A stretch of DNA of 63,677 nt, counting the filler, from Deltaproteobacteria bacterium (lineage in GTDB: Bacteria; JAEEML01): assembly GCA_016283195.1 (NCBI GenBank). It is 5 parts of 5 records of this genome, joined end to end, with 100 filler letters (N's around TTAATTAATTAA, not from the genome) between each part and the next. Parts side by side here need not be neighbours in the genome. Positions count along the whole stretch, not along the records: positions 25,856 to 46,159 come from JAEEML010000152.1; 4 more parts are not named here. The stretch is one strand, 5' to 3'. The notes under the pieces were generated by a model that was given only the letters and a program-made list of their open reading frames with translations, was not told where the DNA came from and did no database searches. Position 1 is the first letter of the stretch; each line of letters opens with the position of its first letter. This document shows positions 1 through 63,677 of the stretch, one piece after another. A program made the translations under genes and the position numbers.

Positions 1-297
1 CACATAGCTGCCATCAGCAGCTTTATATTGCCGGCACTCTTCCACGCTTTTACAAATTGCTGTTTTTACATTCTTTTCAAATTCTTCTTCAAATTTTGCC
101 GGGTCTATCTCGGCCGCTTTGTCTTCTTCTTCGGTAAATTGCGGGCGCGCTTCTATATTGAGGTAAGCTAGCTCTTCGCCCTCAGCCAGCTGAGGCAATT
201 TCAGCTTTATATTGCCCGCTATATTGCCGTTCCCGCCGCCATTGCAAGCTGCCAATGTAAGAGCCAAAGTCAGCGCTAAGAGGCTATGTTTTTTCAT
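1..297 (-). CDS. Lipoprotein of unknown function, 3'-truncated by window edge
   Basis: Manual translation MKKHSLLALTLALTLAAC-NGGGNG... shows a lipobox (LAAC). AAGGAGA RBS lies just upstream and the frame is open to position 1. Confidence 0.75.
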   Translation of the reverse strand, partial: MKKHSLLALTLALTLAACNGGGNGNIAGNIKLKLPQLAEGEELAYLNIEARPQFTEEEDKAAEIDPAKFEEEFEKNVKTAICKSVEECRQYKAADGSYV

Positions 298-416
298 TTT
301 TATCTCCTTAAAAAAGGCTATATTTTCCGGCACTCTTTTACTCATAAGGCCTATGAGCAAAAGCTAAAGCATTTTAGCAGAAATTAAGCCAAAGTGGGAT
401 GTTTTTTGCAGTGCTT

Positions 417-2306
417 TTATAAAAGAGCGGAATCCAATTCTTTAATAGCCCCCAGAATGGTTTCGGCCAGTTTTGGGGTGATACCAGGTATTTCACACAA
501 AGCGGCGCTATCGGCCTTGGCAATGCCCTTTACCGAACCGAATCGGGCAATTAAGAGGCGCTTTCTGGTGGGGCCCAGGCCGGAAATATTATCCAGCACC
601 GAATGGCGGCTGTTTTTGGCGCGCAACTTGCGGTGGTAAGTAATAGCCGCGTGGTGAGTGGCATCGCGCAGCTGCACAAAGAGCTTTTCCACACTACTGC
701 CGGCCCGTAAAATTATGGGGTTTTTGCGCCCCGGTAAAAAAAGGCGCTCATGTTGTCTGGCCTGATTGTGCTCCCGATAATCACTGGGGGCCGTGCGGGC
801 TTTGGCCATAGCCACCAGCGGAACTTTTTCCAGCATATCGCTGTCGCTAAGAGCGGCAAAAGCCGCGGAAAGCTGCCCGCGCCCGCCATCTATAACCAGT
901 AAATCCGGCAAATAATCCGGCAGGTTTTTGCCATCTTTAGCCACTCTCCTCTTTACTACTTCATAAACGGCGGCAAAATCGTCGGTCGCCCCTTTTATGC
1001 GATAACGGCGATAATTTTGCTTATCGGGGCGCCCATCGTTAAAGGCTACTGTTACCCCTACCACATTGGTAGCTTGCAATTGTGAAATATCTATGCACTC
1101 CAGGCGGTGCGGCGGTGCGGGCAGCTTGAGCATGGCGGCCACCTTGGCGGCCACTTGTTCATAAGTGCTGTCATTTAGAGCAGCGCTTTTTAATGTTTGC
1201 TCGGCATTAGTTTGGGCTTTTGCGGCCAGCTTTGCCAAAAGTCCGCGCTTTATCTGGGTTATTTCTACTTTATGCTCATAGCGCTCGCTTAGTTCGCCCA
1301 TGATTTCTTCCTGCCATGGCAAAGGAAGCGGCGTGCAGATGGTTTTCGGCGCCTCATGGAGATAATACCATGAGCGCATAAACTGGCTCAAACTATCGGC
1401 GGCATCATCAATTAAATCACTTTGAAAATGGGTTATGAGGTCGCGCAAAATTCCCTGGCGGATTTGTAAAAGCGCGATAGCCAGGCCGGTGGCATTTTGG
1501 GCAACAGCATAAATATCTATATCGGTTTTCTTTTGTAAAACAATTGTTTGTTCTTCAAGAGAGCGCTTTACGGCGGCTATTTGGTCGCGCACTTTGGCCG
1601 CTTCTTCATAGGCAAAACGGCCGGCCAATTCCTCCATGGTTTTAGTGAGACGGCCAATCAAAGCTTTTTCGCCGCCACCTAAAAGCTCGCGCACATTTTC
1701 CGCCGCGGCCCGGTATTCTTCCGGCGTACATTTTTGGCAGCATGGAGCCAGGCAACGCTTCAGCTCGTATTGCAAACAAGGGCGGGCAGTGCGCGGCCGG
1801 GCTTTAAAACGCTCGCTTCTTAGCTTTAATTCGCGGTCGCTGCAGGTGCGCAGGCCAAATTGGCTGCGGATGAGTTTTACAGTATTGCGCAGGGCAACCG
1901 AGCTGCTGTAAGGGCCATAATAATTGGCTTTATCCTGACCGACTTTGCGCACCAGCTCCAAACGCGGAAACTCAGCTTGCATATCAAGACGCAGCGAAAG
2001 ATAGCGCTTATCATCTTTAAGTTCCACATTAAAGGGCGGCTTATGGCGCCTAATGAGTTCGGCCTCCAAAATCAGAGCCTCTTTTTCCGTGGCGGTGATA
2101 ATTATGCGGATATCTTCCAAAAGCGGAGGTAATTTGGCAATAAAAAAGCGGTTATCCGAGGAATTAACAAAATATTGCCGCACCCGGTCTTTTAAGGAGC
2201 GCGCTTTACCGATATAGAGAATTTTATTTTGCGCTCCGATAAATTGATAGCAGCCCGGCTCTTTGGGAAGATTATTAAGTATTTCAAATATTTTACTTTC
2301 TTCCAT
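417..2306 (-). CDS. uvrC: Excinuclease ABC subunit C
   Basis: N-terminal GIY-YIG (PGCYQF...YIGKA), UVR helix, RNase H-like domain (ECIDIS, DLLVIDGGRGQ), C-terminal HhH (LDNISGLGP). Confidence 0.97.
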   Translation of the reverse strand: MEESKIFEILNNLPKEPGCYQFIGAQNKILYIGKARSLKDRVRQYFVNSSDNRFFIAKLPPLLEDIRIIITATEKEALILEAELIRRHKPPFNVELKDDKRYLSLRLDMQAEFPRLELVRKVGQDKANYYGPYSSSVALRNTVKLIRSQFGLRTCSDRELKLRSERFKARPRTARPCLQYELKRCLAPCCQKCTPEEYRAAAENVRELLGGGEKALIGRLTKTMEELAGRFAYEEAAKVRDQIAAVKRSLEEQTIVLQKKTDIDIYAVAQNATGLAIALLQIRQGILRDLITHFQSDLIDDAADSLSQFMRSWYYLHEAPKTICTPLPLPWQEEIMGELSERYEHKVEITQIKRGLLAKLAAKAQTNAEQTLKSAALNDSTYEQVAAKVAAMLKLPAPPHRLECIDISQLQATNVVGVTVAFNDGRPDKQNYRRYRIKGATDDFAAVYEVVKRRVAKDGKNLPDYLPDLLVIDGGRGQLSAAFAALSDSDMLEKVPLVAMAKARTAPSDYREHNQARQHERLFLPGRKNPIILRAGSSVEKLFVQLRDATHHAAITYHRKLRAKNSRHSVLDNISGLGPTRKRLLIARFGSVKGIAKADSAALCEIPGITPKLAETILGAIKELDSALL

Positions 2307-2377
2307 TTGGCCTTGTTTCTGTCAAATTAAGACTTAGGGCAAAAAAAGCGCAAATCCGCCGCAGGTTAAAATAAATA

Positions 2378-4654
2378 TCACTTATTTAAAAGATTGAGCT
2401 TAATGCGCTCGGGATTCATGGGGAGCTCCATTACCGGCTTTTTAAGAGCATTGGCTACAGCGTTGCCGATAGCGGCCGCTACCGGGATGAGCGATGGCTC
2501 GCCTATGCCTTTAGCGCCATAAGGGCCGTTTTTATAGGGGCGTTCCAAGAGGGTGATCTTAATCTCCGGAATATCCTGGATGGTGGGGATAATGTAATCG
2601 GTAAAGTTGGGATTAAGCATTTTGCCATCTTTTATAACCAGCTCTTCCATGATGGCCCAGCCCATGCCCTGCACCACGCCGCCCTCTATTTGCGCTTCGA
2701 TGCCTTTATGGTGAATAGCCTGGCCCACATCGTGAATAGCGTGCATCTTTTCCACATGCACCTGGCCGGTAATGGTATCGACAGCCACTTCAGCTACCAT
2801 GACGGCGTGGGCATAGGTGGTGTAAGACTGGCCCTGGCCAACTTCTTTGTTCCAGATTTTGCGATCCGGCGCATACCAGCCGTTGGCTACAAGATTGACT
2901 TTGGCGCAGTAAGCTTTATTGGCCAGCGTTGCAAAATCCATAATAATTTCGCCGCTCTTTTTGTCTATGAGCGCATCGCCTTTGATATCCAGCTCACCTG
3001 CTTTGCGGCCGGTATCGGCAGCGGCGCATTTTAAGAGGCGCTCTTTCATAATGAGACAACCGTCTTTTACGGCATTGCCGCTCATCACGGTGGTGCGGCT
3101 CGCTACAGTAGGGCCGGAATCGGGCACCAGCATAGTGTCAGCTTCGCCCACATAAATGCGCCCATAAGAGACGCCCAGGGTTTCGGCGGCAATAATGGCC
3201 ATAGCCGTAAAGGCTCCCTGGCCCAGCTCGGCACCGCCGATATTGACGCGCACCGAGCCGTCGATATTCACTTGCACCAAAGCGCCGGACCCCTCGAGGC
3301 GCTGGCCGCCAGCATGAAGCCCCACGCCGTAGCGCACGGCAGCAAGGCCAATACCGCGCTTAATGTGGGCCTCTTTGCCTTTTTTGAGCTCTTTTAAAAT
3401 GGGCGTCTTTTTAGCGGCCAGTTCCAAAACGCGCATAGCGTTGACATCGGCTTCCACCACATCGCCTAGGGGGCTTATCTCCCCGGCGCTAAAAGTGTTG
3501 CGGCGGCGAATTTCTACTGGATCTACTCCCACTTTTTCGGCCAGAAGGTCCATCTGGCGCTCTAAGGCAAAAGTCACCTGCGGAGCGCCAAAGCCACGGA
3601 AAGCCCCGCCAAAGGCATTATTGGTATAAACAACGAGCGTATCCACTTGCACATTGGGCGAGCGGTAGGGGCCAGTAGCCGAGGCATTGGCCCGCTCGGC
3701 CACAATAGAAGAGATACCAAGATAGGCGCCGGCATCGCAAATGGCTTTAACTTTGATGGCGGTAATGGTGCCATCTTCTTTAGCCGCCAGTTTGTGCTCG
3801 ATGATCATGGAGTGGCGCTTGGTGGAATAAGCCAAATCCTCTTCGCGGTTATAAATGACTTTTACCGGCCGCCCGGTTTCAAAAGCCAAAACAGAAGCCA
3901 CAGCGCTGGGCTCATTGGGATAATCCTCTTTGCCGCCAAAGCCGCCGCCGGTTGTCGCCTGCTGCACTCTTATTTTACTCATGGGCTTTTTGAGTACTTT
4001 GGCAAGCGCTCCCTGCACATAAAAAGGCGCTTGCATGGAACCGCGTAAGAGTAGCGAGCCGTCGGCGCCGGGGATAGCCACCACCGAATTGGGCTCTAAA
4101 TAGGCGTGATCCTGATAACCAACCACATAGCGGTTATCGAGAATAATGGGGCTCTCACTAAAAGCTTTTTCCACATCGCCGTGACGAATACACATGGAAT
4201 CGGCCAAATTACCCATTTCATGGAGCTTGGGAGCGCCTTCGGCAAGAGCTTCCTCGCTGGTGTGAATAACCGGCAATTCTTCTATTTCGGCGGTTACTAA
4301 AGAAGCGGCCTTTCTGGCAATTTCCGGGCTTTCGGCGGCAATAATAGCCAGGCGGTCGCCGCGCCAGCGCAGGTGGTCATAGGCCAGCAGGGGCTGATCG
4401 GCGCGCACTGCTCCGATATTATTGGCATATTTATCGCCGAGGTCGGCCGCGACCATTACTTTAACTACGCCGGGGAGAGCCTTAGCCTTGGAGACATCGA
4501 CGCTCTTTAAAAGGCCGTGCGAAACCGGGCTAAAAGCAATAGCACCATAGAGCACGCCGGGAAGCGGTTCGTCATCGGTATAGCGGCTTTTGCCGGTCGC
4601 TTTATCATAAGCATCAAGGCGGACAGGGCTTGTGCCAACCACATCAAACTTCAT
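2378..4654 (-). CDS. Xanthine dehydrogenase family molybdopterin-binding (large) subunit
   Basis: GGGFGGK, AFRGFG, QIEGGVVQGMG and AKGIGEP motifs; 758 aa; in an operon with the FAD and 2Fe-2S subunits. Confidence 0.93.
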   Translation of the reverse strand: MKFDVVGTSPVRLDAYDKATGKSRYTDDEPLPGVLYGAIAFSPVSHGLLKSVDVSKAKALPGVVKVMVAADLGDKYANNIGAVRADQPLLAYDHLRWRGDRLAIIAAESPEIARKAASLVTAEIEELPVIHTSEEALAEGAPKLHEMGNLADSMCIRHGDVEKAFSESPIILDNRYVVGYQDHAYLEPNSVVAIPGADGSLLLRGSMQAPFYVQGALAKVLKKPMSKIRVQQATTGGGFGGKEDYPNEPSAVASVLAFETGRPVKVIYNREEDLAYSTKRHSMIIEHKLAAKEDGTITAIKVKAICDAGAYLGISSIVAERANASATGPYRSPNVQVDTLVVYTNNAFGGAFRGFGAPQVTFALERQMDLLAEKVGVDPVEIRRRNTFSAGEISPLGDVVEADVNAMRVLELAAKKTPILKELKKGKEAHIKRGIGLAAVRYGVGLHAGGQRLEGSGALVQVNIDGSVRVNIGGAELGQGAFTAMAIIAAETLGVSYGRIYVGEADTMLVPDSGPTVASRTTVMSGNAVKDGCLIMKERLLKCAAADTGRKAGELDIKGDALIDKKSGEIIMDFATLANKAYCAKVNLVANGWYAPDRKIWNKEVGQGQSYTTYAHAVMVAEVAVDTITGQVHVEKMHAIHDVGQAIHHKGIEAQIEGGVVQGMGWAIMEELVIKDGKMLNPNFTDYIIPTIQDIPEIKITLLERPYKNGPYGAKGIGEPSLIPVAAAIGNAVANALKKPVMELPMNPERIKLNLLNK

Positions 4655-5123
4655 GGCGTTCCTCCTCAGCGGCGGCGGCGATGGCCTCTATAATCTTGAT
4701 ATAGCCGGTGCAGCGGCAGATATTGCCTTCCATGTTGTCTTTTATCTCTTTAGTGCCCAGCTTATGGCGGTTACAAGTGCATTTTTTGAGCAGATTATCG
4801 GCGGCAACAACCACCCCGGGGGTGCAAAAGCCGCACTGCACAGCATTGTGATTTACCAGAGAATCAATAAGAGCCGGGTTGTGCTCAGCCACCCAGGCAG
4901 CTGTCACTATATCGGCGCCTTCTACTTGCTGCGTAAAGGCGCAGCAGGAGCAGATAATTTCGCCGTTAAGAGCTACAGTGCAGGCGCCGCACTCGCCGCC
5001 GCCGCAGCCCTCTTTAACCTCGGTGTGGCCATTTTTACGCAAAGTGTCCAAAAGGCGCTCGCCATCCTCTACTTGCCAGATAGTTGGCCGGCCGTTGACG
5101 GTAACATGAACATCCACTTTCAT
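4644..5123 (-). CDS. Xanthine dehydrogenase family [2Fe-2S] small subunit
   Basis: GCGGGECGACTV, QCGFCTPG and GNICRCTGY motifs. Confidence 0.95.
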   Translation of the reverse strand: MKVDVHVTVNGRPTIWQVEDGERLLDTLRKNGHTEVKEGCGGGECGACTVALNGEIICSCCAFTQQVEGADIVTAAWVAEHNPALIDSLVNHNAVQCGFCTPGVVVAADNLLKKCTCNRHKLGTKEIKDNMEGNICRCTGYIKIIEAIAAAAEEERHEV

Positions 5124-5962
5124 TGGGCAGCCTCCTCAAGAGCGGCGGCTAAAAAGTCGCGGCAGACCTGGCGGCGGTATTCGGCAGTGGCCCGCTGGTC
5201 GTTAATGGGTTTTACTTCGTTATAAGCTATCGCGGCGGCTTCTTCTATAATAGCGGCCGAAAGCTCTTTACCTAAAAGAAATTCTTCCACTTTTTGTGCT
5301 CTAAGTACCGTTGGAGCCACCGAGCCAAAAGCCAGAGCGATATGCTCAATTTTGCCTTTTTTTATCAAAATATTAAGCGCCATACTGGCTACAGCTATAA
5401 TAAGAGCGTTGCGCCGCCCGGTTTTGCAAAATTTGCTGAAAACGCCTTCCGGCGGCAAAGGCAAAATAACCTCTTCCAGCCATTCATCAGCCGCTCTGGC
5501 TGTGCGTCCGGGACCGGTTAAAAACTCCCTAAGAGGCAACTGGCGGCTACCGGCCAGTGAGCTCAATTTTACTTCCGGATTATAAGGAGTGAGGCCGGTA
5601 GTCATATCGGCACAGGGTGAAGCAGTGCAAATATTGCCGGCAATGGTGGCGCGGTTTCTTATTTGCGGTGAGCCCACATGGCGCGCTCCCTCCACCAAGA
5701 GCGGCCATTTTTTGCACATTTTATCGCCGCCGGCGGCAATGCGCCCGGCCGTAATACTGCCGGGGAGGTGTAAAGCTCCTTGAGCATCGCAGTACGGTTC
5801 AAGGCGCGGCATGGCCGTAAGATCAATAAAATCGGCATCTTTTATGGCGCCGCGACGGATCTTGGGCCAAACATCTGTAGCTCCGGCCACCATGATATAG
5901 CCGGGGTGTTCGTGAATTGCATTAAGCAATTCTTCCCGTGATTGGGGACGTAAAAAGGCCAT
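5120..5962 (-). CDS. Xanthine dehydrogenase family FAD-binding (medium) subunit
   Basis: AGATD and VGSPQIRNRATIAGN motifs; overlaps the next gene by 4 bp. Confidence 0.93.
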   Translation of the reverse strand: MAFLRPQSREELLNAIHEHPGYIMVAGATDVWPKIRRGAIKDADFIDLTAMPRLEPYCDAQGALHLPGSITAGRIAAGGDKMCKKWPLLVEGARHVGSPQIRNRATIAGNICTASPCADMTTGLTPYNPEVKLSSLAGSRQLPLREFLTGPGRTARAADEWLEEVILPLPPEGVFSKFCKTGRRNALIIAVASMALNILIKKGKIEHIALAFGSVAPTVLRAQKVEEFLLGKELSAAIIEEAAAIAYNEVKPINDQRATAEYRRQVCRDFLAAALEEAAQ

Positions 5963-6116
5963 TTTTTACTCACTTTCCCAAGTGGCTGGGCCACGAGATT
6001 TTACCGCCACTAACGTTAGTAAAGAGAGCGCGCTAGTACAAGCAAAATATGCTGTTTCGATATTTATTTAAAGCAGAAAATAATTAAATGGCCGGAGGAA
6101 CAAAAATATTAAGTTT

Positions 6117-7376
6117 TTAAGGTAAGTAATCGAAATCGTGCTGGATCTTCACTTCGTGAGCTTCTTTGCCCTTTTTGAACTTAATTTCTCCCGGAGTAAT
6201 GCAATCTTTCACCGGGCAAACATTTAAGCAGAGGTGGCAGCCCACGCAGCGGTCAGTAATGGTTGGGCGGTGTTTATCGGCATCCCAGTCGATAGCCTGG
6301 TGGCTACCGTCAAAGCAGCTGGTGTAGCAGCGGCCGCAGCCAACACACTTGTCATAATCGATTTTAGGCACGATTTGGAAGGAGCGGTCCAAATTCTCGC
6401 AGGGGATGATATTGGGCACTGCTTTGCCGATAAAATCGCGGAGAGATGTATAGCCGTGCTCTTCCATAAAGAAGGCAAGGCCCTCTTTAAGATCTTCCAC
6501 AATGCGGTAGCCATATTGCATAACAGCGGTGGTTACCTGGATATTCTCGGCGCCTAAAAGGAGAAATTCCACCGCATCTTGCCAGGTTTCCACGCCGCCG
6601 ATACCAGAGACGGGGAAACCCTGCAGCTCGGGGTGCTGCTTGAGCTGGGCAATAAAACGCAAGGCGATGGGTTTTACCGCCGCGCCGGAGTAGCCGGAGA
6701 TGGAGGAAACGCCGTTGACCACCGGGCGGCCGCACATATTTTCCACATCAATGCCGCAGATGGATTTAATGGTATTGATAGCACTCACGGCGGCCGCGCC
6801 GCCCTTTTTGGCGGCAATGGAGGGCACTTCGATGTGGGTGATATTGGGGGTCATTTTGGCAATAACCGGCACATGGGTATTTTCGCAGACAATGCGCGTA
6901 TATTTTTCCACCAGTTCGGTATTTTGGCCCACATCGGAACCCATGGCGTGGCTGGTCATTTGCGGGCAGCTGAAGTTGAGCTCCAAAATATCGGCGCCGG
7001 CTTTGGTCATCTCGCGGGCGAGCAGTGCCCACTCTTCTTCATTGGAGCCCATGATGGAGACACCCATCACCTTAGTGGGATAATCCTTTTTGAGTTTCTT
7101 AATGATTTCGGCATTTTCCTGCCAGCTATATTCGGAGATTTGCTCCATGTTTTTAAAGCCGATAAAGGGAGTACCCTCTTTGCGATGGGTATCAAAACGG
7201 GGTGAACACTCATCGGCGATGAAAACACCGACGGTTTTATAAAACACGCCGCCCCAACCGGCATCAAAAGCTTTAGAAATCATTTCATAATTGTGGCACA
7301 CCGGCGAAGAGGAGAGAAAGAAGGGGTTTTCGCAGTGGACGCCTAAAAAATCTATAGATAGATCAACTTTTTTCAT
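6117..7376 (-). CDS. preA: NAD-dependent dihydropyrimidine dehydrogenase subunit PreA
   Basis: [15 protein letters not shown] and [16 protein letters not shown]-like motifs, plus two C-terminal 4Fe-4S motifs (CVGCGRC, CVGCHLC). Confidence 0.93.
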
Positions 7377-7399
7377 ATCAAAACTCCTTTATATCCGGC

Positions 7400-8614
7400 T
7401 CAAATTTTAAGAAAATCGGCAATGGCAAAAGCTGCTTCTTTGCCGCTTTGTACAGATTCCACCACGGTGCGGCCGCGGCTCACCACCATATCGCCGCCAA
7501 GGAAAATATTGCCATCTTGCTTAAGATCGGCAAAGCCTTCTGTAGGCGCCTGGCCCACGGCAAAGATAACGGTATCGGCTTTAAAAGTGACCTGGCTCTC
7601 GTCATCCATAGAGGCAAAAGAGATGGCTTCTACTTTGCTTTCGCCTTTAATTTCTAGGGGTTTAAAGAAGGGCAGCACGGGAACGCCGAGTTCGGTAATG
7701 TAATCGAGTTCTTTTTTGGAAGCCGGCATCTCTTCCATTGTTTCAATAAAGACAACATTGACGCTCTTTGCCCCCAGCTGTTTGGCAGTGGAAGCGCAGT
7801 CCATAGCCACATCGCCGCCGCCGATGATGACCACTTTGCCGAGGTCGCCGATTTGGCCGTTTTTAACGCGGGCATTTTTGAGGAAATTGAGCGCGGTATC
7901 AACGCCTTGTTTATCCCATCCTTTGACAAATTTCAGCACTTTGGAAGTGGAGAGGCCGACGCCCACATAAACGGCATCGAATTTTTTGGCAAGCTCGGCC
8001 ACTTCTTCGCGGCTGACTTTGTGATTTTGTTCGAAAGTAACGCCAAGTTCTTTAATGGCGGCAATATCTTGATCAATAGTGGCGTCATCGAGGCGCGAGG
8101 GAGTGATGCCGTAGCGGAGCAGGCCGCCGGGCTCTTTATTTTCGTCAAAAATGGTAACAGCAACGCCCCGCTTAGCCAGCTCTGCCGCTGCGCCCAGAGA
8201 AGAGGGGCCAGCACCGATGCAAGCCACCTTTTTGCCGCAGGAAGGCGCTTTTTCCAAAACCTTCATGCCAAAGATCTTTTCCTGCTCCATGGCAAAAGAT
8301 TGCAAGCGGCCGATTTGGATGGGTTTATCAATGCCGCAGCGGCTACAGCCCTTTTCGCAAAGCCGTTCCTGGGGGCAAATTTTGCCGCAGGAAGCACCCA
8401 AGATGTTGTTTTCCCTAATGGTTTTGGCCGCGCCCTTAAAATTCCTAAAACGGATGGAGCGGATGAATTTGCTGGGATTGGTGCCCACGGGGCAATCCTG
8501 ACTACACGGGGCATCGATACAGAGCAAGCAACGGGCGGCCTCTTGCATCGCGAGACGCACGTCATAGGCTGGTTCGGACTTTTCACCATAGGCTAGCTTT
8601 CGCACTTGGGTCAT
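7400..8614 (-). CDS. preT: Dihydropyrimidine dehydrogenase subunit PreT (GltD-like FAD/NADH oxidoreductase)
   Basis: EAARCLLCIDAPC Fe-S N-terminus, IGAGP and IGGGDVAMD Rossmann motifs; directly upstream of preA. Confidence 0.9.
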   Translation of the reverse strand: MTQVRKLAYGEKSEPAYDVRLAMQEAARCLLCIDAPCSQDCPVGTNPSKFIRSIRFRNFKGAAKTIRENNILGASCGKICPQERLCEKGCSRCGIDKPIQIGRLQSFAMEQEKIFGMKVLEKAPSCGKKVACIGAGPSSLGAAAELAKRGVAVTIFDENKEPGGLLRYGITPSRLDDATIDQDIAAIKELGVTFEQNHKVSREEVAELAKKFDAVYVGVGLSTSKVLKFVKGWDKQGVDTALNFLKNARVKNGQIGDLGKVVIIGGGDVAMDCASTAKQLGAKSVNVVFIETMEEMPASKKELDYITELGVPVLPFFKPLEIKGESKVEAISFASMDDESQVTFKADTVIFAVGQAPTEGFADLKQDGNIFLGGDMVVSRGRTVVESVQSGKEAAFAIADFLKI

Positions 8615-8755
8615 AAACTTCTCCTCTTTAATTTACCTATGCACCATGCACAGGCGCTTTAGTCAAACGGTGTTAGTTTTAGAATATTTTATCTCATTTG
8701 TAAATAGCTTGCGGCAGTAATTATTTGCCAACATTCAGGAGGATAATAAGGCCTT

Positions 8756-9124
8756 TTATTTAGCGGCGCACTGAGTTTTAATAGCGGTTATCTCTGCCAG
8801 CTCAGGGTATTTATTTAAACGGCTAAGTACACTATTTTTTATATATTGAAACTCCTGGGCATAAGCAGGGCTGTCAGCTTTTAAAATCAGCGTGTGGCCC
8901 CTCATGGTGAGCGGCTTAAGATGGCTGGCCATCTGCGGGCCGACAGCCTCCTGCCAATAATAATGGACAGAGACCAAAAAAGCACTTTTTCCATAACCTG
9001 CCGCCAAGCGCTTGTGGCCCTTCTCCGTCTCTTCTTTGGCCAGAGAATTAAATAGTTCCCTTATTTCATCAAGGTGCTCGGTTGCCAGAGAGCTAACAAA
9101 GAATTGTTTGAAATTATCGCTCAT
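8756..9124 (-). CDS. DUF721 / DciA-like protein
   Basis: W-x2-AVG-x2-MA-H-x2-P...L-x-L-x-A-x-S-x-AYAQE pattern typical of DUF721. Confidence 0.7.
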   Translation of the reverse strand: MSDNFKQFFVSSLATEHLDEIRELFNSLAKEETEKGHKRLAAGYGKSAFLVSVHYYWQEAVGPQMASHLKPLTMRGHTLILKADSPAYAQEFQYIKNSVLSRLNKYPELAEITAIKTQCAAK

Positions 9125-9236
9125 TTTTCTTCCCAGGGCTAAATTTATATTGACCTCCGGACTCTTTTAGAGTACAAGAGCTTTCGCAAAATTTCAAGGT
9201 ACGCTTTTCGCGTATTTTGTTGATAAGGAGCATATT

Positions 9237-9536
9237 ATGGATCTTAAAGCTTTACTTGCCATGCCTGTAGCTAAATTACGTGACGAAGCCGGTAAAATCG
9301 AAGGGCTCACCGGTGTTAAGAATATGGATAAAAAACAGCTCTTATCCGCCATTGCCAAACGCGATGATATCAAACTGCCGGCTAATTTGACCTACAGCGA
9401 AGAAGGCCTCAAAGTTAAAGCCAAAGTCAGCGAATTAAAAGCTAAAAGAAAAGCTCTGGTCAAAGAGGGCAAATTTGCTGCCGCTCGTGCTGCTCGCAAA
9501 CACATGAAACGCGCTCTGCGTGATATGAACGCCTAA
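9237..9536 (+). CDS. Small basic protein with Rho N-terminal-like domain
   Basis: N-terminus LLAMPVAKLRDEA...GLTGVKNMDKKQLLSAI fits Rho_N helices. Lys/Arg-rich C-terminus; AAGGAG RBS. Confidence 0.6.
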   Translation: MDLKALLAMPVAKLRDEAGKIEGLTGVKNMDKKQLLSAIAKRDDIKLPANLTYSEEGLKVKAKVSELKAKRKALVKEGKFAAARAARKHMKRALRDMNA

Positions 9537-9557
9537 AATTCACTTTCTGCCTTCTGC

Positions 9558-9634
9558 GCGCGACTAGCTCAGTTGGATAGAGTGTCGGCCTCCGAAGCCG
9601 AAGGTCGTGGGTCCGAATCCCGCGTCGCGCGCCA
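9558..9634 (+). tRNA. tRNA-Arg(CCG)
   Basis: Cloverleaf with GCGCGAC/GTCGCGC acceptor, D arm AGCTCAGTTGGATAGAGT, anticodon stem TCGGC-CTCCGAA-GCCGA and encoded CCA. Confidence 0.93.
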
Positions 9635-9669
9635 TTTTATCTTTAATTTCTAAGATTTTGGGGATTGGT

Positions 9670-10830
9670 TTAGCCAAAGAGTTCGGCGTTATATTCGCCG
9701 CCGCGCATAAGTTCGAGCTGTCTGTCTTCCAGCTCTAATGTGGCTCTCTCGATAGTAATAGCCGGTTGCAACTCCTTTACATAGACTCTATCAATATGCA
9801 CCATTTTTTTGGGATCGTTAAATTGCCCCGCGCCCACCTGGCCGCCAAAGTGGTCAGAGCGGCCAAAAGCTATATGGAGGCCCAATTTTTCATCGAGCAA
9901 AATGGCGCCGATTGGTTTTAAGCCAAAGCCGCCCAAAACCCCCAGCCCCAGCTCTGCCATATTGCCATAAGCCGGCTCTTCCCTGAGACGCGCACTCTCC
10001 TGCCTGGCCACAGGCCCGCAACCGGTCACACCAATGGCTCTGTTTTGCTCAATATGGTAAAAGAGCACATCAGTGCCAAACTGCACCGGCAAAGTACCGT
10101 GGCTTTTACTTGGATTATCCGCCACTTCGCCTTCATAAGGCACAATATATGCCTCCCCTGAGGGCACATTGCCGGCCTGCCCCTTTTCGGTAATGAGGCC
10201 GGTGGAGGAATGAGCTTTACGGTAGCGTAAATCAAGATAAAGCGTAAGCGGCTCATCACGCCCTTCCACTTTAAAGACAATTTCCGCCCCGTTGGCTTTT
10301 GTCAGCCAGTTGCTGATAGCCAGCACTTTTTTCGCTACTTCATGATAATCAAGACGCAGCGCGGGAATCATATCTTCCGAAAAGCCGGGCAAAGTAGCCG
10401 CTTTAAAGCCATAGGTAGGAGCAGCCAGTTTTAGCGGCGCGGTAGCCGAATATTCAGTTGGCGCCATAATCAGGCTGTGTTTGCCGAATATTTCGGCCAA
10501 AGTCTCCTCCTTGGCTCCGGAGAGAGCGGCAGCCGAAAGGGGCAAATTATGCCCATCAAAAGGCCACATTGCAGGCGGCAAATCGCCGTTATTAGTCATA
10601 ACGGCGCGGTAGAGATAAAAGGTAGCACAAAAAGGCCCACCCTCTTTTTGGGCCTCTTGCAAATTTTTGTACCAATTCCAGGCGATGTGCCGCCGTTCCT
10701 GCCAGCGCGGATTATCGCTCTCTATCTCTTCCGGTAAATCCACCAAAATAGCTATATTTTGCTCCGCGGCAGTGGGGGCAAATACGCGTTCAATCAGGGC
10801 CAAAAGTTCATTTTTCGCAAGATATTCCAT
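9670..10830 (-). CDS. Aminopeptidase-like metallopeptidase (M29/AmpT-related)
   Basis: GNVPSGEAY, AELGLG, LLDEK-GLHIAFG and HID motifs match M29-type metal-ligand spacing. Confidence 0.65.
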   Translation of the reverse strand: MEYLAKNELLALIERVFAPTAAEQNIAILVDLPEEIESDNPRWQERRHIAWNWYKNLQEAQKEGGPFCATFYLYRAVMTNNGDLPPAMWPFDGHNLPLSAAALSGAKEETLAEIFGKHSLIMAPTEYSATAPLKLAAPTYGFKAATLPGFSEDMIPALRLDYHEVAKKVLAISNWLTKANGAEIVFKVEGRDEPLTLYLDLRYRKAHSSTGLITEKGQAGNVPSGEAYIVPYEGEVADNPSKSHGTLPVQFGTDVLFYHIEQNRAIGVTGCGPVARQESARLREEPAYGNMAELGLGVLGGFGLKPIGAILLDEKLGLHIAFGRSDHFGGQVGAGQFNDPKKMVHIDRVYVKELQPAITIERATLELEDRQLELMRGGEYNAELFG

Positions 10831-10855
10831 AGATTCCGCCCAGTACTAAAAATGA

Positions 10856-11863
10856 TTAAATATTGCTGTCTTTGGCTATGGCATAATGAGCTGCCCCTAT
10901 AAGGTTGGCTCTGGTGTTTAATATAACCTTAACCGGCATATTTTCCATAGCTTCGCAAAAGCGCCCTTTGGCAGAAAAATTACGCATAAACTTAGGTTTT
11001 CTAAGGTAATTCAAAAGGCGCGGAGGAATACCGCCGCCCAAATAAAGCCCGCCGCTGGCCCAAACTTTTAAAGCCAGATTCCCGGCTTCGGCTGCCAAAA
11101 TAGAAGTAAACATTTCCACTGTGAGCTGACAGATTTCGCACTTATGATTCAGGCCGTTATTTACAATAATCGGCGTTTTATCATCAGCTGCCGAAAGTTG
11201 TTCCGCAAGCCAGGCGGGCTCATCCAAGGCTTGGGTATCTTTAATAAAATTATAAATATTGGGAATACCTATGCCGCTGCAAATACGCTCATAGCTCACA
11301 TGTTCGTAGCGCCCTTGCAAATAGCGGAGCAGCTCAATTTCCAAATCATTTAAGGGAGCAAAATCGGTGTGTCCGCCTTCGGTGGCATGGCTTTCATAGC
11401 GCTTACCGTTATGAATAAGATAAGCTTCACCAAGCCCTGTTCCCGGAGCAATAACGGCAATGGGACCGCCTTCAACTTGAAGGCCGCTATTTAAAACCTG
11501 AACATCCTCTTCTTGCAAAAAAGGTATCGATTCGGCGAGAGCTGCCAAATCATTTAAGAGCCAGGCTTTTTCCAGGCCGAGAGTCTTTTCCAGCTGCTTT
11601 TCGTCAATAATCCAGGGCAGATTGGTAATCCAGGAACGGCCATCGGCAACCGGCCCGGCCACGCCAAAAACGGCATGTGTTACCGGCAATTTTGTCTGCT
11701 CCAAAAAATCTTTTATCACTGCTTCCAGGCTGGGGTAACGGTGGCAGGGGAAATGGGCTTCCACCACCGATTCGCGCAGGGAATCTTCCGGAGAAAAAAC
11801 CGCCAGACGAGTATTGGTACCGCCGACATCACCAACTAATAACATATTAACCTCCCGTCTCAT
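10856..11863 (-). CDS. glk: Glucokinase (proteobacterial Glk family); start probably at the second Met (MLLVGD)
   Basis: GDVGGTNTRL, GVAGPV, LLND, APGTGLG, EGGH and ERICSG motifs. Confidence 0.93.
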   Translation of the reverse strand: MRREVNMLLVGDVGGTNTRLAVFSPEDSLRESVVEAHFPCHRYPSLEAVIKDFLEQTKLPVTHAVFGVAGPVADGRSWITNLPWIIDEKQLEKTLGLEKAWLLNDLAALAESIPFLQEEDVQVLNSGLQVEGGPIAVIAPGTGLGEAYLIHNGKRYESHATEGGHTDFAPLNDLEIELLRYLQGRYEHVSYERICSGIGIPNIYNFIKDTQALDEPAWLAEQLSAADDKTPIIVNNGLNHKCEICQLTVEMFTSILAAEAGNLALKVWASGGLYLGGGIPPRLLNYLRKPKFMRNFSAKGRFCEAMENMPVKVILNTRANLIGAAHYAIAKDSNI

Positions 11864-11959
11864 AAAGAGACGGCGCCATAGTAAGGCAAGAATGGTGATT
11901 TAGCAATGACTTAGGGAGAATTATTGCCAAAAAGTCCCTTTTTTAATAGCTATTAGAAA

Positions 11960-12778
11960 ATGAAGGAGGGCAAGATGTCCGATATAACATATAGCTCATA
12001 CAATTATGCGCCATCGTTATTAAAACATAATTACGGTTCGCAATTTCATTTGGCGAGCGATCCTATAAGCCTCACCAAACTGGCTATTCTGGGCCGGCCG
12101 GCAACCAGGCAACCGCTCATTATGGATTTAGTGGCCGACCTTTACCGCCAGCTTTTGGTCTATGCCGCCGCTGAGCTTACGGAATGTGCGGTAGATACGG
12201 AATCCCGCATGACCGCCCTCTCCGGTAAAAAATGGCATGGGCGCATTTTAGACAGCGCCAATAAAGTAGTCGTGGCGGCCATTGCCCGGGCCGGCACTCT
12301 GCCCGGCGAAGTTATCTTTCGCGAATTATCGCGGCTTATCGATCCGCAAAATGTGCGCATCGACCATTTTCTCATGGCGAGAAGCGTAGATGCCAGCGGC
12401 AGCGTCACCGGCACTGCCAACAGCGGCTATAAAATAGGCGGCCCCATAGATGGAGCTACGCTGCTCATTCCCGATCCCATGGGTGCCACCGGCTCCACCA
12501 TTATTGAAACAGTGGAACTTTACCGCAAGTTAAAACTCGGTACTCCGCGCAAAATTGTAGCTCTCCACCTCATTATAACGCCGGAATATATTGCCCATGT
12601 GCGGCAAAAAATTCCCGAGGCCGAAGTTTACGCTCTGCGCCTGGACAGAGGTCTAAGCAGCGATGAAGCTCTTTCCGCCCCGCTGGGCGAAAAGCCGGAA
12701 AAAGGCTTAAATGAGCACGATTACATCATTCCCGGCCTGGGCGGTATCGGGGAAATCATGAGCAATAGTTTTGTCTAA
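11960..12778 (+). CDS. upp: Uracil phosphoribosyltransferase
   Basis: IARAG, PRPP-binding LIPDPMGATGST and C-terminal YIIPGLGGIGE. Confidence 0.85.
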   Translation: MKEGKMSDITYSSYNYAPSLLKHNYGSQFHLASDPISLTKLAILGRPATRQPLIMDLVADLYRQLLVYAAAELTECAVDTESRMTALSGKKWHGRILDSANKVVVAAIARAGTLPGEVIFRELSRLIDPQNVRIDHFLMARSVDASGSVTGTANSGYKIGGPIDGATLLIPDPMGATGSTIIETVELYRKLKLGTPRKIVALHLIITPEYIAHVRQKIPEAEVYALRLDRGLSSDEALSAPLGEKPEKGLNEHDYIIPGLGGIGEIMSNSFV

Positions 12779-13592
12779 CAAAGCGCCCTAAAAGATAGAT
12801 CAAAAAGGGAAAGAATCCCCAAAAAGTTGCGCTGCCGCTTTGGTTACAACCGCTATCGGCATTTTTCACAATAATATTTATTTTTTCTTTGGGGGGTGAA
12901 AAAGCCCGGCAATTGTTTTTACAATCAGAGCTATCGGCACAAAAACCGTTTTCCTCGCCGGTAGGGTATTTAAAGCAAATAGCCTCTTCGTCATCGGGAA
13001 AAAGCGTGCGGCAACGTGTTTCGGCGGTTGCGGCATAGGGATACATCACTGAATCATTTGTGGCCGTATGCTCCAGGCCCAGCATGTGGCCTATTTCATG
13101 GACGGCAGTGTTTTTAAGATCGGTCTTTACCAGCAAATCACTATTTGTAAAGACAAAGTTTTCGCTGTTAAATTCAATGTCGGCATCCAAAATTTCGCCG
13201 GTGTAATTGTTAGCGGTAACAGTGGTTATGGCAATAGCCAGGCTGGAATACGGCCAATTTTTTTCATAAAAGGAGAGGCTGTTTTGATTACTCAAGGGCT
13301 CTAAATAATCGAAGCCTATTTTGCCGTTAAAAGCTTCTGTGCTCTCACTAAAGGTAAAATCTGAACAACTAACGCTATTCCAAACGGCAAAAGCTTCTCT
13401 TAAAGTATCAAGCTCACCGCTGCCGGCAATATCTTCGGTGCCTTTGCTATCGAGCACAAAGGGCACCACCCGCTTTGACCAAAAAACCGCCACACCCTGG
13501 CCCTCTTGCAAAGCAGTGCACATAAAAGCTTTAAGCTCCGGGGCCCATAAAAAGGTAATAACAGCTGATATGATTAGTAATTTTTTATTCAT
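12756..13592 (-). CDS. Secreted matrixin-family (M10) zinc metalloprotease with MYXO-CTERM-like C-terminal anchor
   Basis: Signal peptide, DADIEFN, HEIGHMLGLEH zinc motif, SVMYP Met-turn, and a C-terminal SGC + hydrophobic segment + Arg residues. Confidence 0.85.
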   Translation of the reverse strand: MNKKLLIISAVITFLWAPELKAFMCTALQEGQGVAVFWSKRVVPFVLDSKGTEDIAGSGELDTLREAFAVWNSVSCSDFTFSESTEAFNGKIGFDYLEPLSNQNSLSFYEKNWPYSSLAIAITTVTANNYTGEILDADIEFNSENFVFTNSDLLVKTDLKNTAVHEIGHMLGLEHTATNDSVMYPYAATAETRCRTLFPDDEEAICFKYPTGEENGFCADSSDCKNNCRAFSPPKEKINIIVKNADSGCNQSGSATFWGFFPFLIYLLGRFVRQNYCS

Positions 13593-13630
13593 AATTGCCT
13601 AAGTTAAAAGCTTGGGCCAAATAGTAAAAA

Positions 13631-13715
13631 TGGTGCGCGGGGAGGGACTTGAACCCTCACGAGCTAGCTCACTGGAACCTAAATCCAGCGCGTCTACCAG
13701 TTCCGCCATCCGCGC
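13631..13715 (-). tRNA. tRNA-Leu(TAG)
   Basis: Reverse complement GCGCGGATGGCGGAACTGGTAGACGCGCTGGATTTAGGTTCCAG...GGTTCAAGTCCCTCCCCGCGCACCA, with a long variable arm and CCA end. Confidence 0.95.
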
Positions 13716-13853
13716 ACGGAACGAGGCGCATTATAACTATTTACCGGGAGAGCGCAATAATTTTTATCGCTCCTGTTTTTTGTTTAAAATTGTATTTGCA
13801 GCAAGGAGCATATTGCCATAAAATACGCACTCGGGTCTTTTTGGAGGTTTACC

Positions 13854-14342
13854 ATGGAAAATAAAATTATCGATTCAGTAAAAGCAGCCGGTGGTTTTGT
13901 TAAATATGCCGAAAAGCAAGCCAAAGAAGTTTCCGACACCATCAGGGAGCGAGTAGAACAATCGGATCTCTCCGCCGAAACAGAAATTGTTAAACGCAAA
14001 GCCCGCAAATTAGTGCATAAAGTAAGTAAAAAAAGCTATTCGGTTTTTGAAAATCACAAAGATATTTTGCCGGAAAAACTCAAACCAGTTTCGGAAACTG
14101 TAGAGCTTATTTTGGAAAGCGTGGTAGAACTCTCCAAAAATGACGATGAAGAAGAAGCGGCCGAAGTTGTAACCGACGCTAAGGCTAACGAACAGGAAGC
14201 TCCCAAAAAACGGCGCTATGTAAGAAAAGCCAAAGCGGCCCAAGCTGAAGCTCCCAAAAAGCGGCGTTATGTAAGAAAAGCCAAAGTCACCAAAGAATCC
14301 GCGCCGGCGGAAGCTCCGGCTGAAGCCCCGGCAGCAGAATAA
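13854..14342 (+). CDS. Hypothetical protein with Lys/Arg/Ala-rich histone-like tail
   Basis: GGAGG RBS; duplicated EAPKKRRYVRKAK motif (51-bp period, ~14196-14286). Confidence 0.7.
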   Translation: MENKIIDSVKAAGGFVKYAEKQAKEVSDTIRERVEQSDLSAETEIVKRKARKLVHKVSKKSYSVFENHKDILPEKLKPVSETVELILESVVELSKNDDEEEAAEVVTDAKANEQEAPKKRRYVRKAKAAQAEAPKKRRYVRKAKVTKESAPAEAPAEAPAAE

Positions 14343-14345
14343 TTT

Positions 14346-15635
14346 CTATTTATTCTCACTATTTACTTTTTTAAATCTCTTAGTTATTCCCAAAACAATT
14401 ACCCCCCAAATGGCGAGGAGTCCCAAGGTGAGCGGCGAAACCAGCCCAATGGCGCCGAAAGCAGCTATGGGCATGAGAATAAGCGAGGCCCCGCCTTTGG
14501 CAAGGCGAAAGGTGAGCATATCAACAATGGATTTACCGGCTGTTTTTTCTTCATAGCTTAAGGGGATATAAAGCAGGTTTTTGGCGGCCTTAAAGAGACT
14601 GTAATCCATAACCTTGCCGGTGATTTTAACCGCCGCGATAATAGCAAAAACAGGATAAATAAGAAAGCCCACCATGCCGGCGCCCAAAAGAGCAGGGATA
14701 ATAAGCATAGTGCCGCCAACACCGACAGCCCCGATAATCGGGCCGGTCAAAACATTAAAAATAAGCGTAGTCACCGAAACTGCGGCATATATATAACCTA
14801 TTATTTCAGTTCTCTTATCCACATTGGCAAAAGTCTCTTCGATAACGTGATTATATTCATAATCTATAAGAGTCATGGCCACCTGAACAACAATTATCAA
14901 AAAAAACATCAGCCAGAGATATGAGCTTTTTTGCACCACTTTAACGGCGCCTACCAGGGGAAGTTCCCGGCTTTCGGCGGCTTTTACCTCTTTGGATACC
15001 GGCTCAGGCTTTTTAGCCGGGCCGTGAATAAAGGCGGTGATTTGCCCTAAAACGGCCATTAATACCAAAAGCGGCACCACTATTATAAGGACTCTTTCCG
15101 AGCCGTATTTAAGAGCTATCTTGCCGACAGCCACATTGCCGATAAGCCCGCCGATAGAGCCGATGGCGCCAAAAAAGCCGTAAATCCAGCTGGCTTTTTT
15201 TATGCTAAGCACCGTATTGGTATAGGTATAAAATATTTCTACCAGAGCCACTACATAAAGATCTTTCCAAGCATACAAAATATAATAGGCGGCGTGCGGC
15301 CAAACAGTGGTAAGCGGTATCAGGGCGGCCAGCAGGAGAGCCGCCAGCAAAGCCACTTCTCCAAAGAGTTTTACCAAATCGGCCTTGGGCAGAATGTGGT
15401 TATAAAGCACCACCATCAAAATACTGCCCAGGGCTACAGCCAGCCAGGCAGTGGGTAAATTGGCACTTCCTTCACTCTTTAAAAACAGCGACTCGGTAGC
15501 CGGCCGGCTTAAAGCATAAGAAAACATCACTAAAAAAGACTGACAGCATAATCCGCTGATGACGGCCAAACGCCGCCTAGGAGAGAGATGATCCATGAGA
15601 TACCTCCGCGGCCTTCTATAACGAGCGAAAATCAT
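14346..15635 (-). CDS. TLC/NTT-family (ATP/ADP-translocase-like) MFS transporter; likely start 15596 (MDHLSP)
   Basis: About 12 TM segments; Y-x-L-x-RP-x3-SLF, DYSLFK-x-AK-x2-LYIPL and K-x2-GKSIVD-x3-FR-x-AK motifs; GGAGG RBS before 15596. Confidence 0.8.
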   Translation of the reverse strand: MIFARYRRPRRYLMDHLSPRRRLAVISGLCCQSFLVMFSYALSRPATESLFLKSEGSANLPTAWLAVALGSILMVVLYNHILPKADLVKLFGEVALLAALLLAALIPLTTVWPHAAYYILYAWKDLYVVALVEIFYTYTNTVLSIKKASWIYGFFGAIGSIGGLIGNVAVGKIALKYGSERVLIIVVPLLVLMAVLGQITAFIHGPAKKPEPVSKEVKAAESRELPLVGAVKVVQKSSYLWLMFFLIIVVQVAMTLIDYEYNHVIEETFANVDKRTEIIGYIYAAVSVTTLIFNVLTGPIIGAVGVGGTMLIIPALLGAGMVGFLIYPVFAIIAAVKITGKVMDYSLFKAAKNLLYIPLSYEEKTAGKSIVDMLTFRLAKGGASLILMPIAAFGAIGLVSPLTLGLLAIWGVIVLGITKRFKKVNSENK

Positions 15636-15737
15636 TCTGTCAATGTATGGCTTTTTTCTCTTGTTATCGGCAAAAATTTGGGCATGATGACTCTAGTATC
15701 TTTAGAGAACCATAAGCAGAGGTTCAGAGAGTAAGAT

Positions 15738-16631
15738 ATGAGTGAACTAAATATATCTTTGATGGAAGGTGAAGACAAAGAGAGCTTGGAAGAACTCATG
15801 CGTTCTTTGCCCCAGTTTATTGTGGCTAAAAAGGCCCTGATTGCCGGCTATTCTCTATGGGCCGACATCAATGAACCGCGCAATTTTTGCCCGCAATTTG
15901 CCGAGAAATTGTGTGCCGAAGAAGATATTTTAAGCGGCAAAACTCCGGTATTTTTATTAAAATTTGCCACTGCGGCCGGTGAGCGCCTGCTTCTTATTCA
16001 TCAGCCGGTGAGCCAAGCTCAAAAAATCTTTTATCGTCTTAGCGAATCACCTTCGGCCGTGGCTCACCGCCTCTATTTGGCTACACTTAACAGCCCGGTT
16101 ATTCTGCCCAGAAGTTTTGGCTTTATCGAAGAGCGCCAGGATAAGCGCCTCGTGCGTTCTGCGGAGGTACTGGAAGTGCCTCAGGCCATGCCGACTCTGG
16201 GCGAATTTTTGGCCAGCGAATTAAAAGAAGCGGACAAAGAAAAACGGCAACAGATTTTTACCGCCCTGGCTAAAGAACTGGCCATTATTCATAACGCCTG
16301 TTTTTACCACCCTGCCCTGAGGCCTTGCCACATTTTGCTGCTTAAAAATCCAAGTGCGAATCAAAGTCAGGGGCTGGATGAAAGCTCTTTTATGCTCACC
16401 ATGAGCGACAAAATGCGCTTTTTAAAAAAATACGACACCGACCACCGAGCGGTAAATCTCTATCAATTTTATCGCTATGCCCTCATGGACGCCACAGAGA
16501 GCGAGCGTTTCCGCTTTATTGAGAGCTATTGTAATTATCTGCCGGCCGATTCTCTCGATGCCGAAGATCTCTACCGCCGGGTAGCCCATCACTACCAGGA
16601 GCGCCTGGAGCAGGAAAAAGCTTCTTTGTGA
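15738..16631 (+). CDS. Kdo/WaaP (InaA)-type kinase-like protein with degenerate catalytic motifs
   Basis: LP-x2-FGF-x-EER, LA-x2-LA-x-IH-x3-FYH-x2-L-x3-HILL and R-x-RFI-x2-Y pattern of LPS kinases. Confidence 0.55.
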   Translation: MSELNISLMEGEDKESLEELMRSLPQFIVAKKALIAGYSLWADINEPRNFCPQFAEKLCAEEDILSGKTPVFLLKFATAAGERLLLIHQPVSQAQKIFYRLSESPSAVAHRLYLATLNSPVILPRSFGFIEERQDKRLVRSAEVLEVPQAMPTLGEFLASELKEADKEKRQQIFTALAKELAIIHNACFYHPALRPCHILLLKNPSANQSQGLDESSFMLTMSDKMRFLKKYDTDHRAVNLYQFYRYALMDATESERFRFIESYCNYLPADSLDAEDLYRRVAHHYQERLEQEKASL

Positions 16632-16640
16632 ATTTTTACC

Positions 16641-17912
16641 TTACTTTAGCTGCACTTTAAGCCGCTCAGGTTTTCTGGAAAGAGCTAAAAGTTCTTCGTC
16701 ATTTAAGGCAAATACCGCCTGAAAGGCGGCTCTATCAGCGGCATTTTTGGGCGCTTCCGCTCGGCCACTTTCGGCCATACTTTTAAGTTGCCAAGCGTCA
16801 TATACTTTACCGAGCGGCACAGTTTTTTTATAAAGAGTGGTTTTTAAGTCCTCATCATAAATGAGCACATTCACCTGGGCGGCGGCAGTATTTATGGAAC
16901 TATCTACCGTACCATAAGCTAAAAAGAGGACATTATTACCCAGATGATAAGGCCGGCCCGCTAAAGAGGTTATGGCTTTGTCCGTAAGGCCGCTTTCGGC
17001 GCTCTTAGTCCCGTTTTGCCAAGGAGCCAGCGGATTTTTAAGAAAAGCGATACCACCACCGCTCTTGTGAGCTGTAAGAGCGAAAAAGGCCAGTATTATC
17101 AGCACGATAACCGCCAGAAAGTTGCCCAGGATCTTTTGCCAGAGCGCCGGCTCTTTGGGCGGGGTTAGCGGACGCAAAAGAGTATTACCGTCGGCCGGCA
17201 CTTGGCGCTTTGGAGCCTGACCAAAAACTTCCGCTTCATGAGCGGATAACATTTTTTCCGCCATATCCGGCGACATACCGGCCACACTTAGCTCTAAAGG
17301 TGCCGCCTCTGCTGCGACCGGAGCCGGAGCAGACGGTGCCGCGGGAGCTATGCCGGTAGGCTCCGGCGCGCTGTTGCCGGTAAGGTCAAGGGCTATATCC
17401 AGTGCAAGATCCGGCGCGGCACCGGGCTCTGCCGAAGCCGCAGACGGCGCGGGAGTAGCCGCAGCCACTGGGGCTATGCCGTTAGGCTCCGGTGCGCTGT
17501 TTCCGGTAAGGTCAAGAGCTATATCCAGTGCAAGATCAGGCGCGGCACCTGGCTCTGCCGGAGCTGGAGCCGGCGCGGGAGTAGCCGCAGCCACTGGGGC
17601 TATGCCGTTAGGCTCCGGCGCGCTGTTGCCGGTAAGATCAAGGGCTATATCCAGTGAGAGATCCGGTGCGGCACTGGGCTCTGCCGGAGCTTGAGCCGGA
17701 GCCGCAGCCTGAGCCGCCGGCGCGGGCGTCAATGGGGCCATGGACACTGATACAGGCACAGATGCCCTGCCGCTTACCGTTTTCTGCCTAGGGGCCGCCT
17801 CTTCCTGGGCCTCTTCCTGACACACTAAATCCATCAGCGAAACTTCCGGAAAAGCTATTTGATTCTCCGCACCTGGCACTAAATTTTTATTTTCAACCAT
17901 TAAGACCTCCAC
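16641..17912 (-). CDS. Single-pass membrane protein with Ala/Pro-rich repeat N-terminus and small periplasmic beta domain
   Basis: Three 42-aa repeats, TM helix ILGNFLAVIVLIILAFFAL, GGAGG RBS. Confidence 0.75.
   Translation of the reverse strand: MEVLMVENKNLVPGAENQIAFPEVSLMDLVCQEEAQEEAAPRQKTVSGRASVPVSVSMAPLTPAPAAQAAAPAQAPAEPSAAPDLSLDIALDLTGNSAPEPNGIAPVAAATPAPAPAPAEPGAAPDLALDIALDLTGNSAPEPNGIAPVAAATPAPSAASAEPGAAPDLALDIALDLTGNSAPEPTGIAPAAPSAPAPVAAEAAPLELSVAGMSPDMAEKMLSAHEAEVFGQAPKRQVPADGNTLLRPLTPPKEPALWQKILGNFLAVIVLIILAFFALTAHKSGGGIAFLKNPLAPWQNGTKSAESGLTDKAITSLAGRPYHLGNNVLFLAYGTVDSSINTAAAQVNVLIYDEDLKTTLYKKTVPLGKVYDAWQLKSMAESGRAEAPKNAADRAAFQAVFALNDEELLALSRKPERLKVQLK
17345..17690. repeat. Intragenic tandem repeat, about 3 x 126 bp
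   Basis: GCTATGCCG(G/T)TAGGCTCCGG recurs with its ATG at 17350, 17476 and 17602 (period 126). Confidence 0.9.
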
Positions 17913-17993
17913 TTAAAGGCCAGCAAAAAATCAATACACTAATTTTCAAAACTATTAAAGATAGAATAAGGTAACCAGGGCGAGGGAGCAGCA

Positions 17994-19340
17994 ATGAAAA
18001 AAAATACCGTTTTTAACCTTGTCATCTTACTGGCGGCTTTACTTGGCAACTTTGGCTGCCAGCAAAAAGTAGAAAAACAGGCTAATCAGGAAAACAAAGC
18101 CGATACTTGGATCCAAGAAAGTAATTTTATTCCTCTGCCGTTAAGCGGCAGCCATGTAATGACCAGCGGCCCCAATCCAATGGTAACTATCGTTTTCTTT
18201 GGCGAATTTAGCGACATTCTTACGCACAAATTAGCAAAAGATTTAAATGATATTGCCGAAAATTACCCCACTCCGTTAGCTATTTCTTTTAGACATGCAC
18301 CGTTTATAAGCGGCGAAAGAGGCCTTCTTTATGCCGTTGGTGCCGAAGCCGCCGGGAAACAAGGGAAATTTTGGGATTTTCACCAACTGGCGCTAAGTTA
18401 TTCGGCAGAGTCCATGCCGCCACCAGAACAGCTAGCTGAAAAATTAGGCCTGGATTTGGGAATTTTTCAAGAAGATCTCACCGATAAGCAACTGGCCGCC
18501 AAAGTCTATCGCGATATGGATTTGGCTAAAACCTATGGTTTAACAGTCACTCCGGCACTACTGATAAACGGGCGTAAAATCCGCTATCATGGTCATAAAG
18601 AGGATATTTTAAAGGCTATAGATAAGGCCAAGATAGAAGCCGAAACTCTCATAAAAGAGGGCGCTCCGCCCGGCAAAATCTATGAAACACTCCTGGCCAA
18701 AAATTCTCCGGCCTTAAATTCGCTTAAAATGGCTAAAAACCCGGCTGCCGGGCGGCAAGTTCTCATTCCCGGCTTGGAATTTCCCGCTTATGGCAGCGAG
18801 GATCCGCTTATTTGGGTTTACTATTTCACCTCTTTTGGCAGCCCCTTTAATCAAAACGCTTGGCTCTTATTGCAAGAAATAAGAAAAAAAAGTTCCAAAG
18901 TGCGTTTTATTTTTCTCCCTTATGCCGATGGCCTTAATCCGGCGGCGGAAACAGCGGCGCTATGCGCTTATTGGGCTTTAACTCAAAATAATTTTGAAGA
19001 AATAGTAGGTTTACTTTCCAATTTGCCACCTAATTTTAAAGATAATGATCTAAGTAGGCTTAAAAACAATAGCGGCACCCCACTTTGCCCGGCTCCAAAC
19101 CAATTAGAAAAGTTTTCTGACCTTTTAGCAGCCGCCGGTGAATTAAAAAAGAAAATGGGTCTTAAAGCCAATCCTGCTCTTCTTATTAACGGCATAGAGG
19201 TGCCGGTTATCAAGGATATAACCTACCTGGATAAGCTTTTGGCAGCAGAGCTAAAGCTGGCAGAGGAGTTAAAAAATAACGGCTTTAGCGAGCAGGAACT
19301 TTTAATAGAACTCACCAGAAACCCCAGCGGCTTAAATTAG
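17994..19340 (+). CDS. Lipoprotein with two DsbA/thioredoxin-like domains, both lacking CxxC
   Basis: Lipobox NFGC; AEAAGKQGKFWDFH, and VTPALLING / ANPALLING cis-Pro loops. CxxC positions read SDILTH and SPFN. Confidence 0.75.
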   Translation: MKKNTVFNLVILLAALLGNFGCQQKVEKQANQENKADTWIQESNFIPLPLSGSHVMTSGPNPMVTIVFFGEFSDILTHKLAKDLNDIAENYPTPLAISFRHAPFISGERGLLYAVGAEAAGKQGKFWDFHQLALSYSAESMPPPEQLAEKLGLDLGIFQEDLTDKQLAAKVYRDMDLAKTYGLTVTPALLINGRKIRYHGHKEDILKAIDKAKIEAETLIKEGAPPGKIYETLLAKNSPALNSLKMAKNPAAGRQVLIPGLEFPAYGSEDPLIWVYYFTSFGSPFNQNAWLLLQEIRKKSSKVRFIFLPYADGLNPAAETAALCAYWALTQNNFEEIVGLLSNLPPNFKDNDLSRLKNNSGTPLCPAPNQLEKFSDLLAAAGELKKKMGLKANPALLINGIEVPVIKDITYLDKLLAAELKLAEELKNNGFSEQELLIELTRNPSGLN

Positions 19341-19416
19341 CTTTACTTTTGTACCAAGTAACCTGCAGCTTTTCCCGTCGGCCCAAACCTGCTATACTGC
19401 GCCGCCGGAGGGAGCC

Positions 19417-20967
19417 ATGAGCGAACATATATTCCCCATCGGTATGCAAACATTTTCCAAAATTCGTGAGAGTAAAGCTATTTACATAGATAAAACTGCT
19501 CTTATTTATAAGCTGGTAAAAGAGGGCACAGTCTATTTTCTCTCCCGCCCGCGCCGCTTTGGCAAAAGCCTCTTAATCTCCACTCTGGAGGCCTATTTTA
19601 AAGGGCATAAAGAGCTTTTTACTGGCCTCGCCATGGAAAAACTGGAGAAGGAGTGGATAAAATACCCAGTTTTTAAGTTTGATATGAGTGTAGCAAAATA
19701 TCATGAAGATTTACAGCTACTTAGAGACGCTCTTGATGTCATGCTCGCCAGATATGAAGAGTTTTATGGCCGCAATGAAAAAGAGACTTCTCCCAGTCTG
19801 CGCCTCTCCGGCATTTTGGAACGCGCCCATGAAAAAACTGGACAGAAATGCGTTATTCTAATTGATGAATATGATGCTCCTCTTTTAGATACACTGGTAA
19901 ATACTGCAACTTTTCAAAAAGCCAGAACAATTTTGCGCGATTTTTACAGCCCCTTAAAAGCCGCCGATGCCCACCTGAAATTTGTTTTTTTGACCGGTAT
20001 TACTAAATTCAGCCAGCTTTCTATCTTTAGTGAGCTCAATAATCTCAAAAATATCAGCATGAAAGATGAATATGCCGCTCTTTGCGGCATCACCAAAGAG
20101 GAGTTAAAAACGGCCTTACAACCGGAAGTGGCAGAAATGGCCGCCAAGTTGCAAATTAGCTCTGAAGAGACTTATGAATTGCTCAAAAATATGTATGACG
20201 GCTACCACTTTAGTAAAAATTCGCCGGATATTTTTAACCCCTTTAGCCTCTTAAATGCTTTGCAGGATAAAGATCTTAATCATTATTGGTTCTCCACCGG
20301 CACGCCAACGCATCTCACCGAAATGGTTAGTAAATACACCTTAAGGCCGGAGGATCTGGAGGGCTTTCCGGCAAGCGAAGATATGTTTAATATCCCTACA
20401 GAAAATGCCGAAACGCCAATTCCCGTGCTCTATCAGAGCGGCTACCTCACCATAAAAGAATTTGATGACGGTGATTATATTTTGGGCTTTCCCAATAAAG
20501 AGGTGCGCATCGGCTTTTTAAAGGGGCTCATGCCTTATTATTCGGCTACCAGCAGAAACAGTAACGAAGTCTTCTTGCAAAAACTCACCCGCTTTTTTAA
20601 AAAAGGCGAAGTGGATGCGGCAATGGAGCTTTTACGCGCCTTTTTTGCTTCTATCCCCTACGATGCCGAAAAGCAGGACGAAAATCATTATAAAACCATA
20701 TTTTACCTTATCTTTCGCCTGGCTGCCGCCTTTAATGTAAGGACAGAAGAGCGCACTTCCGCCGGGCGCATAGATGCTCTTATTGAAACCAAAGAGACTA
20801 TATATCTCTTTGAATTTAAGCTAGAAGGCACAGCCGAAGAAGCTTTAAAGCAGATAGATGACAAAGGCTATGCCATAAAATATGCGGCCGGAGAGAAAAA
20901 GCTGGTTAAAATCGGGGTGAATTTTGACAAAGAGAAGCGCACTACCAATCGCTGGGTAATTGGGTGA
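19417..20967 (+). CDS. AAA-ATPase-like + PD-(D/E)XK nuclease (PDDEXK_9-type) protein
   Basis: YIDKT, FLSRPRRFGKSL Walker A, LIDEYD Walker B, and C-terminal GRID...FEFK...AL-QI...Y. Confidence 0.9.
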   Translation: MSEHIFPIGMQTFSKIRESKAIYIDKTALIYKLVKEGTVYFLSRPRRFGKSLLISTLEAYFKGHKELFTGLAMEKLEKEWIKYPVFKFDMSVAKYHEDLQLLRDALDVMLARYEEFYGRNEKETSPSLRLSGILERAHEKTGQKCVILIDEYDAPLLDTLVNTATFQKARTILRDFYSPLKAADAHLKFVFLTGITKFSQLSIFSELNNLKNISMKDEYAALCGITKEELKTALQPEVAEMAAKLQISSEETYELLKNMYDGYHFSKNSPDIFNPFSLLNALQDKDLNHYWFSTGTPTHLTEMVSKYTLRPEDLEGFPASEDMFNIPTENAETPIPVLYQSGYLTIKEFDDGDYILGFPNKEVRIGFLKGLMPYYSATSRNSNEVFLQKLTRFFKKGEVDAAMELLRAFFASIPYDAEKQDENHYKTIFYLIFRLAAAFNVRTEERTSAGRIDALIETKETIYLFEFKLEGTAEEALKQIDDKGYAIKYAAGEKKLVKIGVNFDKEKRTTNRWVIG

Positions 20968-21107
20968 AATTTTCTTCTATCACGGCCCAAGATAGCCCAA
21001 AAAACCGAACTTAAAAATGGCCCAAAATTTCACCGCACATTCTTTAAATAATCCTTGCATTTAATTCCACAATATGTTAGATAGCCTCGCCCCGACATGG
21101 AGTCGGG

Positions 21108-21183
21108 AGAACACACACTGGTAGCCCTCGCGGTGAGGTACTTATTTTGCTACCGGTGGCGGATTAACCGCAAGGAGTTTTGA
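21108..21183 (+). promoter_or_regulatory. rpsB (S2) leader, putative autoregulatory RNA structure
   Basis: ACACACAC-TGGTAGC...GCTACCG-GTGG-CGGATTAACC layout resembles known rpsB leaders and sits immediately 5' of rpsB. Confidence 0.55.
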
Positions 21184-22029
21184 ATGTCCTCAGTATCTAT
21201 GCGCAGTATGCTGGAAGCCGGTGCCCACTTTGGTCACCAAACCCAACGCTGGAACCCCAAAATGAAAAAATACATATTTGGGGCCAGAAACGATGTTTAC
21301 ATCATCGATTTGCAAAAAACCGTTCCCCTCTTTGAAAAAGCTTACAATGCTGTTTTAGAGCTGGCCTCGCACGGCGAAAAAATCATCTTCGTGGGCACCA
21401 AAAAACAAGCTCAGGAAGTGGTAAAACAAGAAGCTACCCGCTCCGGCCAATTCTTCATCAATAACCGCTGGCTTGGCGGTACCTTAACCAACTTCAAAAC
21501 CGTGCGTTCTTCCATCGAGCGCTTAAAATCCCTGGAAAAAATGGCCTCTGACGGCACCTTTGAGCGCCTCACCAAAAAAGAGGCAGTGGGGCTCGCCGGT
21601 GAAACCGAAAAGCTGGAAAAGAACCTCGGCGGTATCAAAGAGATGAATCGCCTCCCCGGCGCCATTTTTGTTATTGATACCATCCGCGAGCACATCGCTG
21701 TTTTGGAAGCCCGCAAACTGGATATCCCGGTTATCGCACTCCTCGATACCAACTGCGATCCCGATCTCGTTGATTTCCCCATCCCAGCCAACGATGACGC
21801 CATTCGCTCCATCCAGCTCTTTACCGCCGCCATTGCCGATGCTTGCATCGAAGGTGAGCGCATTTACCAAGAGTATTTGGCCACTCACAAAGAGAAAGAT
21901 GAAGACAAACGCCCGGCCAAAGGCGCCCGCGATGATCGCAAAGCCCGTGGCCCCAAAGTGGAGACCGTGCGCTCTGCTGATGCCGCCGCTCAAGAAAACG
22001 CCGAAGACAGCGCTGCTAGCGAAGCTTAA
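21184..22029 (+). CDS. rpsB: 30S ribosomal protein S2
   Basis: [28 protein letters not shown] and [10 protein letters not shown]. Confidence 0.99.
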
Positions 22030-22052
22030 TTTTAAAGAAACGGAGAATTAAT

Positions 22053-22718
22053 ATGCCTGCATTTAGTGCTCAAGATGTAAAAAACCTGCGCGATGAAACC
22101 GGCGTAGGTATGATGGATTGCAAAAAAGCCCTCACCGAGTGTGATGGCGACCACGATAAAGCTGTCGAATATCTGCGCAAAAAAGGTCTGGCCAGTGCCG
22201 AAAAACGGGCCGGGCGCATTGCCGCTGAAGGCGTGGTTGGTAGCTACATTCACATGGGCGGTAAAATCGGCGTTTTGGTGGAAGTCAACTGCGAAAGCGA
22301 CTTTGTGGCCAATGGCGATATTTTTAAAGGCTTTGTCAAAGATGTGGCTATGCAAATCGCCGCCAGCAACCCCCGCTGGATTAACCGCGAAGATGTACCG
22401 GCCGATGTTTTAGAAAAAGAAAAAGAAATTTATATGGACCAGGCCCGCAAAGAGGGCAAGCCGGAAAAGATGCTGGAAAAGATCGTCGAAGGCAAATTGG
22501 TGAAAAAATTCTATGCCGAGAATTGCCTCGTTGATATGGCCTGCATTAAAGACGACAGCATGACCATCGGTGAGCTTTTAAGCACCATCGTCAGCAAAAC
22601 CGGCGAGAAAGTTTCTATCCGCCGCTTCACCCGCTATCAAATGGGCGAAGGCCTGGAAAAGCGCTCTAATGACCTCGCTGCCGAAGTGGCTGCCGAGATG
22701 GCCAAGTATTCCAAGTAA
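22053..22718 (+). CDS. tsf: Elongation factor Ts (short form)
   Basis: [16 protein letters not shown] and [11 protein letters not shown]; follows rpsB. Confidence 0.98.
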
Positions 22719-22769
22719 TCATTAATCCGTTATCCCTGTCATTATCTGCACATATATTTATATTGTTTC

Positions 22770-22827
22770 ATTTGTAGAGGCGCAAAATTTTGCGCCTCTA
22801 CAAATTACAAAATTTTGCGTCTCTACA
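22770..22827. repeat. GTAG-type REP-like palindrome (36-bp perfect) plus partial second copy; may act as bidirectional terminator
   Basis: ATTTGTAGAGGCGCAAAATTTTGCGCCTCTACAAAT at 22770-22805 and CAAAATTTTGCGTCTCTACA at 22808-22827, between convergent genes. Confidence 0.8.
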
Positions 22828-22874
22828 GACACATATATTCATATTGGGGCCAATATTGGTGAGGGCACAATATT

Positions 22875-24917
22875 TTATTTTCTGGTTTTTAAATTGGCGA
22901 GAAGAGCATCCAAATCGGCTAAATCTATAGAACTATATTTGGCAGTGGGACCAGGAGCCGGCGGCGGCGCAGGTTTGCTAAGCGGCGCTTCATCAATCTG
23001 GGGCAAAGGGGCAAACATCGGCTCATTTTGATATTGCAACTCAATAGTATCTTCCAAATCGGCTGAAACTTCACACTCCGGTAGCTCGCGAGTGGGAGCT
23101 ACCGGCACCATTATTGGAGTACTGTCATCTAGGCCATCGGTGACATCAACCGCTATCTCCGGCTCATTTTCCCCTTCACCGTCATCATCTATTGTTACAT
23201 CAAAGCCATCATCGGTAGATTCGGCGGCATCTTCGGCAAAATCGGCAGTAACATCTATTTCAGTAGCCGGAAGCGGCGCTTCGGGCTCAAAAGTCGTAGT
23301 CACGTCCGGCACAAGTTCTTCGGCAGCAGTAGGCACTTCCGGCTCAAATGTCGTAGTTACATCCGGCACAAGTTCTTCGGCAGCGGCAGTAGGCGCTTCG
23401 GGCTCAAATGTCGTAGTTACATCAGGCACAAGTTCTTCGGCAGCGGCAGTAGGCGCTTCGGGCTCAAATGTTGTAGTCACATCCGGCACAAGTTCTTCGG
23501 CAGCGGCAGTAGGCGCTTCCGGCTCAAATGTCGTAGTCACATCCGGCACAAGTTCTTCGGCAGCAGTAGGCACTTCCGGCTCAAATGTGGTGGTTACATC
23601 CGGAGAAACTTCATCAGCTAGACAGCCGCTCGCAGCTATTGCTTCCGGTGACAAAGCACTGGCTATATCGGGAGCGCTATAGGCCGGCTCCTCCTGAGCA
23701 GATGGCAAAGTTCCACCGGTAACTGCTGCCAAAAAGGCTTCGTTTTCTTCGCGGCTCACAGCCACAATCGGCTCTTCATCATCTTCCGGGCCATTTTCTG
23801 TGCTCTCCTCAGGCAGTGTTTCACCGGCTATATCTTCCATCACAGCGGCCGCAGCCGGGAAATTAGCACTATGCAACGGCGCCGCTGGCACCTCTTCCGC
23901 GGCGGGAGCTATTTCAATGCCCACTTCCGCAGCCTGAATAGTTTCGCTCTCTTCTTTAAACTCTTCCGCCGCTGTCTCAGCTACAGACTCTTCCGGCTGG
24001 ACAGCTTCTATAGCTTCAGCGGCGGCCAAAGCCTCATTTTCTTGAACTTCCGCTCGCGCTGCTTTAAGCGCCGCTTCGGCTTCTGCCGCCTGCTCCGGGC
24101 TGATAGTGAGTTCACCGAGGTTAGTGGTGACTTTATCCACAATCTCGCCAGTTACTTCGCGCGAGCCAGCAAAAAAAGCTTCCAAAAGAGCATTATCGCA
24201 AATGGTATTTATCACTCTGGGAATGCCGCCGCTGGCCAGATGCACTTTGGTAATAGCTTCAGGAGTAAATATGGGATAAGTAGCCCCGGCTTGCTCTAAT
24301 CTAAAATTGATATAAGCAGCGCTATTGGGCTCATCAAAAGGCGGCAGGCGATATTTTAAAGCCACACGCTGAGCCAGGGGCGGATCGAGCATCATGTGTT
24401 GCTCAAGTTCCGGGAGGCCAAAGAGGACAAAAGAAAGGAGCTTGTGGCCTGGCAGCTCAATATTTAAAAGGCCGCGAAATTCTTCCATAATTTCTTTGGT
24501 GGCCAACATTTGAGCTTCATCAATCAAAACCACAGCTTTGCGGCCGGCTTCGTGGATTTCCACCAGGCGCTGATAGAGGCGGTTAATAATAGTGAGCTTT
24601 TCTTCGCCGGGATCGGCCACGCCGAGTTGCATGGCAATGCGCCGGAGCAGCCAGGTGGCGCTGATGCCCTCGTGGACAATGATTAAAAGCGCGGCTTCAT
24701 AATTTTGCTCTAAGAGGTGATCCAAAAGGCGGCGGGCCAAAGTGGTTTTACCGTGGCCGATATTGCCGATGCAAACAGCCAGCCCCTTCATGCCGGAGGC
24801 TACATAAGTAAGCCTTTTTAGGGCTTCATCGTGCTGGGTGGAGTGGTAATAAAAGCGGCTCACCGGCGCATTGGCAAACGGTTCGCTCTGCAGGGAAAAA
24901 TGGTCTAAATAATCCAT
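22875..24917 (-). CDS. ExeA/GspA-family AAA ATPase with long acidic repeat tail
   Basis: YLDHFSL-x2-EPF, GNIGHGKTT, VLIDEAQ, LFGLPEL and SGGIPRVIN-x-ICDNAL; Glu/Ala/Pro-rich C-terminal half. Confidence 0.88.
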   Translation of the reverse strand: MDYLDHFSLQSEPFANAPVSRFYYHSTQHDEALKRLTYVASGMKGLAVCIGNIGHGKTTLARRLLDHLLEQNYEAALLIIVHEGISATWLLRRIAMQLGVADPGEEKLTIINRLYQRLVEIHEAGRKAVVLIDEAQMLATKEIMEEFRGLLNIELPGHKLLSFVLFGLPELEQHMMLDPPLAQRVALKYRLPPFDEPNSAAYINFRLEQAGATYPIFTPEAITKVHLASGGIPRVINTICDNALLEAFFAGSREVTGEIVDKVTTNLGELTISPEQAAEAEAALKAARAEVQENEALAAAEAIEAVQPEESVAETAAEEFKEESETIQAAEVGIEIAPAAEEVPAAPLHSANFPAAAAVMEDIAGETLPEESTENGPEDDEEPIVAVSREENEAFLAAVTGGTLPSAQEEPAYSAPDIASALSPEAIAASGCLADEVSPDVTTTFEPEVPTAAEELVPDVTTTFEPEAPTAAAEELVPDVTTTFEPEAPTAAAEELVPDVTTTFEPEAPTAAAEELVPDVTTTFEPEVPTAAEELVPDVTTTFEPEAPLPATEIDVTADFAEDAAESTDDGFDVTIDDDGEGENEPEIAVDVTDGLDDSTPIMVPVAPTRELPECEVSADLEDTIELQYQNEPMFAPLPQIDEAPLSKPAPPPAPGPTAKYSSIDLADLDALLANLKTRK
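23277..23613. repeat. Intragenic tandem repeat, about 6 x 57-60 bp (EELVPDVTTTFEPEAPTAA(A))
   Basis: GGCTCAAATGTCGTAGT(T/C)ACATCCGGCACAAGTTCTTCGGCAGC is repeated in tandem. Confidence 0.9.
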
Positions 24918-25031
24918 AGACGGCTCCTTCCATCAAGGCGCAAATATATAAGCACTCAAATGCAAAAAAGGCAAATACCTGTTTAATATTTTCTGCGGCA
25001 AAGCAGATAAAGTCACATTAAAGGCCAAGAC

Positions 25032-25755
25032 TCATTGGATGATAAAGAACTCAACATCTGCCACTTTGGAGGAAGAAGCATCATATAATTTGCACCAACC
25101 AGGAGAATCGCTTGGGCCTGAATCACCAACATAGTAACCAGTATAAGTATTAAGCTCTACATAATTAGTTGCTTTGGTGCCTGTTCTTACTTCACAGAAA
25201 ACCGAGCGATTGCCAAAAGCATGAGCAAAGACTAGGTAATTGGTACTGGGTAATGTTTTGCTAAAAGTAACTTTAAATACACCGGCAGCTGTTGCTGCTA
25301 TTGAACTCACTCCCTGGCTCGTTTTTATAGAAACAGAATTATAATCATTAAAACTTTCAAAACGTCCATAGGCTTTAATAATATGTACATCTGTCGCCAA
25401 ATCCTCAGTTTGCACAGCATGAGCTGCTATCTTTTCTGAAGTAATGGCATCTTTTTTAATATCACTGCTTTCCACACAGCCGCCACAATCGAGATCATGG
25501 GCTTTATCGGCCACTTCCGCCGTCACTGCCGCATTGGCATTTATAGCGCTAGTAGCCGGGCCGCCTTTACTAGAGGAGCCGGCATAATTAAAAGATATCT
25601 CGGTATCGCCAACGCTGCCGGGAGCAATTATTAAAGAGCCGCTGCTATTGCCCACATTTTGCAAAGTGGTTTGGATTTGCGGCGCAAGCTGCGTGAGGCC
25701 TACGCAGCCTTCACATTGCAAATCTTCAGCGCTTTCGGCTTTGGCGGCTAGGATG
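25032..25755 (-). CDS. C-terminal part of a fibre/adhesin-like protein (5'-truncated at gap)
   Basis: Frame open to the gap; two DL-x-C-x-GCV motifs, AITSEKIA-type short repeats and a C-terminal beta-rich domain. Confidence 0.6.
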
Positions 25756-25855
25756 NNNNNNNNNNNNNNNNNNNNNNNNNNNNNNNNNNNNNNNNNNNNT
25801 TAATTAATTAANNNNNNNNNNNNNNNNNNNNNNNNNNNNNNNNNNNNNNNNNNNN
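25756..25855. other. Assembly gap / artificial contig linker
   Basis: N-run containing TTAATTAATTAA (stops in all six frames). Confidence 0.97.
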
Positions 25856-25858
25856 AAT

Positions 25859-26176
25859 ATGGCCGATTCTATCGTCCCCAATCAGCAGGACGGCGCCAAA
25901 TTTGCCGAATTAAAGAATAATATTTCCGCACAATTCGGCGTTAAACTGTCTGAAAATGCCGGCGCCGGCGAAGTGAGCCTTTTGGCCGCTGTTGCTGCTT
26001 CCGGCGGCAATATCAAGGGCATGGTTGATAGTGAAGGCAATATCAGCGCCGACAAACTCATGGCCGGTGTAGCTACTGTGCTTCGCGATGGCAGTAAAGC
26101 TGTCAATACCGCCTCGGATATGGCTAGTGGTATCGGAATGCAGATGAATGCTTTCCGCACCATGATAAACAGGTGA
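25859..26176 (+). CDS. Ala/Gly/Ser-rich hypothetical protein, probably 5'-truncated; co-oriented with the filament-like array
   Basis: ORF begins 3 nt after the gap; codon usage resembles highly expressed genes; amphipathic C-terminal helix. Confidence 0.65.
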   Translation: MADSIVPNQQDGAKFAELKNNISAQFGVKLSENAGAGEVSLLAAVAASGGNIKGMVDSEGNISADKLMAGVATVLRDGSKAVNTASDMASGIGMQMNAFRTMINR

Positions 26177-26245
26177 TTTTATTAGGTTTGCACCCATAAA
26201 GGGTGTTTAAAGTTTTAAACTTTTTAGAAGTTAGAGGAGTGTAAG

Positions 26246-27664
26246 ATGAGTAGTATTTCAGCAACAAACAGTAGTTTTAACATGAACGTCAGCATGAACA
26301 TGAGTGTTAGCAGCAGCACCAGTTCTTCCAAGCTTTCTTCGCTTGGCGACAAACTTGGCAGCATTCAAGACAATGTCAATGCTCTGGTTGAAAAGCTGAT
26401 GGGCCAAATGGAAGCTTTGGGCGATGCCCGCGAAGCTCTCTCTGATGCCAAAGCTGCGCTTAATGCTCACAAAGCCGGCAAACCAGTTGCTCCCAAAGCC
26501 GAAGCCTACACCAAAGACGGCAAACTGGATGAAGACGCCTTTAAAAAGGCTCAAAGTGACTATAACACTAAAAACAGTGCTTGGGAGCAAAAACTCGGCC
26601 AATTGGAAGCCAGAGTAAATACTTGCGAAGGCAAAGTAAAAACCTGCGAAGCCGATGTTGAAAAGACCAAACGCGACATTAAGAGCAAAGAAAATGAGCT
26701 CGAAAGCGTAAAAAGCGAGCTGCGCCGTGAAATGGGCGCCAGCAGCAGTTCTAATTCCAGTAAAGTTGAAGGCGGCAACAGCGCTATTGATGATGGTGCC
26801 GAAGCTATTTTCAACAAAGCTACCGAATTGCAAGCCGAAATTAAAGCCGCTACCTTAAAAGCCAGCAACATGGCGGCTCATGTGGGCGGTCAAGTGCGCT
26901 CGGCTGCTATGTTTAGCCAAAGTGCCGGTGCTGCCGTATCCAGCGGCATTGCTGCCGGTGATAATAACGCTATGGTTTCTCCGCAAGCGCAAAATATCTG
27001 GAGCAATTATTCTGATGGCTTTAAAGCCGCTCAAGCTTCTGGCAATACTTCGGCTATGCAGAGCCAATTTGCCGCTTTTGTGAGCGATATTCACGCTAAC
27101 GGCATGCCGGTTGATGTGAATGCTCTGGTGCAACAGGTTCTCCGCGAGAGCTACCTTGACACCACCGAGGACCTCAAATTCTATGCTGATAAAGTGAAAT
27201 ACTTCAATGAAGCTAAAAAAGCTGTGCGTGGTTATGTACAGGATCTTCGTGATATGAAGACTAATCTCTCAAAGCATATGCAGAGCAAAGAGTTTTGCTT
27301 GTCTGATCCGCCGAGCGACAGTGGTGAGTTGAGTAAATTTAAAGGAGAGGTTGAATAGTTCTTTAATAATGAAGTTAGCGGTAAATATGAGAGTGATTTT
27401 AATAATGATTTAGGTATTTGTGATAAAATGGGCTACTACCTTAACGAAGAAGGTAAAGAGACCAAAATATCTACTGCTGACGAACTTGACAACCTGATTT
27501 CCAAATTTGAAGAAAAACTTTCCACTATCGGTGATGATGCTCAGCTGGCCAATACCGATTTGCAAAACATTTTGCAAAAACAGCAGCAGACACTCCAGAT
27601 GATGTCCAACATCTCCAAGATGCTCAGCGACACCGCTCTGGCTGTCATCCGCAAAATTGGCTAA
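26246..27664 (+). pseudogene. Filament-like secreted protein paralog 1, interrupted by one in-frame TAG at 27356-27358 (nonsense mutation, error or readthrough)
   Basis: ORFs 26246-27358 and 27428-27664 share a frame, and the 23 intervening codons are open (FFNNEVSGKYESDFNNDLGICDK). Joined, they give both conserved blocks of paralogs 2 and 3. Confidence 0.8.
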
Positions 27665-27718
27665 TTGATTTGATTAACTAAGGTTTATTAAAACCTTTAA
27701 CTTTAAAAGGAGTTTATC

Positions 27719-29263
27719 ATGAGAATCGAAGGACAAAATCTGCAAGCTATCCAACAAGTGAATGTCGCCAAGGTGGAGAAAAAGGAGGTTAAACAGCTCA
27801 GCACTTCTATGATCGAGAAGAAGGCTACCGGTTTTGCCGCTGCCGACAAGCTCGATAAGAGCAGTGGTGCCGCTGTAAGTTCCACAGTTACCAACAATGT
27901 TAATATTGAATCCAATGTATCTGTTGAGCAGAATGTTTATATTACCAATGTTTTCGTTAATATTCCCGGTTCTCATTCCATGTTGCGTGATGTTTCCGGC
28001 GCTGTTACTGCCGGTAATGCTCAAGTTGCATGTGGTAAATTTGAATCTTTTGTGAAAGATATTCACGATAATGGCATGCCGGTTGATGTGAATGCTCTGG
28101 TGCAACAAGTTCTTCGCGAGAGCTACCTTGACACCACCGAGGACCTGAAATTCTATGCCGATAAGGTGAAATACTTCAACGAAGCCAAGAAGATGACTCG
28201 CCAATATGTGCAAGACTTGCGTGATTTCAAAACAGGTCTATCCACTTTTATGAAGGATAATGATTTTTGTTTATCTGATCCTCCGTCTGATAAAGCGCAA
28301 TTGGCAAAATTTAATGAGTTAGTAGAAACATATTGTGCTCAGCATATTGGTACTGCCAAGCATGCCACAGGTAATATTAATGTGCAATATGCCGCTGTTA
28401 CTAGCATGGTGAATGATATTGCAAAACACCAGGCTATTGGTGATGTTTTGAATCGTGGCGACAAAATGATCAAAGATACTTTTGGTTGTGGATTGCCGCA
28501 AGAAATTAAAGATCACATTAAGACAGCTTTAACTAGTGGTAATGATGAAGTTATTAATGCTGCTATGAAAGAAGTGGCTCAATATGTTTCTTATCTTGGT
28601 GATGCCGCTGTTAAAGATGGCAAATTTGGTAAAGCTTCTAATGGTATTGATGATGTTAGCCACAAAAAAGGCTGTTCTTCTCCATGCTATGAAGATTTCC
28701 AATACTATATGACGAGCGATTCTAATAAAAGTGCGCGTTCTAACTTGTCATGCACTGGTGGTGACCAAGCACAAATAATGAAGGCCTTTGGCTTTGATTC
28801 AAGCGTTAATTTAACTACCTATACTTCTTTTGATAAAGTAGTTGAGACGGCTATGAGCCCGCTTCACGATGCTTGGAAAAACGAGGTGCTTATTGGGCAG
28901 GAAAAAACAACTGATGCAATTTACCAAGATATTATGAAGAATGGTAATAGCTCTGAATGGGCCAAAGCATATCCTGGTATTGTCCAAAAAGTTGTTGAAA
29001 ATTCTACGCAGAACAACCAGATGGCTGATGATATTGGCTTGCCGTCCACTATTCCTCCAACAGATGTTACCACTGTTGAAGAGCTTGACAACGCTATCAC
29101 CAAGTTTGAGGAAAAACTCTCCACTATCGGTGACGACGCCCAGCTCGCTAACACCGATTTGCAAAACATTTTACAGAAACAGCAACAGACACTCCAGATG
29201 ATGTCCAACATCTCCAAGATGCTCAGCGACACCGCTCTGGCCGTCATCCGCAAAATCGGCTAA
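27719..29263 (+). CDS. Filament-like secreted protein paralog 2 (conserved helical blocks, variable middle)
   Basis: GMPVDVNALVQQVLRESYLDTTEDLKFYADKVKYFNEAKK block and C-terminal ...IGDDAQLANTDLQNILQKQQQTLQMMSNISKMLSDTALAVIRKIG; AAAGGAG RBS. Confidence 0.85.
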   Translation: MRIEGQNLQAIQQVNVAKVEKKEVKQLSTSMIEKKATGFAAADKLDKSSGAAVSSTVTNNVNIESNVSVEQNVYITNVFVNIPGSHSMLRDVSGAVTAGNAQVACGKFESFVKDIHDNGMPVDVNALVQQVLRESYLDTTEDLKFYADKVKYFNEAKKMTRQYVQDLRDFKTGLSTFMKDNDFCLSDPPSDKAQLAKFNELVETYCAQHIGTAKHATGNINVQYAAVTSMVNDIAKHQAIGDVLNRGDKMIKDTFGCGLPQEIKDHIKTALTSGNDEVINAAMKEVAQYVSYLGDAAVKDGKFGKASNGIDDVSHKKGCSSPCYEDFQYYMTSDSNKSARSNLSCTGGDQAQIMKAFGFDSSVNLTTYTSFDKVVETAMSPLHDAWKNEVLIGQEKTTDAIYQDIMKNGNSSEWAKAYPGIVQKVVENSTQNNQMADDIGLPSTIPPTDVTTVEELDNAITKFEEKLSTIGDDAQLANTDLQNILQKQQQTLQMMSNISKMLSDTALAVIRKIG

Positions 29264-29334
29264 TTAGTTGCTTACTGTGACTTCCTTTTTCCTGTCTTTC
29301 GCTTTTATAACCAACAACTTATTAGGAGATTAAC

Positions 29335-30975
29335 ATGGCTGTTAATAATATCTCTAATACTAATCATGCGGCGCAAATTGTGGCGGAGAGCTCTACTTTT
29401 AAAACTGAGACCAAACAGTTTTCTGCCGAAGTGCTTTCTAAAGGAACCAAGGCCACCGGCTTTGGCAAAAACGATGCTCTCGATATAGAAAAAGGCGAGG
29501 GTAAAGCTCAGAATTTTTCCGCCAGCGCCATGAAAACCATGCCCGGCGATGTTAACTATAATGAAATAATGGATGTGGCTCCCAAATATCAGGGAGATTT
29601 CAGAGCAGCCAGCGCGGCACTCAAAAGCCAAAATAACACCGTCGCTTGTGAGCACTTTTCCAAAGCGGTGAATGACATGGTGAAAGACGGCATTCCGGTG
29701 GATGTCAATGCCCTAGTGCAAGCTGTTCTCCGCGAGAGCTATATGGATACCACCGAGGATTTGCGCTTTTATGCCGATAAGGTGAAGTATTTCAACGAAG
29801 CCAAAAAGATGACCCGCGAATATGTGCAGGGGCTAAGGGATTTTAAAACCTCCTTTTCCAAAGCGGCTCAGGAAGCCGGTTTTGTGCTGAGCGATCCGCC
29901 GGCACCGAGTGATGAGCGCTATGTGGATTGGCTCTCCTTCCAAAAGGATTTTATAAATGAGCACCGCTCTGATACCTCTTTAGGCGCCGCTACCGGGATG
30001 AACTCAGTAGTAGCCAGTTATAAAGCTTCGCTGGCGGCAGCCGAATCGGCAGTTTGCAGCGGCCCGGGCATTGAGAGTGTAACGAAGAGCGGTAACTGGA
30101 CAACCATCACCGACAAAGACGGCTACCAGATAAAGACCAATGTGCCGGTGGGTGACCAGGTGCAAATATATGGTCCAAACGGTGACCCCATTGTGGAAAT
30201 CTGGGGCGATCCCCATGTTGATGAAGGTTTTAACGGCTCGCGCAACGATTGGCATTTTGGCGAAGATTCCACCTTTATTTTGCCTAATGGTACTAAAGTT
30301 TGCATCAATACCGAAGAGGCTACAGCCGGTAGCGGCATTTATTACTCCAAAGGTGTGGATGTGCTCTCCGGCAGCGGGCGCGGCACTGTGGGCCATGACC
30401 CGGTAACCGGTGCCGACCGCGCGGCCAGTATGCAAAGCGATAGAGCTACATGGGATCAATATCATGCCGATACTAAGGGCACTAGCGGTGGCGTTTTTGC
30501 TCTGGCGACCGGCACCAAAGAGTGGGCCAAATTGGGTGATGATGGCAAGTTTTACGATATTGCCAATTTTAGCTTTGATGAATACAAAAAAGACCACAAA
30601 GTTAAGACTAATAGCAATGCTGTCACAGTTTCGGCCGATGCCATAAAGGGCGCCACCTCCGGCGCTAATTTGGCCAAAGTGGCAGAGAATGTGGAATTTG
30701 CCAATAATTACCCGGATACTCCGGCCGGGCAAATGGCTGCGGATATAGGTATTCCCACTATGATTCCGCCCGGTGACTGCACATCGGTGGAAGAGCTGGA
30801 TAATCTTATTACTAAGTTTGAAGAAAAGCTTTCTACTATCGGCGACGATGCCCAGCTCGCTAATACTGATTTGCAAAATGTCTTACAAAAGCAGCAGCAG
30901 ACAATCCAGATGATGTCCAATATTTCCAAGATGCTTAATGACACCGCTCTGGCGGTCATTCGCAAAATAGGTTAA
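29335..30975 (+). CDS. Filament-like secreted protein paralog 3 with internal DUF1521/MIIA-like domain
   Basis: Same two conserved blocks; the insert contains IWGDPHVDE...DWHFGEDSTFILPNGTKVCINTE. Confidence 0.85.
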   Translation: MAVNNISNTNHAAQIVAESSTFKTETKQFSAEVLSKGTKATGFGKNDALDIEKGEGKAQNFSASAMKTMPGDVNYNEIMDVAPKYQGDFRAASAALKSQNNTVACEHFSKAVNDMVKDGIPVDVNALVQAVLRESYMDTTEDLRFYADKVKYFNEAKKMTREYVQGLRDFKTSFSKAAQEAGFVLSDPPAPSDERYVDWLSFQKDFINEHRSDTSLGAATGMNSVVASYKASLAAAESAVCSGPGIESVTKSGNWTTITDKDGYQIKTNVPVGDQVQIYGPNGDPIVEIWGDPHVDEGFNGSRNDWHFGEDSTFILPNGTKVCINTEEATAGSGIYYSKGVDVLSGSGRGTVGHDPVTGADRAASMQSDRATWDQYHADTKGTSGGVFALATGTKEWAKLGDDGKFYDIANFSFDEYKKDHKVKTNSNAVTVSADAIKGATSGANLAKVAENVEFANNYPDTPAGQMAADIGIPTMIPPGDCTSVEELDNLITKFEEKLSTIGDDAQLANTDLQNVLQKQQQTIQMMSNISKMLNDTALAVIRKIG

Positions 30976-30988
30976 TAGGGGGAGCACT

Positions 30989-31267
30989 ATGGCTACAGTA
31001 ATCAATTTTGAAAAACATACGCTCACTTTTACCGGTAATGGCCAGCCCAGTGTGATTATTCCTTTTGAGAAGGTGGAGACGCTGGCCGTGGAGCCCATGG
31101 CTGATTTTGGCCAAAAAATGGGTAAAGTTTATTATCAGCGCGAAGACGGAGCAACAGGCTGGGTAGCTATTGCGTCGCCGGAGAAGGCTTTGCCGGATAA
31201 AATGGCTTCACTGGCTAAAATAATAAGCAAAGTTACCGGCAAAGAATACCCCATAGGCGGCATTTAA
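30989..31267 (+). CDS. Small hypothetical protein, last gene of the paralog operon
   Basis: GGGGAG RBS 13 bp after paralog 3; beta-rich with a C-terminal helix. Confidence 0.7.
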   Translation: MATVINFEKHTLTFTGNGQPSVIIPFEKVETLAVEPMADFGQKMGKVYYQREDGATGWVAIASPEKALPDKMASLAKIISKVTGKEYPIGGI

Positions 31268-31545
31268 AAATAATAGCCTAAGCCTGCTTTTAAATTCATT
31301 TCTCTTTGATAAGCCTATTTCACTTTTCTTGGACCTCTCCTCCTAACTTATTGGATTTTTAAAAAATCGCCCCTCTCCCAAGCGGCGAGGGGCTCAGCTT
31401 ATTTGAAGTTAAAATTTATTTTATCTTTAAAAACAATAGGTTAATTTTGGAAGAAGAGTATGTGGCGAAAGCAGGAAGAGACGGAACTACTCTTATCTTA
31501 AAGAAATTTTATTTAAATGATTTGTGGCGTGTGGGGGAAATTGGT

Positions 31546-34008
31546 TTATTCTTTTATGCAGCGGACGGGGATGGCGGTAATGGCTAAGTCAGTATTGGCA
31601 ATCGCAAAATCAGGCGTAATACTATTATTATAAAAGCGTGAAGCGGTGCCGTTTATATTCCAAAAAAGAGCTCCGCCGCCATATTGGCTCAAATCAACAT
31701 TAGAGCAGTTATCTGGGTAAACGTTAGTGGAAGCGCATTTGGAATAACCGCCGGGCAGGGCGCTAAAACCAAGGCTGTCATATCCTTTATTGGTATAAGG
31801 AGAGCCCCAAGAAGAGCTATAGGCAATAAGCTTTTTAAAAGCAGTGCAATTGTTTGAATTATTACAACTAAGGGGCAGAGCATACGTTTTGGCATAATAA
31901 CTAAGACTATTGATATCGGCATACGTTGGTAATTTCCAGCCGCTGGGACAAGCTTTTTTGGCATTCTCATAATTATAGCGGTAACCGAATAGATTATTTT
32001 GTTGGTAACCTTTGATGTCATATTTAAGGTCATTTTTATTATTATCTTTTCGGCTGCGGATATTTTCACGCATCCAAAGCACGCCGTTTATTGTTACCAA
32101 TTGGTATGTCTCGTTATTGATAGTATCGGTAAAGCGGCATTTTGTTTCATTAGCCGGATCTTGATATTTGGCGATTGCGGGGCTATCTTCGCCGAGCCTA
32201 GTTTTCTTCATATCGCAGACAACACATTCGGAACCTACTTGCCAGCTGCCGGCAGCACAAGCAGTGCAATTACTTCCGGTATAGCCGGCTTTGCAAGTGC
32301 GGCATTGCGTAGCCGGATCCCAGTTGCCATTGCAGGTGCAACCGGTGCCGCTAACGCCGCTAGAGCAAGAACCACGGCCGCTACAGATTGAACCGTTAGT
32401 GGCTATGCAAGTGTTATTGCAATTGGCGCCGTAATAAGGGCTGGCGCAAGTGCTGCAACTAGCGCCGCTCCAATGGTTATTACAGCCGGAGCAGCCTTGG
32501 GTATTGGTAGTGGTATTTTCGCAAGAGCCGCCGTTTGTGCAAGAACAGGTTTTTGAGCAATTGGCCCCGTAATGTGTGGTGTCGCAGGCGGTACAATTAG
32601 AGCCGCCCCAGGGAGATTTACAAGAGCAGCCTATGGTATTGGTGGTTGTATGAGCGCAGGTGCCGCCGTTGGCGCAGGTAGGACAGGTTTTGGCGCAATT
32701 AGCGCCATAATGGGTGCTGTCGCACTCTGTGCAATCGGCGCCGCCATAGGGCGCGTTGCAGCTGCAACCGGTGCCGCTAAAGCCGCTATTGCAAAAGCCA
32801 TGGCCGCCGCAAACTGCGCCATTTATTACCGGGCACTCATTTTCGCAATTTGCGCCGTAATGGGTGCTGTCACAGGTAGAGCAATCAGGACCGGCCCAGC
32901 CGGGTGCACAGGCACAGCCGGTACTATTATTGGGAGTATTTAGACAGGTCCCGTGGCCACTGCAGACTTGCCCGCCGCTCACCGGGCACTCATTTTGGCA
33001 ATTTTCGCCATAGCGGCCGCTAACACACTGGGCACAATCAGTACCGGTAAAATTGATTTTACAAGTATCACAATAAGTACCTGCCCAGTTGCCGTTACAT
33101 TGGCAATGGCCGCTGATGCCGGAGATGCAGGAGGCGCCGTGTTGGCAGAGTGAGCAGGGTTTGCAATCAAGATCAAAATAGCCGTTTTTACAATCTTCGC
33201 AATTATCACCGTCAAAGCCATCTTCACAAATGCATTTTCCGAATTGATTACAAGTGCCGTGTTTGCCGCTGCAAATACCCTGGCTGGTGCCGAGGCCGGG
33301 GCACTCATTTTGGCAATTTTCGCCGTAATAGCCATAAATGCACTCATCGCAGGCGGGATAATTGGTTTTGTTGCCGGCACAGCCGGAACAATCAGAGCTC
33401 TCCGGCAAGCCGGGGTTGCAAGTGCATTTACCGCTGCCGTGTACGCCGTTATCGCAAGAGCCGTTGCCGGAGCAGGGAATGCCATCATGAGTGCCGGGGC
33501 ATTCATTTTGGCAGTTTTCGCCGTAGTGATCTTTAGTACAATCGGTGCAGCCCTTAGAGCTATCAAAGCCCTCGGCGCATTGGTCGCAGCTTTTGCCGCT
33601 GAAGCCGGTAAAGCAAACGCAGGAGCCATCGCCGGATACACCGTCAAGGCAATCGCCGTGGTTGCTGCAAACGGCACCATCGGCATCAACATTGGGGCAG
33701 GGCTCGCAATCAGCGCCAAAATGGTCGCGCGGGCAACCGTTATCGGTATCGGTGTTATCATGCCCGTTTGGATCGTCGCTCTTAGCATCGTTATCGCCCG
33801 GTTTTTGGCCGTTATTGTTCTTGGAATCGGCATCATTGCTTTGAGCTAAGCTGCCGGCTTCCTGGCAGGTGCCGTCGCGGCAAATTAAACTGCCTTGGCA
33901 TTCGGCACTTTTTTGGCAACCATCGCCGACTAACCCCTCTTGGGCACAAGAAGCAGTTAGCATAGCTAATGAAGCACTAAGTAAAAAATATTTGTTGTTT
34001 ACCATCAT
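31546..34008 (-). CDS. Surface lipoprotein: EGF/laminin-EGF-like repeat stalk + C-terminal FISUMP (Fib_succ_major) domain
   Basis: Lipobox LTASC; about ten C-x-G-x-G-x-C...C-x-C...G-x2-C-x2-C...YG-x-NC units; YQLVTINGVLWMRENI, ACPSGWKLPT, GFSALPGG and PVRCIKE. Confidence 0.88.
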   Translation of the reverse strand: MMVNNKYFLLSASLAMLTASCAQEGLVGDGCQKSAECQGSLICRDGTCQEAGSLAQSNDADSKNNNGQKPGDNDAKSDDPNGHDNTDTDNGCPRDHFGADCEPCPNVDADGAVCSNHGDCLDGVSGDGSCVCFTGFSGKSCDQCAEGFDSSKGCTDCTKDHYGENCQNECPGTHDGIPCSGNGSCDNGVHGSGKCTCNPGLPESSDCSGCAGNKTNYPACDECIYGYYGENCQNECPGLGTSQGICSGKHGTCNQFGKCICEDGFDGDNCEDCKNGYFDLDCKPCSLCQHGASCISGISGHCQCNGNWAGTYCDTCKINFTGTDCAQCVSGRYGENCQNECPVSGGQVCSGHGTCLNTPNNSTGCACAPGWAGPDCSTCDSTHYGANCENECPVINGAVCGGHGFCNSGFSGTGCSCNAPYGGADCTECDSTHYGANCAKTCPTCANGGTCAHTTTNTIGCSCKSPWGGSNCTACDTTHYGANCSKTCSCTNGGSCENTTTNTQGCSGCNNHWSGASCSTCASPYYGANCNNTCIATNGSICSGRGSCSSGVSGTGCTCNGNWDPATQCRTCKAGYTGSNCTACAAGSWQVGSECVVCDMKKTRLGEDSPAIAKYQDPANETKCRFTDTINNETYQLVTINGVLWMRENIRSRKDNNKNDLKYDIKGYQQNNLFGYRYNYENAKKACPSGWKLPTYADINSLSYYAKTYALPLSCNNSNNCTAFKKLIAYSSSWGSPYTNKGYDSLGFSALPGGYSKCASTNVYPDNCSNVDLSQYGGGALFWNINGTASRFYNNSITPDFAIANTDLAITAIPVRCIKE

Positions 34009-34227
34009 TACCCTTCTCCAAAATTAATAGCCTAGGTAATAGTAGCCAAAGTGTTGCCACTCAGCTTAAAGGAACTAACTGCTACTGTAATTAGCCGAAT
34101 AATAAAAATCAAGTTCACTTGTCACACTTAACAGCTCCACAAGTTTCTTTAAAAAAGCGATTTTAGATTGACACATTAATTAAAACGGTAAATCCTGTGG
34201 TGCTCTTTGGGGCATTGGAGGAATTTT

Positions 34228-35565
34228 TTGGCCGAAGAAATTATAGATATCACAGGATTTAGCTTTGACGGAGCCGGTATTGGCCACTTGCACTCCGGGC
34301 GGGCCCTTTTTGTCCCCGGGGCCATCCCCGGGGACAAAGCGGCGGTGGTTATCCGCCGCGAAGGGCGCGGGCGCCTTTCGGCTGACCTTGTGCGAATTTT
34401 GGCGCCCGCGCCCGGGCGGGCCCGCCCGGAGTGCCCACTATTCGGCCGCTGTGGCGGCTGCCAGCTCCAGCACATAGATTATGCGACCCAGGCGGCGCTA
34501 AAGGGCCAGATTGTGGCCGACGCGCTGCGTTCGGTGGGCGGGATTGACGCCGCGGTTTTGGTGCATCAAGCGGAAAATCCCTGGTTTTACCGTAACCGCG
34601 GGCAGTTCCCGGTAGCTTTTAGTGGCGGCCGGCTCATAGTGGGCCTTTTTGGTGAAAAGAGCCACAAAGTGGTGCCGATAGCCGGCGAGTGCCGCCTCTT
34701 TCATCCGAAAATTATTGAGCTTTTAAAGGCAGTTCAAGATATGTTGCCGGCCGGCGCGGTTAAATATCTTTGCCCTTCTTTGCGCCATGTGGCTATTCGC
34801 ATAAATGGCGCCGGCGATGAACTTCTTTTGACTTTTATTATGCGCCGCCGGGAGGAGCGGGCAGCCGCCATTTTGACGGAGCTGGCAGCCCCTCTTAAAG
34901 AGAAAGTGCCGCAGCTAGCCGGGGTTACGTTGAATATTAATCCGCACGAGGGCGGTGAGGTCTTTGGCTCGCATGAAGAGCTCCTTTGGGGCAAAAGTGC
35001 CATCAGCCATACTTTTATGGCTAAAAATTTTATGCTCTCTTCGCGCTCCTTTTTTCAAAATAATTATTTTATGGCCGAAAAGATGTTTAGCTCTCTTAAA
35101 AGCCTTTTACCGAAAGTGCCGCTCCTCATCGACGCTTATGCCGGCGTGGGCGTTATCGGCTCTATTTTGGCCGATATGGCAAAAGAGGTTATTTCTATTG
35201 AAGAAAACGCCGCGGCGGTGGCAGATGGCCGCCTGGCGGTAAAAAATAATAACCTGGCGGCAAAACAGCATTTTATCTGCGGCAAAAGCGAAGTGGAAAT
35301 CCCCAAAATGAATTTGCCGGCCGGTGCGCTTTTGCTGGTTGATCCGCCGCGCGGCGGTGTGGATAAGGCCCTTTGGGAGAGCATAGCGGCCACCTCTTTG
35401 GCGCAGATTGCCTATATTAGCTGTAATCCCGGCACCTTGGCCCGTGATTTAAAAATACTTCAGGCCATGGGCTTTTGCCTGGAGCATATCAGCGCTTATG
35501 ACCTCTTCCCGGAGACGGTGCACATCGAGACGGTGGCCATACTTTCCAGGGAAACCTCTTATTGA
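34228..35565 (+). CDS. rlmD: 23S rRNA (uracil-C5)-methyltransferase RlmD family
   Basis: TRAM domain, C-x5-CGGC Fe-S motif, SFFQNN, VDPPR-x-G, YISCNP-x-TL-x-RD and DLFPET-x-H-x-E. TTG start at 34228 follows GGAGG. Confidence 0.88.
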   Translation: MAEEIIDITGFSFDGAGIGHLHSGRALFVPGAIPGDKAAVVIRREGRGRLSADLVRILAPAPGRARPECPLFGRCGGCQLQHIDYATQAALKGQIVADALRSVGGIDAAVLVHQAENPWFYRNRGQFPVAFSGGRLIVGLFGEKSHKVVPIAGECRLFHPKIIELLKAVQDMLPAGAVKYLCPSLRHVAIRINGAGDELLLTFIMRRREERAAAILTELAAPLKEKVPQLAGVTLNINPHEGGEVFGSHEELLWGKSAISHTFMAKNFMLSSRSFFQNNYFMAEKMFSSLKSLLPKVPLLIDAYAGVGVIGSILADMAKEVISIEENAAAVADGRLAVKNNNLAAKQHFICGKSEVEIPKMNLPAGALLLVDPPRGGVDKALWESIAATSLAQIAYISCNPGTLARDLKILQAMGFCLEHISAYDLFPETVHIETVAILSRETSY

Positions 35566-35578
35566 CGGGAAAAAGCGT

Positions 35579-36271
35579 ATGAAAGAAGGAATAACTATAA
35601 AAGCCATGTGGCTACTCATGGGCGGTGCGGTAAAAGCGGCGCTGCCCATTCTAAATGTGAGTAATCCTAAGGCCTTGTGGCAAGAAGCAAAAAAAATATA
35701 TAAAAGAGAAATGGCTAAACTGCCTGAATACGGGCCGCATGATATTCTCAAAATAAACCTGGCCCATGCTGTTATGCTTAGTGCCGTCTATGAAGCCAGT
35801 AACCCTAAACCGGATATAGATGAGCTAACGGCCTTTTATAGAGAAGTGTTTCTCCGCCAGGGGCTTATTTTAGCGGCTTTAAAGCGCCTGGATATGCTGA
35901 AGCCTTCTGAGGTCAAAAGACAAAAGGCCATCGGCGAAAAGAGCCAGAAAGCCACCCACCCGTTTACCTGGCAGTTCACGGTTCAAGTTGAAGATGAAAA
36001 TAGATATACCGCCGTTTTTACCAGATGCGGCATATATGATTATCTAAAAAGCCGGGGTATGGCCCATATTGCCCCGGCCATGTGCGCCATAGATTATCTG
36101 TTTGGCGAATGCAGCAAGCACTGGTTCCTGCGTGAGTCCACCATAGCCACCGGCGGGAAAATCTGTGATTGCCGCTATGTCAGTAAAAGAGCGGCGACCG
36201 CGGAAGAAGTACGCCGCTCAAAAGAAAATAAAAAGGCGGAAGCCATCCACGGGGGACGCAAAAAATGGTGA
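35579..36271 (+). CDS. L-2-amino-thiazoline-4-carboxylic acid hydrolase-family (ATC hydrolase-like) protein
   Basis: FTRCGI...AMCAIDY...R-x2-TIA-x-G-x3-CD pattern; start reassigned to MKEGIT after the rlmD stop. Confidence 0.75.
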   Translation: MKEGITIKAMWLLMGGAVKAALPILNVSNPKALWQEAKKIYKREMAKLPEYGPHDILKINLAHAVMLSAVYEASNPKPDIDELTAFYREVFLRQGLILAALKRLDMLKPSEVKRQKAIGEKSQKATHPFTWQFTVQVEDENRYTAVFTRCGIYDYLKSRGMAHIAPAMCAIDYLFGECSKHWFLRESTIATGGKICDCRYVSKRAATAEEVRRSKENKKAEAIHGGRKKW

Positions 36272-36301
36272 ATGCCGTAAATTCCTGCTTTCGCCACTTG
36301 G

Positions 36302-36632
36302 TTTTTCTTTTTGGGGAAACCGCTGCTAGCGGAGCGGCCTTTTTTTCTTAACTGCAATGTCCGTTTTTATTCGACTCTATTACTTGATTTTCTTCTTCTT
36401 TTCTTTTTGGGGAAAACCTCCGCTACTTTCGAAGCGCTCAGGTTTTCCCCAATCCCCTTTCCGCCGCACGACAAGGGGAACACCCCTTGACCCCGGGCAT
36501 TCAATAAAAATGGCTTTATTTGTGGCGTGTTACAAAATTAGTCACTTCTGGGTTGTCTTAAAAGCCAGAGGCCCCACTTGAGACCAGGTATGAATAGCCT
36601 GCCTCTGGCTTAGCCGGGGCTGCCGCCCCGGC
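36302..36632 (+). repeat. Structured dispersed non-coding repeat, copy A
   Basis: Homologous to the reverse complement of 40265-40603 (e.g. CCGCTACTTTCGAAGCGCT, TTAAAAGCCAGAGGCCCCACTTGAGACC, GCCTGCCTCTGGCTTAGCCGG). Confidence 0.85.
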
Positions 36633-36721
36633 GGGGCTATGTTGTGCCATTAGCCAAAGTCTTTGGTGGCAAGGTGGTTTATTGTGGTTGGGGAGAAAAA
36701 TTTTGAAAGCTTGTTTGCATG

Positions 36722-37267
36722 CTAGCCGATGTTTTCATCTGCTATTAGGCGTACAGATAAAAAACATTGTGGATTAAAAGCTAATCTAATTGTAGCTTGG
36801 TTATTTCCCATAGCAAGAACATTAATAGGAACAGTGTTACCAGATGGTGCAGCAGTGGTTGAAGTCCACCAATAACCATGAAAATAAAAGCCAGAATATG
36901 AGCCATTATACTCTCCAGCTGGCAACGCATTGAAACCAAAAGCATTTTTCCCTGAGTGTAATATTGACCAATTGTGTGATGCTAATGAGTCAAATTCAGA
37001 GCATGAAGGATTGTGTCTTTTTACATAGTTTAGCAAGTCTGTAAAATCATCTTTTGTTGGCAATCTCCAGCCAGGAATTTTGCTGGCTATTGTACGGGCA
37101 GTATCCCATGTATAAAGATAGCCATATTGAGCCACATTGTTCTGGCCGCCATTTGGCGGAAAAATTCCCCCGGCCAAATTAGTAGGATAGTCTCGTAAGT
37201 TTTCTGCCATCCAGATTTGATTGCCTATTTTAATTGTTTGGTAGCTATTACCTGATGTATCTTGCAT
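36722..37267 (-). CDS. Stand-alone FISUMP domain protein without signal peptide (orphan module)
   Basis: YQTIKIGNQIWMAENL, YGYLYTW, PGWRLPT, FGFNALPAG and SVRLI. Confidence 0.85.
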   Translation of the reverse strand: MQDTSGNSYQTIKIGNQIWMAENLRDYPTNLAGGIFPPNGGQNNVAQYGYLYTWDTARTIASKIPGWRLPTKDDFTDLLNYVKRHNPSCSEFDSLASHNWSILHSGKNAFGFNALPAGEYNGSYSGFYFHGYWWTSTTAAPSGNTVPINVLAMGNNQATIRLAFNPQCFLSVRLIADENIG

Positions 37268-37326
37268 GGTTATTGCTTATCCCCTTTATTTCCTGAGCAT
37301 TATTGCTCTTTAGTGATTGATGGTTG

Positions 37327-40077
37327 TTAATTGTTATCTTTTACACAGCGAACCGAGTACTTACTACTTTTTAAGCCTCTACCAACTCCTGCTGCACTTG
37401 CTTCTGATTGTCCTTGAATATACAAGAACATGGCCTCATTCTCATCATTAGGTTCTTTGGTGGCCGACCAAAAAGAGGCAGTATCTCCAAACTCATAGCA
37501 TGATGAACCAGTATAGCAGAAACCTGCAGGGAGTGCTTCAAAGCCATAGGTATCCTTCCCGTTGTCCCAAGTATTAGCCGTTAAAATCTTATTACTATGG
37601 ATTTTGCCTACATAAGTTAGTAAGTCATCAAACTCATTTTTAGTTGGCAAATGCCAACCGCTTGGACACACTTTTCGAGCATCAAACCATGAGTATAAGC
37701 AGCCGTAGTCCTGCCAAAAATTATTTATTTGGCTATTTCTAATGCACACTACAGAGACACCATTGGCTGTGCTAGTGTTCATATTTTCTGCCATCCATTC
37801 ATTGCCATTAATGAGCACTGTTTTGTAATTATACCCGTAGGCAGTAAGAGTGCCTCTGTCACAATCTTCGCCGCTCCAACCATCATCGCAACTGTCTGCA
37901 AGACAATGACCTGTTTCTGGGTCAGCAGTACCTCTTTGACATTTAGGCTCATCACAGTATTCGCCGGTAAAACCATTTTCATTACAGATGCATTTAAATT
38001 GATCGATATCAAAGTGTTGATTTGATCTGCATTCTGGATTTTTTATGCAACGTACTGAATTAAATAATTTAGAATGCCCCAGATTATGGAACCCAATATT
38101 TTCATCTAAATACATTTTAGTAGGATGACTAGTAGAACCATCTACAGTATTAGACCAGAAGTATGTGGTTGTTCCAAAATCGATGTAGTCTGTCTTTAGT
38201 GTCTCGCCAATATAATAGGTACCATATACTCCTGCTGGAAGAGCCCCAAAGCCATAAGTATCTTGGCCGTCATTCCAGCTACTGGCTCTTAATACTGAGC
38301 TATTAGAACAAGCAACATAATTTAATAAGTCACTAAAATCCTCATATTCAGGCAAATGCCAGCCAATTGGGCATACTTTTTGAGCATCTTCCCATTTGTA
38401 TAAGCAACCATAATGTTCAATAAACTCTGGATCCCCTTGGGGGGCTGGTTTGGTATTAGCATAACAGGTGATACCATCTTCTTGATAGGCTATGTTTTCG
38501 GCCATCCATTCTTGTTCACCGATAATGACAGTTTTATAAGTGTTGCCTGCTTGGTCGGTCATAGAGCCATAGATGTTGTTACAATCTAACCCATAGTAAT
38601 TATCTGTACACTGGTTACAATTTGGGCCAGTAAAATGGTCGTTACATTCACCTATACACTGCCCAGTACCACTGGGACCAAGATGCGGATTGCCATGTAC
38701 ACAGGTAATAGTATTCTTATTACAAATCTCTCCATAGTAATTATCATTGCATGTCAAGCACTTTCCATCTCCTTTGATTCCAAGATAAGGAGTCCCATTT
38801 ACGCAGGAGGGAATATTATTGCAATTTTTTCCCCAATAATTACCAGTGCATGAGTCGCAGTTTTCACCGCTCCAGCCAGTACCGGTTAGGCAAGAAGAAC
38901 ATTTACCGTCGCCGGTAATACCAAGTTTAGGAGTTCCGTTTTGGCAAGTTGGCTCTTGGTTGCAATTTGGGCCCCAGTAGTTACCGGTGCATTGGTCACA
39001 GTTTTCGCCACTCCAACCAGTACCTGCCAGGCAAGAAGAACATTTACCATCACCGGTAATACCAAGTTTAGGTGTTCCATTGACACAACTAATTGTATTT
39101 TTATCGCAGTCAGCGCTATAATAGTTGCCAGTGCATTGGTCACAGTTTTCGCCACTCCAACCAGTACCTGCCAGGCAAGAAGAACATTTACCATCACCGG
39201 TAATACCAAGTTTAGGTGTTCCATTGACACAGCTAATTGTATTTTTATCGCAATCGAGACCATAATAACCCGCTTCACAAGAAGTACAGTGACCATTGCC
39301 GTTAATGCCTTCACTGGGCTCACCATGCTTACAGGTTATAGCGTTGCAGTTACTCCCAAAATGCCCGGGTAGGCATTCATCGCAATTAACGCCGGTAAAG
39401 CCCTCTGGGCAGGAGTAGCAAGAGCCATCATTTTGGATGCCATCATTACATTGTAAGCTGCCACATTCACATTTTTTGCACTCCGGCCCATAGTAACCAG
39501 CGGCGCATTGGTCGCAGTTAGTTCCGGTAAAACCGCTTTGGCAACTGGAGCAAGAACCATTGCCGTTTAAGCCGGAGTTGCAGGAGCCGTTTTTGCAATT
39601 GCAAGGCTCACAGGTTGCGCCAAAGTGGCGGCTATCGCACTCGTTGCACTCCTGGCCTGTCCAGCCCTCTTTGCAAGCAGTACAGCTGGTTCCGGCATGA
39701 TTGCCGGTACATTCGCAAGACCCTAAGCCATCGCATTGCTGAAATTCGCCGGAACAGGAACCAATTTTTTCTCCTTTAGGGAAGGGCTCACAAATGCGGG
39801 TCTGGCTGGAACAATATTGGCAAGAATCGGCGCAATCGGCATTAGAACTACATTTATTAGTGCAGATGCCTTTGGCAGAGCAGGCTTGATTTTCTTGGCA
39901 GTCGCTATCGCCGGAGCAGGTCTGTACCTTGGGCTGTTCCGGCGGCTCTTCGGCTGGTGTTTGGGCTTTGCTGTCTGAGCCGGGCTCCGAATTAGGGGCG
40001 GCAGTGCCACAGGCAGAAAAGCTTAAAGCAATTAAAGATAGTGAGCAGATAAGTTGGTAATTATGCTTGGTCAACAT
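37327..40077 (-). CDS. Surface lipoprotein: EGF-like repeat stalk + two FISUMP domains
   Basis: Lipobox FSAC; EGF-like repeats; two YKTV-x-I-x3-EWMAEN...YGCLY-x-W...CP-x-GWHLP...YGF-x-ALPAG...SVRC domains. Confidence 0.88.
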   Translation of the reverse strand: MLTKHNYQLICSLSLIALSFSACGTAAPNSEPGSDSKAQTPAEEPPEQPKVQTCSGDSDCQENQACSAKGICTNKCSSNADCADSCQYCSSQTRICEPFPKGEKIGSCSGEFQQCDGLGSCECTGNHAGTSCTACKEGWTGQECNECDSRHFGATCEPCNCKNGSCNSGLNGNGSCSSCQSGFTGTNCDQCAAGYYGPECKKCECGSLQCNDGIQNDGSCYSCPEGFTGVNCDECLPGHFGSNCNAITCKHGEPSEGINGNGHCTSCEAGYYGLDCDKNTISCVNGTPKLGITGDGKCSSCLAGTGWSGENCDQCTGNYYSADCDKNTISCVNGTPKLGITGDGKCSSCLAGTGWSGENCDQCTGNYWGPNCNQEPTCQNGTPKLGITGDGKCSSCLTGTGWSGENCDSCTGNYWGKNCNNIPSCVNGTPYLGIKGDGKCLTCNDNYYGEICNKNTITCVHGNPHLGPSGTGQCIGECNDHFTGPNCNQCTDNYYGLDCNNIYGSMTDQAGNTYKTVIIGEQEWMAENIAYQEDGITCYANTKPAPQGDPEFIEHYGCLYKWEDAQKVCPIGWHLPEYEDFSDLLNYVACSNSSVLRASSWNDGQDTYGFGALPAGVYGTYYIGETLKTDYIDFGTTTYFWSNTVDGSTSHPTKMYLDENIGFHNLGHSKLFNSVRCIKNPECRSNQHFDIDQFKCICNENGFTGEYCDEPKCQRGTADPETGHCLADSCDDGWSGEDCDRGTLTAYGYNYKTVLINGNEWMAENMNTSTANGVSVVCIRNSQINNFWQDYGCLYSWFDARKVCPSGWHLPTKNEFDDLLTYVGKIHSNKILTANTWDNGKDTYGFEALPAGFCYTGSSCYEFGDTASFWSATKEPNDENEAMFLYIQGQSEASAAGVGRGLKSSKYSVRCVKDNN
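38830..39255. repeat. Intragenic tandem repeat, about 3 x 141-144 bp near-identical EGF units
   Basis: NGTPKLGITGDGKCSSCL(A/T)GTGWSGENCD occurs three times, nearly identical at DNA level. Confidence 0.85.
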
Positions 40078-40264
40078 GGTCCCTCCTCCTTGCTAACTCC
40101 CGGCAATTTCAGCCAAAAAATTTCGCTCCCCTTGCAAGGGGAGTCTTATTGTTAACACAATAAGACTAATATAATTGAGTCAGCGGCAGATGGATCCAAA
40201 ATTGGCGCGATCGCCGCCTACGGCGGCGATAAGTACAAACACCTAGCCACAGAGCCCGCGGGGT

Positions 40265-40603
40265 GCCGGGGCACCGCTCCGGCTAAGCCAGAGGCAGGCT
40301 AGCCATATCCGGTCTCAAGTGGGGCCTCTGGCTTTTAAGGCAAACCAGAAGAGAATGATTTTGTAACATAGCATAAATAAAGCCATTTTTTATTGAATGC
40401 TCGGGGGTCCGGGGTGTCCCCGGCCGGGCGGCGGAAAGGAAGGGGGCGGGAAGGAAAACCAGAGCGCTTCGAAAGTAGCGGGGTTTTCCTGCCCGCAAGA
40501 AAAGAAAGAATAAAATCATGCAAAAGAGTCGTAAGAAACGGGCAAAACAGCTAAGAAAAGGAAGGCCAACGCCGGTAGCGTAGTTCCTCCCCGAAAAAGA
40601 AAA
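40265..40603 (-). repeat. Structured dispersed non-coding repeat, copy B (inverted relative to copy A)
   Basis: Reverse complement aligns collinearly with 36302-36632. Confidence 0.85.
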
Positions 40604-40742
40604 GAAAGAAGAAAATCCAGAAAAAGATTCGCCAGAAACGGGCCTGCGGCGCCCTCACCCCACCAAGTTTCCTCTTGCCAACCTTTCACTAAGTCTGCTA
40701 GAAGCCATTCCATAACTTACAAAAAGCCACCAGGAGATTATC

Positions 40743-41672
40743 ATGGCTAATGCAGAAGAGTATTCACCAGAAGACATTACCCACCTTACGCCTGAGCAGC
40801 GTGCATCTATCGAAGTCACTAATGACTACGTCTTCCGCTGCCTCTTTGGCGACACCAAAAATGAGAAGCTTTTACTCTCGCTGATAAATGCCGTTTTGCG
40901 TGACAGCAAGCAGCCGGAAGTTAGCTCGGTAACCATCACAAGCCCTTTTAATTATAAGCAAACTTTTGATGATAAAGAATCTATTACCGATGTAAAAGCC
41001 GTGGCCAAAAGCGGCGAAATTTTCGATATTGAGATGCAGGTTTTAAAAGAGAGCGATTACATGAAGCGCATTCTTTACTATGCTGCCCACAATATCAGCT
41101 CACAGCTCCCGGAAGGTGGGCACTACTCCGCCATTCATCCGGTTATTTGCATAAATGTATTGGCTTTTGAGCTTTTTAAAGAAGACAAGCGCCCGCACCA
41201 CTTTGCCGAGATTATGGAGGTAGAAAGTCAAAAAGTTTTGACCGATGACCTGGGTTTTCATTTTCTGGAGCTCACAAAGCTTAGAAATTGTGCTAATATT
41301 GACGGCGAGCTACGCGAGTGGCTCAATTTCTTCCGCCATGGACACGAGGAGGGTTACATGGTTAGCGGAGCTTATCAGGCGGTGGCCGATGCCAATAGCT
41401 GGTTTGAGAATTTCAAAGCCAATGACTATATGACCAGTAAAGCCTTCCAGAGAGCCAAGCACCTGCGCGATGAAGAGGCTATTCGCAAAGCCGGCTGGGA
41501 AGATGGACATGAAGATGGCTGGGAAGAAGGTTTGAAAGAAGGTGAAGCCAACGGCATTAAAATAGCTAAGCTAGAGGCAGCTCAAAAAATGAAGGACGAT
41601 GGCTTACCGGTGGATGTGATAAGCAAATATACCGGCCTTTCTGCAAGCGACATTGCGGCACTCAGGTGCTAG
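40743..41672 (+). CDS. Rpn family recombination-promoting nuclease / putative transposase (PD-(D/E)XK)
   Basis: NDYVFRCLFG, DKESITDVKA, FDIEMQ, RILYY, FHFLEL-x-K, and C-terminal EG-x2-EG repeats plus ISKYTGLS HTH. Confidence 0.9.
   Translation: MANAEEYSPEDITHLTPEQRASIEVTNDYVFRCLFGDTKNEKLLLSLINAVLRDSKQPEVSSVTITSPFNYKQTFDDKESITDVKAVAKSGEIFDIEMQVLKESDYMKRILYYAAHNISSQLPEGGHYSAIHPVICINVLAFELFKEDKRPHHFAEIMEVESQKVLTDDLGFHFLELTKLRNCANIDGELREWLNFFRHGHEEGYMVSGAYQAVADANSWFENFKANDYMTSKAFQRAKHLRDEEAIRKAGWEDGHEDGWEEGLKEGEANGIKIAKLEAAQKMKDDGLPVDVISKYTGLSASDIAALRC
41358..41672 (+). CDS. Predicted intragenic small protein (RpnS-like, 104 aa) from an internal start
   Basis: GAGGAGG (41346-41352) lies 5 nt before an in-frame ATG (Met206), at the start of the C-terminal domain. 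Confidence 0.55.
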   Translation: MVSGAYQAVADANSWFENFKANDYMTSKAFQRAKHLRDEEAIRKAGWEDGHEDGWEEGLKEGEANGIKIAKLEAAQKMKDDGLPVDVISKYTGLSASDIAALRC

Positions 41673-42116
41673 TATTACTAACTACCTGACGCTATCTCCA
41701 ATTTTACAAATGACGATGGAAAATATTGTGTAATTTCATGCCGTTGTGCTACTGAGCCCGGGGGTGCCGGAGCTGCCGCCCCGGCTTGGACTCGGTGGTT
41801 ATTTACGAAAAGCATGTAAATTCAGATAGATGTGCCCTATCTATTTGTAAAAATGGAGAGGGCGCGCTGCTATAATTTCCATTTCTCGTGGGGTGAGGGC
41901 GCCGCAGGCTGAGGGACTATTTTTACAAAAATTCAATAACTTAGGAGATGAGGTTCTAGAAGCGCTCCAGACTTATTGAACCAAAAATTTTTGGTGGCTA
42001 ACCCGCGAAAACAGGAATATAATGCAACCAGGTTAGAAGCATCTAACGATTGTAAAGGTGCTTAATAAGGTTGTCTATGAATATGAAAACAGGATGCTCC
42101 ACAAGAGGCAGGAAAC

Positions 42117-42272
42117 ATGAGAATTTTGGTTATCGGCGCCGGGGTAATCGGCTCTAATCTGGCAGCTGACCTCTTCGCTTCCGGGAGGGAGTTTAAGGCC
42201 AACTATCCTATTTACCTAAAGCTGGAAAAGGATGCGGCTAAATATATAAAAACGGAGCCGCAGGGTAACTAA
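42117..42272 (+). pseudogene. Internally deleted ketopantoate reductase-like (Rossmann) remnant, 51 aa
   Basis: MRILVIGAGVIGSNLAADLF N-terminal GxGxxG runs straight into a C-terminal-like helix; abuts the next gene (TAAATG). Confidence 0.6.
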
Positions 42273-43091
42273 ATGAGCGAACTCAAGAAAGATAGCGTGG
42301 AAAGGACACTCTGCATCCCTCTTTGGAGCCGGGCAATAGCGGTTAAAAAGCTCCCAGAACTCTTGCCGGATCACGACGCCGTAAGGATTCTCAAAGAAAT
42401 GGGAGAAACGAAGCCGCCGACTATCCTTTATAACCTGGAATGCGCTGCGCTTGCCGGCGCCATTCGCCAGTATGACTTTGCTTGCGAGATTAGGGAATAC
42501 CTCAAGGAGCATCCTCAGGCGGTCATCGTTGAACTCGGCGCCGGCCTCTCTTGCCTTAGAAGGCAGATCGGGAATGAGAGCAATCCGTGGTTCAACATAG
42601 ATTTTCCCGATGTGATCGCCTGCCGCAAGAAATATATCCCAACCGGAATGCTGGAAAAGAATATCGCCGGTGACATTACTGATCACAAATGGTTTGCTGA
42701 GATCCCGTTTAAAAAGGATAACGGTGTGATCTTCCTAGCCGCAGGTGTCCTGCACTACCTGACATACGATGCGGTAACAGAACTGATCTCCGATATGGCT
42801 GAAGGCTTTCCCGGCGGACTCTTTGTATTCGACTTTATCAGTAAGAAAGGTATGAGCGGCGTAAACGCGCAGATAAGGATGACAAAAAACGCTACGACCA
42901 TGGTATTCAGCATGGAAGAGGCAGAAAAGGAACTGGCGGCTATGAGCAGCAAGGTAGCAAAAGTTATTACCAAAAGCTATCTGGAAGGCTATTCGGTCGC
43001 AGGGGTGAGATACAGCTGGCTCACGAAGCAGTATATTAAGGCCAAACGAAACAAGTTTTTTGTTGCCCACGTCGAGTTCGCTAAGGAGTAA
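42273..43091 (+). CDS. Class I SAM-dependent O-methyltransferase (LCM/TcmP-like)
   Basis: TLCIPLWSRA, IVELGAGL, NIDFPDVI and GVLHYL. Confidence 0.85.
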   Translation: MSELKKDSVERTLCIPLWSRAIAVKKLPELLPDHDAVRILKEMGETKPPTILYNLECAALAGAIRQYDFACEIREYLKEHPQAVIVELGAGLSCLRRQIGNESNPWFNIDFPDVIACRKKYIPTGMLEKNIAGDITDHKWFAEIPFKKDNGVIFLAAGVLHYLTYDAVTELISDMAEGFPGGLFVFDFISKKGMSGVNAQIRMTKNATTMVFSMEEAEKELAAMSSKVAKVITKSYLEGYSVAGVRYSWLTKQYIKAKRNKFFVAHVEFAKE

Positions 43092-43097
43092 TCCGTA

Positions 43098-43928
43098 ATG
43101 ATGAAATACGAGCCCAAGCAGATGAGTAAATTTGCCGGTGTTGCAGATACCTTATATATCCCCCTGACAGCCCGGATCTATGTGTCCGAGCATTTTCCAG
43201 AGTACTTCATGGATGAGAAGGCTGTGTCGCTGAAAAGCGAAATGCCCTATGAGGAGATCGCAGCAAAGTCCAGCGAGTACTTCCAGATGGCCGGTGCCTG
43301 CCGCTTCTACAATACAGATCAGATGGTAAAAGCCTTTATCGATCGACATGAGCAATGCAATATCATCAATATTGGCTGCGGCCTGGAAACTTCATATTTC
43401 AGAGTTAACCCGCATCCTGAAAAAGCACTCTTCTATGAAATGGATCTGCCGGAAGTGATTGAAGTAAGGCGTGAGATTCTGGGAGAAAGAGCGAACGAAA
43501 TCCTGATCCCCGGAGACATGTTTGACTTTGCCTGGGCGGAGAACATTGATAAAAGCCGGCCCGCACTGGTCACGGTGGTCGGCGTCTTCCAGTATTTTGA
43601 GGAAGAAAAGGTTATCGGCTTCTTGAAGCAGCTGCAAGAATCCTTCCCCGGAGTAGAAGTAATCTTTGATGCTATGACAGCCAAGGCCATCAAGTATGCT
43701 AATAATTACATCAAAAAGACCGGCAATAATGACGCGGAGCTGCATTTCAGTGCTGACAACGGCCAGAGCGTGGCAGAAAAATGCGGCATGAAGCTTCTGG
43801 AGGAACGGCCTTTCTTTGGAGCTGCCAGAAAACAATTGAAGCGTAAGCTAAAGCTCTACACCCGCATTGCCATGAAGGTTGTGGACGAAGGGGCGAGACG
43901 CGCCTTTCTAATACACCTCTGTGGCTGA
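43098..43928 (+). CDS. Class I SAM-dependent O-methyltransferase (LCM/TcmP-like), paralog
   Basis: TLYIPLTAR, IINIGCGLET, EMDLPEVI and GVFQYF. Confidence 0.85.
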   Translation: MMKYEPKQMSKFAGVADTLYIPLTARIYVSEHFPEYFMDEKAVSLKSEMPYEEIAAKSSEYFQMAGACRFYNTDQMVKAFIDRHEQCNIINIGCGLETSYFRVNPHPEKALFYEMDLPEVIEVRREILGERANEILIPGDMFDFAWAENIDKSRPALVTVVGVFQYFEEEKVIGFLKQLQESFPGVEVIFDAMTAKAIKYANNYIKKTGNNDAELHFSADNGQSVAEKCGMKLLEERPFFGAARKQLKRKLKLYTRIAMKVVDEGARRAFLIHLCG

Positions 43929-44091
43929 CGTACATATTGAGTGCAAGATTATGGTTATTAAAGAATTCGGAACAGTACATAATGGCATCTTGTCTTCCTG
44001 GGCTTATGCGTTGTTTAAAGGATTATTCGCTAAGGTTTACATACTGAATTGACAGTTGTTTTAGGTGTTCTAAAGAAGAGGTGAAAATCTT

Positions 44092-45045
44092 ATGTCTATT
44101 AAATATGAAATTCTGAAGTGGCTGCTAAAAACCGCGAACATCAAAAAGAAGTGGAGCGGTATGAGCACGGAAGATCTGCTGGAAAACCGGAGAAAGCAAA
44201 ATGCCAAGAACCGGATCCCGGATCTTAAAGATAAAGCCTTTGATATCAGCCGTAGCGAAATTATGGGCTTTCCCGTTCTGAAGCTGATGCACAAGAAAAA
44301 GGCCGATAAGGCCAACCTCTTTCTGATCGGCGGAGGGATGATATCGGCTCCAAGACCCGCTTCCATCAAAAAAGCGCTCAGGTTTGCCAAGGAAACAGGC
44401 CTGGATCTCTTCGTCCCCTATTACCCTCTCTGCACGGATTATCCTCTGACTAAAGCCTATGAAATGATCCACGAGACCTATCGGGTTATGCTGCGGGAGT
44501 ATAAGGCGGAGAATATCTCGGTGCTCGGCACATCTTCCGGCGGAAACCTGGCGCTCGGCATGGTTCCGTATATCAACGGCGGCCATAAAGATACGCCGAT
44601 GCCCGGCTATATCATGGCAATTTCTTCGGGCACCTGTGCGGATACGGAGGAGGAATGGCAGCGCATGGTGGAACTCGATAAAAAGGATGTGGCCATCCCG
44701 GCGCAGTATATGAAAACAGCTGTAGAAATCATGCGCCATGGGGACGACAGTGTGCCTGAGTATATGATTTGGCTGCAAAAGGGCAATTTTACAAACTGTC
44801 CGAAAACCACCTTCATCTACGGCAGTGATGAGACGCTCTTTGCCTGCGCCCCTTCCTTTGAGGCGGCTATGAAGAAATATGGAGTAGATTGCGAGCTATT
44901 CGTCGGTGAGGGCATGTTTCACTGCTATCCTGTCTTTCCAATCTGCCAAGAAGCAAAAGAGGGCTGGGACATGATGGTGCGGCTCATGAAAGAGAACATG
45001 GGTTCTCAGCCTATGGGGCTTTCAGCGCCCATTGCGCCGGCCTAA
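44092..45045 (+). CDS. Alpha/beta hydrolase (HSL/GDXG-like esterase)
   Basis: IGGGM oxyanion loop, GTSSGGNLAL nucleophile elbow, GMFHCYP His. Confidence 0.85.
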   Translation: MSIKYEILKWLLKTANIKKKWSGMSTEDLLENRRKQNAKNRIPDLKDKAFDISRSEIMGFPVLKLMHKKKADKANLFLIGGGMISAPRPASIKKALRFAKETGLDLFVPYYPLCTDYPLTKAYEMIHETYRVMLREYKAENISVLGTSSGGNLALGMVPYINGGHKDTPMPGYIMAISSGTCADTEEEWQRMVELDKKDVAIPAQYMKTAVEIMRHGDDSVPEYMIWLQKGNFTNCPKTTFIYGSDETLFACAPSFEAAMKKYGVDCELFVGEGMFHCYPVFPICQEAKEGWDMMVRLMKENMGSQPMGLSAPIAPA

Positions 45046-45091
45046 TCGTAGCCGGGAGCGCAACCCTGCTGGGCTAGAAGGGGGTAAAGGT

Positions 45092-45934
45092 ATGATGGCC
45101 CGCCATATGACGATTGCCGAGCTGCCTTATGGGAAGCCGGTTCAGAAGTGGTTGAAAGGTCGCTACGGCGCAACTATGGCCAAGAAGATCTGGGAGCAGA
45201 CAGAGGAGAATTATGGGAACTATCTCCCGGATCTTCCGGACTACGGCGGAAGCCAAAACGGCCACGCTAGGGCCATCTACGGCGGCCTTTTGATCTTCGC
45301 TCTCTATCCAGCGCTACCGGATAAGCCGCCGATATCCGAGTTGCAGGATTTTGTAGAGACTCTCTTTATGGGGCCTTTTACCAAGCTTGGAAAGATCATT
45401 AATCTGAACCGGCCGTTCTGTATGTGGCTGATAGATAAGATATTTCGCAGATCTGGAAATAGAGACCGCCGGGATATTCTCCGCTATCCGGCGGGCTTTA
45501 TCAATGTCGATACCCCGTATGATAAAGAGCATCAGGCGGCAAGATATAGCTTCACGCAGTGTCCCAACGCGGAGTTTGCTAAAAAGCACAATCTTCTTCA
45601 TGTGCTGCCGCTTCTCTGCAATAGTGATTTTTTTGGTATCGGCGAAATACATGGGCAATTAATCCGCTGCGGCACCTGCGGAAACAGTGCTGCCTGTGAC
45701 TATCTGGTTGTGGGCAGCAATAATCAGCTTGCCAAAGAATATGAAACAGTAACTGATGAAAAGGGCTATCTGGTTAGCCGGAAGAGACAGCCGGAGAAGG
45801 GCGATTTTTATAAAAATCCAGTAAGTTATGGGAAAAGGTTCGAAAAGAGGGCACCCGGTATATTGAGCCAAAAATTTGGGCGAACCACCAGCGAAAACTG
45901 GAAAAGCGTGAAAAAACTGGCCAAGTATCTGTAA
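45092..45934 (+). CDS. ATC hydrolase-family protein
   Basis: FTQCPNAEFAK...LLCNSDF...LIR-x-GTCG-x4-CDY; start reassigned to MMARHM after a purine-rich RBS. Confidence 0.7.
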   Translation: MMARHMTIAELPYGKPVQKWLKGRYGATMAKKIWEQTEENYGNYLPDLPDYGGSQNGHARAIYGGLLIFALYPALPDKPPISELQDFVETLFMGPFTKLGKIINLNRPFCMWLIDKIFRRSGNRDRRDILRYPAGFINVDTPYDKEHQAARYSFTQCPNAEFAKKHNLLHVLPLLCNSDFFGIGEIHGQLIRCGTCGNSAACDYLVVGSNNQLAKEYETVTDEKGYLVSRKRQPEKGDFYKNPVSYGKRFEKRAPGILSQKFGRTTSENWKSVKKLAKYL

Positions 45935-46159
45935 ACAACCGGCTAAGCAGCATGAAATATATTAAAATTTATTGAATGCCTATTTTGTTGCATACTCAAT
46001 CATTGAAAAATACATTTACTCGAAAATATGTCAAGATGATTTTAAGTTGCAGAATCTTTGTTGTTAACGATAGTTATAAATATAATATATAAATAAAGAA
46101 CCGTATCAAGTTATGCTCGATGAATTGGGAATTGGATACAAGGTGTATGCTGATTTTAG

Positions 46160-46259
46160 NNNNNNNNNNNNNNNNNNNNNNNNNNNNNNNNNNNNNNNNN
46201 NNNTTAATTAATTAANNNNNNNNNNNNNNNNNNNNNNNNNNNNNNNNNNNNNNNNNNNN
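46160..46259. other. Assembly gap / artificial contig linker
   Basis: N-run with TTAATTAATTAA. Confidence 0.97.
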
Positions 46260-47146
46260 CAAGTGCCGTCTTCACAGCTTGTACAGTCGAAGGATACTTC
46301 AAAAAGGGCGTAATCACTGGCTGTGGTTTTAGCGCAAATTGTTTTGGTAAACGCAAAACTTGTCGGGGTATAGCCCGATGAGTAATCAAAGCACTCAAAA
46401 TCGCTTTGGGCATCAGGGCATGAGGTCAGCGGATGCACACAACTCACCTCCTCGCCATCAGCGCGCTTGCGGCATAAATGATTATCCGTGCAAGGGGAAA
46501 CTTCTACTTTGCCGCTTATACAATCGACAGTAGCTTTACTATCGGCAGAGCATTTGCTTTTAAAGGTAAAATCATTGCAGCGTTTGCCTTCATCGGGGTC
46601 AAGCAGAAGACAGCCTGAATTATCCTCATTGCAAGCCCCATGGCGGCAAGCGGAAGTAATGGTATTGGCATAATAATTTCCATCTTCTGCTTTTTCGCAC
46701 AAGGTGACTTTTGTACTATAAATATCGTGATCTTCATCGGAGAGTTCGTTGTCTTTGCCGCAACTGGTGACCATCGGGATATCTTTATTGCAAGCTGTGG
46801 TACACACGCCGTCATTATAAGCGCCGCTGCCAAAAACGGCACAGCTTAGACCGCTGGCTTTACAATCCTGTTCTTTTTCCCAAATTCCGCTCTCTTCGCT
46901 GCCTAAAATAGCCATAGTAGAATCACAGACAAATAGCACGCCGTCTTGGCAACGGTAGTTTTCGGCATCATAATTGCAAGTATCACCGGCTTTTATGGCT
47001 GGTTGCTGCTGGCTCGGCTTTTTATCGCTACTCCCATCCGGGGTTTGTTCCTCTGAAGAGGGCTTATTGTTTTTGTTATTGCAAGCGGTAAAGGATAAAA
47101 CAATAAGTGAGCTTAAAATAAGTCTTTTTAAAAAAATGCTTTTCAT
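46260..47146 (-). CDS. Cys-rich lipoprotein, 3'-truncated at gap
   Basis: Lipobox FTAC, GGAGG RBS, repeated Cys-spaced modules. Confidence 0.8.
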
Positions 47147-47492
47147 CTGTACGGCCTCCTATAAAGCAAGCACTATAGCGACTAAGCAAAATAGCAGCTA
47201 ACGGCTTTTAAGCGCAATACTATAATTTTTTTAAATGTCGGCATAAAATGGATATCTTTTTAAGGAATAGATTCCCCGGCTTAAGAGTTAGAAGATAGCG
47301 GTTTCTTGATCTCAAGGGAGATTAAAATGGTGCGGATCTTATTACCTTTTTTGCTATTAATCTCGGTTCCTGGATGTGTATCCATGCATTGTGAGAGTTC
47401 TGTTTCGGCCGGCGGATCCACGACAACCAAGAGCACTTGCTATCGTCAATATGACACACCTTTTAGCGGCGGCCGTTTTTAATTTAAAAAAG

Positions 47493-48605
47493 CTATTTTT
47501 GCTGAGCTTCGGTTTGGCTTTCCGGGAGCGGCTGAATAAATTCCTGGGCCACAAATATTTCGCTGCCTCTCGCGCCTGGGCGGTGAGCAATGCCCATGCC
47601 GGCCTGGGTATAGAGGGGATTTAATATGGCATAGCGATGCAGAGGACTTGTCATAAGCAAATAATGGGCCGAAAGAATATCGGCGGCGTGCGCGATATTT
47701 TCCGCCATTGAGCCGAAAACGGCCCCCTCTTCTTGCAACAGATCGGCCGGGGTGCCTCTGGCTGAGGTATGGCTTAATTCGCCGCTTTTAGCCAGTTCCA
47801 TGGCGCGGATGCGGGCCACTTTGGCTGCTTTGGCATTATATTTTAGATCTTTTAAACCGAGAGCCCGGCGGCTCATGTTGATTAGGTATAAAAGTTTTTC
47901 CTCTTCGTCGCCTGTTGGCGGCAAATTAGCTTGTCCCAGCCAGGCGGGCGCCGTGTTGGTAACGGGAATATTTACAAAAATAGGCACATTTAAAAGCACC
48001 TTGGGCCCTTTAGGGCCGGTAGCCATGATTTCCACCTGGTAGCGGCCGGTGGTTAAAGGCAAATTGGCTATATAGGTGTCGCCGCCGGTATGGATTAAGG
48101 ACTTTTGCGCAATTTTTCCGCTCGGGGCAATAAGCCAGATTTCCTGCTTTTTAAAGCCTTTAGGCAGGTAAAAGCGCATGCTGAAAGGTTTACCGGCCGC
48201 TATTTGCATGGCAAAGGGCTCATGCAAGAGCTCGCCGGAAGCCACAATGAGAGCGCAAGTATTAATTCCGCCCTGATGTTTGCAGGCGCTGCCCTGGATA
48301 GTAATGGGCGGCCTTTGCCCTCTTTCGGGCAGGGCGGTTTGTAATTCTCTAATAATATCCTCTTGTTTTGCCGCTGCTGATTGGTAATAAACGTTTATGT
48401 CACTAAGGCTTATCCCCAGCGAATTAAGCTGCCAGCGCACTTTGAGAACCGATGGAATTTGCTTTTGATTTATGGCCCAAGCGGCGCCCTCTTTGAGCCG
48501 GGCATCAGTGGGAATGTCGGTGCTCATGCTATTATAACCCGGTGTTTTGTAAAGGGGAGCGGCAGCTAGGGCACAGGCAAAGAATAGAGCCGGGCCGTAC
48601 ATCAT
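47493..48605 (-). CDS. Secreted CAP/SCP-domain protein
   Basis: Signal peptide; LIN-x2-R-x3-GL-x2-L, LSH, AENIA and LM-x-SP-x-HR-x2-IL motifs. Confidence 0.8.
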   Translation of the reverse strand: MMYGPALFFACALAAAPLYKTPGYNSMSTDIPTDARLKEGAAWAINQKQIPSVLKVRWQLNSLGISLSDINVYYQSAAAKQEDIIRELQTALPERGQRPPITIQGSACKHQGGINTCALIVASGELLHEPFAMQIAAGKPFSMRFYLPKGFKKQEIWLIAPSGKIAQKSLIHTGGDTYIANLPLTTGRYQVEIMATGPKGPKVLLNVPIFVNIPVTNTAPAWLGQANLPPTGDEEEKLLYLINMSRRALGLKDLKYNAKAAKVARIRAMELAKSGELSHTSARGTPADLLQEEGAVFGSMAENIAHAADILSAHYLLMTSPLHRYAILNPLYTQAGMGIAHRPGARGSEIFVAQEFIQPLPESQTEAQQK

Positions 48606-48617
48606 GGGGTACCTCTA

Positions 48618-48654
48618 CTAAAAGGGGCGGCAGGATTGCGCCTGCCGCCCCTTC
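48618..48654 (-). terminator. Strong intrinsic-terminator-like hairpin just upstream of the CAP gene RBS
   Basis: Minus strand AAGGGGCGGCAGG-CGCAAT-CCTGCCGCCCCTT followed by further T residues. Confidence 0.6.
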
Positions 48655-48936
48655 GGGCAGAAGACGGAGGGGAAGCCTCTGCCAAACACTCCACGCCACA
48701 CCATTATGGCCGGGGTGAACATGGAAAAACTCTACCGCGGGCACCTAGCACCGGGGAGAAACCGGCGAATCCTTACGATCTGCCGGACAAAAATGCTCTA
48801 GCACTTTTGCTAAAAAGGTCAAAAAAGCGGCCAACTATTACAGAATAAATAAGTTACATTTAAAAAAAATAGTGCACTCTATGAATAAATAAACTATAGC
48901 CATTTTGCCCTTTTGCCGGGCAGTAGAGGTGTTTTT

Positions 48937-50217
48937 ATGAAAATAGCTGTTATCTTTTTGCTGGTTTTACTTACGGCCTGCGGCTCCACCAATAATAATG
49001 CGGAGCCCAAACAAAAGCCCCGGGCAGATAGCCCCAAAACCGATGATACTAAAACCAATAACGCCGATGGCTGCTCGGAAATAAATCCTTTTGCCGTACC
49101 TTCTTTCAACAATACTTATTCGTTTAAGGATATGGACGGCCGGCCCTATCTGGTAAAATACGGCGAGGCGGCGCTTATGAGAGGTGGGCACGAACTCTTT
49201 TGGGCTATCTCACCGGAGCATGAGGGCTATCGGCAACAATACAAACTGGAATGTTCTTGTGAAAGCTGTACGCTTAAATTATCTGATTATTATTCGGAAT
49301 ATACCCAGAATGCTGTTACCGATTTTACTAAAGAGGAAGTTTTAACGCCCAGCGAAGATACTATTTTCTTTCCCTCCACCAAAGTTACCACGCTGCTGAT
49401 AGATGAAGAGCTTAGAGGTAACTATTATTTGCCGACTGATAGCACTTATCAAGACCCTTATGTGGAAATTTCGGCAGTGAGTATTACTGTGGGTGATAAA
49501 GATTCTTATATGATTTTTGACCTTATAGACAAGCTCCCGGAAAGTCGCTATTTGCTGCATTACAATTCCGGCATTAACATCGACCCAACTCTGCCCATGG
49601 CGACGCAGCAGGGTAACTGGTTCGGCGTTTTAAAGCTTAGTCCGGCCGGGGCAGCGGAGTGCGGCGTTTGCCACCATGAGCATGGTAAGAAATTCTTATT
49701 TAATCTTTCGGGCACTTGGTCGCATTATCGCTCTATAGCCAAAGACTTTGCTACCTACCCGGCAGCCGATAAAGAGCTTGTGACTATTGATTTTTCTACT
49801 TGTAATCTCGATGAATTGCCCTATCCGACCGGCCTTTCCGGTTCCTGGCTTTCTGATGGTGGCAGCTGGTATTTTGATTTTAGCGGTAATTCTAAAAATC
49901 CATACGATACCAGAGAGTTACATTATGCGGAAACCGCTTCTAGCAATAATGCTACTTACCGCATGATTTTTACTTACGGCTCTTTAAGAGGCTTTGTTTT
50001 AAGCGATCCCAACCGTTACAATAACCTTTATACTTATGTCATGGAAGCCACCAAGAGAGATGAAAAGTGCTGGAATTTAAAGCATAATCTTGATGATAGC
50101 CAGTGCTGTCATTACGATGACTTTGGCGACTATGTTTGCAGCTGTGCTTATTTTGGAAATCCGGAAAATATTATCCCGCAGACTAATGAGACAATTTGCC
50201 GCTCTGCCGGTGATTGA
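48937..50217 (+). CDS. Lipoprotein of unknown function
   Basis: AGAGGT RBS, MKIAVIFLLVLLTAC lipobox, several Cys pairs. Confidence 0.8.
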   Translation: MKIAVIFLLVLLTACGSTNNNAEPKQKPRADSPKTDDTKTNNADGCSEINPFAVPSFNNTYSFKDMDGRPYLVKYGEAALMRGGHELFWAISPEHEGYRQQYKLECSCESCTLKLSDYYSEYTQNAVTDFTKEEVLTPSEDTIFFPSTKVTTLLIDEELRGNYYLPTDSTYQDPYVEISAVSITVGDKDSYMIFDLIDKLPESRYLLHYNSGINIDPTLPMATQQGNWFGVLKLSPAGAAECGVCHHEHGKKFLFNLSGTWSHYRSIAKDFATYPAADKELVTIDFSTCNLDELPYPTGLSGSWLSDGGSWYFDFSGNSKNPYDTRELHYAETASSNNATYRMIFTYGSLRGFVLSDPNRYNNLYTYVMEATKRDEKCWNLKHNLDDSQCCHYDDFGDYVCSCAYFGNPENIIPQTNETICRSAGD

Positions 50218-50282
50218 AAATTATTTAATATCCTGTTAAAAAGAGGCGGTTTTGGCCTTTAAGTTAAGGCAGAGGAGTTTTT

Positions 50283-52109
50283 ATGAACAGTGAATTACCA
50301 TCCTGGGCCGAGGAGCTAAAAAATAAATATTTACGTGGTGAGGCCTCGCAATTTATTTTGGCCGGCAATGTTTACGACTATCTCCTTTACAATAATGAGC
50401 TGGTGACTCTTAACGAATTTTTGGAAAAAGTGCTTTTGGACAAAAGCCGGGAAACTATTATTACTTACAATACAGCCACCGGTTCGCGCTTTTTAAAGAG
50501 AAGCCCCATACTCACCGGCGGCGAGAAACTTTTAGTTAATAAAAGCCCCTCTGACGTCTTGCCGGTTTTTGCTAAAATTTTGAGCGAAAACAACAAAGTC
50601 GCGCTTATTTTGGAATATGCCGAAGCCATTGTGCCGGCCATGGATTGGTCTCTCGCTTCCGAATACGACCGGGCGGCGGTTATCACCATGCATAGCTGGT
50701 CGCTTTCCAAATGGCTGATGAATGCCGATAATATTATCATTATGCTCACCGAGACCATAAGTGAGCTAAATAATAAGCTTTTGGCTAATCCCAAAATTGC
50801 CGTTATCAATGTGCCGTTTCCCGGTGCAGAAGAGCGACGGGCACTCATTAAAAAGTTAAATCCCACTATGCCCGATGCTGTTTTAGACATCATGGCCGAG
50901 CAGACAGCCGGTCTAAAGCTTATCCAGATAGAAGCTATTTTAAAGCCAAGCGATGCGCTTTCTGATGATATAACTAGCCGTATTGATTACATATTTAAAC
51001 TCTTAAAAGGCGATGAAGCTAGTCGCCGCCAGCGGGCCGAGAGCTTTGCCAAACTCACTCAGGGTATGAATAAAGAAGAGATTAAAGCCCTGATCGCTCC
51101 GGAAGGGGCGGAGAAAGTAGCAGAAACGCCTAAAGCCGATGTCATAGAGCCTTATAAAAATATTCTCTCCCTCATTTTTAAGCGCAAACGCGAAATTATT
51201 GAAAAAGAGTGCTTTGGCCTGGTGGAAATTGTGGATAAAAACCATGACTTTTCCGCTGTCGGTGGCAATGAAGGCATTAAAAAGGTGCTCTCCAATATTG
51301 CTGCCAATATGCAAAGCGGCCAGCTCCGGCGGGTGCCGATGGGCCTTCTCTTTGTTGGGCCGATGGGCACCGGTAAAACCTTTGTGGCCGAAGCTTTTGC
51401 CAAAGAGAGCGGCTTTACGGCTATAAAGCTCAAAAATTTCCGCTCCAAATGGGTGGGTTCCACCGAATCTAATTTGGAAAAGATTTTAACTATTGTTAAA
51501 GCTATTGGCCAAGTTATTGTGATTATTGATGAAGGCGACCGCTCCTTTGGTAGCACCGGCGATAGTGACGGCGGCACCGGCAGCCGGGTTATTGCTCGTT
51601 TGAAAGAATTTATGAGTGATACCACCAATCGTGGGCGCATTCTCTTTATTATGATGACCAACAGACCTGATAAGCTGGATGTGGATCTTAAACGCGCCGG
51701 CCGTCTCGATCGCAAAATTCCCTTCTTCTACAGCGATGAACCGCAGGAAATCGAGTCGGTATTAAGAGCTGTTTTTGCTCGCAACAAGATTGAGCTCAGT
51801 TTTGATCTGGCTAAAAACCGGGCCAAGATAGCGGCCAAATTGCTAACTTATTCCAATGCCGATATTGAAGCTGTTGCTCTTTTGGCTGCTGATATTGCCG
51901 CCATGCAGGAAGCAGACAAGGTAAAACTTGCCCACATGGAACAGGCAATAAACGATTACCTGCCGGCCCGCGATGCCAATATGCTGCGCTATATGGAACT
52001 TTTGGCGGTCTTTGAATCATCGAGCCGCGATATGTTACCGAAGCGTTATCAAGATCTTAGCAAAGAAGAACTTTTGGCCGAGTTGGCTCGGGCCAAGGCC
52101 AAAGCGCTG
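50283..52109 (+). CDS. AAA+ ATPase (SpoVK/Ycf46-like, degenerate N-terminal AAA module), 3'-truncated
   Basis: [24 protein letters not shown] and MTNRPDKLD-x2-LKRAGRLD. Confidence 0.88.
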
Positions 52110-52209
52110 NNNNNNNNNNNNNNNNNNNNNNNNNNNNNNNNNNNNNNNNNNNNTTAATTAATTAANNNNNNNNNNNNNNNNNNNNNNNNNNNNNNNNNNN
52201 NNNNNNNNN
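52110..52209. other. Assembly gap / artificial contig linker
   Basis: N-run with TTAATTAATTAA. Confidence 0.97.
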
Positions 52210-52879
52210 CCTCGCCAACTATTTTGGCGGCGTGGAAGGCTTAAAAGGCCGCAAAATCGCCATGACCTGGGCCTATAGCCCCTCTTACGGCAAGCCGCTC
52301 TCCGTGCCCCAGGGCATCATCACTTTGATGACCCGCTTTGGTATGGAAGTTACTTTGGCCCACCCCGAGGGCTATGACCTCATGCCCCACACCATCGACA
52401 TTGCCAAAAAGAATGCCAAAGCCAGCGGCGGCAAGTTCACCGTGGTAAACAGCATGGAAAAGGCCTTTAAAGATGCCGATATCGTCTATCCCAAGAGCTG
52501 GGCACCCTTCTCCATCATGGAAGAGCGCACCGTGCTTTTGAACAACAAAGATAATGACGGCCTTAAAGAGCTGGAAAAGAAGTGCCTGGCCAACAATGCC
52601 AAGTTCAAAAATTGGGAATGCACCGAAGAGCTGATGAAAAAGACCGCCGACGGCGAAGCTCTCTATATGCACTGCCTGCCGGCCGATATCACCGGCGTCT
52701 CCTGCAAAGAGGGCGAAGTGGCGGCCAGCGTTTTTGAAAAATACCGCCTTGACACCTATGCCGAAGCTGGCCACAAGCCCTATATCATCGCCGCTATGAT
52801 CCTGCTCTGCCGCTTCCGCGACCCAGCTGCTGTGCTCGATGCTCTGCGCCGCAATGCCATCCCGCGCATTGGCCTCTAA
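52210..52879 (+). CDS. ygeW: Knotted carbamoyltransferase YgeW, 5'-truncated
   Basis: AMTWAYSPSYGKPLSVPQG, VYPKSWAP and YMHCLPADITGVSC. Confidence 0.9.
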
Positions 52880-53016
52880 GTTTTAATTTCTACCTGCCTT
52901 GATATTTTGCACAGCCGCATAAAATAATGTTACAAAAAATAAGCATCCTATAAGCACAGTTGGCGATAAACTTACGCGTAGCTTTTATGCTGCTTTTTTG
53001 CAGATGAGGTTTTGCT

Positions 53017-54390
53017 ATGAGTGCCATTAACGCTATTAATAATAATGCTTTTACTTTAAATAATAACGTGGCTTTAGCCGAGCCGCTAGCAAACGAAGAG
53101 GCCCCTATCAAAGAGGCTAAGACGCCGCTTGGCCAAAAACCGGTAGCCAGTAACAGCTGGGGCACCGATACTTACGATAATAAGATAAATCCCCTCTCGG
53201 CTGAAGCGCGTAACATAGCCGCCGACGAGCACCAAACATATAATCTTAACGGTGGCTTCAGCGCTACCAGAACGCGCTCTTCTATCGGCCATGATGATGC
53301 TTATTTTAAAACATTGGCCCCGGTTAATAGCCCAGCTGTAAATAATGGCGATTTTGGCGGCTATGATGTCCATATCGATGGCTCCAGCACCAAAGTTGCT
53401 ACCCACGGTGGGCAGGAGCTTGGCGACTATATCAGCGGCATTTCTGTACGGGAGGGCTCTTTAATTGGCAGTGACAAGGCCGGCGCGGCTTTTTCCAATG
53501 GTATATCCTGGAATAATGAAGCGCTTTCTGCCGCTATTCGCCTAAATAGCTTTATGCTTGACGGGCGTTATAACTTTCGCCCCGGTGAGGAGAGCGGCGC
53601 TTTAAGCAGCAACATGGGGACTCTTGGCGGCTCCGGTTTTGGCTCTTTGCGCTATTTATTTGCCAAGAACCGCCTTTTGCAAGGTACCATCGGCTTTACC
53701 GCCGGCAGAGCTCCGAATCTCGGCAGCGAGGGCACAACAGTTTTGGCCTTGGGTGGCCATGTTAACAGCCACATTTTTGACCATTCATTTTTAGATGATA
53801 GCCTGCGCCTCTCCATTGATGCCCAGAGCAAAATGTCCCTGCCGCTTTTAAGCCCTAATCCCGGCACCAATGTTCTTAACAATATGACACTAAATTCTTT
53901 GGTTACCGTCGGCGCGGAGTTTGATTTATCCTCTAGTGTTACTTTGGGCGCCAAATACAGCGAAAATTATGATCCGCTTCACGGCTTAAAACATCTCGCC
54001 ACTCCCGGGGCCGGCCTGCTTAATACGCCCATTAGCCGCTTTGCCGAAGTATCGGCTGCTTACGGCCGGGAAAATTTTGATGTGGCAGCCAATATCTATG
54101 TGCCGGTTTCCATTTATGACAGCGCCTTTTCAGATAATGTAACCTGGAATGTGCAAAGCGGCTATGGCTTTGATGTGCTGGACGGGCTTTTCCATGCCGG
54201 TGTTTCGGCTTCGGTGAGCGGCCATTTTGCTGCCGCCCCCGTCTCCAAAGTGAGCGGTAATTTGCATTTTGGCCCGCTTAGTGCCGGGGCTTTTGTTTCC
54301 GGTATTGATAGCGGCAAGCTCTCGGTTGGCTTTAATGCCTCTTTAAGCCTCTCCGCCGCCTCGTTAGTGGCTCTTTGGGGCCTCAAATAA
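53017..54390 (+). CDS. Hypothetical Gly/Ser-rich, beta-strand-rich protein without Sec signal peptide
   Basis: 457-aa ORF, GAGG RBS, alternating hydrophobic pattern, hydrophobic C-terminus. Confidence 0.7.
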   Translation: MSAINAINNNAFTLNNNVALAEPLANEEAPIKEAKTPLGQKPVASNSWGTDTYDNKINPLSAEARNIAADEHQTYNLNGGFSATRTRSSIGHDDAYFKTLAPVNSPAVNNGDFGGYDVHIDGSSTKVATHGGQELGDYISGISVREGSLIGSDKAGAAFSNGISWNNEALSAAIRLNSFMLDGRYNFRPGEESGALSSNMGTLGGSGFGSLRYLFAKNRLLQGTIGFTAGRAPNLGSEGTTVLALGGHVNSHIFDHSFLDDSLRLSIDAQSKMSLPLLSPNPGTNVLNNMTLNSLVTVGAEFDLSSSVTLGAKYSENYDPLHGLKHLATPGAGLLNTPISRFAEVSAAYGRENFDVAANIYVPVSIYDSAFSDNVTWNVQSGYGFDVLDGLFHAGVSASVSGHFAAAPVSKVSGNLHFGPLSAGAFVSGIDSGKLSVGFNASLSLSAASLVALWGLK

Positions 54391-54444
54391 TAATCTTCGC
54401 ATATACTGCAGATAAACCAGGTTTCAAGTCGCAGAATTTAAATT

Positions 54445-55758
54445 TTAGGCTTTATATACATTGTCCAGTTTGGGGCAGACGCCTCTGGTATCCACCACCA
54501 ATTGGGCTTTTTGGGCGAGCTCCGCATAGTCGATGCCGTCGTGCGCGGTAGCGATGATTACCAGGTCATATTGGCCGATATTTTCCAAAGATTCGCTCTT
54601 TTCGCCGGCAAAATGGGCATATTCGCGTGTTTTGCCCACTTCGGGGATAAAGCTATCGGCATAGCGCACCTTGGCTCCCTTTTCGAGGAGCTTGGTCCAA
54701 ATGACAAAAGTGGGGCTTTCGCGGTAATCATCCACATTTTTCTTATAAGCAAGGCCAAGGATGAGTACTTTTGCCCCCTTTAAAGCTTTACCCTGATCGT
54801 TTAGAGCGTCCATGGAGCGGGCAATGACATAATCGGGCATCGCGGTATTTATTTCGCCGGCCAGCTCAATAAAGCGGGTGGAAAGGCCAAATTCCCGCGC
54901 TTTCCAGGTGAGGTAAAAGGGGTCAATAGGGATGCAGTGGCCGCCAAGGCCCGGCCCCGGGTAAAAGGGCATAAAGCCAAAAGGCTTGGTGCTGGCGGCA
55001 GCAATGACTTCCCAAATATCAATGTTCATGCGCTGAAAGAGCACCTTTAGCTCATTGACCATGGCGATATTGATGCAGCGGAAGATATTTTCGAGTAATT
55101 TGGCTGATTCTGCTGCTTCGGCCGAGGAGACAGGCACGGTGCGAATAATAATCTCATCATAGAGCGCTTTAGCTACTTTAAGGCTGCTTGCTGTCACGCC
55201 GCCCACCACTTTGGGAATGGTGGTGGTGCAAAATTGGCCGTTATTGGGATCTTCGCGCTCCGGCGAAAAGGCCGCCCAAAAATCACGATCAAGCTTAAGG
55301 CCGGATTTCTTTTCCAAAATTGGCACTACCACCTCACGGGTGGTGCCGGGGTAAGTAGTAGACTCCAACACTATGAGCTGATCTTTGTGGATATGCGGAG
55401 CAATGGACTCCGCTGAGCCGACAATATAAGAGACATCGGGCTCTCTTTGGTGCGTAAGCGGCGTGGGCACGCAGATGATGAGAGCATCAGCTTCTTTGGC
55501 CAGTGAAAAATCACTGGTGGCCTTAAAAGTGCCGCTGTTTACCGCTTTGGCTACGCGCTCTGCCGGAATATGCTTAATGAGCGAATGACCGCTCATGATG
55601 GTATTTACCGTGCGCTCTGATATATCAAAGCCAATGACTTTGAAGGATTTTTCGGCAAAAGAGAGAGCGAGCGGCAAGCCTACATAGCCAAGGCCGATAA
55701 CACCGACTACCGCCTCTTTGGCTGTTACCTTGCTGATAAAGAGGGAGACATCAGCCAT
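54445..55758 (-). CDS. Nucleotide-sugar dehydrogenase (UDP-GlcNAc/ManNAc 6-dehydrogenase family)
   Basis: IGLGYVGLP, ICVPTP, ESTTYPGTT, FSPERE and GPGLGGHCIPIDP. Confidence 0.92.
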   Translation of the reverse strand: MADVSLFISKVTAKEAVVGVIGLGYVGLPLALSFAEKSFKVIGFDISERTVNTIMSGHSLIKHIPAERVAKAVNSGTFKATSDFSLAKEADALIICVPTPLTHQREPDVSYIVGSAESIAPHIHKDQLIVLESTTYPGTTREVVVPILEKKSGLKLDRDFWAAFSPEREDPNNGQFCTTTIPKVVGGVTASSLKVAKALYDEIIIRTVPVSSAEAAESAKLLENIFRCINIAMVNELKVLFQRMNIDIWEVIAAASTKPFGFMPFYPGPGLGGHCIPIDPFYLTWKAREFGLSTRFIELAGEINTAMPDYVIARSMDALNDQGKALKGAKVLILGLAYKKNVDDYRESPTFVIWTKLLEKGAKVRYADSFIPEVGKTREYAHFAGEKSESLENIGQYDLVIIATAHDGIDYAELAQKAQLVVDTRGVCPKLDNVYKA

Positions 55759-55789
55759 TTTTTAGCTCCTCCCAGAGCCAATGGGCTTT

Positions 55790-56248
55790 TTATTTGCCTA
55801 AAAGGCCAATCATCATGATGCTGGCAACGAGCGAGAGAATGGCGTAAAATTCCGGGAAGGCCGCCAAAATCAGCGTGTTACCAAAAGCTTTGTCGTTACC
55901 GCTGCCATAGGTGGCAATACCGGCGGCGCATACTTTGCCCTGATAAATACCGGAAATAAAGCAGGCAAGGCCAATAGCGAGACCGGCAGCAAAAACTACA
56001 GCGGCTTTATAAGGGCTCATGGTGCTGGTTACTTCGCCGCTAAACATCATAAAAGCTACGAAGCCGTAAATACCCTGGGTAGCCGGCATGGAGGAGAGGA
56101 TCATACCTTTACCAAAGTCGTTTGGCCGTTTTTTGATCATGCCCATAACTGCCTGACCGGCAACAGAGAGCCCCCAGGCCGAACCGGCACCGGCAAGACC
56201 CACCATAAGACCCAAACCTGCGATTGCCAAAATACTCATTTCACTCAT
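55790..56248 (-). CDS. ntpK: V/A-type ATP synthase subunit K (c), 4-TM
   Basis: GSAWG, PATQGIYG, QGKVCA and PEFYAILSL. Confidence 0.92.
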   Translation of the reverse strand: MSEMSILAIAGLGLMVGLAGAGSAWGLSVAGQAVMGMIKKRPNDFGKGMILSSMPATQGIYGFVAFMMFSGEVTSTMSPYKAAVVFAAGLAIGLACFISGIYQGKVCAAGIATYGSGNDKAFGNTLILAAFPEFYAILSLVASIMMIGLLGK

Positions 56249-56267
56249 TTTTTTAACCTCCTACGGT

Positions 56268-58193
56268 TTATCCTTTTTTAGTTATAGAGCTCAAAGAGAG
56301 GGGCTGATAAGGCTCGCCGCCTCCCGTAAAGCCAAGGTTTTTGTAAAATTCCACAAAAGTAAGACGCAGCGGATGCACAACGCTACTCACCAGCGAGAGG
56401 GCAAAGTTGATGGCATGGCCAAGTAGCATGATGAGCACAGTAAAGATAGCAAGCGGTGTAGCCCAATCGGCAGCGCCGCTTTCATTGGTAATGATTTTGA
56501 GGGCCAAATCATTAAACGAAGCGCCCACGAGTCCGCTCCCGAGCCCCAGAGCAAAGAGGCGGATATAAGAGAGCAAATCGCCCATTATGCCGGTAATAAA
56601 GCTATATAGGTCGTAAAGACCAATAGCCGGGCGGATAAAGATGCTCTTCTCCGGTGAGCCGAAGAAGAGTAGCAAAAAGATGCCGGCAAAAGTAAGGGCC
56701 ATGCCCAGCCAGTCGGGGCCAAGAGTTAGAATCCAGCCCAAGGGATAGCGCTCGCCCAGCGAGAAATCGGCCCAGCCCATATTCAGGAAATTAACTTTGG
56801 CAGCCCAAATGAGCGCGCCCACAAACATCAAAAGAGAGGAGAGAGGGCGGAGGGCATAGATGGGGCCATTTAGACGCCAGCTATTTACCATATTGATGAT
56901 CATGCCCAAAGAGAGTTGCAAAAAGCCGCAGAGGAGGGCAAAACTCATGGCAGGATAAACCATGATGCCGCCCTTTTTGTAAGAGGCGAGCGGCGGCAAG
57001 ATTTCTACATTTGGCAAAAGAGCGCCCTCTGTCCCCGGCCCGCCAAAGAGAGTAGCGCCGAAGAAAGTATTGAGCAAAAAGCCCGAAGCCAAAGTAGCTA
57101 GGCCCAAAACGCCAACGAGCCCCACCATGGAGCGCATATTTTTCGGGGCTTTAAAGAGCGCAATAAGCGCAGCCAGGCAAATGAGAGCGCCGTAGCCCAC
57201 ATCGCCCAAACAAACACCGAAAAAGAGCGTAAAGAAGGGGGCCAAAAAGGGCGTGGTCTCCACTTCGTGATAATCGGGCAATTGGTAAATCTCGGTAATG
57301 GGCAAAAAGAGGCGATTAAAGTGGTTATTTTTAAACTTAATCGGCGCTGCTTCGCCCTCTTCGACAGCCGAAATTTCATAATAGATATTTTTACTGGCCA
57401 AAAAGGCGCTCAGCTCTTTTTCGGCGGCGGCCGGGAAAAAGCCTTTTAGGGCCAAAACCTGCCCATCAAGGCAAGAGGCCAGGTCGGCTTTAGCGGCGTC
57501 AAAGCCCAATTTATCGCTTAGAAGCGCAGCATAACGTGTAAGATGGGCGGCGTTCTTAGCAAAAGAAGCAATTTCCTGCTCTACCTTCTCCCGCTCACTA
57601 CTAAGCGCTTTTTCTCTTTCTTTAAGAGTAGCGGCATCATCTTTGGGCAAGTACACATGCTCCGCCAGCGGCAGAGCTTCCGGCGGCAAGGTGGAAACAA
57701 TATAAGTAAGACCGCCCCGGCTGGTTATCTCGGTAAAAAGCGCCTCCCCGGCATCAACATTTTTTAGGAGTTCGGCGCGCAAAATGTAAAAATTAAGGCC
57801 GAGGCCGGCGGCGGCCAGTTTAGCTATAATTTCCGGGTTATAACTGCCCCAGGGCTCTATGGACGCTAAGTCCTTTTTAACCGCGATAAGCTCGTTATCC
57901 AGGCGATTTAATTCTGCTTTTAGCTTGCTAAAAGTAGTGATTAAATCTTTATAAAAAGCTAAATCTTCTTTAGCTTCCGGCAAATTATCCAGATCTTTGG
58001 CGCTCAGCGGCGGGAGCTCTTTTAAAACCTGCTGCACCTCTTTTAAAGAGGCACTGGTGGCTAAAAGATCACTCTTTTCGCCTTTAGCGAGTTCTTCCAC
58101 ATGGACCAGCCCCAATTTTTGCAAACCGCTTAGCACTTCGTCGCGATCGCTACAGTGCAGAAGCATGAGGAGCTTTTTCATGGTGACAATCAT
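56268..58193 (-). CDS. ntpI: V/A-type ATP synthase subunit I (a)
   Basis: FFG-x2-LGDVGYG, DLLSYIRLFALGL and VHPLRLTFVEFY. Confidence 0.93.
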   Translation of the reverse strand: MIVTMKKLLMLLHCSDRDEVLSGLQKLGLVHVEELAKGEKSDLLATSASLKEVQQVLKELPPLSAKDLDNLPEAKEDLAFYKDLITTFSKLKAELNRLDNELIAVKKDLASIEPWGSYNPEIIAKLAAAGLGLNFYILRAELLKNVDAGEALFTEITSRGGLTYIVSTLPPEALPLAEHVYLPKDDAATLKEREKALSSEREKVEQEIASFAKNAAHLTRYAALLSDKLGFDAAKADLASCLDGQVLALKGFFPAAAEKELSAFLASKNIYYEISAVEEGEAAPIKFKNNHFNRLFLPITEIYQLPDYHEVETTPFLAPFFTLFFGVCLGDVGYGALICLAALIALFKAPKNMRSMVGLVGVLGLATLASGFLLNTFFGATLFGGPGTEGALLPNVEILPPLASYKKGGIMVYPAMSFALLCGFLQLSLGMIINMVNSWRLNGPIYALRPLSSLLMFVGALIWAAKVNFLNMGWADFSLGERYPLGWILTLGPDWLGMALTFAGIFLLLFFGSPEKSIFIRPAIGLYDLYSFITGIMGDLLSYIRLFALGLGSGLVGASFNDLALKIITNESGAADWATPLAIFTVLIMLLGHAINFALSLVSSVVHPLRLTFVEFYKNLGFTGGGEPYQPLSLSSITKKG

Positions 58194-58534
58194 AATGCTT
58201 CCTCCTGCTCTTCGGCGGCCAGCTTTTCTTTCAAAATCTTTTGCGACGATTTGGCCAGATTTTCTTCATCTTCCATGTAGCGCTTGATTTTGAGAATAGA
58301 CTCTTTATAGCCGGGAATTTGCACTTTTTCATACAAATTGACCTTTTGGGTGGTCTTTTTGCGGGCGTATTCCAAAATATCGGTGGTGTGCTTGGCAATC
58401 TCTAGGCGCACGGAGAGCTCAATGAGCCCCTTATAGAGCTCAATGCCGCGCGGCAGCCAGCTGGGGCGGCTCACCAGGCTCTCTTCATCGAGCACAAAGT
58501 GAATCTCTTTTAGCGCGGGGATATTAACGCCGGC
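58190..58534 (-). CDS. ntpD: V/A-type ATP synthase subunit D, 5'-truncated
   Basis: KTTQKVNLYEKVQIP...IKRYMEDEE; frame open to the gap. Confidence 0.88.
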   Translation of the reverse strand, partial: AGVNIPALKEIHFVLDEESLVSRPSWLPRGIELYKGLIELSVRLEIAKHTTDILEYARKKTTQKVNLYEKVQIPGYKESILKIKRYMEDEENLAKSSQKILKEKLAAEEQEEAL

Positions 58535-58634
58535 NNNNNNNNNNNNNNNNNNNNNNNNNNNNNNNNNNNNNNNNNNNNTTAATTAATTAANNNNNNNNNN
58601 NNNNNNNNNNNNNNNNNNNNNNNNNNNNNNNNNN
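58535..58634. other. Assembly gap / artificial contig linker
   Basis: N-run with TTAATTAATTAA. Confidence 0.97.
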
Positions 58635-58636
58635 GG

Positions 58637-58849
58637 GCAGCGCAGTTTTATAACGATGCCATTGAGCGCTTTCCCAGTAACGAAATTATTCCCGATGCTT
58701 TTTTGCAACTGGCTTCGGCTCAGCAAAATATGCATCAGGATAGCGAGGCTATTGAGACTTTGCGTGAACTTATAGATAGTTACCCGGATACTATTGCAAC
58801 TAAGAAAGCCAGAGTGCGCCTTATGCAACTGGCAGTGACAGAAGAGTAA
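58637..58849 (+). CDS. C-terminal TPR of a YbgF/CpoB-like protein, 5'-truncated
   Basis: Manual translation AAQFYNDAIERFPSNEIIPDAFLQLA...AIETLRELIDSYPDTIATKKARVRL*. Confidence 0.7.
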   Translation, partial: AAQFYNDAIERFPSNEIIPDAFLQLASAQQNMHQDSEAIETLRELIDSYPDTIATKKARVRLMQLAVTEE

Positions 58850-58857
58850 GGATTACC

Positions 58858-59997
58858 ATGAAACGACGTCACGTTATCGGCATTATTCCTCTTATTTGTG
58901 CTGCTTCCGCCAATATGGCTTTGGCCCAGGAAATCAGGACAAGCGACAATGAACCCAATCAAACAGAGTCGCCGGGGGAGCCCTCCGTGCCTGAAACATA
59001 CATAGTGCAGCCAGGTGATACCTTGTGGGATATCAGTGCCAATATTTTGCAAAATCCCTGGTACTGGCCCAAAGTGTGGTCTTATAACCCCGATATCACC
59101 AATCCCCATGTGATTTATCCCGGAGATACTATTCGCTTTCAGCAGCCACCGGCCTCTGAAATGCCCGTTATGGCCGATTACGCTTCGCGGCGCGGCGAGT
59201 TTCCCGGTGACAGTGCCGAGGAGGGCGGGCAAAGCACAAATGCTGCAGGTAGCGAAGAGCAGCCGGGAGTAAAGAGGCGGCCGGTATTTGAAATTATCAG
59301 CGATGTGGCTACTGTGCACAGAGCGCCGGGAACCATACAAGTGATGGTTGACTCGCTTATTACTAAGGATGAGCTGGAAGCAAGCGGTGTTATTTTTAAA
59401 GCAGCCGAAGAGCGCATTTTGCTAACTCCCGGAGACAAGATTTATTTAAAATTCCCCGGCGGTCAGGATGTGGAAGTGGGCGCGCAGTACCTTATTTTCC
59501 GCACGATTGAAAAAGTTAAACACCCGAAGAGCAAGGAGTCATACGGCTATCTCACGCAGATTACCGGCATGGCCGAAGTTACTATGGTACATGAAAAAAT
59601 GGCCACAGCCATAATTAAAAAGAGCTCGGCCATTGTTGAACGCGGCCAGTTTGTTATGCCACTCACCGATGATGTCTATCGCCTGGTGGAGCCAAAAAAT
59701 AATGAGAGTGAAGTGCGCGGCGTGGTCTTGGCTACTAAGTTTCAAGAGACTAAACTCATTGGCGAGCAGGAGCTCATATTTATTGATAAAGGCCGGAAAG
59801 ATGGAGTAGCTGTCGGCAATACTTTTAAGGCCGTTTACCGCGGCGATCCCCTTTGGGGCGAAGATGAAGAGCTGCCGGAAGAAGAAATAGCTACTTTGCG
59901 CGTTGTCGATGTCAAGGAGGAGGTCTCTACGGCTTTGGTATTGCATGCGAGACGTGAAATAGATATCGGTACTCCGGTGGTTATGAAACCTTGGTAA
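58858..59997 (+). CDS. LysM peptidoglycan-binding protein, TsaP-like
   Basis: Signal peptide; YIVQPGDTLWDIS...NPWYWPKVW-x2-NP-x-I-x-NPH-x-IYPG; C-terminal IDKG-x2-DGV-x2-G. Confidence 0.8.
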   Translation: MKRRHVIGIIPLICAASANMALAQEIRTSDNEPNQTESPGEPSVPETYIVQPGDTLWDISANILQNPWYWPKVWSYNPDITNPHVIYPGDTIRFQQPPASEMPVMADYASRRGEFPGDSAEEGGQSTNAAGSEEQPGVKRRPVFEIISDVATVHRAPGTIQVMVDSLITKDELEASGVIFKAAEERILLTPGDKIYLKFPGGQDVEVGAQYLIFRTIEKVKHPKSKESYGYLTQITGMAEVTMVHEKMATAIIKKSSAIVERGQFVMPLTDDVYRLVEPKNNESEVRGVVLATKFQETKLIGEQELIFIDKGRKDGVAVGNTFKAVYRGDPLWGEDEELPEEEIATLRVVDVKEEVSTALVLHARREIDIGTPVVMKPW

Positions 59998-60019
59998 TAA
60001 TTAACTTACGGGAATTATA

Positions 60020-60718
60020 ATGAAAATTTGCAAAATTAATCTTATGCAGTTTAACCAGACAGCGGCTCTTGATTTTCATCGGCATATTGCCGATATCATT
60101 GCCGGTGAGTGGGGTGAGCGCGAGCGGCCGGCAGCGCTTTTGGCTTATTACCAGGCTATTAAAGACTTTCGGGCGGTAATCGGCGACCTGGCCGAAGAAG
60201 AAGATCTCTTTGCCGCCATGCACGAATATGATTTAAAAGTTGATAATGCCTGGCGCGGCCTTAAAGCGAGTATTCTTGTGGCCTGTTACCACCCTAACGA
60301 AGATATCAGAAATGCCGGCGAAATGGTGGACAGCATTTTGAGTGCTTATGATAATCCTGTTAATTTACCGCTGGTTACCGAGCATCACATTATCTCTGAA
60401 GTTCTTAGCGAACTCGAAGAACTCGACCCGGCTGTTTTAGACATGGCCGGGGTCTCTTTTTGGCTAAACGAAGTGAGCAGCAATTTTGACCGCCTAATGG
60501 AAATTTACGCTCAGCGTCTCCAAGGCCTTTCCGATGAAGTAGCCGGCAAAGCGCGTGATGCCCGCCTTTTGCTGCATCGGGCTTATAATGATTTTATCAC
60601 CTATTTAGCGGCTCTCTGCCTGGTGGAAGGCGAAGAGGAATATAGCGATTTAATCCGCGCTCTTAATGAATATATTATGAATAAGCGCTCGGAATATAAA
60701 GCAAAAATACTAATATAA
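60020..60718 (+). CDS. All-helical hypothetical protein (DUF6261-like)
   Basis: Helical pattern D-x3-D-x2-W-x-GL...HP...A...Y...L-x2-LN resembles a Bacteroidota family. Confidence 0.5.
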   Translation: MKICKINLMQFNQTAALDFHRHIADIIAGEWGERERPAALLAYYQAIKDFRAVIGDLAEEEDLFAAMHEYDLKVDNAWRGLKASILVACYHPNEDIRNAGEMVDSILSAYDNPVNLPLVTEHHIISEVLSELEELDPAVLDMAGVSFWLNEVSSNFDRLMEIYAQRLQGLSDEVAGKARDARLLLHRAYNDFITYLAALCLVEGEEEYSDLIRALNEYIMNKRSEYKAKILI

Positions 60719-60738
60719 TCTAACTGGCAATCGTTCTT

Positions 60739-61413
60739 ATGGATATTTTAAAAGAACTTACCTCTCTTGCCGATAATAATTACAAAGAATTTCACCAAAA
60801 GTTGATACCGGGAGTGGATAGAGCGCTTATTTTAGGTGTTAGAGTCCCCAAAGTGCGTCTTTTGGCCAAAGAGCTCTCTAAAAGCGGGGAAGGGGCCGCC
60901 TTTATGGCAGAACTCCCGCATCATTATTATGATGAAAATATGCTCCACGCGCTCCTCCTGAATGAATTAAAAAAGCCGGACATTATCTATAGCGAGCTTA
61001 CGCGCTTTGGACCATTTATTGATAATTGGGCCGTTTGTGATGCCTTGGTTTTAAAGCCGCTCGCTAAAGAGCCGGAGCGCTTTTGGCAATATATCAAGAA
61101 GGCGCTTAATAAGCCTGAACTTTATGTGAAACGTTTGGCTATCAATATGCTCATGCGCCATTTTTTGGACGCGGCCTTTCAAAAAGAGCAGCCGGAACTG
61201 GTGGCAAATATTGCAACTGATGAATATTATTTAAATATGAGTGCCGCTTGGTATTTTGCTACCGCTCTAGCCAAACAGCGCGAAATTATTTGGCCCTATT
61301 TTGCCGAAAAAAGGCTTAAAGAACCGGTGCTTAAAATGGCTATTCGCAAATGTTTGGAAAGTTACAGAATTAAAGCGGAAGATAAAGCGGAACTTAGAAA
61401 AATGCGCGGGTAA
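60739..61413 (+). CDS. DNA alkylation repair protein (AlkD-like HEAT repeat)
   Basis: LGVRVP-x2-R-x-LAK, LPHHYYDE, IDNWAVCD and EYYLNM-x2-AWYFATAL. Confidence 0.85.
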   Translation: MDILKELTSLADNNYKEFHQKLIPGVDRALILGVRVPKVRLLAKELSKSGEGAAFMAELPHHYYDENMLHALLLNELKKPDIIYSELTRFGPFIDNWAVCDALVLKPLAKEPERFWQYIKKALNKPELYVKRLAINMLMRHFLDAAFQKEQPELVANIATDEYYLNMSAAWYFATALAKQREIIWPYFAEKRLKEPVLKMAIRKCLESYRIKAEDKAELRKMRG

Positions 61414-61427
61414 AAAGTTTAGAACTC

Positions 61428-63347
61428 TTAGGCCTCTTCGAACTCGGCATCAACCACTTTGCCATCAGCGGCGGCAGAGCCGGCATCAGCGGTATTTGCA
61501 GCACCGGCAGCAGCTCCGGCAGCACCGGCACCCGGGTTGGCACCGGCATTAGCCGATTGATACATCACTTCGGCCATCTTGTGCGCGCTCTGCTGCAGCT
61601 CTTCAGTGGCATTTTTGATGCGATCGACATCGCCGGAATTTAAGGCCTCTTTGGCCTTGGAAATCTTGGCCTCGATATCGCTGATGATGGCGGCATCAAC
61701 TTTATCCTTATATTCTTTGATATTCTTTTCCAGCTGATAGACTAGGCTATCCAGCTCGTTTTTGGCTTTAATTTCTTCGCGCCGTTTTTGGTCATCGCTG
61801 GCGTGTTGTTCAGCCTCTTTGACCATCTTATCGATATCGGCATCGGTGAGGCCGGAGCTCGAGGTAATGGTAATGTGTTGCTCTTTGTTGGTGGCTTTAT
61901 CTTTAGCCGTCACGTTGACAATACCGTTGGCATCGATATCAAAGGTGACTTCGATTTGCGGAATGCCACGCGGTGCCGGCGGAATGCCATCAAGATTAAA
62001 GCGGCCCAAGGTGCGGTTTTGGCTGGCCATCGGCCGCTCGCCCTGTAGCACGTGCACTTCGACCGAGTGCTGATTATCAGCGGCAGTGGTGAAGATCTCG
62101 CTCTTTCTCGTGGGAATGGTGGTGTTCCGGGTGATCATCGGAGTCATCACGCCGCCTTGGGTTTCAATACCTAAGGAAAGCGGGGTGACATCGAGAAGCA
62201 GCAAATCTTTTACTTCACCGGTTAAAACACCGGCCTGAATAGCGGCACCCATAGCCACAACTTCATCGGGGTTCACTGAGCGGTTAGGCTCTTTGCCAAA
62301 GAATTCTTTAACGATTCTTTGTACATAAGGCACACGGGTAGAACCACCGACCAGCACTACTTCATCTATATCAGAGGGCTTTTTGCCGGCATCTTGCAAA
62401 GCTTTTCTACAGGGCTCCAAAGATCTATCAGCGAGGTCAGCGATGAGGCTTTCCAGTTTAGCTCTGGAGAGGCGGATATTCATGTGTTTCGGGCCAGTGG
62501 CATCGGCAGTTAAGAAGGGCAGATTGACCTCGGTCTCCATGGCTGTAGAGAGCTCGATTTTGGCTTTTTCTGCCGCTTCTTTCAGTCGCTGCAAAACCAT
62601 CTTATCATTAGAGACATCAATACCGGTGTCTTTCTTGAATTCGCTCACCAAAAAGTCGATGATCTTTTGATCAAAGTTATCGCCGCCCAGGTGGGTATCA
62701 CCGTTGGTGGAGACAACTTCTACAATGTTTTCGCCAATTTCCAAAATGGAGATATCAAAAGTACCGCCACCGAAATCGTAAACGGCGATGACTTCATCTT
62801 TCTTCTTATCCATACCGTAGGCGAGAGCTGCGGCCGTCGGCTCGTTGATAATACGTTTGACTTCGAGGCCGGCGATTTTACCGGCATCTTTGGTGGCCTG
62901 ACGCTGGCTGTCGTTGAAGTAAGCGGGGACAGTAATAACGGCCTCGGTGACTTCCTGGCCCAAATAAGACTCGGCGGCCCGTTTTAATTTCTGCAAAATC
63001 TTGGCGCTGATCTCCGGCGGGGAGAAGACTTTGCCGCCCACGCTCACAGCGGCATCGCCGTTATCACGCGAGACTACTTTATAAGGCACTGTACCAATTT
63101 CTTCTTGAATTTCATTGGTTTTGCGGCCCATGAAACGCTTGATGGAAAAGATAGTGTTTTCCGGGTTGGTGACAGCCTGACGGCGCGCCACCTGGCCGAC
63201 GATGATTTCACCGTCTTTGGTGAAAGCTACGGTTGAAGGAGTGGTGCGGCCACCCTCTTCATTGGTGAGTACCTTGGCTTCTTTGCCTTCCATTACGGAA
63301 ACTACGCTGTTGGTCGTTCCTAGGTCAATACCGATAATCTTAGACAT
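61428..63347 (-). CDS. dnaK: Chaperone DnaK (Hsp70)
   Basis: [27 protein letters not shown] and [14 protein letters not shown]. Confidence 0.99.
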
Positions 63348-63570
63348 TATATTTACCTCCTCTTATAGGGTATTTCTGCATTTTGCCTGCCAGTTTCCCG
63401 GCGGCAAACTGTAACGTAAGGCCGAAAGAAGCGCTGTCAAGTGGGGGGAGAAAAAAATCCTATAAAAAAATGCTTTTAAGCGACGGTAAGCCATAATGCC
63501 GCTTGAAATAGCCGCTAAACTTGCCTAGAATACCCGGCGGAAATTTTCTGCAGGCCGAGGAGGTCCTTTG

Positions 63571-63677
63571 ATGAACGTTGTTTTTTTGTCGCCCAGTTTT
63601 CCCCCTAATTATTATCAGTTCTGCACCGCTTTAAAACGGGCCGGGGCCAATGTGCTGGCTGTGGGCGATGCGCCTTA
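63571..63677 (+). CDS. ATP-grasp / carboxylate-amine ligase-like protein, N-terminus only
   Basis: GAGGAGG RBS; MNVVFLSPSFPPNYYQFC-x2-L-x3-GANVLAVGD. Confidence 0.6.
   Translation, partial: MNVVFLSPSFPPNYYQFCTALKRAGANVLAVGDAP

Follow-up and report, generated by a model that had tools for sequence, protein, structure and literature searches.

The locus analysed here raises the question of whether three adjacent genes, whose products share two nearly identical helical segments, encode subunits of a type III-exported extracellular filament, as a first-pass annotation of the window (the whole 63,677-nucleotide stretch of DNA that was analysed) had proposed. The answer that we favour, with a probability of about 0.45, is that the proteins belong to a family of self-associating two-helix hairpins, which in this lineage are type III-exported substrates of the needle-tip/filament/translocator class and display inserted domains.

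The window is composed of contigs joined by N44-TTAATTAATTAA-N44 spacers (25756-25855, 46160-46259, 52110-52209 and 58535-58634). The gene array lies at the extreme start of a 20,304-base contig (25856 to 46159), and the spacer at 25756-25855 means that everything upstream of 25756 is unlinked to it. Ribosomal protein S2, encoded on the contig neighbouring the array's in the window, is 61-64% identical to its counterparts in Myxococcota-labelled genomes; this similarity suggests that the organism may be placed in the Myxococcota.

All genes of the array are located on the plus strand. The ORF reported upstream of the paralogs (25859-26176, 105 codons) is present, but it is cut by the contig junction and represents only the 3' portion of a ~240-codon gene. 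It is similar to the C-terminal ~90 residues of c6, a protein of ~240 aa (phmmer, 10 loci, E 1.7e-9 to 3.6e-4), whose gene precedes family genes in related loci; no Pfam or NCBIfam model matched it. The three co-oriented genes (26246-27664, 27719-29263 and 29335-30975) were confirmed, with the exception that paralog 1 is not a single open frame. In the product of this gene (472 codons) a Ser-rich N-terminus is followed by a long coiled coil and block 1 (27101-27256), which a short linker connects to block 2 (27482-27661); an in-frame TAG at 27356-27358, within the linker, divides the gene into 370 aa and a 78-aa ORF that lacks a ribosome-binding site. Since TAG terminates five other ORFs (46 long ORFs checked), it is an ordinary stop codon here. 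In a near-identical strain A replaces T at 27356, giving AAG (one contig, depth 3.1), and an intact homologue, P0025 (476 aa), can be aligned with paralog 1 from end to end (46% identity, E 3e-124).

Paralog 2 (27719-29263, 514 aa) carries the block 1 helix at nt 28073-28228 and the block 2 helix at nt 29081-29260. Its residues 1-74 are disordered, and its all-helical insert (residues ~192-439) is common to many homologues at 35-41% identity. Contigs from RNA libraries (two runs of one sample) span positions 28517-29220 within this gene. Paralog 3 (29335-30975, 546 aa; block 1 29689-29844, block 2 30793-30972) contains a DUF1521/MIIA insert (nt 30100-30363, residues 256-343), which matches Pfam PF07481 with 40.3 bits (cut-off 23.6, E 4.3e-10) and includes the motif GDPH at residues 291-294 (nt 30205-30216). 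Directly 3' of paralog 3 lies a 92-aa ORF (30989-31267), for which no significant family match was found in Pfam or NCBIfam. GGAG-type ribosome-binding sites precede 26246, 27719, 29335 and 30989, in agreement with the strong sites noted earlier, and the reported lack of a Sec signal was borne out by a hydrophobicity rule (P0001 and P0009 scored), which found no signal-peptide-like N-terminus in the three paralogs.

The description of the two blocks proved accurate. The stated starts of block 1 (27101, 28073 and 29689) are exact, block 2 comprises the last 60 residues, and the inserts of about 87, 296 and 328 aa (paralogs 1, 2 and 3, respectively) agree with the coordinates. Identity between the paralogs amounts to 83-92% (protein) and 72-83% (DNA) for block 1, and to 93-97% (protein) and 83-89% (DNA) for block 2. 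As protein identity exceeds DNA identity, most of the DNA differences are silent, a pattern indicative of purifying selection and not of recent gene conversion. Both blocks are nearly invariant over 17 diverse homologues, far beyond chance, and conservation in the family proteins is highest at the C-terminus.

Alignments of homologues and structure models upheld the proposal of conserved helices around a variable domain. In AlphaFold2 models two ~60-residue helices flank the insert: a 181-aa minimal member (pLDDT 85.6) has helices at residues 13-69 and 119-180, and in paralog 2 (pLDDT 74.2 overall, below 50 in residues 1-74) they span 124-180 and 453-513. The nearest Foldseek shapes are generic long hairpins, i.e. 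the flagellin core, Vipp1/PspA, YscO and IpaD, at non-significant E values of about 0.13-0.64; their shape suggests that the two block helices probably pair within one chain. The structural comparison proposed as a check found no match in PDB or BFVD at E<=1e-3. The suggested oligomer modelling gave a positive result: the four-copy model of the minimal member scored 0.73 (runs 0.00, 0.73 and 0.75, so that one of the three runs was 0.00, with contact agreement of at least 0% and partner pLDDT of at least 66), and the best of three controls scored 0.02. Among proteins with solved structures, 20 of 30 one-chain pairs and 1 of 23 single chains attained the mark used for self-association. The modelled interface is formed by residues 39-75 of one copy and 118-159 of another. 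The model supports self-association of the minimal member, but does not show binding.

The first-pass annotation had also recognized a C-terminus of the type III filament or needle type. This stands by way of a transitive profile link, and fails as a direct match to EspA, SctF or flagellin. Block 2 (301 sequences) was similar to six needle-like C-termini from five related genomes (G001-G005; hhalign Prob 96.5%, E 7.6e-10, 61 columns; controls, 0.5% for the reversed profile and 1.0% for the best of 20 column shuffles), and these in turn to EscF+EprI (Prob 89.7%, E 1.8e-6), although their matches to Pfam T3SS_needle_F (E 1.2e-4 to 0.28) were all below the cut-off. Compared directly with EscF+EprI, block 2 gave Prob 2.6% (E 0.018, 34 columns, end register), and a block-2-only peptide reached 10.9 bits against PF09392 (E 0.55, cut-off 29.4). 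Since only the bridged matches are significant, the needle link is transitive only, and block 2 may, on this profile evidence, be a distant relative of the needle-type C-terminal polymerisation helix. Window proteins did not match the EspA, needle or flagellin models of Pfam at E<=1; block 2 against EspA, and both blocks against the flagellin of a related genome, gave hhalign Prob 0.1%, and block 1 had no match in the hhalign comparisons. A language-model look-up returned, at rank 18 (score 0.93), a cluster with Pfam EspA in 12% of its members, which is a lead only.

Block 2 and the SctF needles (PF09392; EscF and EprI of E. coli O157:H7 Sakai) have in common a C-terminal amphipathic helix, its end register and polar positions. 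However, SctF subunits are small (~75-85 aa) with a tight helix turn and are encoded in the type III locus, whereas family proteins have 155-920 aa and large inserts, and those of the window (472-546 aa) have no apparatus gene on their contig. In type III tip proteins (SctA class) a variable domain sits between two long antiparallel helices. SctA proteins (EspA/SseB PF03433, Bsp22, LcrV/IpaD) and the family are alike in being hydrophilic, in their two long helices with an inserted domain (modelled for the family) and in the location of their genes beside those of TPR class II chaperones (for the family, in relatives). In contrast, there is no sequence or profile match to EspA, the comparison with IpaD is poor (Foldseek E 0.6, TM 0.31), and the family, unlike SctA, is also found in organisms without a type III apparatus, where it carries Sec-type signals. 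Flagellins (PF00669/PF00700) likewise combine conserved helices with a variable exposed middle, and their core was the top Foldseek shape (E 0.13, non-significant), but profile similarity and flagellin domains are absent and block 1 of the family lies away from the N-terminus. One family gene, in one of 80 loci, is located 146 bases downstream of a flagellin gene. PspA/Vipp1 proteins (ESCRT-III) are also long oligomerising helical hairpins, as modelled for the family (PspA TM 0.48, rmsd 4.9 A, 165 columns); a non-significant Foldseek value (E 0.64) and a match of Pfam PspA_IM30 to P0025 below the cut-off (E 0.012) give no evidence of kinship.

The insert of paralog 3 provides another link to type III secretion. 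The MIIA domain (DUF1521) has been described in the type III-secreted proteins NopE1 and NopE2 and in a protein of a type III cluster of Vibrio coralliilyticus (PMC6506597). According to this source, the domain cuts type III-linked proteins on the C-terminal side of the Asp in GDPH, as is known for VIC_001052 and the NopE proteins, and this cleavage is induced by calcium at levels found outside the bacterial cytoplasm (PMC6506597). Paralog 3 has only this domain in common with NopE1/NopE2 and VIC_001052 (DUF1521 above the Pfam cut-off, plus GDPH) and, unlike in these proteins, it is an insert between two conserved helices of another family.

As the first-pass annotation had stated, no export apparatus is encoded on the array's contig; neither export nor chaperone genes were found there, the upstream flank being missing, and no SycD-like ORF was found anywhere in the window, where the array's contig begins inside a neighbouring gene. 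Related genomes were more informative. Of 80 related loci, 13 (from 12 genomes) have a conserved block in which a family gene of ~300 aa stands with SycD/LcrH-family chaperone genes, one chaperone copy matching TIGR02552 with E 3.7e-26 (91.4 bits, below the cut-off of 104.8) and the other with E 6.8e-32 (110 bits, above it). The truncated first ORF of the array's contig corresponds to the c6 gene of this chaperone-bearing block. FHIPEP (FlhA/SctV) was detected in all five closest family-bearing genomes, and one copy, in G005, is of the SctV type (TIGR01399, 852 bits against a cut-off of 692). None of these five relatives has a YscC-type secretin over the cut-off and all of them have flagellins; a flagellar apparatus could be the exporter, if there is one. 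Of the 15 members that combine a long N-terminal extension with the lack of a signal-peptide-like segment, 13 come from FHIPEP-positive genomes; these cases represent one related clade and are not independent events. Such genomes account for 6 of 19 signal-peptide-like members, 1 of 8 minimal members and 4 of 14 block-2-only members. The chaperone synteny and the SctV-type gene of relatives support type III export in this lineage; the absence of FHIPEP from other genomes carrying the family speaks against a type III role of the family as a whole.

This absence is one argument for a different reading, in which the hairpin would be a general coiled-coil scaffold, capable of self-assembly and unrelated to type III, that, depending on the lineage, reaches the periplasm or surface by Sec, stays in the cytoplasm without a signal, or is fused to other carriers; the window copies would then be structural or adhesive and use some other route or none. 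The family, which is unnamed and covered by no Pfam model, comprises 2216 representative proteins or clusters (profile search, E<=1e-3), with inserts of 50-330 residues and long N-terminal extensions. It occurs in Actinomycetes, Dehalococcoidia, Bacteroidales and archaea, and block 2 is 60-80% identical across these groups. FHIPEP over the cut-off was found in 24 of 57 family-bearing genomes and was absent from 33, including those of monoderms, Actinomycetes, Bacteroidales and archaea and a complete 2.4-Mb Dehalococcoidia chromosome, although all of these are metagenome-assembled, so that some absences may reflect incompleteness. Signal-peptide-like N-termini are present in 32 of 222 sampled members (19 of the 61 encoded in the loci), Thorarchaeota members have an N-terminal zinc ribbon, and those of Woesearchaeota are large and Cys-rich with a signal-like N-terminus. 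A CsgG-like channel gene adjoins signal-peptide-type members in two Gemmatimonadota loci, and no conserved partner gene was found in distant lineages. The modelled self-association would also fit such a scaffold. We consider this reading possible, but somewhat doubtful, as it accounts neither for the 13 loci in which family genes are flanked by SycD/LcrH chaperone genes nor for an MIIA insert of the kind typical of type III substrates, nor for the expanded, signal-less, insert-bearing copies in FHIPEP-positive genomes or the profile link to needle-like C-termini.

Alternatively, the proteins may be modular effectors or toxins that follow polymorphic-toxin logic, in which the hairpin is a delivery or membrane-acting module for several secretion machines and the inserts are releasing or payload domains. 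Trafficking-type heads are indeed fused to the blocks in P0072 (Tox-PAAR-like; E 4e-9, 37 bits against a cut-off of 31) and, with block 2, in a Chloroflexota protein (phage-tail-region-like; TIGR02241, E 3e-6, below the cut-off). Among the 120 matches listed, the releasing-peptidase-type inserts PF07481 and calpain PF00648 were identified in 15 and 2 proteins, respectively, PF26745, with or without EF-hands, in 8 and a Tox-PAAR-like domain in 1, and one 4.0-Mb genome carries ~13 copies of the family (matches reaching the C-terminal end of the profile). A conserved C-terminus with a variable interior is, however, the reverse of the arrangement in polymorphic toxins, in which a conserved trafficking part at the N-terminus is combined with a variable C-terminal toxin and an adjacent immunity gene. 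The 92-aa downstream ORF gave only a self-match among 7281 ORFs (80 loci plus the window), and neither it nor any other small immunity-like gene is conserved beside other members. Moreover, the neighbouring proteins checked have no hydrophobic membrane-spanning stretch, the PADLOC library gave no match beyond coiled-coil noise, and searches of plasmids, phages and viral contigs yielded no family match, all of which makes this explanation unlikely. Least probable is that the proteins are cytoplasmic coiled-coil (e.g. cytoskeletal or regulatory) proteins that are not exported; this would suit the signal-less minimal members (155-200 aa), which begin directly at block 1, the zinc ribbon of archaeal members and the contig without export genes, but not the many signal-peptide-like N-termini, the chaperone synteny, which points to export, or MIIA, which responds to calcium at levels that occur outside the bacterial cytoplasm (PMC6506597).

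We therefore return to the reading of self-associating hairpins exported by type III secretion in this lineage, in which the paralogs are most likely exported without Sec via a type III apparatus. This route would rely on the disordered Ser/Thr/Asn-rich N-terminal 75-110 residues. In each subunit block 1 and block 2, both helices of ~60 residues, would form a hairpin with a lineage- and copy-specific domain inserted at its far end; outside the cell, helix 1 of one subunit is predicted by the models to pack on helix 2 of the next, leaving the inserts displayed. The assembly may be anything from a cap or short tip to a long filament; the paralogs would thus be a variant of the needle, tip and filament kind, and may form filaments. 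In paralog 3 the calcium-triggered, self-cleaving MIIA domain would cut the polypeptide between its two helices; paralog 2 would contribute an all-helical domain, and paralog 1, with its stop codon in this assembly, would offer almost no insert and a long N-terminal coiled coil.

A broader and far more speculative proposal is that the hairpin family provides the missing needle/tip/translocator-class substrates of the secretin-less, SctF-less 'Myxo-type' type III systems, and represents an ancient self-polymerising two-helix module ancestral to needle and filament proteins. If this were true, bacteria and archaea without type III secretion would have kept the module as a Sec-exported or cytoplasmic polymer, and the inserted enzymes and calcium-triggered self-cleaving domains would make this polymer a display scaffold.

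The array lies at the start of a contig of 20,304 bases (25856-46159), and the ORFs of the array are all on the plus strand. The first, of 105 aa (25859-26176), is the 3' part of a longer gene cut at the contig start; it is followed by ORFs of 370 aa (26246-27358) and 78 aa (27428-27664), which are the first and second parts of paralog 1, by paralog 2 (514 aa, 27719-29263), paralog 3 (546 aa, 29335-30975) and an ORF of 92 aa (30989-31267). The two conserved blocks reported in the first-pass annotation were recovered as described: block 1 starts at exactly 27101, 28073 and 29689, and block 2 forms the final 60 residues of each paralog. Identity between paralogs was 83-92% (protein) and 72-83% (DNA) for block 1, and 93-97% (protein) and 83-89% (DNA) for block 2. 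Most of these differences are silent, which indicates that the blocks are maintained by selection, without recent copying onto each other.

GGAG-type ribosome-binding sites were found 5' of 26246, 27719, 29335 and 30989, and a site of this type is absent before 27428. The ORFs at 26246-27358 and 27428-27664 constitute a single frame broken by a TAG codon at 27356-27358, a point missed in the first-pass annotation. Read through (with X at this codon), paralog 1 has 472 residues and aligned end to end with the intact 476-aa homologue P0025 (46% identity, E 3e-124). TAG terminates 5 other ORFs among the 46 long ORFs of the window and is thus an ordinary stop here. A contig from sequencing run X2 (strain 95-99% identical) carries A instead of T at 27356, giving AAG; this reading comes from one X2 contig at depth 3.1, and the contigs of the best-matching run, X1, leave 26966-28075 uncovered. 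Taken together, the alignment with P0025, the ordinary use of TAG and the AAG codon of the X2 strain identify paralog 1 as a full family member whose interruption is either an assembly error or a nonsense change specific to the strain.

The earlier annotation also overlooked that five contigs are joined here by spacers of the form N44-TTAATTAATTAA-N44 (25756-25855, 46160-46259, 52110-52209 and 58535-58634). Gene neighbourhoods across the four spacers are not to be read as linked, and the genes that precede 25756 (ATPase, rpsB, tsf) are unlinked to the array. Scanning of 25856-31600 for promoters and terminators gave no excess over shuffled sequence (14 vs 9.8±3.9 and 9 vs 6.9±2.8, respectively), and PADLOC returned only coiled-coil noise, on paralog 1. 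The contig of the array also contains a PD-(D/E)XK nuclease family transposase gene (40743-41672, plus strand; PF12784, E 1.4e-48) and, on the minus strand, genes for three proteins with the Fibrobacter succinogenes major paralogous domain (31546-34008, 36722-37267 and 37327-40077), two of which are large and Cys-rich, with EGF-like repeats. Another contig encodes an AAA_22/XrtA-PEP-CTERM-associated-ATPase-like protein (22875-24917, minus strand; TIGR03015, E 1.7e-53, below cut-off), whose long acidic tail contains tandem units of ~20 residues (EELVPDVTTTFEPE.PTAA).

Ribosomal protein S2, encoded on a neighbouring contig, showed 61-64% identity to its counterparts in three Myxococcota-labelled family carriers, 55% to that of an Acidobacteriota and 44% to that of a Rikenellaceae. 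Placement by the RlmD-like gene of the array contig was uninformative, because its nearest named relatives share at most 38% identity and belong to mixed phyla. Contigs at least 99% identical to the window were present in run X1 and contigs 95-99% identical in X2, both labelled gut metagenome and derived from two studies; the strain of the window or its close relatives are present in animal gut metagenomes. RNA-library contigs of runs X4 and X5 (same sample as X2) span parts of 28517-29220, within paralog 2, which hints that this gene is transcribed.

In a word-indexed search with paralog 2, 308 of 7545 candidate proteins with lengths of 282-900 aa matched at E<=1e-3. None bore a name beyond 'hypothetical', the precomputed Pfam column was '-' for most of them, and those with a named source came from Myxococcota or Deltaproteobacteria bins. 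The family is large and unnamed, with 2216 representatives of 50%-identity clusters matched at E<=1e-3 (1570 at <=1e-10 and 616 at <=1e-30) by a profile built from 15 minimal members, i.e. proteins of 155-200 aa consisting of the two blocks and a linker of ~50 residues. In the alignments block 1 (DVNALVQ.VLRE.Y....EDL..YA.KV.YFN..KK..R) and block 2 (EEKL...GDDAQLAN.DLQN.LQKQQQT.QMMSNISKM..DTA.AVIRKIG) were near-invariant, and the sequence outside them varied throughout. The Pfam and NCBIfam copies searched contain no model for either block. A literature search by topic words, rather than by motif, found no published description of the family, which may therefore exist under another name.

Among the 120 listed matches to paralog 2, the inserts included DUF1521 (15 proteins), PF26745 with or without EF-hands (8) and calpain (2). 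A Tox-PAAR-like head is joined to both blocks in the homologue P0072, and a 5'-truncated Chloroflexota gene (L071:2-2014, 670 aa) combines a phage-tail-region-like head (TIGR02241, E 3e-6, below cut-off) with block 2. In an Acidobacteriota copy (L068:7561-8163), an unrelated Arg/Ser-rich stretch interrupts block 1, apparently the result of a frameshift or of misassembly. The 4.0-Mb genome G001, one of the five closest family-bearing genomes (G001-G005), contains 15 flagellin-domain matches and ~13 family copies, counting the matches that extend to the C-terminus of the profile.

AlphaFold2 modelling of the minimal member (pLDDT 85.6, pTM 0.66) placed helices at residues 13-69 and 119-180. For paralog 2 (pLDDT 74.2, with residues 1-74 below 50) the corresponding helices span 124-180 and 453-513, and the insert was modelled as all-helical, with pLDDT reaching >90. 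Foldseek comparison of both models with the PDB, and of the minimal model with BFVD, gave no match at E<=1e-3, the nearest shapes being generic long hairpins. Searches of PDB sequences yielded no match at E<=10 with profile A1, and the 4 matches obtained with profile A2 (E>=0.12) were rejected as chance.

The homo-oligomer modelling proposed in the first-pass annotation was performed with the minimal member and gave a positive outcome: four copies scored 0.73 (runs 0.00, 0.73 and 0.75) vs 0.02 for the best of 3 controls. In calibration, 20 of 30 proteins with structures solved as one-chain pairs attained the mark, as did 1 of 23 solved as single chains. Contact agreement in the runs was at least 0% and partner pLDDT at least 66, and the modelled interface packs helix 1 (39-75) of one copy against helix 2 (118-159) of another. 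The complex model supports, rather than shows, self-association of the minimal member.

The C-termini of other proteins of G001-G005 match the Pfam family T3SS_needle_F (E 1.2e-4 to 0.28, all below cut-off). One such protein of ~435 aa (L089:388-1698 in G001 and L088:1486-2790 in G003) contains hydrophobic stretches rich in Gly, Ala and Met, ends in a needle-like C-terminus (PF09392, E 1.2e-4; EspA, E 0.042) and has TPR chaperone-like genes on both flanks; it is a candidate for a translocator-like role in a type III system of the Myxococcota type. The same needle-like final helix was observed in further proteins of related genomes, of 190 aa (L092:172-744, minus strand), 309 aa (L090:1492-2421, minus strand), 533 aa (L091:7-1608) and 520 aa (L093:1495-3057, minus strand), the first of which matches EspA-type subunits in size.

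In hhalign comparisons, block 2 (301 sequences) matched these six needle-like C-termini over 61 columns (Prob 96.5%, E 7.6e-10; reversed control 0.5%, best of 20 column shuffles 1.0%), and the six C-termini in turn matched EscF+EprI (Prob 89.7%, E 1.8e-6). The direct comparison of block 2 with EscF+EprI reached a Prob of 2.6% and that with EspA 0.1%, neither of them significant. Block 1, the whole minimal alignment and the neighbouring proteins (c6, c5 and the coiled-coil protein) all remained at Prob <=1.6% against the needle, bridging and block profiles. Given two strong matches and a weak direct one, the link to needle proteins is transitive; it suggests that block 2 may be homologous to needle C-termini, and is not proof.

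Of 385 candidate stretches from a pattern scan of genomes (one for each species), 131 were confirmed, and 80 loci were retained. The order in Myxococcota-type loci is: PilX/PilY1/GspH-like pilins, a 161-aa TPR protein, the ~240-aa protein c6, a coiled-coil protein, a ~300-aa family member, an ~800-aa protein and, later, a second TPR protein. In several related loci (e.g. L027:1414-7198 and L040:1430-7198), PilX-, PilY1- and GspH/FimT-like minor pilin genes lie immediately 5' of the SycD-like chaperone and family block. Of the two TPR proteins, one matches TIGR02552 (SycD/LcrH type III chaperones) below the cut-off of 104.8 bits (E 3.7e-26, 91.4 bits) and the other above it (E 6.8e-32, 110 bits). 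Genes of this type (E<=1e-15) were detected in 13 of the 80 loci, in 12 genomes, and none was found in the window at this threshold. The truncated ORF at 25859 is the c6 gene of the chaperone block, and the array is probably arranged likewise, its upstream part having been lost at the contig end.

Neighbour clustering of the 80 loci revealed no partner gene common across phyla, and the widest cluster (24 of 80 loci) was discarded, being an antisense frame of block 2. In L046:8699-9730 and L013:7260-8219, signal-peptide-type members closely follow a gene for a CsgG-like lipoprotein channel (PF03783, E 2.8e-37), with peptidyl-arginine deiminase and DUF4412 genes nearby; CsgG was rejected as a general partner, as it adjoins members in these 2 Gemmatimonadota loci only. 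Similarly, a ~290-aa family gene lies 146 bases 3' of a flagellin gene on the same strand (L099:6631-8474, identical to L034), and flagellin was rejected as it adjoins a member in only 1 of 80 loci.

The export-apparatus family FHIPEP (FlhA/SctV) exceeded its cut-off in 24 of 57 family-bearing genomes, comprising all five closest family-bearing genomes, none of five distant ones and 19 of 47 others. One copy in G005 is of the SctV type (TIGR01399, 852 bits vs cut-off 692; FlhA 696 bits, below 772) and is surrounded by housekeeping genes. Flagellins were present in all of G001-G005, and a YscC-type secretin over cut-off in none of them.

Bacterial carriers of the family include Myxococcota- and 'Bdellovibrionales'-labelled bins, Acidobacteriota, Armatimonadota, Gemmatimonadota, Burkholderiales, Nitrospirota, Actinomycetes (1.2-Mb contig), Dehalococcoidia (complete chromosome) and Bacteroidales/Rikenellaceae, and archaeal carriers are Thorarchaeota, Thermoplasmatota, Methanomicrobia and Woesearchaeota; block 2 identity across these phyla is 60-80%. 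No relative was found in plasmids or phages (tblastn with the minimal member), and none of 203 pattern matches in IMG/VR was confirmed. The N-termini of 222 sampled proteins, classified by a hydrophobicity threshold of our own (11 residues close to the N-terminus averaging >=2.0 on the Kyte-Doolittle scale) and not by SignalP, fell into extensions without a signal-like segment (168), signal-peptide-like (32), minimal (13), N-terminally partial (5), block 2 only (3) and without block 2 (1). Signal peptides are plain in the family alignment and in Bacteroidota sequences, and Thorarchaeota members carry a zinc ribbon at this place. The host was FHIPEP-positive for 13 of 15 members with an extension and no signal, all 13 from one related clade and so not independent events, and for 6/19 signal-peptide-like, 1/8 minimal and 4/14 block-2-only members.

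More than half of the carrier genomes are without type III systems and many members have Sec-type signals; type III export thus cannot be a requirement for the whole family. This makes a general self-assembling scaffold, recruited to different routes, the main rival explanation, albeit a rather unlikely one. The best fit for the proteins of the window, to which we assign a probability of about 45%, is that they are type III-exported, self-associating hairpins of the needle-tip/filament/translocator class, displaying variable inserts. That they are effectors or toxin modules is a weaker reading, which we consider distinctly improbable. A purely cytoplasmic role is also weak and the least likely.

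A further link to type III secretion is the insert of paralog 3, which contains DUF1521, the MIIA domain (40.3 bits vs cut-off 23.6), with the GDPH motif at residues 291-294. As described in one account (PMC6506597), calcium binding by MIIA leads to self-cleavage after the Asp of GDPH, and the domain is known from the type III-secreted NopE1/NopE2 and from a protein of a type III cluster of Vibrio coralliilyticus.

In the relevant passages of Abby and Rocha (PMC3459982), Myxococcales-type non-flagellar type III systems are presented as being without a secretin, SctF, tip protein and translocon, with the remark that tip/translocon homologues were perhaps overlooked and that functional analysis is required. 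These missing parts could be supplied by the family, by its sister proteins with needle-like C-termini and by the SycD-like chaperones, which adjoin family genes in Myxococcota-labelled genomes; together they provide concrete, testable candidate substrates. The two near-invariant helices accommodate inserts of 50-330 residues, a calcium-triggered self-cleaving domain among them, and so form a natural display scaffold. The same module occurs with a Sec-type signal or no signal where type III systems are absent, archaea included, which, if the homology is true, bears on the origin of needle and filament subunits.
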